Shown here in pieces: positions 1 through 64,000 of a DNA stretch of 64,000 bases. The position numbers and the translations under genes were made by a program. This DNA is from Chryseolinea sp. (GTDB lineage: Bacteria > Bacteroidota > Bacteroidia > Cytophagales > Cyclobacteriaceae), in NCBI GenBank assembly GCA_036787535.1, contig DAIQPD010000003.1, positions 51,505-115,504 of the forward strand, written 5' to 3'. Under the pieces are notes generated by a model. That model was not told the DNA's origin and made no database searches. It worked only from the letters and a program-made list of their open reading frames with translations. Positions within the stretch are counted from its first letter, which is position 1, and each line of letters opens with the position of its first letter.

Positions 1-1
1 C

Positions 2-1291
2 GGGCGCTTCATACCAAATATTGAAATGATGGACATGCCAGAGAAAGGTATTGGCGCAAATGCCTCACTGAAGTTTTTCGCACAAAACTTTGCTGATAAA
101 ATAACGAACAGCGCGGGACCAAGGTATTTTGGTTTTGTTACTGGTGGTTCTACTCCGGCATCTGTTGCTGGCGATTGGCTCGTGAGCACGTATGATCAAA
201 ATGCTTGTGGAAGCAACGATTCCATCGCGCCACAAATCGAACGACAAACGCTTTATTTCTTAAAACAACTTTTTGGTTTGGATGAAGCTTATTTTGGTTC
301 ATTCGTAACGGGTGCTACAATTTCTAATTTCACAAGTCTTGCGCAAGCACGTCAGTGGGTGGGTGAGCAACAAGGTATTGATTTTAGTCAGGAAGGATTG
401 TCGAGCGGAAAGCCTATTCAGATTTTAAGTGCAACACCACACTCCAGTATTTACAAATCATTATCGATGTTAGGTATCGGAAGAAATTCACTTGTCAAAA
501 TAGATACCTTACCCGATCGCGAAGCCATCGATATAACCAAACTCGAAAATTATCTCGAATCTAATCATGCTAATCAAGAAAATCCGCTAATCATAGTAGC
601 GAATTCAGGTACTGTAAATACAGTCGACTTCGATGATCTCGAAGCAATCGCAAAACTAAAACCAAAACACAATTTTTGGCTTCATGTCGATGCGGCCTTT
701 GGTGGTTTTGCCGGATGCTCACCCACCTTTGCTCATTATATAGAAGGTATCAATCATGCTGATAGTATTACCATCGATGCGCACAAGTGGTTGAATGTAC
801 CGTATGATGCCGCAATGCAGTTTACACGACATAGAAATATTCAGCTCAGTGTATTTCAAAACAGTGCTGCATACTTAGGCGATCCCGCACAGAGTCCTGA
901 TTTCTTTCATTACACACCCGAGAACTCCAGACGTTTTCGTGCATTACCCTCCTGGTTTACGTTGATGGCGTATGGAAAGGAAGGGCATCGTGAAATTGTA
1001 GAACGCAATTGTACATGCGCAAAACTATTTGGTAAAATGATCAGTAACTCATCAGAGTTTAAATTGCTGTCACCAGTTCGGATGAATGTGGTGTGCTTCA
1101 CATTCAACCAGGAAAATCCGGAGACAAGCGCTATAACAAAATTCCTGGCGAAGGTTAGAGATGACGGTCGCGCGTTTTTTACACCAACAAATTATAAAGG
1201 CGTGCCTGCAATACGTGCGGCTTTTAGCAATTGGTTAACCAATGAAGAGGATGTGAGCATCGCCATTCAGGCATTAAAAGAAAACTATTAG
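2..1291 (+). CDS. PLP-dependent (group II) amino-acid decarboxylase, 5' end outside window
   Basis: Reading frame is open from position 2 with no stop before the listed Met at 26. ITIDAHKWLNVPYD PLP-lysine motif and decarboxylase-like sequence throughout. Confidence 0.85.
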   Translation, partial: GRFIPNIEMMDMPEKGIGANASLKFFAQNFADKITNSAGPRYFGFVTGGSTPASVAGDWLVSTYDQNACGSNDSIAPQIERQTLYFLKQLFGLDEAYFGSFVTGATISNFTSLAQARQWVGEQQGIDFSQEGLSSGKPIQILSATPHSSIYKSLSMLGIGRNSLVKIDTLPDREAIDITKLENYLESNHANQENPLIIVANSGTVNTVDFDDLEAIAKLKPKHNFWLHVDAAFGGFAGCSPTFAHYIEGINHADSITIDAHKWLNVPYDAAMQFTRHRNIQLSVFQNSAAYLGDPAQSPDFFHYTPENSRRFRALPSWFTLMAYGKEGHREIVERNCTCAKLFGKMISNSSEFKLLSPVRMNVVCFTFNQENPETSAITKFLAKVRDDGRAFFTPTNYKGVPAIRAAFSNWLTNEEDVSIAIQALKENY

Positions 1292-1293
1292 GC

Positions 1294-1905
1294 ATGTACA
1301 CTGCAAAAATTAATCAAAATGAAAACAGAGAAGAACTTCTGGAGTTTATTCATGCTAATGGTTTTGCCATTTTAGTTAGCACGGTTGAAGGTAAGCCTTG
1401 GGCAACTCATGTTCCGCTTCTTCTATCACACGATAAGAAAAAGTTACAAGGGCATATTGCGAAAGGAAACAAACAATGGAAAGAGTGGAATGCAGATACA
1501 GAAGTACTCGCCATTTTTCAAGGACCTCATGCTTATATTTCTTCATCCTGGTACGATCATGAAAATGTATCGACATGGAATTATTTAGCCGTTCATGTTT
1601 ATGGGAAATTAAAAATCCAAACTGAACAAGAGTTATTGAATTCATTAAAAGATCTCACCGATAAGTATGAAAAGCAATCCGAAAAACCAGTCTCGGTTGA
1701 CCGCATGAATCCCGACTATGTAAAAAAACAAATGCTAGGCATAGTAGGTTTTGAAATTGAAATTTTGAAGATCGAGGCTACTTACAAGCTTTCTCAAAAT
1801 CGCGATTCGAAAAATCATGATGCAATCGTATCACAACTGGAAAAACTAGAAGACCACGGATCAAGGGCAATCGCAACAGAAATGAAAAAAGCAGGCCATT
1901 CATAG
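1294..1905 (+). CDS. FMN-binding negative transcriptional regulator, PaiB family
   Basis: 203 aa. YKLSQNR motif near the C-terminus is typical of PaiB. Starts 2 nt after the upstream stop. Confidence 0.8.
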   Translation: MYTAKINQNENREELLEFIHANGFAILVSTVEGKPWATHVPLLLSHDKKKLQGHIAKGNKQWKEWNADTEVLAIFQGPHAYISSSWYDHENVSTWNYLAVHVYGKLKIQTEQELLNSLKDLTDKYEKQSEKPVSVDRMNPDYVKKQMLGIVGFEIEILKIEATYKLSQNRDSKNHDAIVSQLEKLEDHGSRAIATEMKKAGHS

Positions 1906-2004
1906 CGAATTTCTTGAAATAAGTTATTCTATTAACCACTGAGAATTCCAGAAAATATACAAACATTACTACCTTTAAATCTCCAAACGGTAAACAAATA
2001 AAAC

Positions 2005-3072
2005 ATGACTATAACCAGCACAATTCCGATCAATCACATTGCGAAATCCAGAATCAATGAAGTTGATTTTAATAATCTGGAATTCGGAAAATATATTGCC
2101 GACCACATGGTCGTAGCCGATTTTAAAGATGGCAAATGGCACGAGCCTACTATCGTTCCATACGGTGATATGATGATGAGTCCTGCGATGTTATCGCTTC
2201 ACTATGGACAAGCCATCTTCGAAGGGATGAAAGCATTTTATATGAACGATGGTGCGATTAATATTTTCCGTCCACAGAAACATCATGCTCGCATGAACCG
2301 ATCTCTCGATCGTATGGTGATGCCACAGGTGAGTGAAGAAATGTTTATTCAATCTCTTCATACCTTAATTGAGCTTGATAAAAAGTGGATTCCAAAATCA
2401 GAAGGCTCATCGCTTTATGTTCGTCCTTTTATGTTTGCCTTCGAAGCAAAACTAGGCGTTAAGGTTGCGGACCATTTTAAATTCATCATCGTCAATAGTC
2501 CGGTAGCGGCTTATCAGGCAAAACCATATAGGTTGAAGGTAGAAGATCATTACGTTCGTACAGCAGAAGGTGGAACAGGCTTTGCAAAATGTGCCGGTAA
2601 TTATGGCGGTGCATTCTATCCAACACAAATTGCGCGCGAAGAAGGCTTCGACCAAATTCTTTGGACCGATCACAAAGAACATAAATACATTGACGAAGTG
2701 GGAATGATGAATGTAATGTTCGTCATCAATGGAAAATTAGTTACTCCTAAACTGACAACTGCCATTCTCGAAGGTATAACACGCGATTCAATTTTAACAC
2801 TTGCCAAAGATATGGGTGTATCTGTTGAAGAAAGAAGAGTGAGCCTCGATGAAATTGAAGAAGGTTTGAAAAACAAAACCATTACAGAAGCTTTCGGTAC
2901 AGGTACGGCTGCCGTAGTTGCACCGATCGCAGTAATTCGAATCAAAGGAAACGATCTTGAAATTCCAGCGGCTGGCGCTGACAGTTTCCAACAACGCGTA
3001 AAACAAAAATTGAATAACATCCGCATGGGCTCTGAACCAGATGTGCATGGATGGAATTACATTATTAAATAG
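2005..3072 (+). CDS. ilvE: branched-chain amino acid aminotransferase (fold type IV)
   Basis: 355 aa. FEGMKAF PLP-lysine context, GGTGxAK-type motif (EGGTGFAKCAGNYG), typical length. Confidence 0.9.
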   Translation: MTITSTIPINHIAKSRINEVDFNNLEFGKYIADHMVVADFKDGKWHEPTIVPYGDMMMSPAMLSLHYGQAIFEGMKAFYMNDGAINIFRPQKHHARMNRSLDRMVMPQVSEEMFIQSLHTLIELDKKWIPKSEGSSLYVRPFMFAFEAKLGVKVADHFKFIIVNSPVAAYQAKPYRLKVEDHYVRTAEGGTGFAKCAGNYGGAFYPTQIAREEGFDQILWTDHKEHKYIDEVGMMNVMFVINGKLVTPKLTTAILEGITRDSILTLAKDMGVSVEERRVSLDEIEEGLKNKTITEAFGTGTAAVVAPIAVIRIKGNDLEIPAAGADSFQQRVKQKLNNIRMGSEPDVHGWNYIIK

Positions 3073-3182
3073 TTACCAGTTGCCGATTTCCAGTTGCCTG
3101 TAGTGTGGGATTTGTGTGTGAGCATGCCCTCACCCAATCCCACACCACAGGAAACCGGCAGCTGGAAACTGGAAACCGTAAC
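3073..3182. repeat. about 110-nt imperfect palindrome (about 50-nt arms) starting right after the ilvE stop
   Basis: GTGTGGGATT (3103-3112) pairs perfectly with AATCCCACAC (3136-3145). Flanking CCAGTTGCC x2 on the left pairs with GGCAGCTGG / CTGGAAAC words on the right. Confidence 0.7.
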
Positions 3183-3235
3183 TGTCTTCATACGAAGAAC
3201 CGTCTGTCAAATTTTCAACATACTTGATACGTTAA

Positions 3236-4234
3236 ATGAAAGCCCTACTCTTCCACGGCAAAGATCATCCTATTGCCATTCAGGAAACAAAAAAACCAAA
3301 GCCCGTTAAAGATCAGGTATTAATCCGCATGCAACATGTGGCATTGAATCATCGTGACCTGTGGTTGATGAAAGAACATGCTCATCATTATCCAGATGGA
3401 ATAATTTTGGGCTCTGATGGTTGTGGTGTAATTGAAGATGTTGGTGAAGATGCTGATACGTTGCTGATCGGGATGGAAGTAATTATCAATCCGAGTTTGG
3501 AGTGGGGAAGTAATCCGATTGTGCAAGGCGACAATTTTAAGATATTGGGATTGCCCGATCACGGAACGTTTGCTGAATACATGGTGATTTCCAAAAAATA
3601 CATTTTCGAAAAACCTGAACATTTAACTTCTGAACAATCTGCGGCAGTCCCATTGTCAGGATTAACTGCCTATCGCGCATTGTTTTCGAAAGCGAGATTG
3701 CGTTCGAAGGAAAAAGTATTAATCACAGGTATAGGTGGCGGGGCTGCGCTGTGGGTATTGCAATTTGCTGTTGCGTATCAGGCAAGAGTCTATGTAACAT
3801 CAGGCTCAGATGAAAAAATAGAAAAAGCAAAAGCACTTGGTGCTGTTGGTGGCTTTAATTATAAAGATCCGGAGTGGGTTGCGAAAGCAAAGAAAGAAGC
3901 AGGTGGTTTTGATATTATCATCGACAGTGCTGGTGGCGATCAGTTTGGAAAACTAATTGATCTTGCCTTGCCAGGAGGACGCATTGTAAACTTTGGAAGA
4001 ACAGCAGGAAACATCACAGACGTATCAACCAACATGTTGTATTGGAAACAAATCTCCATTCATGGCACTACCATGGGAACGCGAGATGAATTTTTATCGA
4101 TGATTGATTTGCTGGAGAGTCGTAATGTAAAACCGGTGATTGATTCTGTATTTCCATTTGAAAAAATCATGGACAGCTTTGAACGAATGGAGAAGAGCGA
4201 TCAGTTTGGAAAGATTGTTTTGAAAATGAAATAA
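3236..4234 (+). CDS. zinc-type alcohol dehydrogenase / quinone oxidoreductase (MDR superfamily)
   Basis: 332 aa. GSDGCGVIEDVG catalytic-domain motif, ITGIGGGAALWVLQFA nucleotide-binding motif. Confidence 0.85.
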   Translation: MKALLFHGKDHPIAIQETKKPKPVKDQVLIRMQHVALNHRDLWLMKEHAHHYPDGIILGSDGCGVIEDVGEDADTLLIGMEVIINPSLEWGSNPIVQGDNFKILGLPDHGTFAEYMVISKKYIFEKPEHLTSEQSAAVPLSGLTAYRALFSKARLRSKEKVLITGIGGGAALWVLQFAVAYQARVYVTSGSDEKIEKAKALGAVGGFNYKDPEWVAKAKKEAGGFDIIIDSAGGDQFGKLIDLALPGGRIVNFGRTAGNITDVSTNMLYWKQISIHGTTMGTRDEFLSMIDLLESRNVKPVIDSVFPFEKIMDSFERMEKSDQFGKIVLKMK

Positions 4235-4236
4235 CG

Positions 4237-4644
4237 ATGAGCATTACCTATCGAAGTAATACTAAAATATCAACTGATCAATTCATTGATGTGTTGAGAC
4301 GTTCAACACTTTCTGAACGAAGGCCCGTTGATGATCGTGATCGGATTGAGAAAATGTTACAGCATGGTAACATCATCATTACAGCGTGGCAAGGAGATTT
4401 ACTCATTGGAATATCGCGTGCGCTGAGTGATTTTTCGTTTTGTTGCTACTTATCAGATCTGGCAGTTGACGAAGCATTTCAAAAACAAGGTATCGGTAAA
4501 GAATTAATTCGGTTAACGCATGAAGCTGCTGGTGATAATGCCATGCTCATCTTGTTAGCAGCACCGAAGGCCGTTAATTATTATCCAAGAATTGGGATGG
4601 AACAATTTAAAGAATGCTTCATCATCAAACGAAAAAGTAATTAG
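4237..4644 (+). CDS. GNAT family N-acetyltransferase
   Basis: 135 aa. FQKQGIGKELI acetyl-CoA binding motif. Starts 2 nt after the upstream stop. Confidence 0.8.
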   Translation: MSITYRSNTKISTDQFIDVLRRSTLSERRPVDDRDRIEKMLQHGNIIITAWQGDLLIGISRALSDFSFCCYLSDLAVDEAFQKQGIGKELIRLTHEAAGDNAMLILLAAPKAVNYYPRIGMEQFKECFIIKRKSN

Positions 4645-4685
4645 GTATCAGTTAGTAGAATTAATATCAAACAAAGTATCAAAAA

Positions 4686-5327
4686 ATGGAAAAATTCCCC
4701 CTCACTGACAAGAATCAAATCACTCGACTTCCAAAGCGTGGTGAGTACGACAAAGAAGTTGTGTACAAAATTTTAGATGAAGCATTAGTCTGTACACTGG
4801 CGTATGTTCGAGATGGACAACCGTTTCAAATTCCAACGGGCTTTTGCCGAATGGGAAACAAAGTTTACCTCCACGGATCAGTCGGTAGTTTTTATATGCG
4901 TGAGTTAGCAGAGAAAAAACTTCCGGTATGCATTAGTGTAACACACATTGATGGTTTGGTTTTGGCGCGATCAGCATTTCATCATTCTGTAAATTATCGT
5001 TCAGTGGTTTTGTTTAGTCATGCGGAAAAAGTAGAAGACCAGAATGAATTGTATGAAGCACTTGAAGTCTTCACCAATAAAATGCAACAAGGCAGATGGG
5101 AAGATGTGCGCAAACCAACTGCTGGCGAATGGAAAGCAACAATGGTGATTGCCTTCAACATTGAAGAGGCATCCGCCAAGATTCGCGTAGGCGGACCAAA
5201 AGATGATGACGAAGATTACGCATTAGACATTTGGGCAGGTGTTGTGCCCCTGAAGATACAACGCTTACCTGTTATTCCAGATGATGTCTTGAAAGATGGC
5301 ATTCCCGTACCTGAATATTTAAAATAA
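4686..5327 (+). CDS. pyridoxamine 5'-phosphate oxidase family (flavin-binding split barrel) protein
   Basis: 213 aa. Sequence pattern resembles the NimA/PNPOx-like family. The assignment is by resemblance only. Confidence 0.7.
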   Translation: MEKFPLTDKNQITRLPKRGEYDKEVVYKILDEALVCTLAYVRDGQPFQIPTGFCRMGNKVYLHGSVGSFYMRELAEKKLPVCISVTHIDGLVLARSAFHHSVNYRSVVLFSHAEKVEDQNELYEALEVFTNKMQQGRWEDVRKPTAGEWKATMVIAFNIEEASAKIRVGGPKDDDEDYALDIWAGVVPLKIQRLPVIPDDVLKDGIPVPEYLK

Positions 5328-5328
5328 T

Positions 5329-5820
5329 ATGTACTCCATTCACAAACATTTAACCTTCAACGTTTGGGCGAATACCAAAACGGCAGAAGTGCTGCGCAAT
5401 GTAGAAGACGGAATTTTCTTTAGAGAAAACAAAAGCAGTTTTCCTTCTATTGCCAAAACAGTAATTCACATGTGGGGAGCGCAATCCATTTGGCTAACGC
5501 GAATGCAGGGAACAAGTCTTACTACATTTCCGCATATAGAACTAAGAGATAAAATGGTTTCGTTGGACGGACTAGTAAAATCAGCGGAGGATATTCAAAA
5601 GTTTATTGAATCGAAAGACGAAGCCTTTCTTACTTCTACCTATGCCTACAAGAATATGAAAGGCGATCCCTTTGAGAATTCGTACGAAGAAACATTATTT
5701 CATGTAGTAAATCACAGTACCTATCATCGCGGACAAATCATTACCATGCTTCGTGATGCAGGAGTAACGAATGTTGTGGGCACGGATCTTATTCATTATT
5801 TAAGGACATTGAAGAAGTAA
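5329..5820 (+). CDS. DinB family protein
   Basis: 163 aa. Conserved His residues (VIHMWGAQ ... HVVNHSTYHRGQ) typical of the DinB four-helix bundle. Starts 1 nt after the upstream stop. Confidence 0.75.
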   Translation: MYSIHKHLTFNVWANTKTAEVLRNVEDGIFFRENKSSFPSIAKTVIHMWGAQSIWLTRMQGTSLTTFPHIELRDKMVSLDGLVKSAEDIQKFIESKDEAFLTSTYAYKNMKGDPFENSYEETLFHVVNHSTYHRGQIITMLRDAGVTNVVGTDLIHYLRTLKK

Positions 5821-5826
5821 AAAATT

Positions 5827-5951
5827 TTAAACCGCAGAGGGCGCAGAGAAACACAGAGTTAAATACAAAATATAGCAAACACTTTCTATAGTTATACACT
5901 CCCAATACTTCAACCAAACCCCCTGCGAACCTCTGCGTTCTCTGCGGTTAA
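5827..5951. repeat. about 125-nt MITE/REP-like element, copy 1 (CGCAGAG-word terminal inverted repeats)
   Basis: TTAAACCGCAGAGGGCGCAGAGAA at the left end, TTCTCTGCGGTTAA at the right end. The whole element recurs inverted at 44351-44470. Confidence 0.85.
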
Positions 5952-6088
5952 TTAAACAAGCTCATAAGAATGAAAATAGGCTCGATCCTGAAAACAATCA
6001 CATAGAAATCACAAGCTGATTTTTGTATCTTCGCCCTTGTTAGATAGTAAGTCTAACATCTCATGTCTAACTACTAACGTCTCATTCA

Positions 6089-6496
6089 ATGGAACAAAAT
6101 CGCAGAACTTTTCTTGCCACCACTGCAGTATTAACAGCAGGAGCAGCGTCTGGAATGTCACTCACAACTATGGATACAAAAGAAAAAAAACAACTCGCTC
6201 ATCACGTGTTCTTCTGGTTGAAGAACCCGGGTTCTAAAGAAGATCTAGAAAAACTGATCGCAGGCTTACGTACACTTGCAAAAATTGAAACCATCCGCAA
6301 GATCAACATTGGTGTACCTGCTTCAACAGAGGTGCGCCCCGTGGTGGACAATAGTTACAGCGCATCGGAGCTTATGCTTTTCGATGATCTCGAAGGGCAA
6401 AAAGTTTATCAGGATCATCCCATCCATCAAAAGTTTATTGCCGATTGCTCACACTTATGGGACAAGGTAATTGTGTATGATTCGATGGATGTGTAG
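6089..6496 (+). CDS. Dabb (stress-responsive alpha/beta barrel) protein with Tat signal
   Basis: 135 aa. [19 protein letters not shown] twin-arginine signal. HHVFFWLK ... DHPIHQKF is Dabb-like. Confidence 0.75.
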
Positions 6497-6517
6497 AACA
6501 TTTTTGCATCAATAGAG

Positions 6518-6547
6518 AAAAGCATTCTGGAAGGGATGCTTTTTTTT
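6518..6547 (+). terminator. rho-independent terminator
   Basis: AAAAGCAT / ATGCTTTT 8-bp stem, 10-nt loop, T-run 6540-6547. Lies 22 nt after the stop. Confidence 0.6.
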
Positions 6548-6623
6548 ATTATTGGAATAACCATGCGAAGGCATAGTGTTAATTTTTTAATACATTGTCT
6601 ACACTTTATATATAGATACTACT

Positions 6624-7553
6624 ATGAAACTCCGTCTAAAAGGCTTCGGGATAACGCTCGATTCTGAAAACGATATCGGTAGAAGAGTTTCTTTCTCAAA
6701 CATTGTATTCCTTGCCCTTCCTATAGTCTACCTTATTTTCATGCTCTTTGATATCAAATCTTACTTTCAACCCATAAAGAATCTACGATTCGATCAGTTT
6801 GTTGTTCCCATTATTATCGGTGTATGTATATTTTGTTTGTGGCTTAATAAAATAAAACAGACTACGCTAAGCCGTGTATTGTTTATTGTTGTATGGCCAG
6901 TACTCCTTCACCTTATTCCCATCATACTCTTACAAACTCCAGCTGATTATTATCTCGCATTTCCGATCGGTATCATTTTTCACTCTATTCTTATTCAACT
7001 TATTTTTTCTCAACGGGACGAAGCATTTCTGTTTTGGTTTTTTATTGTCGTTAATTTTATAACGATGATATTCGTTTTGGATATCCTTCTTCTTTTTGAT
7101 ACCGACTATGATGTTCCTAATGTATTAACCGAACATTCCTATTATGTGCTTGATGGAATTTTGTATTGGCTTCTTTTCAATTTGGTAACCTTCTACATGA
7201 TTCTTTCCATTGGTAAATATATAGAGAGGGTCAACACGGCTCGGAAATTAATTAATGGCCAAAAAGAAGAAATGGATATCCTCAATAAAAGTCTGGAAAG
7301 CAAAGTGACTGAGCGTACGTTAAAGCTTGAAGAACAAAACTTAAAACTACGTGAGCATGCATTTTACAATGCCCACTTGTTGCGTGGCCCTTTCTGTCGC
7401 GTGCAAGGATTGATACAACTCCAGGGGCTCGTAAGAAGTGATACAGAGAAAAATGAAATCGAAAGTATGTTAAAATATAGTATAGAAGAATTAGAAGGCC
7501 GCATTCGCGAAATTCAAAAAATTGTTGATAGTGAAAATGAATTGATTAGTTAG
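6624..7553 (+). CDS. multi-pass membrane protein with coiled coil and HisKA-like H-box but no ATPase domain
   Basis: 309 aa. Hydrophobic N-terminal about 200 aa, then LEEQNLKLREHAFYNAHLLRGPFCRVQGL (H-box-like). The ORF ends about 70 aa later. Confidence 0.65.
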   Translation: MKLRLKGFGITLDSENDIGRRVSFSNIVFLALPIVYLIFMLFDIKSYFQPIKNLRFDQFVVPIIIGVCIFCLWLNKIKQTTLSRVLFIVVWPVLLHLIPIILLQTPADYYLAFPIGIIFHSILIQLIFSQRDEAFLFWFFIVVNFITMIFVLDILLLFDTDYDVPNVLTEHSYYVLDGILYWLLFNLVTFYMILSIGKYIERVNTARKLINGQKEEMDILNKSLESKVTERTLKLEEQNLKLREHAFYNAHLLRGPFCRVQGLIQLQGLVRSDTEKNEIESMLKYSIEELEGRIREIQKIVDSENELIS

Positions 7554-7620
7554 CCGATCAGAATATTTGTGTTCGGCCTACCATCCTCAATTAACTGTAT
7601 AACATTCACCCCCTTAACAA

Positions 7621-8490
7621 ATGACTGATCCCACATCCAAAAATTATCCAAACGTTGCCCAAAGTTTTGGGATTGTCGGAATAGCAATATTGGCTATGAT
7701 CGTATTCACACCGGTTAACATCTTTCTGAATGATTTGATTGGTAAAGAAGCATCCATGTTCGTCTATTATGTCTTGTCAATGGGCTCTGTCTTTTGGCTT
7801 GTCGATCGCATGCGATGGAAACTAACAGGCGAAAGTCTGTATAGCGTAGGAATGGATTCAACGAAGATCATTGCATTAGTTTCCGTTGCTGTGTTAGGAA
7901 TTCAATTTGGTTTGGTATCGCCCATTATTAGTCTTATGCCAATGCCCGAGTTTATGCAAAAGATTTTTATGGAACTTGCAGGACAAAATGGAATATTCTC
8001 GATGCTGACCATTGTAATTGCAGCACCCATTCTAGAAGAATTAATTTTTAGAGGTATTATTCTTGATGGTCTCCTAAAAAAATACTCGCCCATCAAATCG
8101 ATACTCATCTCAAGTGCTCTTTTTGGTATTGTTCATTTAAATCCGTGGCAATTTGTTACAGCAATGGCCATCGGAATTCTTTCAGGCTGGGTGTATTATA
8201 AAACGCACAACTTGTTGTTATGCATAATCATTCACCTTGTAAACAATCTGAGCGCCTTTGCCAGTATGCAATTTATGGATGCGGAAGAGATGATGAATTC
8301 AGATTTAACAGAGCAATATGGAGGATTGATGAATGTAATCATCATTACTGCCGGAGCATTAGTACTAGCCGGAAGCGCATTAGCTCTTTTACATTATGAA
8401 TTCAAAAAGAGAGAAATCAATGATATGAGTAATCATGATGATTCAGTTGGAAGTGGTGAGTCAGCGCTTGATGATAATACGTTAAGTTAA
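7621..8490 (+). CDS. CPBP family intramembrane glutamic endopeptidase (CAAX protease-like)
   Basis: 289 aa. EELIFRG and FGIVHL motifs, HLVNN third motif. Confidence 0.85.
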   Translation: MTDPTSKNYPNVAQSFGIVGIAILAMIVFTPVNIFLNDLIGKEASMFVYYVLSMGSVFWLVDRMRWKLTGESLYSVGMDSTKIIALVSVAVLGIQFGLVSPIISLMPMPEFMQKIFMELAGQNGIFSMLTIVIAAPILEELIFRGIILDGLLKKYSPIKSILISSALFGIVHLNPWQFVTAMAIGILSGWVYYKTHNLLLCIIIHLVNNLSAFASMQFMDAEEMMNSDLTEQYGGLMNVIIITAGALVLAGSALALLHYEFKKREINDMSNHDDSVGSGESALDDNTLS

Positions 8491-8796
8491 ACCCTGTCAT
8501 TGTTTGTGTTCTTCACTCTCCTTGCATTTTTTAAGCTTGGAAATTATGCTCAATTCAATTTTCTAATTCATAATAAAGTGTGTTTAGTATTTGATTTCAA
8601 AATGAATTTAAGCGTAGACAATGAACACTAGCATGAGCACGTATTTTTCTTTCTACTATTTGTTAATTATTGTTAACTGAACAACCTAAGCCAAACCGTT
8701 CCGTTCGTAAACTGGATTGAGAAAGACCGGTTAATTTTTAAATCGACCCTTTACTTTACTCAATAATCATTAAAACATCTTATCCAAACCTGAATT

Positions 8797-9264
8797 ATGA
8801 AAACCAACATTGTAGTACTGGGAGTCCTTGTATTTACTTTATCACAGTGTCAGCAAGCCTCCAAGACAGACCTTACAAAAAGTGAAATGATTAAAATAGT
8901 AAAGGCTCTCGACAATCAATTTAGTGTTGGCGTTCAAAAAAAAGACTCGGTATTTCTGACTAATATCTATTCTGATAGTGCACAATACGTGCAACCCAAC
9001 AGAACAATACTGTTTGGGAAAGCTGAGATTGAAAAAGATTGGAGCGGGTTCCTGAAATTAAAAGAAGAACCCATTGATCTGGTTTTAAACATTCATCACG
9101 TAGATGGAAATCGGGAAATTATCTACGAAACGGGTGATGGTTATACTTTGTTAGCCGATTCAACAAGATGGAATTTCAACTATGTAAATGTTTGGCGCTT
9201 ACAAAAAGATGGTGTATACAAATTGGAAATAGATACCTACACTCCGTTAGATATTGTGGAGTAA
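8797..9264 (+). CDS. SnoaL-like / NTF2-fold (DUF4440-like) secreted protein
   Basis: 155 aa with signal peptide and Cys (TLSQC). Size and pattern resemble the NTF2-like fold. Confidence 0.55.
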   Translation: MKTNIVVLGVLVFTLSQCQQASKTDLTKSEMIKIVKALDNQFSVGVQKKDSVFLTNIYSDSAQYVQPNRTILFGKAEIEKDWSGFLKLKEEPIDLVLNIHHVDGNREIIYETGDGYTLLADSTRWNFNYVNVWRLQKDGVYKLEIDTYTPLDIVE

Positions 9265-9314
9265 CAATAGTCGGTGTTTTTCTAATTTTGAAAGAGGCTT
9301 TGTTCGAGCATTCA

Positions 9315-10226
9315 TCATTCATTCAAAAGACTATCTAACCAATGAATTGTATTGAGTAAGAACTGCGCGTTTTGTGAAGCGCTCTTTACATTCATCCCAA
9401 CTTTATTTTTGCCTTGAAGCTGAGCTGTAAACATTGCCGCTTCACCAAACACTACAATCCTTCCTGCTCCGTATTTCATGAATGCACCCTGAACTAAATT
9501 TTCGCCAGACACGGTCGTTGTATTCTTGTTAAACTCCCATGCCGTTTGTGGAAGCTTTACTTCATACTTCGCATTCAGAACAATAACAGGCGTTGCATCC
9601 TTAGGCATCTCAAATGCCTGGCCGGTAAAACTTTGAAGTGAAGTGATTTTTTCTTTTTCATTTCTTCCTTCAGTAAGTGTACTTACCATCAATCCATTGC
9701 TCGGTGTAAAAATATCATTGCCACCATTCTTCATGGCGAAACCATTGTAGAATTTAAAGCCAAAAGAAGCAGCCAACTTTTCAGCCGCTCCCGGAAAGGG
9801 CATGTGATCGGCAATGAGAAAAAGTGACCCTCCTTTTTTGACCCACGTGTTCACTGCTTCAACTTCATCATCCGTAAAAGCGGATGGAGTAGGTAAAGCC
9901 CATTGGGTTGTATTGGAAATGTGCAAGGCATTTGAGATGACAAGAATTTTCCCTTTGCCTAATTGCTCTGCCGTAAACAATTCAGAAGAAGCTTCCGTAA
10001 CATATCCATCCTTTTCCAAAACCCGGGCAAAGGCTTTGAATCTTCCGTTTAGCGTATGAAAATTATGATGTGCTTCATCGATTAATACTGTTGATCCTTG
10101 TCCTTTGCTGTATGCAGGATTAGAAATAACCGGACTATACAATGTGTCTGCAACTTGTTGTGCTACTACTGATGATGATCCCAAACAGAAAAGTAAAACC
10201 AGAAGCAACTTATTTACCTTTTGCAT
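9315..10226 (-). CDS. hypothetical secreted protein (GATase1/ThuA-like pattern, function unknown)
   Basis: Start moved to the Met of MQKVNKLLLVLLFCLGSSSVVAQQ (signal peptide). GGSLFLIADHMPFPG motif. Confidence 0.6.
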   Translation of the reverse strand: MQKVNKLLLVLLFCLGSSSVVAQQVADTLYSPVISNPAYSKGQGSTVLIDEAHHNFHTLNGRFKAFARVLEKDGYVTEASSELFTAEQLGKGKILVISNALHISNTTQWALPTPSAFTDDEVEAVNTWVKKGGSLFLIADHMPFPGAAEKLAASFGFKFYNGFAMKNGGNDIFTPSNGLMVSTLTEGRNEKEKITSLQSFTGQAFEMPKDATPVIVLNAKYEVKLPQTAWEFNKNTTTVSGENLVQGAFMKYGAGRIVVFGEAAMFTAQLQGKNKVGMNVKSASQNAQFLLNTIHWLDSLLNE

Positions 10227-10456
10227 AGAAAGTTCTTTAGGGTGTATGTAATACTCCCTCTTTAAGAACAAATTAGAAATTTAATCTGATTAATCTGTTA
10301 ATTAAATTTCAACGGGTTCAGTTCTTTGTCTATCCAGCTTCATTTTCTTCATCAAAAACAAAACAGTCATAAACTATTATCCAATAGAAATTGGAAAAAC
10401 AGTTTTGAATAATTGGACTTCTCCATAAAGTAAGAGCCAGAAATTGAAGATTATAA

Positions 10457-10495
10457 ATAAGAAATGGCGTCCACTTTGAACGCCACTTTCTTATT
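10457..10495 (-). terminator. hairpin terminator downstream of the TonB-dependent receptor
   Basis: AATAAGAAATGGCGT / ACGCCACTTTCTTATT, about 15-bp stem with one bulge. Lies 44 nt past the stop at 10539, with T-rich sequence following on the minus strand. Confidence 0.55.
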
Positions 10496-10538
10496 AAATG
10501 AGTTGGCCCTAAGTGACGAAAGCATCACACCCTTACTT

Positions 10539-13421
10539 TTATTTTTGCAGGTTATATCTCAAGCCAATACTTATGGAAGTTCCTGGGTTAAATCTAGAAT
10601 AGTATTGATCTTTAGCGTTATACCCCACATAAAAATTCTCTTTTACATCGTTAAGGATATTCGAGATACTAAAGTTTATACTTGCTCTTTCTTCTTTTCC
10701 AAGTTGTTTATTGACGTTGAAATTTAGACTGTGAAAAGGCTCTGAATAAACATCTGGGAACAAGCCGCCACCTACAACTGTAAGAGTAGGGCCATTTACA
10801 TTGTAAAAGAAACCACCGTCTAATCCAATATCTGCATTCTCATAGGATAGTCCCAAGTTAATGGAATATGGTGATTGACCTGCCATTTCACGTTTATCGT
10901 CAACTTCCTCTCCCGCTTTCTCGTAGCCTTTTCTTGAGTTATATTCTGTATCTGTCATCTGAATTGAGGACTTCACCAAGGTTACATTTCCACTAATGAA
11001 AAGTTGTTTAAGGTTTGGAGAGACGAAGTCAAGAGATTTTCTCACTTCAACTTCTACTCCTAAAACAGTACCATCACCAACATTTCTGGGCTGAAATTCA
11101 TTTGTTGTTTGAGCTTCCGGTATTCGAACAAGCTCAATTGGATTAGCGAATGTTTTATAAAAAGCACTTAAGGAAAATATTTCTCCTCCCGGTACAAATA
11201 ATTCCCATCGTAAATCAATATTGTGAATGTCTGTTTCGCGCAGATTACCATCCCAATCTGCATACTTAAAAAGACCACCATTAAAAGTACGGTTTGATAC
11301 AGGATCTAATATCTGCGCAAAAGAGAGCTCCTTAAAGGAAGGACGAGCAATTGTTTTTGCATACGATAAACGAAGGTTCTGAGTCTCTGTTAATGCATAA
11401 ATAAAATTAGCGGATGGAAAGAAATCCAACGCATCTAATACGCTTGCATTATCAAGAGCATTTCCACCCTGAGCGTCTGTACCTGTGTAGCGCTGAACGT
11501 AATTCTCAGCACGCAAACCAATAACTGCTTTAAGATTTTTTAAAGGTTGAAATTGTTCTGAAACATAAAATGCAGTGTTATTAATGGTTGAGTTAAAGCT
11601 CTTCGGATTAGGGTTCGCATTACCTGAGGAGTAGTACACACTACCGTCTGGGTATAGGTATTCATCTTTCATTACATTTTCAGGATCGCCATCAAAGTCT
11701 GGTATGGTTCCGAAGAATTGCATGTTATAGGTTAAAATCTCAAAGTCACGATCTTTGTATACTTGGCTTCCACCAAATTTTAAAACCGATTCTCTTCCAA
11801 AAAGTAAATGCTTCTTTGTGAAATCCACTTTACCAACCAAGTTAACTTCATCCAGATTTCTCCAAATCCTTGAAGGATAGCCAGCAGCACCAGGACTAAA
11901 GACCGTGTCTGATGATGTATAGGTAAACGCTGTTTTCCTCACATCGGGTTCTACAATTTTGGAAATGGTAGGCGATAATTTCCAGTCTACAACAAAGGAT
12001 CGATTCTTATTGGAGTGCTCTCCATTCAACAAGAAGTTGGTAACAGAACGCTGACTAAATTCCAAATTGTCAGAGGATCCAGTAAAACCTGATTTGCCTA
12101 CGGCACTACCGTTATCATCAATAAAAAACTTTGCCGCTCTCTTCTCTCCATTCTGCAAATGAAGAACTGCTAGTTTGATTTTCGATCGTTGGGTTTTAAA
12201 GGCAAGTCCTCCCAGTGTACCGATTAGCACATTCCGCTCAGTCAAAGCTCCTTGCTGTGTTGTTGCGTAAACTAGTTCATAATCTTCAACTGCTCCTGGA
12301 TTTGAACGCTGGTATTCTCCATAAAAGGCATCATCATAAAAAATAGTTGAACTTTTATAGGATGTAGAAAAGATGTATCCTAAACTATTTCCATTCGCAA
12401 AGTTTTTCTGATCACCAAGAGAAAAGCCAAGACTATAGTCCATAAAACTTGTCTGATTGGAAACACCAAGATCCTTATTAAAGCCCTTTAAGAATGTATT
12501 TACTTCTTGTGGTGCTACACCAGAACTGGTCGGTGAAGGGAAGGGATCATTTTTTGCTCCTGCCGGCAAATCACGGGTGCCATCATCAATACCCAGCCAA
12601 TCGGTTTTACCACCTTCGTATGAGAAGAAGTTTTTGTTAAAATGCATTGATGGATTGTAACTAACACTTGCAGATATATTGAAAATTCTCTCATCTGGAA
12701 AATCCTTTGTCTCTATATTCACAACGCCTCCTGTAAAATCGGCTGGCATTTCTGCTACTGCCGATTTGGACACTACAATATTATCAATCAGGTTTGTTGG
12801 AAAGATATCAATTTGAATGCTGTTACGGTCTGGATCAAGACCGGGAATATCCACTGAGTTCAATGTTGTTTTTGTATAACGATCACCAAGGCCTCTTACA
12901 AATACATATTTCCCGCCTTCAACCGTTACTCCTGTCACTCGCTTTATAGCTTCTGAAGCTTCCGAGTCTCCAATCTGACGAAATTTTGAAGAAGATATTC
13001 CATCAAGAACCATAGGTGAGATTTTTTTCATCGCCATAATTGATGATTCTGATGTTCTTAACATCTCGCCTGTTACAACTACTTCGCTCAATGTTTGTGT
13101 GTCTTCTTTAAGCGCTATATTATCCAAAAGAGTTACTTCACCTTCTTTTACAATGAGTCCAACAATTTCAAGGGTTTGAAAGGATACATAGGAGACTTGT
13201 ATATCATATGTACCAGGAGCTACAGAAATACTGAATTTACCATCGAAGTCCGTTACCGAACCTAAAGAAGTATTTCTAATCTGTACCGTTACTCCAATAA
13301 GCGACTCGCCTGATGCAGCATCATGAACAGAGCCCCTGATTGTGCCTTTTTGAGCAAATACAATAGACGGCAACCCCAGAATAATTCCAAGAGTAACCAA
13401 TAAACGAAGTTTAACAAGCAT
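10539..13421 (-). CDS. TonB-dependent receptor with N-terminal CarboxypepD_reg domain
   Basis: Signal peptide MLVKLRLLVTLGIILGLPSIVFAQ. GTIRGSVHDAASGESLIGVTV carboxypeptidase-regulatory-like domain, plug, then a long beta-barrel. Start set at the ATG at 13421 because the longer ORF runs through a terminator hairpin. Confidence 0.9.
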   Translation of the reverse strand: MLVKLRLLVTLGIILGLPSIVFAQKGTIRGSVHDAASGESLIGVTVQIRNTSLGSVTDFDGKFSISVAPGTYDIQVSYVSFQTLEIVGLIVKEGEVTLLDNIALKEDTQTLSEVVVTGEMLRTSESSIMAMKKISPMVLDGISSSKFRQIGDSEASEAIKRVTGVTVEGGKYVFVRGLGDRYTKTTLNSVDIPGLDPDRNSIQIDIFPTNLIDNIVVSKSAVAEMPADFTGGVVNIETKDFPDERIFNISASVSYNPSMHFNKNFFSYEGGKTDWLGIDDGTRDLPAGAKNDPFPSPTSSGVAPQEVNTFLKGFNKDLGVSNQTSFMDYSLGFSLGDQKNFANGNSLGYIFSTSYKSSTIFYDDAFYGEYQRSNPGAVEDYELVYATTQQGALTERNVLIGTLGGLAFKTQRSKIKLAVLHLQNGEKRAAKFFIDDNGSAVGKSGFTGSSDNLEFSQRSVTNFLLNGEHSNKNRSFVVDWKLSPTISKIVEPDVRKTAFTYTSSDTVFSPGAAGYPSRIWRNLDEVNLVGKVDFTKKHLLFGRESVLKFGGSQVYKDRDFEILTYNMQFFGTIPDFDGDPENVMKDEYLYPDGSVYYSSGNANPNPKSFNSTINNTAFYVSEQFQPLKNLKAVIGLRAENYVQRYTGTDAQGGNALDNASVLDALDFFPSANFIYALTETQNLRLSYAKTIARPSFKELSFAQILDPVSNRTFNGGLFKYADWDGNLRETDIHNIDLRWELFVPGGEIFSLSAFYKTFANPIELVRIPEAQTTNEFQPRNVGDGTVLGVEVEVRKSLDFVSPNLKQLFISGNVTLVKSSIQMTDTEYNSRKGYEKAGEEVDDKREMAGQSPYSINLGLSYENADIGLDGGFFYNVNGPTLTVVGGGLFPDVYSEPFHSLNFNVNKQLGKEERASINFSISNILNDVKENFYVGYNAKDQYYSRFNPGTSISIGLRYNLQK

Positions 13422-13464
13422 GAGGAATGTGGTTAGAAAAAAACCTTTCTTAACAGTCCGCAAA

Positions 13465-13503
13465 AGTAAAAAAACCTGCCCTCGAGAAAGGCAGGTTTTT
13501 TTT
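13465..13503 (-). terminator. hairpin with A/T runs on both sides, between the lipoprotein gene and the TonB receptor gene
   Basis: AAAAAAACCTGCC-ctcgagaaa-GGCAGGTTTTTTTT. Confidence 0.7.
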
Positions 13504-13531
13504 ACCAAATTGTTATCTTAATGTTACCAGA

Positions 13532-14995
13532 TTAAAGACCTATTTCAGCTAAGGCTCCTGATTGACGAGCCCAAGTCCAGTCAAATTCAGATTCATCAGC
13601 ACCAACTGTGTTAGCATTTACTGCTACCGAAGTAAGTTTTTCAACTGGGATGCCTGCAAATACAACTGCAGGATCTAGTGCTGTTGTATATTGGAAATTA
13701 GCTACTGATCCACCACCAGCTGCCATCGCTGTATATTCTTTTACTGCTGTATTGTTGGTAATGCCAAAGAAATAGATGTTCTCCATGTCAATTTGAGTAG
13801 TTGCATCGAAATCAATTAAATCGGCAATGTTCGCGCCAGCATATACAGTACCATTAATCATTGAATGATTGCCATCAAAATAACTTCCTTCAGGGCCATC
13901 CAACTCAAATGCTGAACCTGTATTAGGTGCCACAATTATAAAGTTGTCAACTGATCCGTTCCAAGCCTGATCAGTATCTAGGCCATCATCGTATGAGTTC
14001 CAAACCAAAACATTAGTAGCTGAAACAGTTCCTCCAAAAAATTCAATACCATCATCCTGATTTGCAACAATTTCAACGTGGTCTATAACTGTTCCTGAAC
14101 CAACACCCCCTAATGTCAATCCGTTGATTTCATTACCCGAACCAATATTAGTTCCGCCATGGCGAATCGACACATACTTAATAATGCCAGAGTTATCGAC
14201 TTTATCATCACCGCCATACAATCCATTTGGATCAGAAGTAGGAATACCTTCAATCTGGACTTGTGTTAACTGTCCACCTGCATTAGAAGCAGAAATTGGA
14301 GCGTCACCCAGAATAATTACACCTCCCCACAGTCCATTAACAGTTGGAAGTAAGTTAGGACTCTCAATTTCGCCTGGTTCAATTTCATCTGCTACAGAAG
14401 TAAAAATTATTGGTTCCTCTTCAGTTCCTTCAGCCATCAACTTACCTCCTCTTGCTACCAATAAAACAGTTGCATTTTCAGCGCTTCCCGCTTCTCCTTT
14501 AACTATTACACCTGGTTCAATAGTCAAGGTCACCCCAGTCAAAACAACAACTCTACGTTGAAGAATGTAGGTCTTGCCTGTCTCCCAAGTTTCATTTGCT
14601 GTAATATTTCTGTCGATCTCTACGACACTACCATCAAAAACATTAAGTACAGCCGTTTCAGAATCTGTTTTGTTGTTATTATCGGTAACGGTTAGTGTTA
14701 CACTCCCGGCACCAAAATCATCTCCAGCTGTAAAAGTTACAACCACCTCACCTGATTTGGCTCCAACAGATGGTTGAGCCTTAATTACAGAGGTTCCACC
14801 AGTTTGTGAAAGTGTTGATGATTTATATCCTCCAGGAGCAGCTATAGTAAAAGTAATATCTACTAATGTTTCGGATTCTACATCGGTAACAGCTGGGGCT
14901 GTAATAGATGGCCCATCAGATACTTCATCATCATCGCAAGCGAAAAACATTGTCGCCATTAAAGCAATGGATAACATCGATAAGAATTTTTTCAT
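13532..14995 (-). CDS. surface lipoprotein of unknown function, partner of the downstream TonB receptor
   Basis: 487 aa. Lipoprotein signal MKKFLSMLSIALMATMFFAC. Thr/Gly-rich Ig-like N-terminal region, then G/D/N-rich repeats suggesting a beta-helix. Confidence 0.7.
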   Translation of the reverse strand: MKKFLSMLSIALMATMFFACDDDEVSDGPSITAPAVTDVESETLVDITFTIAAPGGYKSSTLSQTGGTSVIKAQPSVGAKSGEVVVTFTAGDDFGAGSVTLTVTDNNNKTDSETAVLNVFDGSVVEIDRNITANETWETGKTYILQRRVVVLTGVTLTIEPGVIVKGEAGSAENATVLLVARGGKLMAEGTEEEPIIFTSVADEIEPGEIESPNLLPTVNGLWGGVIILGDAPISASNAGGQLTQVQIEGIPTSDPNGLYGGDDKVDNSGIIKYVSIRHGGTNIGSGNEINGLTLGGVGSGTVIDHVEIVANQDDGIEFFGGTVSATNVLVWNSYDDGLDTDQAWNGSVDNFIIVAPNTGSAFELDGPEGSYFDGNHSMINGTVYAGANIADLIDFDATTQIDMENIYFFGITNNTAVKEYTAMAAGGGSVANFQYTTALDPAVVFAGIPVEKLTSVAVNANTVGADESEFDWTWARQSGALAEIGL

Positions 14996-15339
14996 GTGTT
15001 AAATTTTAGATTAATAGTTAATTTTTGTCACGGGCAAAGGTGGGAATCGAATGTTAAACCAAATCCAAGAAAGCTTTACCAAATTGTTAAAGGTCATTAA
15101 GTATTAATTACCCCAGTGTTAACAACTCTATTCGTTTAGCATTGAAATTTCTCTATTAACCTAATTGATTTAAATGTTAAGGGAATGTTAAGTAAAGAGA
15201 AGAGGTTACAGAGAGGTAGCCTCTTGTTTCCTTTGAATAAACAAAATACTAGAGATGGGTTAACGGATGTTAACTATCCAGTGAAGATTAATCCCCATAT
15301 GAACTCATTTCTTCCCTAAAGAAGTAATTCAAATGAGTA

Positions 15340-16326
15340 TTACTTGCTGATGGGAATTTTATTTAAGATAACTTTAATGATATCAGCCGTCTTTACATTG
15401 TCAGCTTCGGCTTCGTAGTTGAGGATGATGCGGTGGTTCATTACATCCAGTGCTACCTCTTTAATGTCTTCTGGCAATACATAATCACGACCTTGCATGT
15501 AGGCAAGTGCCTTGGCTGATAAATTCAAATTGATACTCGCACGAGGCGATGCCCCAAATTGAATGTATTGTGCCTGCTCATTTAATTTATACTCAAGTGG
15601 TTTACGTGTCGCATACACCAACTCTATTATGTACCGCTCCAGCGATTCTGATATTTTTACTTTGTTCACCTGATCGCGAATGCTGAAAATATCTTCTTTG
15701 CTTAAAACCGTATTCACATTAAAATCAAAACCCATGTTTGAAATCCTCCGCATGATTTCAATCTCCTGATCCTTTGTTGGATAGTCCACAAATACCTTCA
15801 TCATAAATCGATCGACTTGCGCTTCAGGTAATGAATAGGTCCCTTCCTGATCTACCGGATTCTGTGTTGCCAATACTAGAAATGGTCGATCAAGTTTAAA
15901 GGTAGTTTCACCAATGGTTACTTGTTTCTCTTGCATCGATTCCAACAAGGCCGATTGTACTTTGGCAGGCGAACGATTTATTTCATCGGCCAAAATAATG
16001 TTGGCGAATATGGGCCCTTTCTTTACTTCAAACTTTCCTTCTCTCTGATTGTAAATCATTGTTCCGATTAAATCGGATGGCAATAAGTCGGGGGTAAATT
16101 GAATGCGTTGAAAATCAAGATGAAGTACTTGTGCCAGCGTGCTAACCGTAAGAGTTTTGGCAAGACCTGGAACACCTTCCAGCAGCATGTGGCCATTGGT
16201 AAACAAACCAATCAACAACCGGTTTACCATGTACTCCTGGCCGACTACTACTTTGGCCATCTCGGTGTAAACCTGCTTTATTTTTTCCTTGTGTGCTTCG
16301 TGTTTGTCAATAACCACTTCTTCCAT
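15340..16326 (-). CDS. MoxR family AAA+ ATPase
   Basis: 328 aa. Walker A GVPGLAKT and Walker B ILADEINR. Confidence 0.9.
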   Translation of the reverse strand: MEEVVIDKHEAHKEKIKQVYTEMAKVVVGQEYMVNRLLIGLFTNGHMLLEGVPGLAKTLTVSTLAQVLHLDFQRIQFTPDLLPSDLIGTMIYNQREGKFEVKKGPIFANIILADEINRSPAKVQSALLESMQEKQVTIGETTFKLDRPFLVLATQNPVDQEGTYSLPEAQVDRFMMKVFVDYPTKDQEIEIMRRISNMGFDFNVNTVLSKEDIFSIRDQVNKVKISESLERYIIELVYATRKPLEYKLNEQAQYIQFGASPRASINLNLSAKALAYMQGRDYVLPEDIKEVALDVMNHRIILNYEAEADNVKTADIIKVILNKIPISK

Positions 16327-16415
16327 GATTCGATCTATTTATAAAGAGCCAAAAATAATGCAATTCCCGACAAATTAGTCCTTGTTATTCCGTGAGTGGC
16401 AGCTTGATTATTTTT

Positions 16416-17786
16416 TTAGAAAACAACCACCTTCATCCCTTTTGGATTGGTGATATAGGCATTGATAAGATTCTGTACTGTTCGTGTCTCCACACCTGTT
16501 TTTACAAATGCCCGAGCCGATTCAAAATCAGAAAGGGCAGCGTCATTATCAAAAAAACCAAAGCCAACATATACGCCTTTATCCACCAAGACGAGTGATT
16601 GTTCCTCTGCATTTCTTCCCTTACCTATTATGGCAGCTGTCTCTCCTACTTCTTTAAATGTTTTGATTGCCTTAACTATCCGTTTGTTGTATTTCTTTGC
16701 AGGTTCAACACTCATGCATGCGCCATGGCATTCACCAGCCTGATAATCGAAACACAATCCTTTCGAAACCTGAAGTCCGCTAAGCTTTGGGCACAACTCA
16801 AAATCACGAACCTTCTCCCACAAAAAACTCCAGGCTTCGCTCTTCGTACTAAAGCGCACCAATGGTTGAGAACCTCGCGTAACAACATTGACCGAAAACC
16901 GGAAATAACTGTTTCGATCTTCATAATCAAAAATACCCCACTCTTCGGCTTTGAATTTTTGTGCCTGATTATATTTCGGCCACAGTTTTCTTATTTGCTG
17001 TGATTCCAAAATCAAAGCGACAAGCTCGTTGCCTGTAAGGTCATACGTAATGTGATGAATTTCATTTCTGATTTTCGATCGGCTCCATTCGCGTGCATCA
17101 CCTGTAAAATGACCCGCTATTCTCTTCTTAATATTAATAGCCTTGCCAACATAGATTACCTTACCATAGGCATTCAGAAAATAATATACTCCGGCCTTCG
17201 CGGGCAGCCGATCAAATTCCTCTTTTGGTAAATTGGGAGGAAGTATGGTCTCGCCCGAATTTCGTTTGAGTGCTTTAATAATATAGCTGTCATTATCGCG
17301 TCTCAGCAACTGATCAAATATTTTTACTGTCGCTGCTGCATCTCCACTGGCTCGATGGCGATCCGGAATTTTAATTCCAAGACTTTCAGCCAGGCTACCT
17401 AAACTATACGAACGAAGGCCCGGAATAATTTTACGACTTAATCGAACCGTACATAATTTTTTGGACTGAAAGTTTATACCTACATCTTCAAACTCCTTTT
17501 TCAAAAAAGAATAATCAAAGTGGGCATTGTGTGCTACAAAAACTTTTCCGTCAAGGCGCTTAAAAATATCTTCCGCTACCTCTTCAAACGAAGGAGCGTC
17601 TAACACCATCTCGGTGGTAATTCCCGTAAGGCCGGTAATGTAATAGGGAATTTCCCTTCCGGGATTAATCAGCGTTTGGAAGGTATCCGTTAATTGAACA
17701 CCATCGTGATGATAGATGGCTATTTCGGTTATACGATGATTGGCTGCATACCCACCTGTCGTCTCAATATCTACAATCGCATACAT
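16416..17786 (-). CDS. DnaQ-like 3'-5' exonuclease fused to a GIY-YIG nuclease domain
   Basis: ExoI IVDIETTGG, ExoII HNAHFDYSFL, ExoIII HRASGDAAAT, then GVYYFLNAYGKVIYVGKAINIKKR (GIY-YIG). Confidence 0.85.
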   Translation of the reverse strand: MYAIVDIETTGGYAANHRITEIAIYHHDGVQLTDTFQTLINPGREIPYYITGLTGITTEMVLDAPSFEEVAEDIFKRLDGKVFVAHNAHFDYSFLKKEFEDVGINFQSKKLCTVRLSRKIIPGLRSYSLGSLAESLGIKIPDRHRASGDAAATVKIFDQLLRRDNDSYIIKALKRNSGETILPPNLPKEEFDRLPAKAGVYYFLNAYGKVIYVGKAINIKKRIAGHFTGDAREWSRSKIRNEIHHITYDLTGNELVALILESQQIRKLWPKYNQAQKFKAEEWGIFDYEDRNSYFRFSVNVVTRGSQPLVRFSTKSEAWSFLWEKVRDFELCPKLSGLQVSKGLCFDYQAGECHGACMSVEPAKKYNKRIVKAIKTFKEVGETAAIIGKGRNAEEQSLVLVDKGVYVGFGFFDNDAALSDFESARAFVKTGVETRTVQNLINAYITNPKGMKVVVF

Positions 17787-17986
17787 GGATCACCCGTCTT
17801 TTGCCGCAAGTTAAAGTACCTACAAAACAATTGAAGGAACTTAACATTTTTTCTTTTCGTCTCTGATTTCTTGGTTATAGAATTACCAGAATCTGTCAAT
17901 CCATGGCCATGAGTACCTTAAGCCAAAATCTTTTTCTCATTTATCTTAAAGTTTAGTACTTTCAAATAGTCGTTAGCCATTATGTT

Positions 17987-20900
17987 ATGAAAAGCCTCAA
18001 CACAAAACTGGGCGTTGTGGGCATTCTGCTATTTTGTTTTGCAACCTCAAACGCCCAAACTTTCACTGTTCAATCTGGTAGCTGGAGTTCACCTTCAACG
18101 TGGTCAGGCGGTGTCGCTCCTGATTCAACCGCAGGCGCAATTATCATCAACCATATTGTAACATTAGATTCAGATACTGTTTTGAAAGTTGATGAACTCA
18201 CTTTAAACGATACCTTAATTATTGAAGCGGGCTCGACCTTATTGCTGAGCAATGCCTTTACAATAGCACCCGATCTGCAAATTCTTAATGGTGGGCTCAA
18301 AGTATACGGTCGATTAGTTTGTCTTGACAGCGCAACCACTTCAGGAACAACAGCAGAAAATACTTTTTTCTATGATGGATCTACCTATGAGCATCGCTTC
18401 TTTAGCGTTGCGGGCACACCTCCTATTGCTACATGGAGTAGTAACTCCAATTTTGAAATAACAGCTTACAGAACCACCAAAACTTTGAATAATGTATTAT
18501 GGAGTCAACCCTTCGGAAATGTCATTTACAATTGCCCTGATCAAGCGACAAGTGCAAGTATCGAATTTGCTGGACGGTTACAAAACATCAAAGGCAATTT
18601 CTTAATTCAAGGCACCGGCTCAGGCTACATTAGACTTTCGCTTGATGTTAGTAATTCAACTACCATTACCATTGGAGGTGATCTAATTATTGAGGGGAGA
18701 TCTCGCGTGTGGTTTAGCCGGGGAGCAAATACCTCAGTTTTTATTGCAGGTAATTTTAAAAATTTCTCGACTGCTACCGCCAATTGTTATGTTACTACCA
18801 CAGGTAATTGCGACATTAACGTAGCGGGAAATTTCGAGATGAACTCCACTTCGCCTTTACGATTTGCATCAGCAACGGCTAGCGGTCGAGGATATCTACG
18901 GGTAAGCCAAGATTTTATATTCCAGGCGGGTAGCATTAATATAACCAACGGTGGAGATGGATTGGGAACAATAGAGCTTAATGGATTATCCTCTCAACTA
19001 TATACGAGTTTAGGGTCATGGACAACCGGTGTAAATCTCCTCATTAATAATTCCACTGGTGTTGAAGTTCAGGGAAATTCAAAAGTCGAAGGCAATGTTA
19101 CCGTTGTTTCTAACGGAAAATTAATATTACCTGAAACCAATTTCATTCTTCATGGAGATCTTGATCTTCAAAGTGGGGGTTCTGTTCACGCTGGTAATGG
19201 AACATTGTCATTAGCTGGATCAGTAAATCAAAACATAATTCTCTCTGGCGATACCTTGCATCATATCAACATCAACAAATCATCCGGAACATCCGTTACT
19301 TTCTCAAATTCTGCAAACCTGAGAGGAACATTAAATGTCGCTTCAACAAACACAACTGCATTTTCAAATGGAAATTTAACATTGGTTTCTTCCTCTGATG
19401 ATGGAAGCGCAGATGCCGCTATCAATACATTACCTACTGGCTCTTCCATTTCTGGCGATGTAAACGTACAACGATACATGAGTGGTGAAGGGAGAATTTA
19501 TAGGTACCTTTCCAGCCCTGTGAGCAATGCTACGATTGAAAGCCTGATGGATGATTTCCCAATTACCGGAACGTTTGATGATCCGAGTACAGGTGCAGGA
19601 ATAAATTCAGCAAGTCCTTCATTTTATTATTACGATGAAACACTTTTTGATCCTCTTGGCTGGATAGCATATCCTTCTCTTGGATTGGCTTCAGAAAATC
19701 CAATGGAAGCAGGACGAGGATATTCAGCATTTATTCGAGAAGGAACCAATGCAACGACCTGGGATGTAACCGGGACTATTAATCAAGGCGACATTGAATT
19801 ACCTGTTACCTACGTGAACACAAACACTCCGGCAAGTGATGGATGGAATCTGGTAGGCAATCCTTATCCAGCTTCGATTGATTGGGATGTTGTAAATGGA
19901 TGGGATAAAATAAATATTGATAATGGAATTGCCATACGGGATAATGGCATTGATAATTTTTTGTATTGGGATGGAGCTGTAGGAAGTCTGGGCAGCGGGC
20001 GCATTGCAAAAGGTCAATCCTTTTGGATTAAGACCAATAATGCAAATCCTCAACTAACTATAAAAGAAACAGCCAAGACAATGACCTCCACATCTTTCCA
20101 TAGGAAGAAATTTTCTGATCCCGATTATTTGGAAGTCAGCATTCAATCATCTAAACACAGTGATAAAACGTATTTGCGTCTTCGCGATCATTCCTTTACA
20201 GGATACGATTCATTGGATGTTCCAAAATTTGCGAATGACTTTATAAATCTTTCTTTCGAGGTAGATAATATTTCTTTAGCTATCTCTGCTGTGGATCATA
20301 TTGATTGCTCTCAATCTCATTCGATAAATCTATCCTTTGCGAAAAAGAGTGATGGCTCGTTCGTCAAATCTCCGGTAGGTAATTATGAACTCGCCATTAG
20401 CAGCTTTGGTTTGTTTGCAACTCATGACATTACACTTCATGACAATTTTACAAACCAGGATCTTAATGGTTCATTTGCTTATTCCTTTTCGATAACCGAA
20501 GATCCTGACTCTTATCAGGCGAATCGATTTACAATGCATTTTAAATCACGTCCATTAAACAACAGTACTTTTGTCTCTGCCGATTCTGTTTTATGCGATA
20601 ACGGTTCCGACTGTAAAATACAACTAAAAAACACTCAGCTGAATGTGCGATACAAAGTATTTACTAATCAAAATGAAATCGCATCCTACCTTCATCAGAA
20701 AAATGATAGTGCTGTCATTGATATAAGTATTGAGGATTTCAAAAATGGATTGAACACCATTAACGTAAAAGCAAACAACCCTTGTTCCTCAAAAGAAATA
20801 GGAACGTTTAAACTCTGGAAACAAAATACATCCAAACCTGATTTCATTGAAAAATCTGCGTGCAATACAGACACCGTATCCTTGCTTCTTAAAAATGTGA

Positions 20901-21511
20901 AAGATGCCATAGCCTTTAATTGGTATGACCACAACAATGATTTTCTGGCACAAACACAAGATTCAGCATTGATTGTATCCATTCAAAAACCAACAACATT
21001 TTTTGTCTCTTCTGTTTTCAATTTTGGTTGTATAAGTGAACGATCAAGTTTACGCGTTGATGTTTTAAATTTTGAACCAATAACCATAACGGAGAACAAT
21101 GGAATGCTTTATTCAAATTACCTTTCCGGAAATCAATGGAGCTTAAATAGTGAAGAACTTATCGGAGCAACTCAATCTGTTTTCACTCCCACAACATCAG
21201 GTAAATACTCTTTAACCATTTACCACAACACTTGTATCGATTCCGTATCCTATCAATTTACATATCAGGATGACGCTTATCATGTTTTTCCAAATCCTGT
21301 AGAAGATGATGTTCAAATCATTGCGCCCATTAGCGAAAAGATTTTGCAGATAGAAGTAATAAATGCAGCGGGTCAGTCTGTCGGAATTTTTTCACCCTCA
21401 ACTGATTCGAAGACACAAGTCATTTCGTTAGATAATCTTAATCCTGGAATTTATTTGTTAAAAGTGCTGACTTCAGAAACAGAATACAGATCGCGAATCC
21501 TGAAACAATAA
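17987..21511 (+). CDS. large secreted protein with T9SS C-terminal sorting domain
   Basis: 1174 aa with signal peptide. C-terminal VFPNPVEDDVQI...GIYLLKVLTSETEYRSRILKQ is typical of the Por/T9SS CTD. Confidence 0.85.
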   Translation: MKSLNTKLGVVGILLFCFATSNAQTFTVQSGSWSSPSTWSGGVAPDSTAGAIIINHIVTLDSDTVLKVDELTLNDTLIIEAGSTLLLSNAFTIAPDLQILNGGLKVYGRLVCLDSATTSGTTAENTFFYDGSTYEHRFFSVAGTPPIATWSSNSNFEITAYRTTKTLNNVLWSQPFGNVIYNCPDQATSASIEFAGRLQNIKGNFLIQGTGSGYIRLSLDVSNSTTITIGGDLIIEGRSRVWFSRGANTSVFIAGNFKNFSTATANCYVTTTGNCDINVAGNFEMNSTSPLRFASATASGRGYLRVSQDFIFQAGSINITNGGDGLGTIELNGLSSQLYTSLGSWTTGVNLLINNSTGVEVQGNSKVEGNVTVVSNGKLILPETNFILHGDLDLQSGGSVHAGNGTLSLAGSVNQNIILSGDTLHHININKSSGTSVTFSNSANLRGTLNVASTNTTAFSNGNLTLVSSSDDGSADAAINTLPTGSSISGDVNVQRYMSGEGRIYRYLSSPVSNATIESLMDDFPITGTFDDPSTGAGINSASPSFYYYDETLFDPLGWIAYPSLGLASENPMEAGRGYSAFIREGTNATTWDVTGTINQGDIELPVTYVNTNTPASDGWNLVGNPYPASIDWDVVNGWDKINIDNGIAIRDNGIDNFLYWDGAVGSLGSGRIAKGQSFWIKTNNANPQLTIKETAKTMTSTSFHRKKFSDPDYLEVSIQSSKHSDKTYLRLRDHSFTGYDSLDVPKFANDFINLSFEVDNISLAISAVDHIDCSQSHSINLSFAKKSDGSFVKSPVGNYELAISSFGLFATHDITLHDNFTNQDLNGSFAYSFSITEDPDSYQANRFTMHFKSRPLNNSTFVSADSVLCDNGSDCKIQLKNTQLNVRYKVFTNQNEIASYLHQKNDSAVIDISIEDFKNGLNTINVKANNPCSSKEIGTFKLWKQNTSKPDFIEKSACNTDTVSLLLKNVKDAIAFNWYDHNNDFLAQTQDSALIVSIQKPTTFFVSSVFNFGCISERSSLRVDVLNFEPITITENNGMLYSNYLSGNQWSLNSEELIGATQSVFTPTTSGKYSLTIYHNTCIDSVSYQFTYQDDAYHVFPNPVEDDVQIIAPISEKILQIEVINAAGQSVGIFSPSTDSKTQVISLDNLNPGIYLLKVLTSETEYRSRILKQ

Positions 21512-21513
21512 AA

Positions 21514-23952
21514 TCAAACACTCTCTGTTACAAACACACGTTTTACGCGCTCGCTCGTGCTGGTTAAAATTTCATACGGAATGGTCTGAATCTTTTTTGC
21601 CAATTCGCCAATAGGTAAGCCTTTACCAAATACAATTACTTCGTCACCTTCTCGCGCATCAATTCCGGTAATGTCAATCATTGTCATGTCCATGCATACA
21701 TTACCTATAACATGTGCACACTGACCATTAATCAAAACCTCCCCTCTGCCATTACTAAATGCGCGGCTAAAACCATCAGCATAACCAATAGCAATCGTGG
21801 CTAATGTCATTTCTTCTTCTGCTTGTCCTTTTCGACTATAGCCAATGCTTTCGCCTTTCGCTATTTTTTTTATTTGCGAAATAATTGTTTTCAGCGTTGC
21901 TACGGATTCGAGTTCATTAAAATTATAAGGCGTTGGGTCAACACCATAAAGTCCAATACCCAAACGCACCATGTCAAACTGCATTTCGGGAAGACGCAGA
22001 ATGCCAGAAGAATTTAGAATATGATAATCAGGTTTGTAACCGATCGCCTTGGAAATTCTATCACTCCATTGTAAAAATCGATTGGCTTGTTCACGCGAGA
22101 ATGCATCGTGATCTGACTCGTCAGCTCCAGCCAAATGACTGAAGATTGATGCAACCCGAATATTTGGATTGCTTTTAAGTTGTTCAATCAATACATCAAT
22201 ATCAGTCTCTTCAAAACCAAGTCGGTGCATCCCTGTATCTAACTTTAAATGAACAACACATTTTTTGCCTTGCAGGTAATGCAACATCGAATGTAAAATG
22301 TTTAAGCTATAAATTTCAGGCTCGAGGTTATGGGTAAGAAGTTGTTCAAAACTTTCTTCCGATGGATTCATTACCATTATAGGAAGCTTGATATTATTCT
22401 TTCTTAGCTCAATACCTTCATCAGCGTACGCAACACCCAGGTAATCTACCTTATGATACTGAAGCAAATTTCCGATTTCAATGCTTCCACTGCCATAAGC
22501 AAATGCTTTTACCATTACCATTAGTTTCGTAACGGGCTTCAACCGCGACTTGAAAAAGTTAAGGTTGTGAACTAATGCATCTAAGTCAATCTCCATCACC
22601 GTGCCGTGTACTTTGCGCTGAAGTTTGTGTATAATTTTTTCAAACTGAAATGACCGCGCACCCTTTACCAGAATCACTTCTTGTTGAAGTTCGTCCAGCG
22701 GAAATTGATCAAGAAAATCCTGAGTCGACAAATAGAATGATCCAAAAGCAAAAAGGTTTTTGTATCGATTAATGACAGGGCCAATTCCAACAAAGTGTGT
22801 TACATTGTTAGAGCTCACCAACTCAATAATTTTTTTTACTAGATCATTTTCATTAAGACCCGATTCTAATATATCGGATAGAATTAGACGCTTTATTTTC
22901 TTTTGCTGGTTCTCCAAGAATTGTAAGCTGATTTCCAATCCACCAAGATCATTGTTATACGTATCATCAATAAGCTGACATTGATTAATGCCCTCTTTCA
23001 GTTCGAGACGCATATTTACCGAGCGAAGATTTGCAATGCGTTTTTGTATTTGCTCAATTGAATACCCCAGTTTTAGCATGAGCGCCACACAATGAAAACA
23101 GTTTTCGATCGATGCCTTATCTGTAAAAGGCAGATTTAAAGAAGTTTGTTCTCCTGTATAGGTAATGGTGTAAGATGTTCCGTTTCGTTGAATGTAAACA
23201 TCATCTGTAGGAAGCTTACCCCATGAAAACGCAGGAGCAGATAATTTCTTAATTTCTTCTTCTACTGCTTTATAATCACTGCAGTACAGAATGAAATCAG
23301 TATTCCGAAAAAGTTTTAACTTCTCTTGAATCTTATGTTTTTGTGATTTGAATCCCTCATCGTGCGCTGAACCAATGTTGGTAAAGATTCCTATGGTTGG
23401 TTGAATTACCTTATTCAGATTCTCCATTTCTTTCTCTCGCGAAATGCCCGCTTCAAAAATTCCAAGCTGATGCTGTGGCTGAAGTTGCCACACGGCTAAA
23501 GGCACGCCTACTTGTGAGTTGTAGCTACCCGGACTTTTTGAAATTACCTTATCGAAAGACAGCAACTGATAAAGCCATTCCTTAATAATGGTTTTTCCAT
23601 TGCTCCCTGTTATGCCGATAACCGGAATGGAAAATTGCGAACGATGAAATGCCGCAATTTTTTGCAACGCTTTAATGGAAGACTTTACTTCCAGAATACT
23701 TGCGCCTTCCAGTGCCGGAATACTTTCTATTTTCTGTTCAACAACAAAAAGACGAATACCTTTTTTGTAGAGCTCATGAATATAGTGGTGTCCATCATGT
23801 CGATCACCTTTTATCGCAAAGAAAAGTGTGCCCTCATCTGCACTTACTTTTCTACTATCAATGGAGAGTGTTTTTACTATTCTGTTTTTAGAAACCAGAA
23901 TATTTCTTCCCCCGGTAATTTTCTCGAGCTGTTCAAAATGCATATCCATCAA
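21514..23952 (-). CDS. bifunctional UDP-MurNAc-tripeptide--D-Ala-D-Ala ligase (MurF) / alanine racemase (Alr)
   Basis: 812 aa. GITGSNGKT Mur-ligase P-loop in the N-terminal half, [12 protein letters not shown]-lysine motif in the C-terminal half. Confidence 0.9.
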
Positions 23953-24281
23953 TAAAGGCGGGAGCCGTTCGGTACTTTTTTATCTACACTACACAAAACA
24001 ACATTTTCATTTTCATCCGGGAAACCGGTGACTAATACCTCAGAAATAAAATTGGCAATCTGCTTCGGTGCAAAATTAGTAACACAAATCACCTGTTTGC
24101 CAATCAATTCCTCCGGCTGATAATTTTGGGTTATTTGCGCACTCGTTTTTTTAACACCCAATTCACCCAAGTCGACCCAAAGCTTAATAGCAGGCTTTTT
24201 TGCTTCCGAAAACATTTCTGCTTTGATAACGGTGCCTGCCCTCAAATCCACTTTTAAAAAGGTGTCAAATGTTAATTCCAT
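23949..24281 (-). CDS. tRNA-binding domain protein (CsaA/EMAP-like)
   Basis: [15 protein letters not shown]...KLWVDLGE...SAQIT motif. The stop overlaps the MurF-Alr start by 4 nt. The start could also be at 24293. Confidence 0.8.
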
Positions 24282-24450
24282 GTTAAAATGCATTTCAGAT
24301 TATGCGAATGAAGCATTAAAGCGTAAAATAGCGCACATCTAACGGATTTCAGTTATGGATTCTGTTAAAAAAACGGCAATGCTGGTTTAATTCTGTACTT
24401 TTCAGAAACTAATAGCGTTTGTTTGCCGTTCAGAAAGACTCAAGATTACT

Positions 24451-24822
24451 ATGAAGCCTAAACTTAGTCGAATCTTATTCTCCCTTCTCCTTTTAGGATT
24501 TTCGCTATTGTGCGGAGAACGACTTTACGCTCAAGAGTCAGCTAGCTCAACAGAGGGTTTCGAAAGCAGTTATGATCGGGAAAAAGAGCCCATCAATTCA
24601 CCAGGCGAAAGCATTGATCGACATCGGAAATTTCAACCCGCTTCTCCTGTAAAAGATTCTTCAACTGTAGTCCAAAAAACATCTGCCACTCGCGCTTCAA
24701 AGCCTTCCAGCGAAATCACAAGACCAGAAGTCAAGCCATCATCAGATGATGATTCCATTCTCTCTTTCAATTTTCTTTATTACATAATTCAGAAGTATAA
24801 ACTTCAGGATATCGTAGATTAA
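24451..24822 (+). CDS. hypothetical secreted Ser/Pro-rich protein
   Basis: 123 aa with signal peptide. Low-complexity middle and hydrophobic C-terminal FNFLYYIIQKYKL. Confidence 0.5.
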   Translation: MKPKLSRILFSLLLLGFSLLCGERLYAQESASSTEGFESSYDREKEPINSPGESIDRHRKFQPASPVKDSSTVVQKTSATRASKPSSEITRPEVKPSSDDDSILSFNFLYYIIQKYKLQDIVD

Positions 24823-24845
24823 TCCTATCCTATTCTAACAATTGC

Positions 24846-24870
24846 TATATTGCAACATTGTTGCAATATA
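24846..24870. promoter_or_regulatory. perfect 12-1-12 palindrome TATATTGCAACA-t-TGTTGCAATATA (candidate operator overlapping a -7-like box)
   Basis: Read directly from the sequence. The core TTGCAAC-N3-GTTGCA recurs at 27305-27320. Confidence 0.5.
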
Positions 24871-27261
24871 TTGAAATCACTATTACACCTCGTCTTCCTG
24901 CTTTTTGTAGCCATTTGTCATTCAATGGCTCAAGAATCGTGTTCATTTGCCCTTACCGGAAAAATTACGTCTGACAATGGTGAGCCATTACCCGGAGCGA
25001 CAATCACATTAATTGATTTAAGTACCGGATCAATTGCCAATGCTGAAGGCGACTTCGAAATCAAAAATTTATGCAAACGCAAGTACAAAATCGAAATAAA
25101 GTATTTGGGTTATGAGGATAGAGTGATCTCTTTAAAGATTGAAAAATCCACAATTGTTAATGTTGATTTAATTGAAAGCAAAGAAGTGCTGGAAGAAGTT
25201 GTGGTTGAAGATCGGTTTCAGCATGTTGAGCAAAACCAAACCTTTAGTTCGCTGTCTGGAAATACATTAGAAGAAACAAAAGGAATGTCGTTGGGCGAAT
25301 CATTGAAAGAGCTTCCTGGTGTTTCCAGCATTCAAACTGGTCCATCAATCTTTAAGCCTGTAATTCATGGTGTGCACAGTCAGCGAATATTAATTTTAAA
25401 CAATGGCATAAGACAGGAAGGACAACAATGGGGAGCTGAACATGCTCCTGAAATTGATCCTTTTATTGCTTCCAATATAGTTGTGATAAAAGATGCTGGC
25501 GCCATTAAATATGGAACAGATGCTATTGGTGGTGTGGTCATAGTCAATCCGCCTGATTTGCCAACTACAAATACCTTAGGTGGTGAATTAAATTTGATTG
25601 GTCAATCCAATGGAAGATCGGGCACGATTTCAGGAATGCTGGAGGGTGGATTAAAAAAAATGAAAGGCTTGGGGTGGCGGATTCAGGGAACTGGAAAAAA
25701 ATCGGGCGACTTTCATACACCCGATTACAATTTATCAAACACAGGCTACAATGAATTGAATTTTTCTCTCGCCACAGGATATCATACTGAAAACACTGGT
25801 GTAGAAATTTTTTACAGTCATTTTAAAACGGAGATTGGAATTCTTAGAGGCTCATCTGTTGAAAGTGTTGAGGATCTGGAAAATGCTTTAGAAAGAGAGC
25901 CTCCGGCATACACGGAGGATTTTACATATAACATGATTAACCCTCGCCAGGAAGTTGAACACGACTTATTAAAACTAAGTGCACACCGACAAATAGGTAA
26001 TAATGAATTCAGTATTCAATATGGCTTACAATTAAACAGAAGAAAAGAGTTTGATGTGCGCAAAGGAAATTTATATGATATACCGTCCATTGATTTACAA
26101 TTAGTAACTCACACCCTTGATGCGGAATGGGAGAAGAGCAAAGAAAAATGGGTTCGATGTATTGGTATCAATGGAATGATTCAGGACAACAACAATATTG
26201 ATGGCACATATCGAATCCCATTCATACCCAATTTTAACAGCACAACACTTGGTACTTATGTTATTCAAAAAATCAATTTGAAGAAATGGGTTTTAGATGG
26301 AGGTGTTCGCTATGATTATCGTTACTCAAAAGTTGTAGGGTATGATTACAAAAACGAACTCTACAGAAACACATTAAAATTTCACAATGCCAGTTTAACA
26401 TTTGGTGCCAGTAGAAAGCTGCACAAAAATGGCATGTATATCACTTCACTTTCCAGTGCTTGGCGTCCTCCTCATGTTGCAGAATTATATAGTTCTGGCA
26501 GACATCAAAGTGCTGGAGCGGTAGAATATGGTCTATTGTTAGATGACAATAATAACATCATCGATATCAATCAATCGAGTTTTAAAAATGAAAAAGCGTT
26601 GAAGTGGGTAAATACCTATCAATATTACTCCGACAAGCTACAACTGGATGTAACGGCCTTTTACAATTATATTTTCAATTACATCTATTTAAACCCAACA
26701 GGGGTAACTGTAACCTTCACGGGTCCTACACCCTATTTTCGTTATAAGCAAACCGATGCTTCATTTCTGGGAATGGATTTTTCGATGCAATACCAAATCT
26801 ATAAAAAAGTTAAACTGGGATCAAAAGTTTCTTTGCTAAGCGCTACAGATGAAACAAATAACCAATACCTGTATTTTATTCCTTCAAATCGATTCGAACT
26901 GAATGCCCGATTTGAACAACATCAGTTAAAGAAATGGAATTCATTTTATATTGAATCAAAAATAAAATACGTTGCAAAACAAAACAGAGCACCCGAAAAG
27001 AAAACAATTGACGAAATCATTTTAGCAGATCAGAATGGAGAGACCTTACCTCCCTTCGATTTCGCCTCTGCTCCCGAAGGCTATTTTCTTTGGAATATCA
27101 ACTCGGGCATTTCCTATCCATTAAAAAAATCGAAACTCGATTTTAAAGTAAGCATATCAAATTTGCTCAATACAAGCTACCGCGAATACACTAATCGAAT
27201 GCGATACTATGCTGACGATGTAGGTAGAAATATCTCCTTGGCAATAAAGTACAGTTTTTAA
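24871..27261 (+). CDS. TonB-dependent receptor with CarboxypepD_reg domain
   Basis: Signal-like KSLLHLVFLLFVAICHSMAQ, plug motif, C-terminal LAIKYSF. The start is uncertain: TTG at 24871 is preferred, TTG at 24850 lies inside the palindrome. Confidence 0.85.
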   Translation: MKSLLHLVFLLFVAICHSMAQESCSFALTGKITSDNGEPLPGATITLIDLSTGSIANAEGDFEIKNLCKRKYKIEIKYLGYEDRVISLKIEKSTIVNVDLIESKEVLEEVVVEDRFQHVEQNQTFSSLSGNTLEETKGMSLGESLKELPGVSSIQTGPSIFKPVIHGVHSQRILILNNGIRQEGQQWGAEHAPEIDPFIASNIVVIKDAGAIKYGTDAIGGVVIVNPPDLPTTNTLGGELNLIGQSNGRSGTISGMLEGGLKKMKGLGWRIQGTGKKSGDFHTPDYNLSNTGYNELNFSLATGYHTENTGVEIFYSHFKTEIGILRGSSVESVEDLENALEREPPAYTEDFTYNMINPRQEVEHDLLKLSAHRQIGNNEFSIQYGLQLNRRKEFDVRKGNLYDIPSIDLQLVTHTLDAEWEKSKEKWVRCIGINGMIQDNNNIDGTYRIPFIPNFNSTTLGTYVIQKINLKKWVLDGGVRYDYRYSKVVGYDYKNELYRNTLKFHNASLTFGASRKLHKNGMYITSLSSAWRPPHVAELYSSGRHQSAGAVEYGLLLDDNNNIIDINQSSFKNEKALKWVNTYQYYSDKLQLDVTAFYNYIFNYIYLNPTGVTVTFTGPTPYFRYKQTDASFLGMDFSMQYQIYKKVKLGSKVSLLSATDETNNQYLYFIPSNRFELNARFEQHQLKKWNSFYIESKIKYVAKQNRAPEKKTIDEIILADQNGETLPPFDFASAPEGYFLWNINSGISYPLKKSKLDFKVSISNLLNTSYREYTNRMRYYADDVGRNISLAIKYSF

Positions 27262-27299
27262 AAATCTATTTTATAAGAAGGGACTATCAAATAATGTTT

Positions 27300-27320
27300 T
27301 ATATTTGCAACTATGTTGCA
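27300..27320 (+). promoter_or_regulatory. -7 box TATATTTG overlapping TTGCAAC-tat-GTTGCA inverted repeat
   Basis: TAnnTTTG match at 27300-27307. Inverted repeat at 27305-27320, 15 nt before the ATG at 27335. Confidence 0.45.
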
Positions 27321-27334
27321 TTAACTAAAATCAT

Positions 27335-27955
27335 ATGAAAGACCTCGTATCAAAGAAACTAAAATCACTCAGTCAAGTATTCGTAATTGTTTTCCTCGCT
27401 GGGCTAGCTGGATGCAATAACGATGACCCGGCAAAACAAGATGTTCCTGAATTCATTTCCAGCGTGAAACTTATTTTCACGCCAACTGGTGGTGGAACCT
27501 CAGTAACTGCTACTGCCACCGACCCGGATGGAATTGGGCCGGGTAATATTACTGTGGATAATGCCATTGCCTTAGCAAAGGAAGTAAACTACACGCTAAC
27601 TTTTGAAATCTTAAACAACTTGGCTGATCCAGGCGATCCGGAATATAATATTGGTGATGAAATAGAAGAAGAGGGAGACGAACATCAATTCTTTTTCTCT
27701 TGGACGGATGGTGTTTTTTCAGATCCAACAGGTAGTGGAAATATCGATAACCGAAGTGATGATCTTAACTATAGTGATGAAGATGTAAATGAATTACCTA
27801 TTGGTCTTTCAACTCTGTGGACTACCACGGATTTAGCTGCTTCAGGAACTTTTAAAGTACTGCTAAAACATCAACCCGATATTAAATCATCTACTTCAAC
27901 ATCAACCGATGGTGAAACAGATATTGATTTGACTTTTGATATTACGGTAGAATAA
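27335..27955 (+). CDS. acidic lipoprotein of unknown function downstream of the TonB receptor
   Basis: 206 aa. Lipobox LAGLAGC, Asp/Glu-rich, HQFFFSW and LLKHQP motifs. Confidence 0.7.
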   Translation: MKDLVSKKLKSLSQVFVIVFLAGLAGCNNDDPAKQDVPEFISSVKLIFTPTGGGTSVTATATDPDGIGPGNITVDNAIALAKEVNYTLTFEILNNLADPGDPEYNIGDEIEEEGDEHQFFFSWTDGVFSDPTGSGNIDNRSDDLNYSDEDVNELPIGLSTLWTTTDLAASGTFKVLLKHQPDIKSSTSTSTDGETDIDLTFDITVE

Positions 27956-27976
27956 ACTTTTCAAATTACCTATCAC

Positions 27977-28008
27977 AAAAAAGCCCCGATAAACTCGGGG
28001 CTTTTTTT
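27977..28008. terminator. bidirectional rho-independent terminator
   Basis: AAGCCCCGA-taaac-TCGGGGCTT, 9-bp stem with an A-run before and a T-run after. Lies between convergent genes. Confidence 0.8.
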
Positions 28009-28750
28009 ATGATTCTTTTTTAACGAGGAATTGCTCCAGATCTTTCAGCTTTAATATCCCTTCATAGTAAGCCTTGCCAAATATGACGGCAAAAATTCCC
28101 ATATCGTTTAATCGCTTTATATCATCTATGCCGCGTACACCACCACTGGCCAACACACAAATTTCAGGAAAGGCCTCAATAATTTCTTTATAAAAATTAA
28201 ACGCGGGTCCTTCTAGTACACCATCGCGCGATACATCTGTTGACTTCACATACTTTAAACCGCGTGAATAAAAATATTCAACATGTTCAAATAAAGTAAG
28301 CTCTGATTTTTTCTGCCAGCCTCTAAAAAGAAGTGCTTTTGTTTTAATGTCCACAACATCGGCACCCAATGTCATCTTCTCACGACCATACGATACAATC
28401 CAGGAAGCGAACAACTCCGGATTTGTAACGGCAAGACTTGCTGCTGTAATATAGTCTGCCCCATATTCGTAAGCCTTACTAATATCGCCATCGGTGGAAA
28501 TACCACCTGTAAAATCAATCTTAAGATCGGTATGCCCGGCAAGCGTTTCCAATACATGCCAGTTTACCGGACTACCTTTTTCTGCTCCATCCAAATCCAC
28601 TAAATGCAATACCTCAATCCCGTGATCCTGAAATCGCTTCGCCAAATCGAGTGGGTTTTCATCATACGCCTTCTCGCTGGACTGATCGCCCTTTCGCATC
28701 TTTACAACCTTGCCTTTTCGAATCGCGATAGAAGGAATTACCTGAATCAT
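28007..28750 (-). CDS. HisA/HisF-family (beta/alpha)8 barrel, HisA-like paralog outside any his operon
   Basis: 247 aa. VLHLVDLDGA, TDVSRDGVL and ASGGVRG motifs align with HisA. The N-terminal IPSIAIRKGK has Ala where HisA has the catalytic Asp. Confidence 0.75.
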   Translation of the reverse strand: MIQVIPSIAIRKGKVVKMRKGDQSSEKAYDENPLDLAKRFQDHGIEVLHLVDLDGAEKGSPVNWHVLETLAGHTDLKIDFTGGISTDGDISKAYEYGADYITAASLAVTNPELFASWIVSYGREKMTLGADVVDIKTKALLFRGWQKKSELTLFEHVEYFYSRGLKYVKSTDVSRDGVLEGPAFNFYKEIIEAFPEICVLASGGVRGIDDIKRLNDMGIFAVIFGKAYYEGILKLKDLEQFLVKKES

Positions 28751-28856
28751 AGATGAACTTTATATCATTAAATTGTCAAGCTAATGTACGCTGCAAACCT
28801 GAAAAACCTGATGTTCAAATCAAAAATCTGATAATATTTACCTTTTAATTTACAGA

Positions 28857-28922
28857 TTACGATGTACGATGCACAATTTGCATGATGGATTTAAAATTGT
28901 ACATCGTAAATTGTACGTCATA
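28857..28922. promoter_or_regulatory. three copies of AAATTGTRCRTCRTA (one inverted, two tandem direct) upstream of the PD40/OmpA gene
   Basis: Reverse complement of 28865-28879, plus 28894-28908 and 28908-28922. Includes a perfect 11-bp inverted repeat, TTACGATGTAC (28857-28867) with GTACATCGTAA (28899-28909). Confidence 0.5.
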
Positions 28923-28944
28923 CATTCTTGAAAATTCTATCCAC

Positions 28945-30525
28945 ATGAAAAGATTTGTTCTTCTTTGCTTTTTGATGATCACTTTCGTTCTCTCATCGTT
29001 TTCGCAATCGGCAACCCGCAGACTCCCCAGTTCGATCAATCATCCATCATTGAATTTATACGCGCCTTATATTAGCAACGATGGAAATGCCTTGCTCTAT
29101 ATTTCCGATAGTGGAGAAGATGGCGCGCTCACGCTAAATTATTCGTATCGTGAAAGTGACTGGTCTCCACCAATGGTCATTCCAAAAACCATTAATCATC
29201 GCATAACTTTTCTTCGTGGCTATGGTCTAAGTGCAGACGGAAAACAAATGTATTATTCATCGGCAAAGTCGCCCACCATAGGAGGATACGATATTTTTAC
29301 CAGCACTCTAAAAGGTAATACATGGGCCGATCCACAAAATCTTTTGTTACCGATCAATTCAAAATCAAATGAAGCATGCCCTTCTTTTACGCCTGATGGA
29401 AGTGTAATATATTTTATGCGATGTGAACGAATGGATCAGAACAACGCCAGCGATTGTAGGATTTTCAGATCGAAGAAAAAACCAAATGGTCAGTGGGAAG
29501 AACCGGAAGAACTCCCGGCATCTATCAACACGGGTAATTCGCAAACACCTCGCATTATGGCCGATGGCGAAACGCTTATTTTTTCTTCAAACAAAATGGC
29601 CAGTACCAAGGGTGGTCTGGATTTATACCAAACCAAATATGCCAATGGCGCATGGTCAACTCCTGTTGCGTTGGATTACATTAATACGGATAAAGATGAT
29701 CAGTATGTTAGTGTATCGGCTTTAGGCAGGTACTTATTAAGAGACGTGGTAAATGCTAGAAAAATAAGTGAGCTCGTTGAATTTCTAATTCCAAATGATC
29801 TCCGGCCAAAGGGAATGATGAAAGTCGAGGGCATCATAACCAATACCGAAAATCCAACTACACCTGCATACATTTCGATTATTGATTTGATTACAAATAA
29901 ACGTATTTACGCAGGAAGACCATTGAATGATGGATCATACTTTTTTTATTTAATGGAAGGTTCAAAATATGAAATGGCGGTTGATCCTGAACAAGGAAAT
30001 GTAACATACTTCATGAAACAGTTTGACTTGCAAACTGATAAAATACCGCAACGTGAAAAGGTAAACGTCACATTAAAAAAACCACTACCGGGCGATGAGT
30101 TGTCTCTGGACTTAGTGCGATTTGAATCCAACTCCGCCAAGCTGAACGCTTCGTCTGATGCTGACCTTAAGCGATTAGTGCGTTTGGCAAAAGCAAACCC
30201 TGCACTCAAATTTGAGATACAGGTATTGCTCAGTGGTTATGAAGAAGATACTGTTCAGTCGAAAGCTGATCTTACCGAGATCACGATTGATTCTATTGTA
30301 ACTCAATTTGATGATATCGATACCTTAGGACAATTGATAAAACGTGATACGCTAGTGGCCAGAACAACGTATCACAACAACCGAACAACAAAACAGGCTG
30401 AAGCCATCGTTACCTATCTAACATCACAAGGCATTAATGCATCACAACTAACGTATTTTGTAAATGCGATTGAAGCTATTCTTCCTGAAAACAAAAAGTT
30501 AACGATTAAGGCTGTGGCGAGATAA
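28945..30525 (+). CDS. periplasmic/outer-membrane protein: TolB-like PD40 repeats plus C-terminal OmpA-like domain
   Basis: Signal peptide MKRFVLLCFLMITFVLSSFSQ. WD40-like beta-propeller repeat pattern. C-terminal FESNSAKL...LKRLVRLAKANP is OmpA-like. Confidence 0.75.
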   Translation: MKRFVLLCFLMITFVLSSFSQSATRRLPSSINHPSLNLYAPYISNDGNALLYISDSGEDGALTLNYSYRESDWSPPMVIPKTINHRITFLRGYGLSADGKQMYYSSAKSPTIGGYDIFTSTLKGNTWADPQNLLLPINSKSNEACPSFTPDGSVIYFMRCERMDQNNASDCRIFRSKKKPNGQWEEPEELPASINTGNSQTPRIMADGETLIFSSNKMASTKGGLDLYQTKYANGAWSTPVALDYINTDKDDQYVSVSALGRYLLRDVVNARKISELVEFLIPNDLRPKGMMKVEGIITNTENPTTPAYISIIDLITNKRIYAGRPLNDGSYFFYLMEGSKYEMAVDPEQGNVTYFMKQFDLQTDKIPQREKVNVTLKKPLPGDELSLDLVRFESNSAKLNASSDADLKRLVRLAKANPALKFEIQVLLSGYEEDTVQSKADLTEITIDSIVTQFDDIDTLGQLIKRDTLVARTTYHNNRTTKQAEAIVTYLTSQGINASQLTYFVNAIEAILPENKKLTIKAVAR

Positions 30526-30564
30526 TTGGATTCAAAAAATATATCAACTTAATTCTAACAAATA

Positions 30565-31119
30565 CTAAAACACAATAGGCACTGCCACCAAAGTTTTATC
30601 CCAAATCAAAACCATCTCGGCATCCTCGCCTGTCTTCTCAAACGAGATGGTGAATTGCTCAAATTCACGTTCTTGTTTTACAGCATGAACCACAACTTGT
30701 AATGCATCTTTGTCTGGATTGCGGTTTGCCTCACCATCGAAGTTAACGCCCCACTGACCAACCTCTGAATTAAAGATAACGGTCCAGGTTTCTTCGGTAG
30801 GGATAGTCCATAACGTGTACTTCCCCTTTCTCAGAACTTTACCTTCAATATGCAGCTCCTTATTGGTCTCAAAAGTAGTAGCCTCATTCGCTCCCGTTCG
30901 CCAGACTTTTCCATACGGCACCAATGCTCCAAAGATCTCGCGCCCTTTTTTATACGGCCTGTTGTATTGCACTTTAATCTCTACCTCTCCATGATTAAAG
31001 GATACTCCTTCTTCCGGACTAAACTGTTTGGTATTCTTCTTTATAAAAACAAAGGCAATGGCACCAATAATAAATATGGACGCTACAGCAATTGAGGTAA
31101 AAATGAGAAACTTCTTCAT
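30565..31119 (-). CDS. DUF2911 family protein
   Basis: 184 aa with N-terminal TM/signal. GREIFGALVPYGKVWRTGANEATTFE motif. Confidence 0.7.
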   Translation of the reverse strand: MKKFLIFTSIAVASIFIIGAIAFVFIKKNTKQFSPEEGVSFNHGEVEIKVQYNRPYKKGREIFGALVPYGKVWRTGANEATTFETNKELHIEGKVLRKGKYTLWTIPTEETWTVIFNSEVGQWGVNFDGEANRNPDKDALQVVVHAVKQEREFEQFTISFEKTGEDAEMVLIWDKTLVAVPIVF

Positions 31120-31231
31120 GTACGTTATTTATGGGCTTGCGACAAGTTAATTATCCTAAAAACAAATTTTGGTTCTTTCTCAAAAAATTATGGAATAGAG
31201 TCTATTTTTACCCCTCTTAAATAAACTGAAT

Positions 31232-31351
31232 ATGGATTTATCTTGGTGGCCATTCTGGGTCGTTATCGCATTATTCGTTCTTGCCATTATTAGTCCTTGG
31301 GTAATACCAAACAAAATGGTGAGTAAAAATAAGCATGACAATAAGTTCTGA
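31232..31351 (+). CDS. possible 39-aa single-pass membrane peptide
   Basis: MDLSWWPFWVVIALFVLAIISPWVIPNKMVSKNKHDNKF. Below the ORF-track cutoff, found by reading the gap. No homology known to me. Confidence 0.25.
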   Translation: MDLSWWPFWVVIALFVLAIISPWVIPNKMVSKNKHDNKF

Positions 31352-31372
31352 TTCATCAGAGCTTAACAACAA

Positions 31373-31909
31373 ATGAACATTTGTGTTTTCTGCGGTTCTT
31401 CAACCGGGCATAATTCTGTTTTTGCTGATGCCGCCATAACACTTGGAATCGCATTAGCGAATAGAAATATTACGCTGGTTTACGGTGGAGGTAATGTTGG
31501 CCTAATGGGCATATTGGCTGATAGTGTGCTAAAGCATGGCGGAAATGCCGTGGGTGTAATTCCAGACTTTTTAATGAAGCGTGAGGTTGGTCATAAAAAC
31601 CTCACTCGTCTGGAAGTAGTATCCTCAATGCATGAACGAAAGAAACGTATGGCCGATATTTCGGATGCCTTCATTGCTATGCCGGGTGGTTGGGGAACAT
31701 TAGATGAACTAGCCGAAATCTTAACTTGGAAACAACTTGGCTTGATCAATCAGCCTGTCGGAATTTTAAACACAAATCATTTTTTTGATCCATTGTTGCA
31801 GCAAATGAACGCAATGCAAGAAACTGGTTTCTTGCGTCAGGCTTATCTTGACTTCCTTGTTGTAAACACCTCGCCTGAAGAACTTGTTATATCCCTAATC
31901 CCGCAATAA
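31373..31909 (+). CDS. LOG family (TIGR00730) nucleotide 5'-monophosphate phosphoribohydrolase
   Basis: 178 aa. PGGWGTLDEL and GGGNVGLMG motifs. Confidence 0.85.
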   Translation: MNICVFCGSSTGHNSVFADAAITLGIALANRNITLVYGGGNVGLMGILADSVLKHGGNAVGVIPDFLMKREVGHKNLTRLEVVSSMHERKKRMADISDAFIAMPGGWGTLDELAEILTWKQLGLINQPVGILNTNHFFDPLLQQMNAMQETGFLRQAYLDFLVVNTSPEELVISLIPQ

Positions 31910-31966
31910 GGGTGATTACACGCTCACTGAAAATTGTCTTATATTGACATTTATCGAAGGTGTTTT

Positions 31967-33199
31967 ATGTACAGAAGTTTTTTTATCCTATTCTTTTCTT
32001 CACTTTTATCACTTGGTCTTTACGGACAACCCTTAGGATTTTCACTGGCCAATGGAAAAAAGAAAGTACAGATACCAATCCAAATCTATAGTAATCTCAT
32101 TGTAGTACCTGTTGTGTTAAATAATACACTACCACTGAAATTCATTTTGGACACGGGTGTACGCACCACCATTCTAACTCAAAAAGCCTTTACAGATATT
32201 CTCAACCTCCAGTATTCCCGCAAATACACAATCTCTGGTGCCGGAGGAGAAAATTTGATTGATGCCTATATTACTAACAATGTTTCGCTTTCTATGCCCG
32301 GTGTGGAAAGTCGTGGTCATGCCATGTTGGTTTTAGAAAAAGATTATCTGGAGTTACGGAATTACCTTGGTACGGATGTGCATGGAATACTCGGCTACGA
32401 ATTATTTAGTCGTTTCATTGTCGATGTCGACTACGAAAAGAAATTGCTCACACTAATCGTTCCTGAGAAAAGCCGTAAGTATCGAAATTTTCAATCTATC
32501 CCAATCAAGATTGAAGATACTAAACCCTACCTGATAACAACTGTAACATTAGATGATGGCACCACACTAAGTGCAAAATTATTGGTAGACACAGGTGCGA
32601 GTCATGCTTTACTGCTTGATCCTTTTTCTGACAATCGTATCCATGTTCCAGAGAAAGTACTCAGTTCACTTATAGGAAGAGGATTGGGAGGAGAGATTTA
32701 TGGAAAAATTGGTCGCATTGAAAATCTCCAACTTGGTAGTTACAATGTGCATAGTGTGGTAACGAATTTTCCCGATCCCAATAGCTATTTCGATAGTTTA
32801 AAAGTTGGTAAGATCTTTAGAAACGGGTCAATTGGTGGAGAGCTTATGAGCCGATTTCATATGGTCTATGATTTTCCTGAAGAAAAGATCTTCTTTAAGA
32901 AGAACGCTTCCTTCAAAAAAGGTTTTCACCATAACCTGAGCGGGCTTACCATAAAAGCAAAAGGTGTTCATCTTAATATTTTTGAAATCACAGAAGTGCG
33001 CGATGAGTCTGCAGCAAAGAAAGCGGGCTTAGAAGTAGGTGACATTATTGAAAATGTTGGCGGTATAACGCTTAGAGATTTAAACCTGAGTTTGGTTAAT
33101 GGGTTGCTTAATAATAAACCCGGTAAAAAAGTAAAAGTGGAAGTAAATAGAAAAGGAGTAAGGGTGAAGTCCTTCCTGATATTGGCCGATCAGATTTAA
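31967..33199 (+). CDS. retropepsin-like aspartyl protease with C-terminal PDZ domain
   Basis: Two DTG motifs (LDTGVRTT, VDTGASHA), PDZ-like GLEVGDIIENVGG. Start set at the ATG giving signal peptide MYRSFFILFFSSLLSLGLYGQ. Confidence 0.8.
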   Translation: MYRSFFILFFSSLLSLGLYGQPLGFSLANGKKKVQIPIQIYSNLIVVPVVLNNTLPLKFILDTGVRTTILTQKAFTDILNLQYSRKYTISGAGGENLIDAYITNNVSLSMPGVESRGHAMLVLEKDYLELRNYLGTDVHGILGYELFSRFIVDVDYEKKLLTLIVPEKSRKYRNFQSIPIKIEDTKPYLITTVTLDDGTTLSAKLLVDTGASHALLLDPFSDNRIHVPEKVLSSLIGRGLGGEIYGKIGRIENLQLGSYNVHSVVTNFPDPNSYFDSLKVGKIFRNGSIGGELMSRFHMVYDFPEEKIFFKKNASFKKGFHHNLSGLTIKAKGVHLNIFEITEVRDESAAKKAGLEVGDIIENVGGITLRDLNLSLVNGLLNNKPGKKVKVEVNRKGVRVKSFLILADQI

Positions 33200-33225
33200 G
33201 ATCACCATTACCTTTTACCGCTTTA

Positions 33226-33699
33226 TTATCGAACTAACTTTGAAAGTTGCCCCTTCCTTTTTTGATATGCGTTGTACAAATACTCTTGTGTTCGTTTGAA
33301 TTTTAACGAATTGCGCAGCATCGTATAAATCCCATCAGATGATAAGTTTTGTTTCAGCAAATAATCCAATACGCCAGAAGCACTCAACGCTTCTTCGTAA
33401 TTGGATGATTTTAATAATGTAATTGGAACATTCTTTGTTTTTTGGTTTGACTCCAGAGCCTGAATGGCCAAGGTCATTTCTGTCTTGCCAATATTGTCAT
33501 CCAAAAGAATAAAATGCGGTTGAAAGCGAATCAGTCTTTGCACGATACTCTTTAGATCAAAAGCAATTTCCGTTACTATTCGTTGACCCCTGATCTGATT
33601 GAGTTTTTCCAATACCCCACTCAATTCAATTGGATTATTTCCAATTAAAAGAACGTGAAGAGGATTGGTATCGATTTGCTTTTTAGTCGTTGTTTCCAT
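33226..33699 (-). CDS. stand-alone receiver-domain protein with an atypical acidic pocket
   Basis: 157 aa. FILLDDNIG (phospho-Asp position), LLKSS and DYLLKQ are present, but the N-terminal LLIGNNP replaces the usual DD/DE pair. Confidence 0.7.
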   Translation of the reverse strand: METTTKKQIDTNPLHVLLIGNNPIELSGVLEKLNQIRGQRIVTEIAFDLKSIVQRLIRFQPHFILLDDNIGKTEMTLAIQALESNQKTKNVPITLLKSSNYEEALSASGVLDYLLKQNLSSDGIYTMLRNSLKFKRTQEYLYNAYQKRKGQLSKLVR

Positions 33700-33832
33700 T
33701 GTACCAGATTGCTATATAGACATTATATTAACGTAAAAGGTTGGGTTACAAGATTTGTTCCAACACAAAATATTCTGTTTTTATAATGAATCAATCATCT
33801 AACTTTCTCAAATCAAGAGATTCGAAGCCGAT

Positions 33833-34942
33833 ATGAAGCAAATTATTATAATGGGTGGTGGTTTAGGCGGTCTGGTTGCTTCTATCCGGTTAGCAAAATC
33901 AGGTATTCATTGCACCGTCATTGAAAAGAAATCATACCCCTTTCATCGTGTGTGCGGAGAATACATTTCAAATGAAACGATTCCCTATCTAAAATCTCTT
34001 GATCTATTTCCATTCGAATTTACGCCACCATCCATTACACGATTTTTGCTTTCATCTGTTAGCGGTAAAAGTACTATGATGGATCTTGACCTTGGAGGGT
34101 TTGGCATCAGCCGCTACACCTTCGATAATTTTCTCTATGAAAAAGCAAAACTACTTGGTGTTACATTTTTATTAAACACCGAAGTAGAAGAGGTTACATT
34201 CTCTGATAATACCTTTCTCATTAAAACACAATCTCAAAATCTAAAAGCCGATTTAGTTTTAGGAAGCTTTGGCAAGCGCTCAAAATTAGATGTCCAACTA
34301 AACCGAAGTTTCATTCAGAAACGATCTCCGTACGTAGGAATTAAATATCATCTCAAGACTAATCATCCTCACGATCTTATCGCGCTCCATAATTTTAAGG
34401 GTGGGTATTGTGGAATGAGCAACATTGAAGATGGCAAAACAACATTGTGTTACTTAACGCATCGGGATAACCTGCGTCAGTTCAAAAATATTCGGGAGAT
34501 GGAAGAGAATGTTCTCTTCCAAAATCCTTTACTTAAATCTGTTTTCATCAATTCTGAGTTTATTTTTGATAAACCCGAAACGATTAATGAAATATCATTC
34601 GAAACAAAGTCGCCAGTTGAAAATCATATCTTGATGATTGGAGATGCGGCCGGAATGATAACACCACTTTGCGGAAATGGGATGGCGATGGCTATTCACG
34701 CTTCCAAACTCGCCAGCGAATTAATTATAGAACACATTAACAACTCGCTTTCCCGCGAAGAAATGGAGAGAAGATATTCAAATCTCTGGCAGAAAAATTT
34801 TGGCTTACGATTATGGCGAGGACGACAGATACAGAAATTATTCGGAAGTCCGTTTGCATCCAACATTGCCATCAATTTAGCCATTCATGTAAAGCCAATT
34901 GCCAATAGCATTATGCGAAGCACACACGGAGATGGGTTCTGA
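33833..34942 (+). CDS. FAD-dependent oxidoreductase (geranylgeranyl-reductase / aromatic hydroxylase-like)
   Basis: 369 aa. IIIMGGGLGGLVAS Rossmann motif, CGEYIS motif, GDAAGMITPLCGNGM FAD motif. Confidence 0.85.
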   Translation: MKQIIIMGGGLGGLVASIRLAKSGIHCTVIEKKSYPFHRVCGEYISNETIPYLKSLDLFPFEFTPPSITRFLLSSVSGKSTMMDLDLGGFGISRYTFDNFLYEKAKLLGVTFLLNTEVEEVTFSDNTFLIKTQSQNLKADLVLGSFGKRSKLDVQLNRSFIQKRSPYVGIKYHLKTNHPHDLIALHNFKGGYCGMSNIEDGKTTLCYLTHRDNLRQFKNIREMEENVLFQNPLLKSVFINSEFIFDKPETINEISFETKSPVENHILMIGDAAGMITPLCGNGMAMAIHASKLASELIIEHINNSLSREEMERRYSNLWQKNFGLRLWRGRQIQKLFGSPFASNIAINLAIHVKPIANSIMRSTHGDGF

Positions 34943-34984
34943 TTAACTGATACTCCTCTAAATATTATGAATATGCCTGAATTT

Positions 34985-35068
34985 TTCTTTGTGAAACTTT
35001 GTGACTTCGTGTAATAGTGGCCTAATTTTTTGCCACTAAATCTCAAAGACACGAAGGATCACTAAGTT
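34985..35068. repeat. CACGAAG/CACAAAG-word palindromic element, copy 1
   Basis: GTGAAACTTTGTGACTTCGTG ... CAAAGACACGAAGGATCAC. Shares AAACTTTGTGACT and TTGTGACTTCGTG with the reverse complement of 57212-57255. Confidence 0.7.
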
Positions 35069-35145
35069 GCTCAACATCACTGAGTAAATGTGGTTTTGAA
35101 AGTCACCTTGAATGCCTATCTTAAGTTTTCATCAACCTAGACACC

Positions 35146-36147
35146 ATGAATAACGAGAACAGCAGGAGAGAATTTTTACGCTCACTAGGACTTATCAGTT
35201 TAAGTGCTGCAGCGGGCACAACATTTCTTTCAGCTTGTGGCGGCAAGTCGTCATCTGAAAGTACAGTAGATTCTACCGCCATATCATCAGCCATTCCAAA
35301 AGAATTATTCTTCAAGATATCATTGGCTGAATGGTCATTGCATAAATCATTATTCGATAAAAAACTGGATCACCTTGATTTTCCCGCCAGGGCAAAAAAT
35401 GATTTCGGCATATCGGCTGTAGAATATGTCAATCAGTTTTTCATGGACAAAGCAAAAGACCAAACCTATTTGGCAGAATTGAAGAAAAGGTGTGACGATC
35501 TTGGCGTTACCAGTGTACTCATTATGTGTGATGGTGAAGGGGAGCTAGGAGATCTTGATGCAAAGAAGCGCGCAAAAGCTGTTGAGAATCATTATAAGTG
35601 GGCAGAGGCCGCAAAGTTCTTAGGCTGTCATGCAATACGCGTAAACTCTTTTGGTATTGGCACACGTGAAGAAATAGCAAAAGCAGCAACAGATGGACTT
35701 CATTCACTATCTGAATTTGCAAAGGGACTCGACATCAATGTAATCGTTGAAAATCATGGAGGATATTCTTCGGATGGACAATGGCTCAGTGGTGTTATCA
35801 GTGGCACAGGTATGGCGAACTGTGGCATCTTACCTGACTTTGGAAATTTCTGTGTGAGACGCGAAAAAAATGATATGTGGGATTCCCCTTGTGTAGAAAT
35901 GTATGATCGCTATAAAGGTACTGCCGAAATGATGCCTCACGCAAAAGGTGTAAGCGCAAAGGCTTATGATTTTGATGAGCAAGGTAATTGCATTGAAACC
36001 GACTATGCAAAGATGTTACCTATCGTAAAAGCTGCAGGTTATACTGGTCACATCGGTATTGAATATGAGGGAAGTAAACTCAGTGAAGACGAAGGTATAC
36101 GCGCTACAAAAGCTTTGCTGGAAAGAGTTGGGATGGCAATTTCCTGA
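35146..36147 (+). CDS. xylose-isomerase-like TIM-barrel (sugar phosphate isomerase/epimerase family) with Tat signal and lipobox
   Basis: SRREFLRSLG twin-arginine motif, LSACGG lipobox. VENHGG and IGIEYEG are typical of the AP endonuclease 2/xylose isomerase fold. Confidence 0.8.
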   Translation: MNNENSRREFLRSLGLISLSAAAGTTFLSACGGKSSSESTVDSTAISSAIPKELFFKISLAEWSLHKSLFDKKLDHLDFPARAKNDFGISAVEYVNQFFMDKAKDQTYLAELKKRCDDLGVTSVLIMCDGEGELGDLDAKKRAKAVENHYKWAEAAKFLGCHAIRVNSFGIGTREEIAKAATDGLHSLSEFAKGLDINVIVENHGGYSSDGQWLSGVISGTGMANCGILPDFGNFCVRREKNDMWDSPCVEMYDRYKGTAEMMPHAKGVSAKAYDFDEQGNCIETDYAKMLPIVKAAGYTGHIGIEYEGSKLSEDEGIRATKALLERVGMAIS

Positions 36148-36172
36148 TCTGAAAAATGATTCTGTCAGGTGC

Positions 36173-37066
36173 TTATCCTAATGTATTTAAAATATGCGAT
36201 GAATCTAAAAACAAATAGATAAAAAAAGTATTTAAGCAAGTAGCAGAAATAAAGTTCAACCACATCGTATAGGTGTGGTTTGCTTTTGTTTCGTCTCTAA
36301 GTACCTGAATAAACCAAAAGAAAAAGAACAGTACCACAGGCGACATGGCCGCTAAAAAAATGAGGGCATACTGAAGAGAAAATGTAATGAAGAAGTAATA
36401 CATAAAGGCGGCACTTACAAAAACAAAAATACCTCCTACAAAATAAAACGTTCCGCGAATGCCTAGCATCCTGCTAAAGGTTTGATCCCCTCGTTTCCCA
36501 TCTTCTTCATGTTGATAAATTTGCGTCATGGGGTACGTACCCAGCAATAAAAATGTGGCCAGTAAACCAGGAATTAAAACAGCTGGTCTTATTGCCAGTT
36601 CAATGGGTAAAGCGCTAACGCCTACATAACACATCATAAACGTAAAGAGACCTTGAAATAGACTTACAATGATCCATCCGGCAATCGGATATTTTTTCAA
36701 TCGGATACTTGGATGACTATATGCCTTTGAAACCAATCCATACACCAGCAACATCATCGAAAAAGTAAGGCTCAGTTTTATGAATCCTAATACTATAGCA
36801 ATGACATCAAACGCAAGTGATAGGTAGAACAATCCCCGGTTTACGGGTGGCGGATTTTTTAACCCACCAATACTTTTTTCATCTTTATCGAAATAACTGT
36901 TATAACCATTGCTGGCCGGGTACAGAAAAAAATGAACGATCAAAAAAGTCCAGAGCAAAGTATGCTCGGTTATATTCGGTGTAACCGAAAGCGAAAACAA
37001 AAAAACAGGTAGCAGGAAATATGAAAATGGAATGCGCAGATGAAGCCACGAGGAGGTTGAAAACAT
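36173..37066 (-). CDS. UbiA family aromatic prenyltransferase
   Basis: 297 aa, multi-pass membrane protein. Asp-rich NGYNSYFDKDE motif. Confidence 0.85.
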   Translation of the reverse strand: MFSTSSWLHLRIPFSYFLLPVFLFSLSVTPNITEHTLLWTFLIVHFFLYPASNGYNSYFDKDEKSIGGLKNPPPVNRGLFYLSLAFDVIAIVLGFIKLSLTFSMMLLVYGLVSKAYSHPSIRLKKYPIAGWIIVSLFQGLFTFMMCYVGVSALPIELAIRPAVLIPGLLATFLLLGTYPMTQIYQHEEDGKRGDQTFSRMLGIRGTFYFVGGIFVFVSAAFMYYFFITFSLQYALIFLAAMSPVVLFFFFWFIQVLRDETKANHTYTMWLNFISATCLNTFFIYLFLDSSHILNTLG

Positions 37067-37115
37067 GTTTTACTTTTTTATGAAACTAATGTAGGCTTTT
37101 TTGGATTAGGTATTT

Positions 37116-37197
37116 GTTATCCGTTAATTGTTATCGGTTAATCGGTCTGCAAAACGACAAGAAAAATACTATTAACGGATAACCATTAACTGATAAC
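37116..37197. promoter_or_regulatory. 82-bp composite palindrome of four TTAAC-N-GATAAC 12-mers in the UbiA/PKS divergent intergenic region
   Basis: GTTATCCGTTAA-tt-GTTATCGGTTAA, then 30 nt, then TTAACGGATAAC-ca-TTAACTGATAAC. The arms are 23/26 complementary. Confidence 0.7.
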
Positions 37198-37203
37198 CTA
37201 AAC

Positions 37204-38310
37204 ATGAGTTTCATTACGGCAATTGGCACCGCCAACCCATCACATCAGTTTAGTCAGGAGGCTTTAGCCGATTTTATGGTGCGAAGCATGCAATTGAGCC
37301 ATGATGATGAACGAAAGCTCCGCACCATCTTTAGAGCAACAGGTATTGATAATCGGTACTCCGTTTTATCCGACTATGGAAAATCAAAAGACTTCGAATT
37401 CTACCCGAATACTCCCGACTTCGAACCATTTCCATCAACTCAAAAAAGACTGGAAGCTTTTCGCGATCATGCTTTGCCTTTGAGTCTGGCAGCGATTGAA
37501 AACATGAAACTCAACGCTTCCATTGATCTGCAAAAAATTACGCACCTCATTGTTGTAAGCTGCACAGGCATGTATGCCCCCGGACTTGATATTGATATTA
37601 TTAAATCACTTCAATTACCTACCACTACGCAACGAACCTGCATTACCTTTATGGGTTGCTATGCTGCGTTCAATGCACTTAAAGTAGCCGATGCTTACTG
37701 TACATCAGATGCAAATTCGAAAGTGCTCATTGTTTGCACGGAGCTTTGCAGTTTGCATTTTCAAAAAACACCTACTGAAAATAATTTACTAGCTAACGCT
37801 TTGTTTGCCGATGGCTCTGCTGCTGTTTTAGTTGAAGCCAATAGTGATCAGCCTGTAACATTATCACTCGAAGAGTTTCACAACGACCTTGCGCCCGAGG
37901 GTGAACACGATATGGCATGGAGTGTTGGTGATCTTGGTTTCGAAATGAAATTATCGGCTTACGTTCCATCCATTATTCAATCCGGAATTCAACAGCTGAC
38001 AAATTCTTTATTGAAAAAGATCGCGAAAGAAATACAAGACATCAAGCATATTGCCATTCATCCGGGAGGGAAAAAAATTGTAGAGGTAATTGAGCATCAG
38101 ATGAATTTAAGTAAGGACCAGAACAAACATGCGCTCGAAGTGTTGAAACAATATGGTAATATGTCATCGCCCACCGTTTTGTTTGTATTAAATGAAATTT
38201 TCAAAACGTTATCAAAGGCTGACGATGGTGAAAGAATCCTGAGTCTTGCTTTTGGCCCCGGGCTTACATTAGAAAGTATGGTTCTAAAAATACATTCAGC
38301 AAATGCCTGA
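37204..38310 (+). CDS. type III polyketide synthase (chalcone/stilbene synthase family)
   Basis: 368 aa. Catalytic contexts VSCTGMYAPG (Cys), AIHPGGKKI (His), YGNMSSPTVLF (Asn), and the AFGPG loop. Confidence 0.92.
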   Translation: MSFITAIGTANPSHQFSQEALADFMVRSMQLSHDDERKLRTIFRATGIDNRYSVLSDYGKSKDFEFYPNTPDFEPFPSTQKRLEAFRDHALPLSLAAIENMKLNASIDLQKITHLIVVSCTGMYAPGLDIDIIKSLQLPTTTQRTCITFMGCYAAFNALKVADAYCTSDANSKVLIVCTELCSLHFQKTPTENNLLANALFADGSAAVLVEANSDQPVTLSLEEFHNDLAPEGEHDMAWSVGDLGFEMKLSAYVPSIIQSGIQQLTNSLLKKIAKEIQDIKHIAIHPGGKKIVEVIEHQMNLSKDQNKHALEVLKQYGNMSSPTVLFVLNEIFKTLSKADDGERILSLAFGPGLTLESMVLKIHSANA

Positions 38311-39010
38311 TTTTTCTAAACGATCAGAAGGTATTGAGATTATGGACGATCTTCAGTGCTCAGGCGAAGTGGTTGATCAAACTTTGCGTGAACTTGAAGT
38401 CATCAATACCTGGCTTGGTGGAAATCAGGTAACGATAAACGGGTTGGCAAAACTTTTAAAAGATTCAGATCCATCAAAAGAAATTACCATTCTCGATGTG
38501 GGCTGTGGGGGTGGTGATATTCTTCGGCTCATAGATGCGTGGGCAAAGCGAAAAAACAAAAAAGTAAAACTCGTTGGCATTGATGCCAATCCAAACATCA
38601 TTGCCTTTGCAAAAAATAATCTGAACGACTTACCGCATGTCCAATTTGAGTCGATTGACATTTTTTCATCAGAATTTCAATCCATTACATGCGATGTAGT
38701 TATTGGTACGCTTTTCTTTCATCACTTCTCACAACACCAATTGAGTCTGTTCTTTTCAGGACTAAAAAAACAAGTTCGCATTGGCATTGTTATAAATGAC
38801 ATTCATCGTCATGCGTTGGCTTACTATTCCATCAAAATTTTAACAAGTTTGTTTTCGAAGTCAGCCATGGTAAAATTCGATGCGCCATTATCGGTTCTAC
38901 GCGCCTTCACAAAAAGTGAATTGATAGAAATACTCACAAAAGCAAAAATGCGCAACTTCAGCATTCATTGGAAATGGGCGTTTCGCTGGCAAGTTGTTAT
39001 GACTGTTTAA
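38303..39010 (+). CDS. class I SAM-dependent methyltransferase
   Basis: 235 aa. ILDVGCGGGD motif I. The start overlaps the PKS stop by 8 nt. Confidence 0.85.
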   Translation: MPDFSKRSEGIEIMDDLQCSGEVVDQTLRELEVINTWLGGNQVTINGLAKLLKDSDPSKEITILDVGCGGGDILRLIDAWAKRKNKKVKLVGIDANPNIIAFAKNNLNDLPHVQFESIDIFSSEFQSITCDVVIGTLFFHHFSQHQLSLFFSGLKKQVRIGIVINDIHRHALAYYSIKILTSLFSKSAMVKFDAPLSVLRAFTKSELIEILTKAKMRNFSIHWKWAFRWQVVMTV

Positions 39011-39083
39011 GCTTCCTGGTCAGTCGGCTAATTATTCTGGCACAATTTTTACTAATTTTAACCCACACCATATTCTCATCAAC

Positions 39084-39638
39084 ATGAAAATCATCCATAT
39101 ACTTATCCTCTTTTCATTTATCGGATTAGCCGCATGCTCGTCTGGCGTTTTAGGAAAGAAAGTGAAAGAACCTTTTCAGGGAAATGCATACGAATCAAAT
39201 AACCGATTCTGGAGAAGCACCGGTAAAGGTGTAAGTTCACAAGATAACATTGCACGATCGAAAGCCGATCTTGATGCTAAAGCGCAATTAGGTGGACAGG
39301 TAAACACCACAATGAAACAAGTAGCGGATCAATACCTGGGTCAAACTGAAAATGAAAAAGGGGCAGATGTTGCCGACAAATTTCAAAGTCTGGTACGCCA
39401 AACCATGAACACCAATATTTCGGATTTGCGAAAGATGGACGAGAAGAAATTCTTTAATGATAAGACAAACGAATACACAGTCTTCATTGCCTACGAAATA
39501 AAGAAGAATGCCATGTTGCGCTTTATGAAAAAGCAAGCCAAAACTGACAAGACAATCGATGAACGCCAGCGTGAGGTCATTGAGAAGATTCTTGATGAGG
39601 AAATTGAAAAAGCTGACGCAGCGGATAAAGAGGATTAA
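39084..39638 (+). CDS. hypothetical lipoprotein
   Basis: 184 aa. Lipobox IGLAAC, charged helical remainder. Confidence 0.6.
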   Translation: MKIIHILILFSFIGLAACSSGVLGKKVKEPFQGNAYESNNRFWRSTGKGVSSQDNIARSKADLDAKAQLGGQVNTTMKQVADQYLGQTENEKGADVADKFQSLVRQTMNTNISDLRKMDEKKFFNDKTNEYTVFIAYEIKKNAMLRFMKKQAKTDKTIDERQREVIEKILDEEIEKADAADKED

Positions 39639-39665
39639 GATTTTATTTTACAGTTTAAATTCGCA

Positions 39666-39703
39666 AAAGCCTTACTCACCACTGAGTAGGGCTTTTTGTT
39701 TTT
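39666..39703 (+). terminator. rho-independent terminator
   Basis: AAAGCCTTACTCA-ccac-TGAGTAGGGCTTT, 13-bp stem with one G-U pair, followed by TTTTGTTTTT. Confidence 0.8.
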
Positions 39704-39760
39704 ATTTAACGATACCATTCCCTTAAACAAGAATTTCCAAAAGAGTACCTTGCCTCCATT

Positions 39761-40591
39761 ATGTCTTTATTCATCGCCTCTATCAATTCAGGAAGTAATG
39801 CCAACTGTTACTACGTAGGCAACAGGACGGAGGCGGTGTTAATTGATGCTGGTGTTTCGTGTCGTGAAACGGAAACACGAATGAAACGTCTCGGTCTATC
39901 CATGAAGAAAGTAAAAGCCATTTTCATTTCACATGAGCATGGCGATCATATTGGAGGATTACGCTCTCTCATAAAGAAATATCCCGTCCCGGTTTACATT
40001 ACTCCAGAAACGATGCGGGAAGGAAAAGTAAGTTTACGGGAAAGTCTTGTTCATACCTTTCTTCCACACGAATCGATTTCCATAGGTAATCTTTCTGTAA
40101 CACCCTTTCCAAAATTTCATGATGCAAGCGATCCACACAGTTTTATCGTGGAGCATGAACAGGTAAAAGTTGGCGTAATTACCGATATCGGAATTGCCTG
40201 CGAAAATGTGATCCGGTATTTCAAGCAATGTCATGCAGCTTTTCTGGAATCGAATTTTGATGATCACATGTTGGAAACAGGAAGGTATCCACTGGCGCTT
40301 AAGAATCGCATTCGCGGGGGTAAAGGGCACATATCCAATAAACAAGCGCTCGAACTTTTCAAGAATCATGCGCCCTCTTTTATGAGTCACTTGATACTAT
40401 CCCATCTATCACAACACAATAATACTCCGGGTGTCGCTATGAATTTATTTAAACCTCATGCCGGAAATACAGAGATCATCATTGCCTCCAGAAAAGAACC
40501 TTCAGAAGTTTATCATATTGAAAATACAGTGGGGATTGATCTCTATAAACCAAAAGTATCTAAAGCTTTACAACTCTCTTTGTTTTCGTAG
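39761..40591 (+). CDS. MBL-fold metallo-hydrolase
   Basis: 276 aa. ISHEHGDHIGG metal-binding motif. Confidence 0.85.
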   Translation: MSLFIASINSGSNANCYYVGNRTEAVLIDAGVSCRETETRMKRLGLSMKKVKAIFISHEHGDHIGGLRSLIKKYPVPVYITPETMREGKVSLRESLVHTFLPHESISIGNLSVTPFPKFHDASDPHSFIVEHEQVKVGVITDIGIACENVIRYFKQCHAAFLESNFDDHMLETGRYPLALKNRIRGGKGHISNKQALELFKNHAPSFMSHLILSHLSQHNNTPGVAMNLFKPHAGNTEIIIASRKEPSEVYHIENTVGIDLYKPKVSKALQLSLFS

Positions 40592-40649
40592 AGTGTGAAA
40601 TGAGTTTGCCAGAAGAAGTCATTACCTTTAAGTAAAGAAGCACTCCACA

Positions 40650-41522
40650 ATGAAAATACTCTTAACTGCAATCAGTCTCCTAATATTTTGTTCTCCACAA
40701 TCAGCAATCGCTCAACCGGGAACAGAGATTTACTTATTCGATTTAAAATTGAGCAAAGATAAAATCACAATATCCAATCCTGTTAACATTACCAATCATC
40801 CCGGCTACGACAGTCAACCCTTTTTTCATCCCAACAAACCTATTTTGTATTACGCTTCCGCGGACACTTCCGGAAGGACGGACATCCTTACTTACAATTA
40901 TCAGACGAAAGAGTCAAAAAGATTTACAACCACATCTGAACGTGAATACTCCCCTACTGTAACGCCCGACAAAAAATTCATCTCTTGTATTATTCAGCGT
41001 GATAATGGCAAACAGGATCTAGGAAAATATCCGATTGATGGTGGAGATGCCATTACGATTATTAACAATCTCACTGTTGGATATCATGCCTGGATAAATG
41101 ATGGTCTTGTTGCTGTCTTTGTTCTTGGCGAGCCACAAACCTTAAGATTATATAATGTGTCTGCGGGAAAAGATATTTGGCTTGCGGACAGTATTGGACG
41201 TTCCCTTCATCTCATTCCAAAAACAAAAACCTTCAGCTATGTTGATAAATCTTCAGACTCTAAATATCTAATCAAACGAGTCACAAGCATTAATGAAATA
41301 GATGTGCTGGCAGAGACTCTCCCCAATCGTGAAGACCTAGCCTGGACAAACGATGGCCGAATTGTAATGAGTGATGGTGAGAAGCTTTTTTATCTCGATA
41401 CTAAAACGGATAAGACATGGAAACCAATTGATGTTATCAGCGGATCACCTCCATTAAAAGGAATTTCAAGACTAGCCATTAATTCTACAGGCGACAAAAT
41501 TGCTATTGTAATAAACGAGTAA
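40650..41522 (+). CDS. secreted TolB-like (PD40) beta-propeller protein
   Basis: 290 aa with signal peptide. Repeated Y..P.fsPd-type blades (HPGYDSQPFFHPN, EREYSPTVTPD). Confidence 0.65.
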   Translation: MKILLTAISLLIFCSPQSAIAQPGTEIYLFDLKLSKDKITISNPVNITNHPGYDSQPFFHPNKPILYYASADTSGRTDILTYNYQTKESKRFTTTSEREYSPTVTPDKKFISCIIQRDNGKQDLGKYPIDGGDAITIINNLTVGYHAWINDGLVAVFVLGEPQTLRLYNVSAGKDIWLADSIGRSLHLIPKTKTFSYVDKSSDSKYLIKRVTSINEIDVLAETLPNREDLAWTNDGRIVMSDGEKLFYLDTKTDKTWKPIDVISGSPPLKGISRLAINSTGDKIAIVINE

Positions 41523-41634
41523 TTAGCCACCTGTGGAATAACACCATGAATGTGATTTTTTATCAAGCGCATGTTTTAGCTTCGAATCTCTTTCGAAAAG
41601 AATTCAATACCTTGATCTCTAACTTCTATACTAA

Positions 41635-43080
41635 ATGAAGCGCATAATTTTTATCATCCTTCTTATCGGATCAGCAAACCTGGTGGTTGCACAATCAAAA
41701 AAGGCGAAAGTCAATCCGAATAAAACAGCAACCATTCAGTCTGTAGAAAAACACCAGCAAGAGTTAATCAAACTCAGTGATGAGATTTGGGGGTATGCAG
41801 AAACTGCTTTGAAAGAATATAAGTCTGCAAAAGCATTAGCGGATTATGCAGAGTCACAAGGCTTCATGGTTAAACGAGGTGTTGCCGGAATGCCAACTGC
41901 TTTTACAGCAGAGTATGGATCGGGGAAACCTGTAATTGGTATTATGGGTGAGTTTGATGCATTGCCCGGAATTTCTCAAAAAGCAATTCCAACAAAAGAG
42001 CCACTAGTAGCGGATGCTGCAGGGCATGGTTGTGGACACAACTTATTTGGTGCAGGAAGTTTAGGTGCTGCTCTGGCCATTAAAGAATTAATGCAGCAAG
42101 GAAAATTAAAGGGCACCATTCGTTTTTACGGAACGCCTGCAGAAGAATCAGTCGGTGGAAAAATTTATATGGCACGCGAAGGATTGTTCAGCGATGTAGA
42201 TGTTTGTCTCGATTGGCATCCGGATGTTGAAATTATTGCCAACATGCAAAGCTCACAGGCCATGGTTGATTTTGTTGTTGAGTTCAAAGGTAAGGCGGCA
42301 CACGCTGCCGCTGATCCATGGAATGGACGAAGCGCTGTTGATGGACTAGAAGCCTTTACGCATGGCGTGAATATGTTGCGTGAACATGTACAACCAAGCG
42401 TCCGGATGCATTATGCGATTGTGAGAGGTGGAGATGTACCCAACGTAGTTCCCGAATATGCCAAAGTTTGGATGTGGGTACGCGATTCAAAGCGAACAGG
42501 AGTTGAAGAAGTCTTTGCACGCGTGAAAGAAATTGCAAAAGGTGCCGCAGAAATTGCAGGAGTGGAATCGAAGGTTACCGTTCAAACAGGAGATTATGAA
42601 TTGCTGGTGAACAAGAAAGGTGCTGAAGCATTACAAAATAACTTAGAAATACTGGGTCCTATTACATACACACCTGAAGAAACTACATTCGCAAAAAAAA
42701 TACAAGAAATCCAGGGTGGCGAACAAACCGGCTTAGATGGAAAAATCTATCCATTAAAAACTACAAAAGAACATCCACAAGGTGGATCAACTGATGTGGG
42801 TGACATTAGCTGGATTGTCCCAGAGATTTCTCTTTTGGTAACTACAGCGCCTAATCACACCGCATGGCATGGTTGGTCAGTCGTTGCTTGTGGGGGAATG
42901 TCAATCGGTCATAAAGGTATGGTCTTCGCAGCCAAGTCTCTTGCTATGACGATGGTCGATTTATTTGAGAATCCTCAACTTCGAAAGGACATCAAAAAAG
43001 AATTTGACGACCGCAAAGCCGGTCATGTTTACAAAGCTTATATTCCTGATGGACCTCCGCCTATTCCGATAGAGAAGTAA
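41635..43080 (+). CDS. M20 family amidohydrolase (AbgB-like)
   Basis: 481 aa with signal peptide. GHGCGHNL metal-binding motif and GTPAEE motif. Confidence 0.85.
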   Translation: MKRIIFIILLIGSANLVVAQSKKAKVNPNKTATIQSVEKHQQELIKLSDEIWGYAETALKEYKSAKALADYAESQGFMVKRGVAGMPTAFTAEYGSGKPVIGIMGEFDALPGISQKAIPTKEPLVADAAGHGCGHNLFGAGSLGAALAIKELMQQGKLKGTIRFYGTPAEESVGGKIYMAREGLFSDVDVCLDWHPDVEIIANMQSSQAMVDFVVEFKGKAAHAAADPWNGRSAVDGLEAFTHGVNMLREHVQPSVRMHYAIVRGGDVPNVVPEYAKVWMWVRDSKRTGVEEVFARVKEIAKGAAEIAGVESKVTVQTGDYELLVNKKGAEALQNNLEILGPITYTPEETTFAKKIQEIQGGEQTGLDGKIYPLKTTKEHPQGGSTDVGDISWIVPEISLLVTTAPNHTAWHGWSVVACGGMSIGHKGMVFAAKSLAMTMVDLFENPQLRKDIKKEFDDRKAGHVYKAYIPDGPPPIPIEK

Positions 43081-43091
43081 TCGATTTTCAG

Positions 43092-44279
43092 CTACTCCAC
43101 AAAAAGCACTAACCCTTTTAAATATTCTCCTTCCGGATGAAAGATGGAAACCGGATGATCGGCTGGCTGAGTGAGATGATGCAGTACCTTTATCTGTCGC
43201 TTGGCTTGAATCGCTGCTGATACAATGGTGTCATAGAAAAGTTGTCTATCAACAACCTGCGAGCACGAGAAAGTAAAAATAATTCCTCCTGGTTTGATTA
43301 CCCGCATCGCTTCTGCATTCAAGCGCTGATAACCACGCACAGCCTGATGACGCGCATCACGATGTTTAGCGAAAGCAGGTGGATCTAAAATGATAACATC
43401 GTATTCGTCTTGCTTATCTTTTAAAAAGTCGAAGGTATCTGCAGCATAACAGGTGTGTATGTTAGCATCGAAGCCATTTAACTCAATATTCTTTCGGGTA
43501 AGGGCAATTGCTTTTTCAGAAGCATCAACAGAGTGAACTAAGGTAGCATCGGCTTGTAATGCATACACTGAAAATCCCCCAGTGTAACAGAAAGTATTCA
43601 ACACTTTCTTTTCAAAAGAAAAATTACCCAACAGTTTCCTGTTCTCACGCTGATCCAAAAAGAAACCGGTCTTCTGTCCTTCTTCCCAATCAATCAGAAA
43701 TTTATTTTCATGCTCTACAACTACATGTGGCACTACACCTAATCCGAAAAGATATTCGTCTTGTTGCGCATCGCGAACTTTCCCGGGTAATGTTGATTGG
43801 CTCTTGTAGTAAACCGCTTTCAGTTTTTCGCCAAACAAATCTTGCAACGCTTGTGTAATATTTCTTCGATCCTCATGCATCCCCGCTGAATGCGCTTGCA
43901 TGATTGCAACACCATCATACCAATCGATTATCAATCCGGGAAGGCCATCACCTTCGCCATGAATCAGTCGGAAGGCATTGGTTTGCAGGGAAGGTAGGCG
44001 GGTGCTATTTCGTAGGTGAAAGGCTTGTTGCAGTTTACCTTTCCAAAAAATTTCATTTGGTGCCGTATCGCCAAACGATAACAAGCGCACAGCAATGCTT
44101 CCGTTTTGATAATGCCCAAAACCCAATACCTTATTTTTTGCGCTCTTAACCTCTACCCAACAGCCATCGATTACCTGCCCGTCTAAGGTTTGAATGGCGC
44201 CTGAGAAAATCCAGGGATGAAAACGTTCAATCGAAAACTCCTTGCCTGACTTGAGTGTAACCTTTCCCTGAATTGTCAT
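43092..44279 (-). CDS. rlmI: 23S rRNA m5C methyltransferase RlmI-like (PUA + class I SAM MTase)
   Basis: 395 aa. LNTFCYTGGFS SAM motif, ILDPPAFAK motif IV, FSCS catalytic Cys region. Confidence 0.85.
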   Translation of the reverse strand: MTIQGKVTLKSGKEFSIERFHPWIFSGAIQTLDGQVIDGCWVEVKSAKNKVLGFGHYQNGSIAVRLLSFGDTAPNEIFWKGKLQQAFHLRNSTRLPSLQTNAFRLIHGEGDGLPGLIIDWYDGVAIMQAHSAGMHEDRRNITQALQDLFGEKLKAVYYKSQSTLPGKVRDAQQDEYLFGLGVVPHVVVEHENKFLIDWEEGQKTGFFLDQRENRKLLGNFSFEKKVLNTFCYTGGFSVYALQADATLVHSVDASEKAIALTRKNIELNGFDANIHTCYAADTFDFLKDKQDEYDVIILDPPAFAKHRDARHQAVRGYQRLNAEAMRVIKPGGIIFTFSCSQVVDRQLFYDTIVSAAIQAKRQIKVLHHLTQPADHPVSIFHPEGEYLKGLVLFVE

Positions 44280-44350
44280 TTCAATATTTTACTTTCCGCA
44301 AAAGTATCTAAAATAAAGGGAAGGTAGGGGAGAGGCGCTTGACGTAAAAA

Positions 44351-44470
44351 TTAAACCGTAGAGGACGCTGAGATTCGCGGAGGGTTTTGTTGAAGCATTG
44401 GGAGAGTGTATACCCAATAGAAAGTGCTTCCTGTATTTTGCATTTAACTCTGCGTTTCTCTGCGGTTTAA
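44351..44470. repeat. about 120-nt MITE/REP-like element, copy 2 (inverted relative to copy 1)
   Basis: Matches the reverse complement of 5827-5951 along its full length, including the internal GTTGAAG.ATTGGGAG..GTATA...ATAGAAAGTG core. Ends TTAAACCGTAGAGG ... CTCTGCGGTTTAA. Confidence 0.85.
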
Positions 44471-44475
44471 TGCAT

Positions 44476-44925
44476 TTATTTCACTCTAGTGAAGTTGAAC
44501 GGAATAACCTTGCCATCACCTTCAATGGCTGCTTCAATAAAATCCTGATTATCCTTTCGAATAAGTTTGTATCGAATAGCCTTTGGAAAATCGTGCATCG
44601 GATTTTCGGCTAAAAATTTATCAGCATTATACTGTGTGATTTTAAACTTGACAGGCTCAGGATTTTCTGCAACATCTGAAATGTAAAAAAAGTAAGGTTG
44701 CTCAAACTTTATCATGAGTCGCTCCATCACAACAGTATCACTTTCCTTAACCCGATATGAAAGACCTTCCAGTGTTTTTTTATCTGATGAAACATACCAC
44801 TCCTCAAACACATTTTTCTCGTTCAGTTTCCATTTGCCAACCAGCCAACCAAATTCCTTTTGTTGTGCCTGGCTTGTTAGGCAACCCATACAAAGAAAAA
44901 TGCCCACTAAAATTTTAGGCCTCAT
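44476..44925 (-). CDS. hypothetical secreted protein
   Basis: 149 aa with signal peptide. GKWKL and HDFPKAIRY motifs. Family not recognised. Confidence 0.6.
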   Translation of the reverse strand: MRPKILVGIFLCMGCLTSQAQQKEFGWLVGKWKLNEKNVFEEWYVSSDKKTLEGLSYRVKESDTVVMERLMIKFEQPYFFYISDVAENPEPVKFKITQYNADKFLAENPMHDFPKAIRYKLIRKDNQDFIEAAIEGDGKVIPFNFTRVK

Positions 44926-45177
44926 ATTTCATTTTAACCATTCATAAAAATAAACCTTTTAACCATTTCTTCGGTGCCCCTTGTAGTGGTATTCTTAGAA
45001 CTTAAATGATGGGAAATGCGTACTAATGTCTACAATTACAAAGCCACAATAGGCATGATGACAGAGGGCGTTGAAAAAATGACAGAATCTATATTCTTAA
45101 CAATGACAAATTTTCGCTTCCCCCAGCTTTGTCTGGTTTTTGTTGAACCATAAAAAAAAAATTAATATCTAAATACT

Positions 45178-46656
45178 ATGAAAAATTTTGGGTCACTTTT
45201 CTTAGCTGCTGTATTGGGTAGCGTTTTTACATTTGCTGCTTTTCATTATTTAGACAAAAAAGAAAATGGTGTAAAGCTTGAATATGTTTCGGGCGCACCC
45301 GCCACCAATGTTGCCTATTCTCTAAATGAAAACGGACAAGCTGTGCCGCTTGATTTTACTGGTGCAGCTGAGAAAGTTATGCCGGCCGTGGTTTACATAC
45401 AATCCACTCTAGATGGCAGAAGAGGCGAAGAGCAAGTACAATCAAATGATTTATTTAAACAGTTCTTCGGACCCCAGATTCCTCAAGGCCCACAACAAAG
45501 TTCGGGTTCAGGGGTAATTATAAATGCAGGGGGATATATTGTTACCAACAATCATGTTGTGAAAGATGCCGATGTGGTTGAGGTTACATTGCATGATAAC
45601 AGAACCTTTACAGCAGAAGTGATTGGCACTGATCCTGACACTGATCTTGCAGTGGTAAAAATTAATGCAAAGGATTTGCCGTATTTACCTTTTGTTGACT
45701 CCGATCAATCAAAAGTGGGTGAGTGGGTTTTGGCTGTTGGCAATCCATTCAATTTAACTTCCACCGTAACTGCTGGTATCATCAGTGCAAAAGGAAGAAG
45801 CATTAACATTTTAAATCGCAATACACAAGGAGGTAACACCGCGATCGAATCATTTATTCAAACCGATGCTGCCATCAATCCTGGAAACAGTGGGGGTGCA
45901 TTGGTAAATCTGAATGGTGGATTGCTTGGCATTAACACTGCGATTGCAAGCCCTACAGGTTCCTATTCAGGTTATGGTTTTGCCGTACCTTCCAACATTG
46001 TAAATAAAATTGTAGAAGACTTAATTAAGTTCGGTGCTGTACAGCGCGGATGGTTAGGTGTTAGTATCCAAAACGTGAATAGCACCTTAGTGAAAGAGCA
46101 AAACCTGGCAGTTAATGAAGGTGCCTACATTGGCGGCTTTGCCGAAAAGAGCTCTGCCAAAGATGCCGGCCTTAAGGAGGGTGACGTGATTATTAAAATT
46201 GATGAGGCTACCATCAAAACCAACACCGCTTTAACGGAAGCCATTGGTCGACACCGTCCGGGTGATAAGGTAAATGTTGTTGTGAACAGAAAAGGTAAAG
46301 AATTGAATATTCCCGTTACCTTAAAAAGCCGTGATGGAAAAACGGGGTTAATAAAACCAGAAGAAAAAAATGCCTTTACTTCGCTGGGATTAGATTTAGA
46401 AGAGGTAGATGGAAAAGTGCTAAAAAAGTTAGATATTGACCACGGTGTTCGGGTAAAAGATCTTGGAAATGGCAAGCCAGCGAAGTACACGGAGATGCGG
46501 GAAGGCTTCATCATTACAAAAGTGAACGATGAACCCATTCGAAACGTTAATGATTTTACTGAATTACTAAAGAAAAAGAAACAAGGTGATTTAATTATTC
46601 TCTCAGGTGTGTATGAAGATTTCCCAAGAGAATTTAACTATGCTTTCAGGATGTAA
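45178..46656 (+). CDS. Do/HtrA family serine endopeptidase with two PDZ domains
   Basis: 492 aa. Catalytic triad contexts TNNHVV, DTDLAVVK, GNSGGAL. Confidence 0.92.
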   Translation: MKNFGSLFLAAVLGSVFTFAAFHYLDKKENGVKLEYVSGAPATNVAYSLNENGQAVPLDFTGAAEKVMPAVVYIQSTLDGRRGEEQVQSNDLFKQFFGPQIPQGPQQSSGSGVIINAGGYIVTNNHVVKDADVVEVTLHDNRTFTAEVIGTDPDTDLAVVKINAKDLPYLPFVDSDQSKVGEWVLAVGNPFNLTSTVTAGIISAKGRSINILNRNTQGGNTAIESFIQTDAAINPGNSGGALVNLNGGLLGINTAIASPTGSYSGYGFAVPSNIVNKIVEDLIKFGAVQRGWLGVSIQNVNSTLVKEQNLAVNEGAYIGGFAEKSSAKDAGLKEGDVIIKIDEATIKTNTALTEAIGRHRPGDKVNVVVNRKGKELNIPVTLKSRDGKTGLIKPEEKNAFTSLGLDLEEVDGKVLKKLDIDHGVRVKDLGNGKPAKYTEMREGFIITKVNDEPIRNVNDFTELLKKKKQGDLIILSGVYEDFPREFNYAFRM

Positions 46657-46675
46657 TAAATTCATAAATTAAACT

Positions 46676-46849
46676 ATGAGGCGATTGTTTAGAAAAGGCG
46701 AGCGTGTACGCAGCAAGATTGATGGAAAAGTGATGGAGGTTTTAAAGTACATCAAAAACAATTTTGTAGAAGTGAAATCATTTGATCTCGAAAAGAAAGA
46801 GATCACGATTGACAAAATAAAAGAAAACAAGCTTTCCCGGGCTGCCTGA
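46676..46849 (+). CDS. possible 57-aa small protein
   Basis: MRRLFRKGERVRSKIDGKVMEVLKYIKNNFVEVKSFDLEKKEITIDKIKENKLSRAA. Starts 20 nt after the htrA stop. Below the ORF-track cutoff. Confidence 0.4.
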   Translation: MRRLFRKGERVRSKIDGKVMEVLKYIKNNFVEVKSFDLEKKEITIDKIKENKLSRAA

Positions 46850-46877
46850 GATTGAGGTTAATCTTAATCGTACTGCA

Positions 46878-46899
46878 CGATTAACGGATAACGATTAAC
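46878..46899. repeat. TTAACGGATAAC-word element
   Basis: CGATTAACGGATAACGATTAAC. An exact copy of the 12-mer found at 37172-37183 and, as its reverse complement, at 37116-37127. Confidence 0.7.
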
Positions 46900-46917
46900 T
46901 TTTTCAAGGAACAGTAC

Positions 46918-46925
46918 TAACTTTG
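46918..46925 (+). promoter_or_regulatory. candidate Bacteroidota -7 box (TAACTTTG) upstream of ispH
   Basis: Matches TAnnTTTG. Confidence 0.35.
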
Positions 46926-47055
46926 AGGTTAGTTAAAATACCGTATTATCAAAAAATTCGAAATCCCTGCCTATTACCGGTCGGCCATTACCGGAAAAAT
47001 AAAAGAATCGCGAAGAGTTAAGGATCTGCGCAAGCAGGATTTTACTCCTACCTTA

Positions 47056-48165
47056 TTGGATTTTGGTTCCGTTCAATTTTTCATCGCACGCCATTTTGGT
47101 TTTTGTTACGGTGTAGAAAACGCCATTGAAATAAGTTATAAAGCCCTAGAAGAAAATCCGGATAAACGTGTGTTTCTGTTAAGTCAGATGATTCACAATC
47201 AGGAAGTGAATCAGGATCTTCAGAGTCGCGGCATTCAGTTTATTATGGATACTGATGGAACACAATTTATTCCCTGGGGCGAACTCACAAAAGAAGATGT
47301 TGTTATTATTCCCGCCTTTGGCACTACACTGGAAATTGAACATCTCTTATTAGATAAAGAAATTGAAGTTCAAAAATATAATACTACTTGTCCGTTTGTT
47401 GAAAAGGTTTGGAACCGTTCTGAAAAATTAGGTACAGATGATTTTACGGTGATCATTCACGGCAAACCGAAACATGAAGAAACGCGCGCAACGTTTTCAC
47501 ATAGTTCAAAAGGAGCTCCATCGATAATTGTTCGCGATATTAACGATGCTCATCGACTTGGTGAATACATTAGTGGAAAGAAATCCGGTAATGATTTTCT
47601 TAAAGACTTTGCAGGTCAGTACTCCGAAAATTTTGATCCAACAAAAAACCTTAAACGCGTTGGTGTTGTAAATCAAACCACCATGCTCGCGACTGAGACA
47701 CAAGCCATCGCAGATTATTTTAAGCAATTGATGATTGCGCTATTTGGATCAGAAGAAATTAAAAATCATTTTGCTGATACACGTGATACGTTGTGTTACG
47801 CTACAAACGACAATCAGGATGCTACCTATCAACTTTTAGAAACCGATGCCGATTTGGCAATCGTAGTAGGGGGATATAATAGTTCGAATACCTCTCACTT
47901 AGTAGAACTCTGCGAACGAAAGTTTCCTACCTATTTTATTAATTCAGAAAACGAGATTTTTTCAAACAAAGAGATTCAACACTTCGATTATCACAAGCGG
48001 GAAAAAATCCGCACAGAGAATTATCTGCCTGTAAAAAATCCAACAAAAATTATCCTCACAAGTGGAGCATCCTGCCCCGATACATTAGTGGACCGGGTGT
48101 TGCTCCGACTGTTGGATTTCTTTGAAGACTCTAAAAAGATCGAAGATCTATTGAAGGAGTTCTAA
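47056..48165 (+). CDS. ispH: 4-hydroxy-3-methylbut-2-enyl diphosphate reductase
   Basis: 369 aa from the TTG. GFCYGVENAIE first-Cys motif, NTTCPFV second Cys, SGASCPD third Cys. The frame is open upstream to 46933 (see findings). Confidence 0.9.
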   Translation: MDFGSVQFFIARHFGFCYGVENAIEISYKALEENPDKRVFLLSQMIHNQEVNQDLQSRGIQFIMDTDGTQFIPWGELTKEDVVIIPAFGTTLEIEHLLLDKEIEVQKYNTTCPFVEKVWNRSEKLGTDDFTVIIHGKPKHEETRATFSHSSKGAPSIIVRDINDAHRLGEYISGKKSGNDFLKDFAGQYSENFDPTKNLKRVGVVNQTTMLATETQAIADYFKQLMIALFGSEEIKNHFADTRDTLCYATNDNQDATYQLLETDADLAIVVGGYNSSNTSHLVELCERKFPTYFINSENEIFSNKEIQHFDYHKREKIRTENYLPVKNPTKIILTSGASCPDTLVDRVLLRLLDFFEDSKKIEDLLKEF

Positions 48166-48180
48166 ACTTGAGGGATCAAA

Positions 48181-48399
48181 TCAGGCTTTTGCCTTTTTCT
48201 TGCCGTCATCAACTTTTTTGCCGCTTTTGTGCTCACCAAGAATAATTACATCCTTAGTGTTCTCATATTGTTTAGCAGCCTGCATCATAGCTTCATGTGT
48301 GTCGCGGATAACGATTATGCCTGCTTTTGCGCCTTTATTACGCAATTCGAGATAAAAACCATCTTTCTTTTTCTTCGGTAATATTGGGGGTCTTCCCAT
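48181..48399 (-). CDS. hypothetical small basic protein
   Basis: 72 aa with Lys-rich termini. No family recognised. Confidence 0.5.
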   Translation of the reverse strand: MGRPPILPKKKKDGFYLELRNKGAKAGIIVIRDTHEAMMQAAKQYENTKDVIILGEHKSGKKVDDGKKKAKA

Positions 48400-48817
48400 G
48401 GTTGTGTGTTTTTTAAGTTAAAATCGCCCTTTTGACATGCTGGTTGAATAGTAACAGTCAAAGGCCCTAAATCGTTTCAGGGCGCAAGATCGCTAAATCT
48501 TTTGACTTCGCTTCCTGTTTTTTTTGAAAGGTCGGAATAAGTGCTTAAATGCAAGCATTTGAAAAGTGAATCTGATTTCTTCAGAATAACATATTGAGTT
48601 TTTATAAAATCACCATGGAAGATTTTCAACTCCAAACTTGTTACTGGTTTGATGTGCGTTTACCCATAGAAGAATACCTGATTCGCTCTTTGCTGAGACA
48701 CTTGTATCAAGACCCATTCATTGGTGAAGTTGTTCATGCGCAATTAAAATCAACAATACCTTTCTGATCACCATCCAAATCGAGCCGTTGCATATCTTGC
48801 ACATCTGATTAACATCA

Positions 48818-50854
48818 ATGAAAAATCTATCCCTCACTTTCTTTGCCTGTCTGTTATTCATAACTTCAATAAATGCACAAGAGTTGTTGATTGATTCTAC
48901 TAAGCAACTCGATGAAGTTGTTATTAGTGCTTATCAATATAATCGTCCGATATCAGAAGTGCCGCTCGCGATTGGTTTAGTGGGGGAAAAAGAACTTCAA
49001 CGTTTTGGCGCTTCTTCATTTGTACCTGTTATTAATTCTATTCCTGGCGTTCGCATGGAAGAAAGATCGCCTGGAAGTTATCGCCTCTCTATTCGTGGAA
49101 GTACACTTCGTTCGCCCTTCGGTGTGCGCAATGTAAAAGTGTATTGGAATGACTTGCCGTTTACTGATCCTGGAGGTAATACCTATCTCAATCTTTTAGA
49201 CTTCAGCTCACTTCAACAAATTGAAATTGCCAAAGGACCTGGCGCAAGTTTATACGGAGCCGGGACAGGTGGCGTAATGTTGATGAAAAATTCCGCTCTG
49301 AAAAAAAACAGCGTTGAGGCTTCAGCTATTGCTGGGAGTTTTGGATTGTTTCGCTACAGTCTGCAAGGTAATGCGCATTCCGATGGAGCTGACATTCGTC
49401 TGATGTATGCACATCAACAAGCTGATGGATATCGTGATCAAACAAAAATGACAAGAGATGTTTTGCAAGGGGAAATCAATTTTGATGGAAGCAAGAAAAG
49501 CGCTATAGCTGTTAACTTTTTATACGCTGATTTGTTCTATCAAACACCCGGTGGATTAACAAAGGCTCAATATGATACTCTTCCAACGCAAGCCAGACTA
49601 ACACCAAGCGCAATTGATAAAAAGGCAGCGGTCTATAACAAAACATTTTACACCGGCTTTAATCATACCTATGATTGGAATGAAAAATGGTCAACTAAGA
49701 CGGGTTTGTATGGATCGTTCACCCAGTTTGAAAATCCTACAACACGTAACTATGAACGAAGAGCGGAGCAAGGCTTAGGTGGAAGAACAAATACAAGTTA
49801 TCAATTTGCAAAGGGGAAATTAAATTTCGGAGCAGAATACCAACATGGATTTTCTCCAATTAAAGTATATGCAAATAATCAAGGTCAACCCGGTGCATTT
49901 CAAAATGATGATGAGTTATCAACGACTTCCTACTTTATTTTCGCGCAAAGTGAATTCTATTTGCCGCGTCAATTCTTTCTTACGCTTGGAGCAAGTGTAA
50001 ATAAATCGGATGTAAAATTCACACGACTCTCTGATGTCCCAAACGTAAACGATGAACGGAATTTTGATGCTGTGTTTTCTCCCCGTATTGCCTTACTCAA
50101 AAAACTAAACACAAACTTTTCAGTCTATGGAACATTCTCCCAAGGATATTCTCCACCAACATTGGAAGAGCTTTATCCTTCGAATGTTGTTTTCAATCAA
50201 CAATTAAATCCTGAAAAAGGAAATAATATTGAATTTGGCTTTCGCGGAAATTTGCTAAACAATCAACTTACGTTTGATGTAGCGGCTTACGACTTCAATC
50301 TTAAAGAGACAATTGTAATTCGAAGAGAAGCTGATGGTGCAGAATATTTTGTAAATGCCGGAAGTACTATTCAGAAAGGATTAGAAATTCAACTTGCATG
50401 GATGCCTCAACTCGCTGAGAATTCTCTTCTTTCCAATTTCAAACTATGGACAGGCATTACCTTAAATGATTATCAGTTTAAAGATTATACTAAAGATACA
50501 ATTAGTTATGCAGGTAACGGATTAACAGGAGTAGCTCCTGGTATTTATGTTGCTGGTCTTGATTTATCTTTTCGATTTGGAGTCTATACTAACATCACTT
50601 TCAATCACACCGCGGCCATTCCTTTGGATGATGCCAACACCGATTATGCAAATGCCTACAACTTATTAGGAGGACGACTGGGTTATCGAAAAACGTGGAA
50701 TAAATTCTCTCTTGATCTTTTTGTTGGCGTTGATAATGCACTCGATGAAAAATATAGTTTAGGTAACGACTTAAATGCAATAGGTAAACGCTATTACAAT
50801 GCTGCACCAACCATCAATTATTATAGCGGGGTGAGGATTGGCTTTGCGAAATGA
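48818..50854 (+). CDS. TonB-dependent receptor (plug + 22-strand-size barrel, no CarboxypepD_reg domain)
   Basis: 678 aa with signal peptide. Plug motifs (IPGVRMEERSPGSYRLSIRG, IEIAKGPGASLYG). Confidence 0.88.
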   Translation: MKNLSLTFFACLLFITSINAQELLIDSTKQLDEVVISAYQYNRPISEVPLAIGLVGEKELQRFGASSFVPVINSIPGVRMEERSPGSYRLSIRGSTLRSPFGVRNVKVYWNDLPFTDPGGNTYLNLLDFSSLQQIEIAKGPGASLYGAGTGGVMLMKNSALKKNSVEASAIAGSFGLFRYSLQGNAHSDGADIRLMYAHQQADGYRDQTKMTRDVLQGEINFDGSKKSAIAVNFLYADLFYQTPGGLTKAQYDTLPTQARLTPSAIDKKAAVYNKTFYTGFNHTYDWNEKWSTKTGLYGSFTQFENPTTRNYERRAEQGLGGRTNTSYQFAKGKLNFGAEYQHGFSPIKVYANNQGQPGAFQNDDELSTTSYFIFAQSEFYLPRQFFLTLGASVNKSDVKFTRLSDVPNVNDERNFDAVFSPRIALLKKLNTNFSVYGTFSQGYSPPTLEELYPSNVVFNQQLNPEKGNNIEFGFRGNLLNNQLTFDVAAYDFNLKETIVIRREADGAEYFVNAGSTIQKGLEIQLAWMPQLAENSLLSNFKLWTGITLNDYQFKDYTKDTISYAGNGLTGVAPGIYVAGLDLSFRFGVYTNITFNHTAAIPLDDANTDYANAYNLLGGRLGYRKTWNKFSLDLFVGVDNALDEKYSLGNDLNAIGKRYYNAAPTINYYSGVRIGFAK

Positions 50855-50863
50855 TCTAGAAGT

Positions 50864-51463
50864 CTAGAGTTTTGAAGTTGATTTCCACTTCAACGTATTA
50901 ATCAAGTGCATAATGTCTTTCTTCATATAATCAATTGCAGGCGCCAGAGAATCGTTGGCAACTTTTGTGTCAAAGTACAATGCACCGCGAAGAAAGTTTT
51001 TAGATGAGTCCGTCATGGTAAATTGAAACTGACTTGGCACTTCACCTTCTAACTCGGCAATCACTGCTGTCTTACCACTAGGTGTTGTGGTGATCACTTC
51101 ATTAATGGCATAGGCTTTAATCTGGTGCTTGGCAGTCAATGTGTAAGAGTCATCACTATATTCCTGCAGCAACTTTTTACTTCCCTTCAGATCATGATAG
51201 GTAACGTGTATGTTGGCTTTTAACGCTGGATAATATAATTCAATCCAAAATCTTTCATTGATGCGCGATGTGTCGCGCAAAAGTTTTGCATGTTTAGAGT
51301 ATTCAAAAGAATAGGGAAGCGAATCGGGTAATGATTGATAAACCGGTTCAGGTAAAATCAATCTGTTATAACCAAGCGGCTTAGGTAGATAATCGCGCGA
51401 ACAAGATGCAACGATTACAAGCGTAATAATGAAAATTGTTCGCAGGCGATTATCCATAAGCAA
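50864..51463 (-). CDS. gldD: gliding motility lipoprotein GldD-like
   Basis: 199 aa. Lipobox VASCS followed by [17 protein letters not shown] as I recall for GldD. Position next to ssb and mutY matches Flavobacterium johnsoniae. Confidence 0.6.
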
Positions 51464-51514
51464 TAGACTTTGAGCAATGCTCAGTAGTCGCGCAATAAAT
51501 TTGTGATTGAAAAA

Positions 51515-51955
51515 CTAGAAAGGTAAATCGTCTGTAGACGAATGCATTGGAGGAGTTGAATTACTAGACTCCGCCATTGGTCTTTCCTGAGAATATTCAG
51601 AACTTACAGAACTCCCTCCTCCACCTTTGGGTGTTAACATAGTCATGTTGTCGCCAATCACTTCAGTTGTGTAGCGCGTAATTCCATCCTTCTCCCATGA
51701 GCGCGTGCGCATCTTTCCTTCTATATAAAGCATGTCTCCTTTGTGAACATACTTTTGTGTGATCTCAGCCAGTCCGCGCCACAGCACAATGTTATGCCAG
51801 TCGGTGATTTCTTTTTTCTCACCAGTGGTTTTGTCCTTATACGTTTCAGAGGTAGCAAGGCTAAAGTTTGCAACGCTTGCTCCATTTTCTAGATTTCTCA
51901 CTTCCGGTTCTTTTCCGACACGGCCAACGAGTATTACTTTGTTTACACCTGACAT
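51515..51955 (-). CDS. ssb: single-stranded DNA-binding protein
   Basis: 146 aa. OB-fold N-terminus (NKVILVGRVGKEPE), Gly/Ser-rich linker, acidic tail DDLPF. Confidence 0.95.
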   Translation of the reverse strand: MSGVNKVILVGRVGKEPEVRNLENGASVANFSLATSETYKDKTTGEKKEITDWHNIVLWRGLAEITQKYVHKGDMLYIEGKMRTRSWEKDGITRYTTEVIGDNMTMLTPKGGGGSSVSSEYSQERPMAESSNSTPPMHSSTDDLPF

Positions 51956-52022
51956 AACTTTTAGATTTTAGATTAAAAATTTATTTCTGAATTCCGTTTC
52001 AAAATTACCATTCCTAGTTCAA

Positions 52023-53075
52023 CTATAAAAGGTGATGATCATGCAGAAAACGACTAATCAAAACCGGTTTTGGCAATTCTGCCATTTGCTTGGGTGAATA
52101 GAACTTTAATTTCCTTTTCATCCCTGAAGAAATTTCATCAAATGGTAAAATGACAAATTTAGCTGTGATTATCTGATGACTCAAAACGTGTTTATAGCTC
52201 TCCGAAATTTCGGGCTTCGATTTCCGGGCCGACCATTTCACATCCTCACTCAAAATCGTTTCAATCTTAACAGCTCGTTTTTTCTCAATTAAAGGAAAGT
52301 CATACAATCCATGCCAGATGCCTTTTTGATCGCGGAGGGTCATGGCCAACGATTTTCCTTTTTGAACTACGAGGTAATAGAAGAATCTTTTTTGCGATGC
52401 TTTTGATTTTACCTTGACGGGAAGATCACTCACAACATTCTTCTGAAAAGCAAAGCATGTGCTTTTAAAGATACATTCCTCGCAGAGTGGGTTCTTTGGT
52501 GTGCAGTAAGTCGCACCAAACTCCATCATCGCCTGATTATGTAAATCAGGGTTTATCTGACTGATCAGCTCATTAGCGACCTGGGTAAAGTGTTTTTTTC
52601 CTTCCGGTCGATTGATTTCCAAATCAATTCCAAAAACGCGTGACAATACCCTGAATACATTTCCATCAACAACAGCCACTGACTCTTTATAAGAAAAGGA
52701 CGCAATGGCAGCTGCTGTGTACTCTCCAATTCCTGGAAGCTTAAGCAGTTCAGAATATGTTTTAGGAAAGGCTCCATTATATAGACGCACCACTTCTTTA
52801 GCACACTTATGCAAATTCCTCGCACGTGTATAATAACCCAGTCCTTGCCACAATCTCAGCACCTCTTGCTCTGAGGCTGCTGCCAATTCTGCTACACCAG
52901 GAAATTTTTCAACGAACTTTAAATAATAAGGTAAGCCTTGAATAACACGCGTTTGCTGAAGGATAATCTCTGACAACCAGATTTTATAGGGGTCTTTGGT
53001 CTCTCTCCAGGGAAGCTCGCGTTTGTTCAATTGGTACCACTCAGCGACTTTATCAGAGAAATATCGTTTATCCAT
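52023..53075 (-). CDS. mutY: A/G-specific adenine DNA glycosylase
   Basis: 350 aa. HhH-GPD motif (LPGIGEYTAAAI), 4Fe-4S cluster CTPKNPLCEECIFKSTC, C-terminal NUDIX-like domain. Confidence 0.92.
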   Translation of the reverse strand: MDKRYFSDKVAEWYQLNKRELPWRETKDPYKIWLSEIILQQTRVIQGLPYYLKFVEKFPGVAELAAASEQEVLRLWQGLGYYTRARNLHKCAKEVVRLYNGAFPKTYSELLKLPGIGEYTAAAIASFSYKESVAVVDGNVFRVLSRVFGIDLEINRPEGKKHFTQVANELISQINPDLHNQAMMEFGATYCTPKNPLCEECIFKSTCFAFQKNVVSDLPVKVKSKASQKRFFYYLVVQKGKSLAMTLRDQKGIWHGLYDFPLIEKKRAVKIETILSEDVKWSARKSKPEISESYKHVLSHQIITAKFVILPFDEISSGMKRKLKFYSPKQMAELPKPVLISRFLHDHHLL

Positions 53076-53129
53076 CTACTTGATTATCAGATTTTTTCAA
53101 TATTCATTTTTAATTCTGGATGAGGCACA

Positions 53130-53137
53130 TAAATTTG
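53130..53137 (+). promoter_or_regulatory. candidate -7 box (TAAATTTG) for the HU gene
   Basis: Matches TAnnTTTG, 49 nt before the GTG start. Confidence 0.35.
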
Positions 53138-53185
53138 CGATCCCAATTTTTTACTACCATAAGATTCGACTAAAAAAACAGTACA

Positions 53186-53494
53186 GTGACGAAAGCCGAC
53201 ATTATTAACGAAATCGCAGAAAAGACAGGAGTTGACAAAGCAGATGTTACCGCATCGGTAGAAGCCTTCTTTAGCGTAGTGAAAAACTCCATGGCCAGTG
53301 GCAACAACCTCTATATTCGGGGGTTCGGAAGTTTTATCAACAAGAAGAGAAAGAAGAAAATCGCACGGAACATTTCCAGAAATACCGCATTGGTTATTGA
53401 AGAGCATTACGTGCCGAGCTTTAAGCCTGCTAAGATTTTTGTGAATAAGATCAAGAATAGCGAAAAAGTAAAGCAAACTGCTGATAAATTATAA
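53186..53494 (+). CDS. HU/IHF family DNA-binding protein
   Basis: 102 aa with GTG start. TKADIINEIAEKTG ... IRGFGSF ... ARN motif. Confidence 0.9.
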   Translation: MTKADIINEIAEKTGVDKADVTASVEAFFSVVKNSMASGNNLYIRGFGSFINKKRKKKIARNISRNTALVIEEHYVPSFKPAKIFVNKIKNSEKVKQTADKL

Positions 53495-53555
53495 TCGGTC
53501 TTAACCATCACTTCTTCCAAAATGTTTTGGTGATGGAATCTGCTCTCCTCCTCCC

Positions 53556-54365
53556 ATGCTCAAAAATAGAATCATACTTATTGCAGCAAGTGCTCTTGTC
53601 ATCTGGCTGATTTTTTTACTGCCTAAAGTGGTGGTGGAAAATGACAGCGAAATGGCAGCACAAAACAAAGACTCGGTGCGTCAGCAAACTTCTATGCACA
53701 ACAACGTTCCGGCAGAACTTTCAAAGTCCATTCAAAATCTTCGGGCTCAATTCTCAGCAAGTTCGGAAAATGAAAAAAATGCTATCTTTGCCGACTCTTT
53801 GGCAAAACTGTACCAAAAAGCTGGCAAATATGACAGCGCAGCATGGTTTGAAGAAGAGAAAACGAAGTTCTTTAACACAACTGAAAACTGGATCAAAACG
53901 GGTGACCGCTATTATGAAGCCTATTCTTTTGCTATCGATCAGGACAAGCAAAATCAATTAGCCGAAAAAGCGCAGCAGTTTTACAAAAAGGTATTGGAGG
54001 TAAATCCGAAAAACCTGGATGTAAAAACCAAGATGGCCATGACGTATGTAAGCTCGGCAAACCCGATGCAAGGCATTTTATTGTTACGCGAAGTCATCGC
54101 TACCGATCCAAAAAATGAATTAGCGCTCTTTAACCTGGGCATGCTCTCAATTCAGTCAGGTCAATACGACAAGGCTGTGGAGCGTTTGGAGGAGTTGAAT
54201 GAAATCAATCCCAACAACAGTCAAGGTCAGCTTTTATTAGGAATTGCCTATATGAACACAGGCAAAAAAGCAAAAGCAAGAGAGCAATTTGAAAAAGTGA
54301 AACAGATGGAGAAGGATCCTGCGGTGCAAGCTACAGTCGATTCGTATCTGAAGGATTTAAAATAA
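53556..54365 (+). CDS. tetratricopeptide repeat protein with N-terminal membrane anchor
   Basis: 269 aa. TPR-like repeats (ALFNLGMLSIQSGQYDKAVERLEE etc.). Confidence 0.8.
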   Translation: MLKNRIILIAASALVIWLIFLLPKVVVENDSEMAAQNKDSVRQQTSMHNNVPAELSKSIQNLRAQFSASSENEKNAIFADSLAKLYQKAGKYDSAAWFEEEKTKFFNTTENWIKTGDRYYEAYSFAIDQDKQNQLAEKAQQFYKKVLEVNPKNLDVKTKMAMTYVSSANPMQGILLLREVIATDPKNELALFNLGMLSIQSGQYDKAVERLEELNEINPNNSQGQLLLGIAYMNTGKKAKAREQFEKVKQMEKDPAVQATVDSYLKDLK

Positions 54366-54443
54366 TTGTTCAACAAACTGAAAACTGGAGAAACGCTCTC
54401 AACCAGGAGCAAATCAACAGACTAAGAAAAACCAAAGCATTTT

Positions 54444-54533
54444 ATGCCAAGCGGAAAGAAGAGAAAGAAACACAAAATGGCAACTCACAAGCGCAAGAAG
54501 CGTCTTCGTAAGAACAGACACAAGAAGAAGTAA
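54444..54533 (+). CDS. 29-aa Lys/Arg-rich peptide, ribosomal bS22 / AURKAIP1-like
   Basis: MPSGKKRKKHKMATHKRKKRLRKNRHKKK. 20 of 29 residues are K/R/H. Not in the ORF track because it is too short. Confidence 0.6.
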   Translation: MPSGKKRKKHKMATHKRKKRLRKNRHKKK

Positions 54534-54599
54534 TCCTTTCGGGATTATGTCTGTTCATTCAGACTGTACACATCTTTTTACTATTTAATTTCTAGCGTT

Positions 54600-56156
54600 T
54601 TGAGTAACGAACTTATTATTAGTGCAACTCAAGATGGATGTCGTATAGCTCTTCTAAAAGACAAGACGCTCGTAGAATTCCACAACGATGAGGAAGGGAG
54701 CAAATTTAGTGTAGGCGATATTTATCTGGGCACTGTTAAGAAGGTGGTTCAGGGACTCAATGCAGCATTCATTGATGTCGGCTACGAAAAAGATGCGTTC
54801 CTTCATTACCTGGATCTTGGCCCTCAGTTCGGTTCACTTCAAAAGTTTACTAAACTGGTTCGCGGCAAAAAGATCATGGGTGGGAAACTAGAAAAATTTC
54901 ACTCCGAACCGGAAATAGACAAGCATGGGAAAATAACCCAGCAAGTGTCTAAAGGTCAATTGATCCCGGTTCAGATTGTTAAAGAGCCAATTTCAACAAA
55001 AGGGCCTCGATTATCCTGCGAGTTATCCTTAGCCGGGAGATACCTGGTTTTGGTACCATTTTCGAACGTAGTCAGCGTTTCCAGAAAAATCACGAGCGGT
55101 GAGGAACGCAAGCGACTGCTTCGCCTTATCCAATCCATCAAACCCGAAAACTTTGGTGTTATCATTCGTACCGTTGCCGAAGGCAAAGAGGTAGCCGAAT
55201 TAGATCGTGACCTGCGCACGATGGTGACAACCTGGGAAGAAGGTATGACGCGAATGGTTACGGCCAATCCGCGTGACAAAGTCATCGGAGAACTCAGCAA
55301 AACTTCATCGTTGCTTCGCGACATTGTGAACGAATCGTTCGACAATATTCACGTAGACGACAAAAAGATATTTGATGAGGTGAGAGCCTACATCCATACC
55401 AATGCTCCCGACAAGGAGAAGATTGTAAAGATGTACACTGGCAAAGCCAAGATATTCGAGCATTACGGCATCGAACGTCAAATCAAATCGGCCTTCGGAC
55501 AAACTGTTAGTTTAAAGGCAGGTGGCTACCTCATCATTGAGCATACTGAAGCGCTTCATGTTATTGATGTTAACAGTGGTAACAAATCGAATCGTGAAGA
55601 AAATCAGGAAACAACTGCGTTATCGGTTAACATAGAAGCAGCAAAAGAGATTGCCCGGCAATTGCGCCTTCGCGATATGGGTGGAATCATCGTGGTGGAT
55701 TTCATCGACATGAAAAACCCCGAGAACAAAAAGCTCATCTTCAAAATCATGAAAGATGAGATGGAGGAAGACAAAGCAAAGTCTACAGTTCTTCCCCTCT
55801 CGAAGTTTGGCTTGATGCAAATTACTCGTGAGCGTGTTCGTCCTCAGATGAACATCGTTACCAAAGAAGTTTGTCCTACCTGTAATGGTACTGGAAAAAT
55901 TCTTGCCTCTATTTTAGTTACAGATCAGATTGAAAAACACGTAGAACATCTTTTCGCGAAGCAGAATGAAAAGGGTTTGGTACTGGCTTTACATCCGTAC
56001 GTTCAAGCGTACTTTACAAAAGGAATTATTTCACAACGCGTAAAATGGTTCTTCAAATACAAACGCTGGGTCAATCTCATTGTTGATTCATCGATGGGTA
56101 TTACTGAATTCAAGTTCCTGAATAAGGAAGGTGAGGAGATTCAGTTGAATGCGTAG
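54600..56156 (+). CDS. rng: ribonuclease E/G family endoribonuclease
   Basis: 518 aa with TTG start. S1 domain GDIYLGTVKKVVQGLNAAFIDVG, catalytic-region HVIDVNSG, Zn-link CPTCNGTG. Confidence 0.92.
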   Translation: MSNELIISATQDGCRIALLKDKTLVEFHNDEEGSKFSVGDIYLGTVKKVVQGLNAAFIDVGYEKDAFLHYLDLGPQFGSLQKFTKLVRGKKIMGGKLEKFHSEPEIDKHGKITQQVSKGQLIPVQIVKEPISTKGPRLSCELSLAGRYLVLVPFSNVVSVSRKITSGEERKRLLRLIQSIKPENFGVIIRTVAEGKEVAELDRDLRTMVTTWEEGMTRMVTANPRDKVIGELSKTSSLLRDIVNESFDNIHVDDKKIFDEVRAYIHTNAPDKEKIVKMYTGKAKIFEHYGIERQIKSAFGQTVSLKAGGYLIIEHTEALHVIDVNSGNKSNREENQETTALSVNIEAAKEIARQLRLRDMGGIIVVDFIDMKNPENKKLIFKIMKDEMEEDKAKSTVLPLSKFGLMQITRERVRPQMNIVTKEVCPTCNGTGKILASILVTDQIEKHVEHLFAKQNEKGLVLALHPYVQAYFTKGIISQRVKWFFKYKRWVNLIVDSSMGITEFKFLNKEGEEIQLNA

Positions 56157-56163
56157 CGGTTTT

Positions 56164-56189
56164 GAGTTAACCGTTAATGGTTAATAATG
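56164..56189. repeat. TTAAC-word element
   Basis: GAGTTAACCGTTAATGGTTAATAATG. The reverse complement contains TTAACCATTAACGGTTAAC. Confidence 0.55.
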
Positions 56190-56198
56190 AAAGATGTT

Positions 56199-56241
56199 AA
56201 AACAGAAGAGGCTGATCATAGTGATCAGCCTCTTCTGTTTT
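56199..56241. terminator. perfect 20-bp stem / 3-nt loop hairpin between convergent genes
   Basis: AAAACAGAAGAGGCTGATCA-tag-TGATCAGCCTCTTCTGTTTT. Confidence 0.85.
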
Positions 56242-56321
56242 AAACACCTCTTAATTAAATTAGTTTGACCAATTCAATCGATAAGGGATTTATTCTGCAT
56301 TTAATAAATCAAAATTGAAAA

Positions 56322-56762
56322 TCACTTCGGTGTAACAATCCCCGCAAAAGTCTGACGAATAATTTTTCCGTTCTGAACTATGAAAGAATCACTGCCATAC
56401 TCAAACTTAATTTTGGGAGCATCGCACTCCCAGATAATGTAGGCAAGATCTTTCACTACCAAACTCTTATTCATTTTAAAATTGATTGAATCCTTTGGTA
56501 GCATCGTAAAGACTCTTGCAAAGTTATCGCGAATCTCAGTAATGCCTTTCAGGGTATTGTTGGGTGTAACCAATACCGATTCTTCCGTGTAATCTGCCAT
56601 GATACCCTCCAGGTCATTGCCAAGAAAAGTCTTCATGTGGTGATCCAAAACCGATTGAGTAGTCACCTCATCAATGGATGATGATGATTGTTCAACTTTG
56701 GTTTTGTCTGCGCAAGCCGCTACAAACATCAAAGTCACAATAGGTAAAATGATTTTTCTCAT
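56322..56762 (-). CDS. NTF2/SnoaL-like lipoprotein
   Basis: 146 aa. Lipobox FVAAC. Size and pattern are SnoaL-like. Confidence 0.6.
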   Translation of the reverse strand: MRKIILPIVTLMFVAACADKTKVEQSSSSIDEVTTQSVLDHHMKTFLGNDLEGIMADYTEESVLVTPNNTLKGITEIRDNFARVFTMLPKDSINFKMNKSLVVKDLAYIIWECDAPKIKFEYGSDSFIVQNGKIIRQTFAGIVTPK

Positions 56763-56824
56763 AGCACGTTGTTTAGGATATTCAAGAATTAAATTTCTAA
56801 GACAGTCTTCGGTTCATTTACAAA

Positions 56825-57181
56825 TTAGTTCTCATGCTTTTTCTCTTTCATCAAATCCGCAATCAAGCTATTGAAAACTGACATGATAAGACTAAATGCC
56901 AATGCCCACCAAAATCCATCTACTGAAAACCCATCCACAAAATAATCCACCATCAAAATAATAATGGCATTGATGGCCAGTAGAAATAATCCCAACGTGA
57001 AAATGGTAATGGGAATAGTAAGGATGATGAGAATAGGTTTTACAATTACATTGGCAATAGAAATGAGTGCTGCCACGAGCAAGGCATATAGGAAGCTCTC
57101 AACATGAACACCCTTTGAAAGAAGGTAGGACGTTGCAAATACTGCTAAACCAGAAAGAAAAAATCGAACAATGCCATTCAT
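56825..57181 (-). CDS. DUF360 / phage-holin-4-like small membrane protein
   Basis: 118 aa with four hydrophobic segments. ANVIVKPILIILTIPITIFTLGLF is typical of the family. Confidence 0.75.
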   Translation of the reverse strand: MNGIVRFFLSGLAVFATSYLLSKGVHVESFLYALLVAALISIANVIVKPILIILTIPITIFTLGLFLLAINAIIILMVDYFVDGFSVDGFWWALAFSLIMSVFNSLIADLMKEKKHEN

Positions 57182-57211
57182 GTTTTAATATTTATCTGTT
57201 GAAATTTCATT

Positions 57212-57255
57212 TGCCACGAAGTCACAAGGACACAAAGGAGTCACAAAGTTTAAAC
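57212..57255. repeat. CACGAAG/CACAAAG-word element, copy 2
   Basis: GCCACGAAGTCACAAGGACACAAAGGAGTCACAAAGTTTAAAC. Confidence 0.65.
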
Positions 57256-57260
57256 CATCA

Positions 57261-57461
57261 TCATCCACAACCCAGATTCTTTTTCAGATTGCGTTCCGGC
57301 AAACCCCCAAAATCAAATGAATCATCCGTCTTCTCGGAAGATGTATTTGTTTCTGATCTAGTCTCCTTCGCTTTAACCTCTTTCAGCTTCGTACCTTCAG
57401 CCTTAAGCTTTTTGCTCCCCGCTTTCCGCTTCTTACTTTCTGCTTTCCGCTTCTCCTCCAT
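57261..57461 (-). CDS. possible 66-aa Lys-rich protein ending FDFGGLPERNLKKNLGCG
   Basis: The ORF lies between divergent feoA and co-directional DUF360. The Lys-rich N-terminal half is encoded by a locally repetitive stretch. No family recognised. Confidence 0.4.
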   Translation of the reverse strand: MEEKRKAESKKRKAGSKKLKAEGTKLKEVKAKETRSETNTSSEKTDDSFDFGGLPERNLKKNLGCG

Positions 57462-57522
57462 CCCCCAAACTTCAACAAAAAACTAAACATCTTCTAAACT
57501 CGAAATCTGATGTAAATCATTG

Positions 57523-57550
57523 TTTGGGTGCTGAACCACTTCTATATTTG
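57523..57550 (+). promoter_or_regulatory. candidate Bacteroidota promoter for feoAB (-33 TTTG, -7 TATATTTG)
   Basis: TTTG at 57523-57526 and TAnnTTTG at 57543-57550, spaced 20 nt start to start, 32 nt before the ATG. Confidence 0.45.
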
Positions 57551-57581
57551 CCTTGTTTAAAATTAATCTAAATAAGTTAAA

Positions 57582-57815
57582 ATGAGCGAAGGCGCCAGGA
57601 ATGTTGCTCAAATGCGGCCAGGAGAGGTAGCCATTGTCTCTGGATTTAGTGATGAATACCTGTCCGTTAAGCTCATGGAAATGGGTTGTCTTCCCGGTGC
57701 CGCAATCCGATTTAATTTTACAGCTCCCTTTGGTGATCCGGTTTGTATAAGCGTTTCAGGCTACGAACTATCACTGCGACTGGAAGAAGCCGCCACCATT
57801 TCAATTCTGAATTAA
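57582..57815 (+). CDS. feoA: ferrous iron transport protein A
   Basis: 77 aa, SH3-like FeoA pattern (LMEMGCLPGA). TAATG overlap with feoB. Confidence 0.88.
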   Translation: MSEGARNVAQMRPGEVAIVSGFSDEYLSVKLMEMGCLPGAAIRFNFTAPFGDPVCISVSGYELSLRLEEAATISILN

Positions 57816-59935
57816 TGGCAGCTCCACATCGGCCAAAAATTGCCCTTCTCGGAAACCCCAATTCGGGTAAGTCTTCTTTGTTCAATCATCTAACCGGATT
57901 AAATCAGAAGATTGGAAATTTTCCAGGGGTAACGGTTGAAAAGAAGTCAGGATTTTGTGCATTACCCGATGGCTCTACTGCAGAGATCATTGACTTGCCC
58001 GGGATCTATAGTATTTATCCTCGAAGTTTGGATGAACAGATTGTCGCAGAAATATTACTCGATCATCATTCTCCCTCAACTCCTGAAAAAATTGTAGTGA
58101 TTGCAGATGCCACCAATTTAAAACGTGGGTTCTTATTACTTACTCAAATTATTGACCTCGGCCTTCCAACAATACTCGCACTTAACATGATGGATCTGGT
58201 TGCAAAGGCCGGCATCAGTTATGATTTTATTTCGCTTTCTAAAAAATTAGGTGTCCCCGTTGTTCCTATAAATTCCCGCAATGGCATTGGCCTGGAACCT
58301 CTGAAAGAATTGCTATCCAAACCAATTGCCCCTCCTTCCAAACCTGTATTCACAATCTGGAAAGAAGCGGATGGTGCCATCAGAGAACTTCGCACAACAC
58401 TTGGGCTCGATAATGATTATGAAGCGTATCAGTTTTTAGAACAACCAGCTTCTCTTAAGTTTTTGCCTCCCCAGAAAAAGCAAATCGTTGATTCAGTTCG
58501 TTCGAAGTATGATTTCTTTCCCGGAAAATTTCAAGGTGCAGAAACCATCCTCCGCTATGGTTTCATTCAGGACTTACTCAGCGATGTAACATTAAAAAAC
58601 ACAGACAACTCCTGGAAAAAATATTCGAGCCAACTCGATAAAATTCTAACACACAAAATCGGAGGTTATCTTATTTTCTTCGGCATTCTGTTTCTCATTT
58701 TCCAATCCATTTTTGCCTGGGCCCAGGCGCCAATGGATTTCATTGACGGTCTGTTTGCACAAATTAGTTCTTCTCTCTCCAACATTTTACCGGAAGGACC
58801 ACTTACTCGTTTACTCACCGAAGGAATTATTCCAGGAATTGGTGGCATTTTAATCTTCGTTCCTCAGATCGCCATACTGTTTGCCTTCATTTCCATTCTT
58901 GAAGAATCCGGCTACATGGCACGTGTTGTTTTTCTGATGGATAAGGTAATGCGCAAATTTGGTTTGAACGGGAAAAGTGTGGTCCCCCTTATGTCAGGCG
59001 TTGCGTGTGCCATTCCGGCTATCATGGCAACACGAACCATCGACAATTGGAAAGAGCGCCTCATTACCATTATGGTAACACCATTGATGAGTTGTTCTGC
59101 ACGATTACCTGTATTTACCATTCTCATTGCGCTTATTGTTCCCGATCAAAAAGCACTTGGCTTCTTCAACTTACAAGGTCTTGCATTAATGGGCTTGTAC
59201 CTTTTGGGTTTTGTTGCAGCACTTGGTTCAGCATGGGTGATGAACCTCCTCATCCGCGTAAAAGAAAGAAGTTTCCTAATGATGGAACTGCCTACCTATC
59301 GTGTTCCCAAATGGTCGAACGTAGGTTTCACCATCTTAGAAAAAACAAAGGCCTTTGTTTGGGAAGCTGGTAAGGTAATTCTCGCCATATCCATCATACT
59401 TTGGGTATTGGCCAGTTACGGTCCGGGTGATTCGCTTCATAACGCAAGAGAAGCTGTGCAAGCAGAATCAACCAACCTTCGTCTAACTGAACAAGGTTTT
59501 GAAGATCGCGTGGCTGCGTATAAACTCGAACACTCTTATGCTGGCATTATCGGTAAAGGTATCGAGCCGGTTATCAGGCCATTGGGTTTTGATTGGAAGA
59601 TTGGTATTGCATTGATTACCTCCTTCGCTGCGCGCGAAGTTTTCGTTGGAACGATGGCTACCATCTACAGCATCGGCAGTGTTAACGAAGACGATGCAGC
59701 AACCATTAAAGAACGTATGAGTCAGGAAATAAATCCTGAAACGGGTGGCCCACGCTTTACCCCTGCAGTCGGGTTCTCCTTACTTGTTTTCTATACTTTC
59801 GCTATGCAGTGTATGAGCACCATTGCTGTTGTTTATCGCGAAACAAAAGGCTGGAAGTGGCCAATGATTCAACTCGTTTATATGACCGCCTTGGCCTACC
59901 TATCGGCATTCGCTGTGTTTCAAATTCTTTCGTAA
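57815..59935 (+). CDS. feoB: ferrous iron transporter B
   Basis: G1 motif GNPNSGKSSLFN, DLPG G3 motif, large polytopic C-terminal domain. Start set at the ATG overlapping the feoA stop. Confidence 0.93.
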   Translation: MAAPHRPKIALLGNPNSGKSSLFNHLTGLNQKIGNFPGVTVEKKSGFCALPDGSTAEIIDLPGIYSIYPRSLDEQIVAEILLDHHSPSTPEKIVVIADATNLKRGFLLLTQIIDLGLPTILALNMMDLVAKAGISYDFISLSKKLGVPVVPINSRNGIGLEPLKELLSKPIAPPSKPVFTIWKEADGAIRELRTTLGLDNDYEAYQFLEQPASLKFLPPQKKQIVDSVRSKYDFFPGKFQGAETILRYGFIQDLLSDVTLKNTDNSWKKYSSQLDKILTHKIGGYLIFFGILFLIFQSIFAWAQAPMDFIDGLFAQISSSLSNILPEGPLTRLLTEGIIPGIGGILIFVPQIAILFAFISILEESGYMARVVFLMDKVMRKFGLNGKSVVPLMSGVACAIPAIMATRTIDNWKERLITIMVTPLMSCSARLPVFTILIALIVPDQKALGFFNLQGLALMGLYLLGFVAALGSAWVMNLLIRVKERSFLMMELPTYRVPKWSNVGFTILEKTKAFVWEAGKVILAISIILWVLASYGPGDSLHNAREAVQAESTNLRLTEQGFEDRVAAYKLEHSYAGIIGKGIEPVIRPLGFDWKIGIALITSFAAREVFVGTMATIYSIGSVNEDDAATIKERMSQEINPETGGPRFTPAVGFSLLVFYTFAMQCMSTIAVVYRETKGWKWPMIQLVYMTALAYLSAFAVFQILS

Positions 59936-59986
59936 GTATAGGTCTGTAACTTTCAGAATTCTTATCTTTCCATTCATTCTTTCACT

Positions 59987-60367
59987 ATGAACAAAAACTA
60001 TCAACTTGGTCTATTGTATTTGGTGCATCTTCTGGTGAGTGCCGATGGTGTAGTCGATGAAAAAGAAATGGGTGCCCTTCAAAAAATAAGAGAAAAAGAA
60101 AAAGTGAGCGATGATACTTTTCGGGAATTTGAGTTAACAGTCCAGCAAAAAAAAGAGCGCGACATTTACCAAACTGGAATTGAAATGCTCAATCAATGTA
60201 CCGATCAGGAAAAAACAAATGCTTTTGTGATCATGTACAAAATGTCGGAAGTAGATGGACGGGTTCACGTTAAAGAAGTGAGGCTTTTGTTATACTCCAT
60301 CAAAATGACAGGTATTGAATTTGATGATGTGGTGAATGTGGCAAAGGCAACGCCTTCATTCTTTTAA
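59987..60367 (+). CDS. TerB-like domain protein
   Basis: 126 aa. LLVSADGVVDEKEMGAL and MSEVDGRVHVKEVRLL paired-helix repeats are typical of the TerB fold. Confidence 0.6.
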   Translation: MNKNYQLGLLYLVHLLVSADGVVDEKEMGALQKIREKEKVSDDTFREFELTVQQKKERDIYQTGIEMLNQCTDQEKTNAFVIMYKMSEVDGRVHVKEVRLLLYSIKMTGIEFDDVVNVAKATPSFF

Positions 60368-60450
60368 GAAAATATAGAATTTCAAATATGCAGGTTAAAT
60401 GTTAATCGCGGGTATATGGTTGAATGTGATCAACCGCACTAAATCCGTAA

Positions 60451-60484
60451 GACCATTAACCATTAACTTTTAACGATTAACAGG
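60451..60484. repeat. TTAAC-word element
   Basis: GACCATTAACCATTAACTTTTAACGATTAACAGG, immediately before the purK start. Confidence 0.55.
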
Positions 60485-60486
60485 TT

Positions 60487-61626
60487 TTGAACTCATCTTT
60501 TCATCATCATTTTAAGCTCGGAATTTTAGGTGGCGGTCAACTTGGCCGTATGCTTATTCAGTCGGGCATCGACTTTAACATTCCCTTTCGTGTACTCGAT
60601 CCTGATGCACATGCACCCTGCTCTACTTTATGCGAATTTCATCATGGTAAACTTACCGATTTTGATACCGTACTGAAGTTCGGGTCAGCTTGCGATATCA
60701 TTACAATAGAAATTGAAAATGTAAATACCACTGCTCTGAAAGAGTTGGTAAAACAAGGGAAAAAAGTTTTCCCTCAACCAGAAGTGATCGAATTAATTCA
60801 GGATAAGAGAACTCAAAAGGTTTTTTTTCGCAACATCGGAATACCTACTGCTGAATTTTTGTTGGTTGAAAATGCTGTGGATGTAAAACGTCATATTGAT
60901 TTTTTTCCGGCCGTAAACAAACTTGGACGTGAAGGATACGATGGACGTGGCGTACAAATTTTAGACAATGAAGCAGATGCCGACAAAGCTTTTGATGCAC
61001 CCGGTATTCTGGAAAAGCGAATTGATTTTGAAAAAGAAATAGCTGTAATCGTAGCCCGAAATTCAAATGGAGAAGTGAAGACTTTCCCATCAGTTGAAAT
61101 GGTTTTTCATCCGGTTCAAAACCTCGTTGAATATCTCTTTGCTCCCACTGACCTTCCGCAAAATATTTTGAATGAAGCGGATGCTATTGCGCGCAAAATC
61201 ATTCACAAACTAGATATGGTTGGACTATTAGCTGTTGAAATGTTTGTTACTAAAGACCACAAGGTATTGGTAAACGAAATTGCTCCTCGTCCACATAACA
61301 GCGGTCATCAAACCATCGAGGCCAACACAACCTCTCAATACGAGCAGCACTTACGATCTATTTTAAATCTTCCGTTGGGCAACACAAGTCTTTTACTTCC
61401 TAGTGCTATGGTAAACTTGCTAGGGGAACCGGGATTTGAAGGTGAGGCAAAATATGTGGGCTTTGAGGAAGTGATGAAGATCGAGGGCGTACATGTGCAC
61501 CTGTATGGAAAGCGAATAACAAAACCGTTTCGCAAAATGGGCCACGTTACAATTGTTGACAAGGATGTAGAGAGTTTGAAAAAGAAAGCCAACTTTGTAA
61601 AGCAAACTTTAAAAATAATGGCCTGA
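60487..61626 (+). CDS. purK: 5-(carboxyamino)imidazole ribonucleotide synthase
   Basis: 379 aa with TTG start. ILGGGQLGRM and ATP-grasp motifs. Confidence 0.92.
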   Translation: MNSSFHHHFKLGILGGGQLGRMLIQSGIDFNIPFRVLDPDAHAPCSTLCEFHHGKLTDFDTVLKFGSACDIITIEIENVNTTALKELVKQGKKVFPQPEVIELIQDKRTQKVFFRNIGIPTAEFLLVENAVDVKRHIDFFPAVNKLGREGYDGRGVQILDNEADADKAFDAPGILEKRIDFEKEIAVIVARNSNGEVKTFPSVEMVFHPVQNLVEYLFAPTDLPQNILNEADAIARKIIHKLDMVGLLAVEMFVTKDHKVLVNEIAPRPHNSGHQTIEANTTSQYEQHLRSILNLPLGNTSLLLPSAMVNLLGEPGFEGEAKYVGFEEVMKIEGVHVHLYGKRITKPFRKMGHVTIVDKDVESLKKKANFVKQTLKIMA

Positions 61627-61627
61627 T

Positions 61628-62137
61628 ATGAGCAAAGCTGAAGTGGGTATTATTATGGGCAGCGATTCTGATCTAACGATCATGAAAGAAGCCGCTCTTG
61701 TTTTAGAAGAGTTAGGCGTAGAATATGAACTCACCGTTGTGTCCGCACACCGAACTCCGCTTCGCATGGTTGAGTATGCTCAATCTGCCAGAGGCAAAGG
61801 CATTAAAGTAATTATTGCCGGAGCCGGAGGGGCAGCACATTTACCTGGCATGGTAGCATCACTAACCTCCTTGCCCGTTATTGGTGTTCCGGTAAAGTCA
61901 TCCAACTCAATTGATGGCTGGGATTCTGTCCTTTCCATCCTACAAATGCCAGGCGGAGTGCCTGTGGCAACAGTAGCATTGAATGGAGCTCGCAACGCGG
62001 GAATATTGGCCGTCCAAATCTTAGGAACGAATAATGGTTCGCTAGCCCAACGTCTCGACAGCTTCAAAGACTCCCTTAAAACTAAGGTGGAATCTACCGC
62101 CAAAAACATCGAGTCAAAAGGCTGGAAAGACCTTTGA
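61628..62137 (+). CDS. purE: 5-(carboxyamino)imidazole ribonucleotide mutase
   Basis: 169 aa. IMGSDSDL and AGGAAHLPGM motifs. Confidence 0.95.
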   Translation: MSKAEVGIIMGSDSDLTIMKEAALVLEELGVEYELTVVSAHRTPLRMVEYAQSARGKGIKVIIAGAGGAAHLPGMVASLTSLPVIGVPVKSSNSIDGWDSVLSILQMPGGVPVATVALNGARNAGILAVQILGTNNGSLAQRLDSFKDSLKTKVESTAKNIESKGWKDL

Positions 62138-62194
62138 AATATTTGTTTTCTTCTATAAAGCAAAATTCTGTAATTTCAATCGATAATTGAATCC

Positions 62195-63472
62195 ATGAAT
62201 ACGAACGAAAAAGGCTGGCTTAAAGAATACATCGAGTTCCGAAAGGACCTTTTAAAAGATGTTTTTGTTGGTCAAAACAAAAAATCCTCTCATCCAGAAC
62301 ACTCCCTTTACAGCATTATTCAGCCTACGGGATTGATGTATGGACAATCGGTTGGAGAACTTGATGTTCCTGATCAGGAATCATGGTCAGAAAAAGATCG
62401 CATGAAAGTTTTGCTGGCTGAGAGTCTAATCAGCAGTTCGTTATTATTTTATGACAAACCCGTAAACTCACCCGAAGAATTTTCAAGAGTAGTTTCACAG
62501 ACGCTTGAGAGTATTGGCAGTTTTTACAATACTATTTTCCCTGAACTCGCTATTCCAACCAAAACTTTTTTTGGTGGAAAAAGGTCACCCATTGAATTAG
62601 CTGAGAAGATTCTGGATAAAAGAGTTGACCACACTGATTCTTTTAAAGGAAATTTCTGGACTTACTTCTTTCACAATAGCTTATTGTTCCTTGATATTTT
62701 TATTTATGGACAATGGATACACACCAATGCCGATCGCATCGTAGCCGATTTCTTCCGCTATGAACGTGATGAGTTACGGTTTTCCGTTGTAAAAGTAATT
62801 TCAGCTGCCTCGCATGCCAATAGAGTAATTGCATTTGAGGAAAGAAGACTTTTTGAATTTTTTATTCAAAGCACGGATCTTTCACTTGATCAAAAAAACG
62901 AGGCGCTGAGAATTTTTGAAGAAGGAATTTCTGTTGAAGACATTGATCTGCCATCAGAAAATTCATGGATTCTTAAAAAGTTTTTTCTCGAGATGGCCAT
63001 TCTTACCATCTGGTCCGATAAGGTTATTGATCAAAGTGAGCTTGACTTCTTAAGACGTTTCTGTCATTACTTGAATTTCTCAGATGAAGATCTTGATTAC
63101 AGTCTGGTAGCAATTGAAGGGTTTGTTCTGGAACATTGGTCACAACTGGAATATCTGCAAAACAAAAAGAACTACAACGAAGTAAGCGATATGTTTATTA
63201 AACGTGTTTCGCGTATTGCCGATAAAAACAAAGCGATGCTGATGAGAGGCCTTCAACAAAACGATGTTGTACTTGACCTGCTTCGGAAGGCTCGATTCAA
63301 CGAACTTTCATTGGAGGAGAAAGAACTTGTTCGAAAAGAACTTATTCAACTTCTCAAATCAATCCCTACTTTGAGTATCGTTTCAATGCCTCATCATTTT
63401 TTAACACTTCCTATTTTGCTAAAGATTCTGCCAAAGAGTTTATTTGCAGAAGGAGTGGATGCTGGTAAGTAA
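62195..63472 (+). CDS. hypothetical protein with TerB-like repeat and LETM1-like C-terminal segment
   Basis: 425 aa. WSDKVIDQSELDFLRRF is TerB-like. The C-terminal LSLEEKELVRKELIQLLKSIPTLSIV is reminiscent of LETM1-related proteins. Weak assignment. Confidence 0.45.
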   Translation: MNTNEKGWLKEYIEFRKDLLKDVFVGQNKKSSHPEHSLYSIIQPTGLMYGQSVGELDVPDQESWSEKDRMKVLLAESLISSSLLFYDKPVNSPEEFSRVVSQTLESIGSFYNTIFPELAIPTKTFFGGKRSPIELAEKILDKRVDHTDSFKGNFWTYFFHNSLLFLDIFIYGQWIHTNADRIVADFFRYERDELRFSVVKVISAASHANRVIAFEERRLFEFFIQSTDLSLDQKNEALRIFEEGISVEDIDLPSENSWILKKFFLEMAILTIWSDKVIDQSELDFLRRFCHYLNFSDEDLDYSLVAIEGFVLEHWSQLEYLQNKKNYNEVSDMFIKRVSRIADKNKAMLMRGLQQNDVVLDLLRKARFNELSLEEKELVRKELIQLLKSIPTLSIVSMPHHFLTLPILLKILPKSLFAEGVDAGK

Positions 63473-63509
63473 ATAACTTATTTCTTCAAGCCATATCAAA
63501 AGCTTGCAA

Positions 63510-64000
63510 TTATTCTTCTGTCTTTTCTGCTTTGCGCGGTACAATAACAGAGAACAGAATTGATGCTGTTAGAATGGTTATAATAATTGCAAACGAAAGG
63601 TATGGGTTCTTTACATACTTCTCAACGAAGATTGGATATTCTCCCTCTAGTATTTCAGCCAACATTTTAGCCCCGATAAAAAATAAGATTATTGATAAAC
63701 CTTTTTGTAATAGGTAGAACTTATCAATAATTCCGGCAAGCAAAAAGAACATGGCCCGTAGCCCCATTACTGCAAAAATATTGGATGTGTAAATCAAAAA
63801 CTCGTTTTGAGTAATGGCAAAGGCAGCTGGTATTGAATCCACCGCAAAAATCAAATCCGTTGTTTCAATCAGGATAATTACCAGAAACAATGGAGTGAAT
63901 AACCACTTGCCTCCTTCTTTGACAAGAAAACTATCGCCATGCTCTTTGTCGGTCATTGGCAAATACTTCTTGCTCAATCTTAATATCGGATTCTTCTCTG
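63510..64000 (-). CDS. TerC family integral membrane protein, N-terminus outside window
   Basis: LVIILIETTDLIFAVDSIPAAFAIT motif. The frame stays open to the window edge. Confidence 0.85.
   Translation of the reverse strand, partial: EKNPILRLSKKYLPMTDKEHGDSFLVKEGGKWLFTPLFLVIILIETTDLIFAVDSIPAAFAITQNEFLIYTSNIFAVMGLRAMFFLLAGIIDKFYLLQKGLSIILFFIGAKMLAEILEGEYPIFVEKYVKNPYLSFAIIITILTASILFSVIVPRKAEKTEE

Follow-up and report, generated by a model that had tools for sequence, protein, structure and literature searches.

A type III polyketide synthase (PKS), a methyltransferase (MT), a UbiA-family prenyltransferase and a flavoenzyme are encoded close together in a 64,000-nt window of a Chryseolinea sp. 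MAG (GCA_036787535.1, contig DAIQPD010000003.1), which raises the question of whether the four act together and what they would make. An earlier note on this DNA had proposed a pathway for a prenylated, methylated phenolic or quinone-like lipid. As an overall reading this proposal is supported by the synteny and by the PKS residues described below.

Gene layout of the locus

The open reading frames were recovered exactly where the earlier note had placed them, and all peptide motifs that it had quoted were found in the translations. Pfam matches of all four proteins lie above the curated cut-offs. The type III PKS gene (37204..38310, plus strand, 368 aa) encodes the domains Chal_sti_synt_N (94.3 bits) and Chal_sti_synt_C (90.6 bits). 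It overlaps by 8 nt (ATGCCTGA), as had been noticed before, with the gene of a class I SAM-dependent MT (38303..39010, plus strand, 235 aa; Methyltransf_25, 47 bits): the ATG of the MT occupies 38303-38305 and the TGA of the PKS 38308-38310, and the two genes are presumably translationally coupled. The UbiA-superfamily membrane prenyltransferase gene (36173..37066, minus strand, 297 aa; PF01040 at 59.7 bits versus a cut-off of 34.2 bits) is divergent from the PKS gene across the 137-bp gap (37067-37203) already reported. The flavoenzyme gene (33833..34942, plus strand, 369 aa; FAD_binding_3, 43.7 bits) is parted from UbiA by a gene for a Tat-signal xylose-isomerase-like TIM-barrel protein (35146-36147). 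This gene is a lineage-specific insertion, is missing from many related loci and does not belong to the cluster.

The divergent UbiA/PKS promoter region (37067..37203) contains two arrays of 7-bp GTTAWYN units, which are arranged as an inverted repeat and comprise four copies of GTTATC[C/G]GTTAAT; 12 matches to the repeat were counted in the window versus 3.4 expected. The arrays are a candidate operator and are kept only in the closest Chryseolinea relatives. Downstream of the MT, a gene for a lipoprotein (39084..39638, plus strand, 184 aa; signal peptide with lipobox LAAC) is probably co-transcribed with the PKS-MT pair. No terminator was found in the interval between MT and lipoprotein, and a hairpin resembling an intrinsic terminator (39665..39696, plus strand; a 14-bp stem and then a T run) would terminate the joint transcript of PKS, MT and lipoprotein. 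The lipoprotein had no match in Pfam or NCBIfam and is conserved next to the MT in Cytophagales loci only; it is an uncertain member of the pathway.

Conservation of the four-gene set

Synteny was evaluated in 62 related loci that had sufficient sequence on their flanks. UbiA, type III PKS, MT and flavoenzyme co-occur across Bacteroidota in 36 of these loci in three architectures, the at least three gene orders being distributed over Cytophagales, Sphingobacteriales, Chitinophagales and unclassified Bacteroidia: FAD(+)UbiA(-)PKS(+)MT(+), UbiA(-)PKS MT FAD, and co-directional UbiA-PKS-MT-FAD. In Chitinophagales and other Bacteroidia the four genes form a single co-directional operon. Because the genes remain neighbours in more than half of the loci, in several orders and despite rearranged gene orders, their association is far beyond chance.

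UbiA and PKS are direct neighbours in 45 of the 62 loci, the MT adjoins or overlaps the PKS in most of them, and the flavoenzyme shares synteny with the PKS in 38 loci. Full decoration is not universal, since six of the 62 loci have UbiA, PKS and MT with the flavoenzyme absent within 8 kb and three have UbiA and PKS alone, an arrangement seen in some Spirosomaceae; this counts against reading the four genes as one unit. Dyadobacter sp. 32 and five further assemblies encode UbiA and PKS as one fused 652-aa UbiA::T3PKS protein, and downstream of the Dyadobacter fusion gene come homologues of MT and FAD with 38% and 40% identity to the proteins of the window. The Dyadobacter cluster also has an NDH-2 gene nearby, which is absent from all other loci. 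Outside the phylum, PKS-MT-FAD_binding_3-UbiA was found in Trueperaceae (L064) and PKS-FAD_binding_3-UbiA in a further locus (L083); both loci have a classical aromatic hydroxylase as their flavoenzyme.

Polyketide synthase and methyltransferase

The PKS matches a Chryseolinea sp. protein at 100% identity, and its closest solved relatives are Ectocarpus PKS1 (4B0N), Steely1 and PKS18. Its catalytic triad consists of C152 (FMGCYAAF), H286 (IHPGG) and N319 (YGNMSS). The histidine and asparagine contexts had been named correctly before, whereas VSCTGMYAPG, then assigned to the catalytic cysteine, aligns to the Thr132/Ser133 region of CHS. The acyl-tunnel triad Thr121/Cys182/Phe186 is of the BpsA/CepA type, Trp239 aligns with ArsB W281 and CepA W243, and K291 occupies the ACP-contact position. 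The acyl tunnel of BpsA/CepA has been described, and the tryptophan (Trp281 in ArsB, W243 in CepA) is a resorcinol determinant (PMC7064976, PMC6274091). Based on the catalytic triad, the acyl-tunnel triad and Trp239, the enzyme is predicted to be a long-chain alkylresorcinol synthase. A point against this is that resorcinol synthases predicted from the tryptophan may yield mostly pyrones in vitro (PMC7064976). Of the chemistry proposed earlier, which started from an alkylresorcinol or pyrone core, the residues favour the alkylresorcinol core and a long-chain starter.

The MT is PRK06202-like (NF004851 PRK06202, 148.8 bits, under the cut-off of 243, which its Trueperaceae counterpart clears) and is predicted to be an O-methyltransferase. 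The earlier parallel to SrsABC does not extend to this enzyme: SrsB belongs to the isoprenylcysteine-carboxyl-methyltransferase family (PMC6669644) and shares no homology with the class I MT. A homologous counterpart is found instead in a cluster of the hierridin type (PMC8086630), an uncharacterised PKS>MT>FAD locus of Synechococcales (L061) without UbiA, whose MT is 38% identical and whose oxidoreductase is 35% identical to the flavoenzyme and keeps all motifs of its family.

Function of the flavoenzyme

The best family match of the flavoenzyme is TIGR02032 GG-red-SF (96.8 bits, under the cut-off of 158.8), followed among other NCBIfam models by QhpG (65 bits), LodB (57 bits) and UbiH (55 bits). 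Its near-invariant motifs include GxGxxG, YPxH(R/K)VCGEYxS, GGFGxSR, GGYCG and GDAAGMITPLCGNGM. As judged from these profiles and motifs, it is a distinct family in the geranylgeranyl-reductase / group A flavin monooxygenase superfamily, and we predict that it hydroxylates the ring of the phenolic lipid. Related models are QhpG, named a flavin-dependent monooxygenase, and the maturases LodB and GoxB; all three hydroxylate tryptophan rings. Hierridin B carries one ring oxygen more than an alkylresorcinol, and therefore the hierridin pathway needs a hydroxylation.

The family match, which is to a geranylgeranyl reductase and not to a hydroxylase, could also indicate a prenyl-chain reductase. Such an enzyme would saturate a double bond in the prenyl group that UbiA attaches, leaving an alkylresorcinol that is methylated and (dihydro)prenylated but has no additional ring oxygen. 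The TIGR02032 score compares with only 55 bits for UbiH-type hydroxylases, and the invariant Cys41-Gly-Glu motif presumably resembles the catalytic-Cys region of geranylgeranyl reductases. The prenyl group of the Agq product is likewise reduced (dihydrogeranyl), as the product name given in PMC7692728 indicates. We nevertheless consider a reductase unlikely: the GG-red-SF score stays under its cut-off, GGYCGMS stands at the region of the reductases' YxWxFP motif, classical aromatic hydroxylases hold the same cluster position in Trueperaceae, Balneolaceae and L083, and the flavoenzyme tracks the MT (37 of 38 loci) more than UbiA. The same family occurs without UbiA in the Synechococcales locus and in Mucilaginibacter (L043), where it adjoins the PKS.

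Proposed pathway

We favour, with moderate confidence, a ring-hydroxylating flavoenzyme within one biosynthetic unit of four genes for a prenylated, O-methylated, ring-hydroxylated alkylresorcinol; the product class is probably, if not securely, a membrane-resident alkyl-methoxy-hydroquinone or quinone meroterpenoid lipid. The analysis establishes the domain identities, the catalytic residues, the conserved gene neighbourhood and the fusion of UbiA with the PKS, and substrates, step order, regiochemistry, prenyl chain length and physiological role are inferred. The PKS would load a long-chain fatty acyl-CoA or acyl-ACP, add three malonyl-CoA units and close the ring by aldol condensation to a 5-alkylresorcinol. 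In the membrane beside it, the UbiA-family enzyme would transfer the prenyl group of a prenyl diphosphate to the ring or a phenolic oxygen, the flavoenzyme would add a third ring oxygen and the MT would O-methylate a phenol. We think that prenylation acts early, on the PKS product, because some Spirosomaceae have only UbiA and PKS and Dyadobacter fuses both; this would resemble ubiquinone and cannabinoid biosynthesis.

The same enzymes could supply the cell with an additional respiratory quinone, in the form of a redox-active polyprenyl methoxy-benzoquinone, rather than a structural or defensive phenolic lipid, with a head group from polyketide instead of chorismate and ubiquinone-like tailoring by UbiA, flavin hydroxylase and SAM methyltransferase. 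The enzyme set mirrors the UbiA, UbiH, UbiG/E logic, flavoenzyme and MT weakly match UbiH/Coq6, UbiE and UbiG models, conservation of the cluster extends broadly across aerobic Bacteroidota, and the fusion and the loci with UbiA and PKS alone suggest prenylation first, as in ubiquinone synthesis. Mycobacterial polyketide quinones, the analogue here, serve as electron carriers according to PMC10896814 (citing Anand 2015). This role is improbable, as the tunnel residues predict a long alkyl chain and thus a molecule with two lipid tails, which known respiratory quinones do not have, linkage to respiratory genes is not consistent among the loci examined, and the cluster has a patchy distribution, with UbiA or FAD lacking at many related PKS loci.

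The UbiA subfamily

UbiA has several strongly hydrophobic segments, and its family profile aligns end to end with DGGGP synthase (6M31) and ApUbiA (4OD4); a phmmer search of the PDB with UbiA gave no match. Invariant residues are N53, N56, S57, D60 and D62 as well as Y184, Q185 and D189. Two canonical acidic residues are missing, a point against prenylation: Ser57 and Lys64 in motif 1 stand where related enzymes have Asp. In motif 2, Gln185 replaces the first Asp. With 791 representatives among 1.84 billion at E<=0.001, UbiA belongs to a small, separate, type III PKS-associated subfamily with altered Asp-rich motifs. That it transfers another group, uses another acceptor or anchors or scaffolds the PKS at the membrane is suggested by Ser57 (Asp in DGGGP synthase), Lys64 (Asp in DGGGP synthase and ApUbiA), Gln185, the distance from mainstream UbiA, some members whose C-terminus is extended by a ~200-aa domain of unknown function or that carry a YdbH-like lipid-transport domain, and a Chloroflexota member adjoining tryptophan-biosynthesis genes with no PKS nearby, but is improbable given the end-to-end alignment with two solved prenyltransferases, the Asn of ApUbiA itself at the Ser57 position, the retained Asn56, Asp60, Asp62, Glu63 and Asp189 and the Gly and Thr/Ser that usually follow motif 2, and the in vitro prenylation of the polyketide by the UbiA-like enzyme of the analogous actinomycete cluster, as summarised in PMC4044012 (citing Awakawa 2011).

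Comparison with known systems

No characterised Bacteroidota enzyme or product for such a cluster was found in the literature, in line with the earlier note; the combination itself has a precedent. The closest is agqABCD of Actinoplanes missouriensis, which comprises a PKS, a monooxygenase, an MT and a UbiA-like prenyltransferase and yields alkyl-O-dihydrogeranyl-methoxyhydroquinones, according to papers citing Awakawa 2011 (PMC10896814, PMC4044012, PMC7692728). Since this combination of four functions is already characterised, the novelty is lower than had been implied. Agq, Srs and Hid are likened to the Chryseolinea cluster by description, the sequence comparison being confined to the uncharacterised hierridin-type locus. 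In Agq, prenylation is reported as the last step, unlike the early prenylation proposed here. The Bacteroidota cluster is real and conserved, and its most likely product is a phenolic lipid of the membrane that is both prenylated and methylated; the cluster is an uncharacterised relative of a known enzyme logic rather than a new kind of pathway.

The four genes and their conservation

In the metagenome-assembled Chryseolinea sp. genome (Cytophagales, Bacteroidota) that the window samples, the four genes lie exactly where the earlier note had placed them: a flavoprotein gene at 33833-34942 on the plus strand (369 aa), the gene of a UbiA homologue at 36173-37066 on the minus strand (297 aa), a type III polyketide synthase (PKS) gene at 37204-38310 on the plus strand (368 aa) and a class I methyltransferase gene at 38303-39010 on the plus strand (235 aa). 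The 8-nt overlap of the PKS stop with the methyltransferase start (ATGCCTGA) and the 137-bp gap between the UbiA and PKS genes, both described there, were also confirmed. All four proteins exceeded the curated Pfam cut-offs; here their genes fall within 5.2 kb, and in many relatives they are contiguous. A fifth gene at 35146-36147 (plus strand), encoding a xylose-isomerase-like TIM barrel, separates the flavoprotein gene from the UbiA gene. Window-wide tRNA and Rfam scans gave no matches. A sigma-70 promoter scan returned 16 sites against 17.7 expected in shuffled sequence; as promoter elements of Bacteroidota differ from the sigma-70 type, the scan is uninformative.

The window's 16 local proteins were mapped by tblastn and family profiles onto 80 genomic loci with PKS relatives, and counts were restricted to the 62 loci with sufficient flanking DNA. 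UbiA, methyltransferase and flavoprotein genes were all found beside the PKS gene at 36 of these 62 loci, UbiA together with the methyltransferase at six and UbiA alone at three; the methyltransferase alone was present at seven, methyltransferase plus flavoprotein at one, the flavoprotein alone at one and no partner gene at eight. In close relatives the entire neighbourhood is syntenic and hence carries little information. The informative cases are the distant loci, at which only UbiA, PKS, methyltransferase and flavoprotein genes remain linked, in changed order. In Chryseolinea, Ohtaekwangia, Belliella and Algoriphagus the order is flavoprotein (plus), UbiA (minus), PKS (plus), methyltransferase (plus); Pedobacter and Paradesertivirga have UbiA (minus) followed by PKS, methyltransferase and flavoprotein; and in Chitinophagales and unclassified Bacteroidia the genes run co-directionally as UbiA-PKS-methyltransferase-flavoprotein, often with overlapping ends. 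Loci in Fibrella and Arsenicibacter carry UbiA and PKS without the other partners.

When 1.84 billion representative proteins were searched exhaustively with the window's UbiA, the matches included a UbiA::type III PKS fusion of 652 aa (WP_149244224.1) from Dyadobacter sp. 32. Proteins of 652 aa clustering with it (at least 90% identical) occur in five further assemblies, and the fusion is therefore not an assembly artefact. It is followed by methyltransferase and flavoprotein homologues that are 38% and 40% identical to those of the window. The linkage across related genomes that the earlier note had proposed to check thus held at the 36 loci with all four genes, with the gene fusion as added support: the four genes are a real, conserved biosynthetic unit.

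Further members were considered and rejected. The TIM-barrel protein, which carries a twin-arginine signal (RREFLRS) and a lipobox, is limited to some Chryseolinea, Ohtaekwangia and related lineages; its gene is missing from many loci and is therefore regarded as an insertion and not as a pathway member. An NDH-2 gene lies near the Dyadobacter cluster once and is absent from all other loci, and what might have been additional conserved genes between PKS and methyltransferase are merely scattered small insertions in some loci.

Specificity residues of the PKS

The PKS scored 94.3 and 90.6 bits against the chalcone-synthase-superfamily Pfam models (cut-offs of 27) and matches, with 100% identity, a protein recorded under Chryseolinea sp. 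Its nearest solved relatives, all distant, are Ectocarpus PKS1 (4B0N, the top PDB relative with 163.6 bits), Dictyostelium Steely1 and PKS18 of M. tuberculosis. Alignments to solved enzymes and chalcone synthase place the catalytic triad at C152 (in FMGCYAAF), H286 and N319, all unchanged across 77 homologues; VSCTGMYAPG, which had been listed among the catalytic contexts, is not that of the catalytic cysteine. For residue numbering we used alfalfa CHS2 as the reference.

Two sets of residues bear on specificity. T121, C182 and F186 occupy the three positions that line the long acyl tunnel in PKS18, BpsA and CepA, in agreement with the published acyl-tunnel criterion of small Thr/Cys/(Phe, Leu, Ala) lining residues (PMC7064976, PMC6274091). 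W239 aligns to Gly256 of CHS, which is the position of Trp281 in ArsB and Trp243 in CepA, and a tryptophan at this site makes aldol closure to a resorcinol more likely than formation of a pyrone (PMC7064976, PMC6274091). The PKS thus has both features of the alkylresorcinol synthases of the ArsB/CepA/BpsA type, and none of T121, C182 and W239 varies among the 57 homologues with a UbiA neighbour. In addition, K291 lies at the site where bacterial enzymes that accept ACP-bound starters carry Arg or Lys. On the basis of these residues, the PKS is predicted to be a long-chain 5-alkylresorcinol synthase, with the caveat that enzymes predicted to make resorcinols often yield pyrones in vitro (PMC7064976). 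Many JGI records label close homologues of the PKS 'prepilin-type processing-associated H-X9-DG protein', which is evidently an error that has spread between annotations, since the same proteins bear all chalcone-synthase Pfam domains.

A UbiA subfamily with altered motifs

The UbiA homologue matched PF01040 with 59.7 bits (cut-off 34.2) and is a multi-pass membrane protein with at least six strongly hydrophobic 19-residue segments. A single-sequence PDB search gave no match; the family profile aligned over its full length with both DGGGP synthase (6M31) and the UbiA of Aeropyrum (ApUbiA, 4OD4). The subfamily is small and isolated, with 791 representatives at E<=0.001 among the 1.84 billion proteins searched. 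To judge from these alignments, both Asp-rich motifs are recognisable but altered: motif 1 reads N56-S57-Y-F-D60-K-D62-E63-K64 and motif 2 Q185-H-E-E-D189, so that Ser57, Lys64 and Gln185 replace acidic residues of the canonical NDxxDxxxD and DxxxD motifs. Asp60, Asp62 and Asp189 are invariant in the subfamily, as are Ser57 and Gln185, including in the member from Trueperaceae; ApUbiA likewise has no Asp at the position of Ser57.

Among Bacteroidota, a protein of similar kind is EboC/Ubi-297, a flavobacterial enzyme of the ebo cluster that shares with the window's protein the UbiA superfamily and a length of ~297-299 aa; however, its DxxDxxxD motif is of the E. coli type and its neighbours are eboA, eboB, eboD and eboE (PMC9235831). 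The window's protein has NSYFDKDE instead, and none of eboA, eboB (TatD), eboD (sugar phosphate cyclase), eboE and eboF was found beside its gene; the TIM-barrel neighbour is convergent, bears a signal for export and has no counterpart in many relatives. Motif and context together reject an identity with EboC.

Several relatives (P0381, P0402, P0473, P0474, P0487 and P0502) carry an extra domain; in several UbiA relatives this is a C-terminal soluble domain of ~200 aa without a Pfam match, and one subfamily member has a YdbH-like domain of intermembrane lipid transport fused to it. A member from Chloroflexota (locus L081, 6001-6864) lies directly after trpD, trpC, trpF and trpB-like genes with no PKS near, and this tryptophan-gene context suggests that the subfamily may accept other aromatic substrates. 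No homologue of the window's UbiA was found on plasmids by tblastn. With the Trueperaceae UbiA as query, no match carried a name from Actinomycetota; the named matches come from Deinococcales, Trueperaceae and Chloroflexota only.

Methyltransferase and flavoenzyme

The methyltransferase is a PRK06202-like class I enzyme (NCBIfam) with a Rossmann fold that matched the Pfam families Methyltransf_25, _31 and _11 and gave no match to the isoprenylcysteine carboxyl methyltransferase (ICMT) family. The earlier note had modelled the cluster on srsABC of Streptomyces griseus. The logic of that pathway is shared, but the tailoring enzymes are not of common descent: SrsB belongs to the ICMT family (PMC6669644), whereas the window's methyltransferase is class I and thus not of the SrsB type, which makes the comparison one of analogy.

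The flavoprotein forms a family of its own with invariant motifs including YPxH(R/K)VCGEYxS and GDAAGMITPLCGNGM. Its top family match is the geranylgeranyl-reductase superfamily model TIGR02032 with 96.8 bits, under the cut-off of 158.8, followed by QhpG, LodB and UbiH-type hydroxylases. A single-sequence AlphaFold2 model was unusable (mean pLDDT 33, pTM 0.23).

The top match, though below its cut-off, speaks for an enzyme that reduces the prenyl chain. This reading has to be weighed against the occurrence of the same flavoprotein family without any UbiA: at L061, a Synechococcales locus with the order PKS>methyltransferase>flavoprotein, identity to the window's proteins is 38% for the methyltransferase and 35% for the flavoprotein, with all motifs and the same NCBIfam best matches (PRK06202 and GG-red-SF/QhpG) in common. 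It also has to be weighed against loci at which a classical aromatic hydroxylase of the FAD_binding_3 family takes the position of the flavoenzyme, namely L064 of Trueperaceae (PKS-MT-FAD-UbiA, MT being the methyltransferase and FAD the flavoenzyme), L057 of Balneolaceae and L083 (PKS-FAD-UbiA). A true geranylgeranyl reductase is rejected by the score and by GGYCGMS in place of YxWxFP, the substrate motif of these reductases. A flavin-dependent halogenase is rejected as well: the best PDB matches are halogenases but reach no more than 25-42 bits, and the protein has no sequence like the halogenase motif WxWxIP.

By our own reading of its structure, hierridin B carries one ring oxygen beyond an alkylresorcinol, which makes the sole oxidoreductase of hierridin-type clusters a likely hydroxylase. 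Together with the UbiA-less locus L061 and the classical hydroxylases at the same position in L064, L057 and L083, this leads us to favour a role of the window's flavoenzyme as a ring hydroxylase over one as a prenyl reductase.

Other elements in the window

Arrays of the 7-bp unit GTTAWYN occur at 37116-37197, 46880-46899 and 56166-56185, with 12 matches in the window against 3.4 expected by chance. The first lies in the divergent promoter of the UbiA and PKS genes and consists of four GTTATC[C/G]GTTAAT copies arranged as an inverted repeat, the second lies ~155 bp upstream of the ispH (LytB) ORF and the third immediately past the stop codon of the RNase G gene. The arrays are kept only in the closest Chryseolinea relatives and may represent either an operator or a repeat peculiar to this genome. 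The product of ispH (47056-48165, plus strand), which lies 8 kb downstream of the cluster, catalyses the final reaction of the MEP pathway, which leads to prenyl diphosphates; the protein of 369 aa extends beyond the span of the Pfam model and hence has an insertion, and the shared heptamer array upstream is the only tie of this gene to the cluster. A lipoprotein gene without a family match (39084-39638, plus strand) follows the methyltransferase gene with no terminator between them and is itself followed by a strong hairpin terminator at 39665-39696; it adjoins the cluster in Cytophagales even where the rest of the neighbourhood is not conserved (L016-L022). Elsewhere in the window, 21514-23952 (minus strand) encodes an 812-aa protein with Mur ligase domains and a complete alanine racemase, which seems to be a fusion of enzymes that make cell-wall precursors.

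Predicted product and order of steps

The enzyme assignments point most likely to a prenylated, methylated and hydroxylated alkylresorcinol lipid as the product of the cluster. The loci with UbiA and PKS only, like the Dyadobacter fusion, suggest an early prenylation of the PKS product itself; arguing from the natural fusion, the polyketide would be handed directly from the PKS to the prenyltransferase.

A further-reaching reading is that the product is a polyprenylated methoxy-benzoquinol with a ring derived from the type III PKS, serving as a higher-potential respiratory carrier in aerobic Bacteroidota, with the distinctive UbiA subfamily prenylating the polyketide directly, as the UbiA::PKS fusion might be taken to indicate. 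We consider this improbable. To our knowledge, aerobic Bacteroidota have menaquinones only; if the reading were true, it would constitute a convergent, chorismate-independent route to a cofactor resembling ubiquinone or plastoquinone, and a redox quinone of this kind would change the picture of respiration in Bacteroidota. The alkylresorcinol, if it is a phenolic lipid of the membrane, could bear on the properties of the envelope and on tolerance to antibiotics, as such lipids do in Streptomyces griseus.

Type III PKS clusters are frequent in Bacteroidota; in Flavobacteriaceae they rank among the commonest predicted biosynthetic loci, with 9-11% of predicted clusters (PMC7440613, PMC10734526), and our literature search retrieved no characterised product of any Bacteroidota type III PKS. 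The present analysis defines a conserved four-gene unit and predicts its core chemistry via published specificity residues. Culturable carriers for experiments are Ohtaekwangia koreensis, Belliella, Pedobacter superstes and Dyadobacter sp. 32, and the UbiA subfamily, in which the metal-binding motifs are altered, may prove useful as a new aromatic prenyltransferase.

Comparison with known systems

According to the published descriptions by which we compared the two, the closest precedent, agqABCD of Actinoplanes missouriensis, encodes a type III PKS for alkylresorcinols, an oxygenase, a methyltransferase and a UbiA-like membrane prenyltransferase and yields alkyl-O-dihydrogeranyl-methoxyhydroquinones (PMC10896814, PMC4044012, PMC7692728, citing Awakawa et al. 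2011 ChemBioChem 12:439); the Agq prenyltransferase O-prenylated the polyketide in vitro (PMC4044012, citing Awakawa 2011). The combination of these four functions is already characterised in agqABCD and not unprecedented. The window cluster has the same set of functions, all four being encoded together, but belongs to another phylum and has another gene order. Moreover, prenylation was reportedly the last step in the original Agq work, in contrast to the early prenylation suggested for the Bacteroidota cluster. An agq-like gene set lies beside the type III PKS gene losA in Micromonospora, where the flavoenzyme position is annotated as acyl-CoA-dehydrogenase-type (PMC7587189), so that the actinomycete hydroxylase probably belongs to another family than the geranylgeranyl-reductase-like enzyme of the window. 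In Jiangella, a UbiA gene is divergent from srsABC (PMC13608877). The srs pathway itself shares the sequence of PKS, methylation and flavin-dependent hydroxylation leading to membrane phenolic lipids (PMC6669644, PMC10896814, PMC13608877), but has no UbiA.

The reference long-chain synthases ArsB (Azotobacter), BpsA (Bacillus), CepA (Entotheonella) and PKS18 (Mycobacterium) have the catalytic triad in common with the window's PKS, and BpsA and CepA also the Thr/Cys/Phe acyl-tunnel positions (PMC7064976, PMC6274091). The partner genes of these synthases differ, those of ars, for instance, including a gene for a type I fatty acid synthase. In plants, the cannabigerolic acid and grifolic acid pathways prenylate a type III PKS product by a membrane enzyme of the UbiA superfamily; these alkylresorcylic-acid meroterpenoids derive from short-chain starters and C-prenylation of a resorcylic acid. 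Unlike the window cluster, the plant pathways have a eukaryotic host and unlinked genes.

The likeness to the hierridin-type clusters (hidABC) of picocyanobacteria lies in a type III PKS accompanied by a methyltransferase (class I) and an oxidoreductase from matching families. It is drawn through L061, an uncharacterised locus whose gene order matches hidC>hidA>hidB (PMC8086630). Nearly all cyanobacterial clusters of this type are without a prenyltransferase, and one in Raphidiopsis has one (PMC8086630). The cluster of the window is an uncharacterised relative within the known type III PKS phenolic-lipid clusters, one that would combine hierridin-type tailoring enzymes with an unusual UbiA subfamily.
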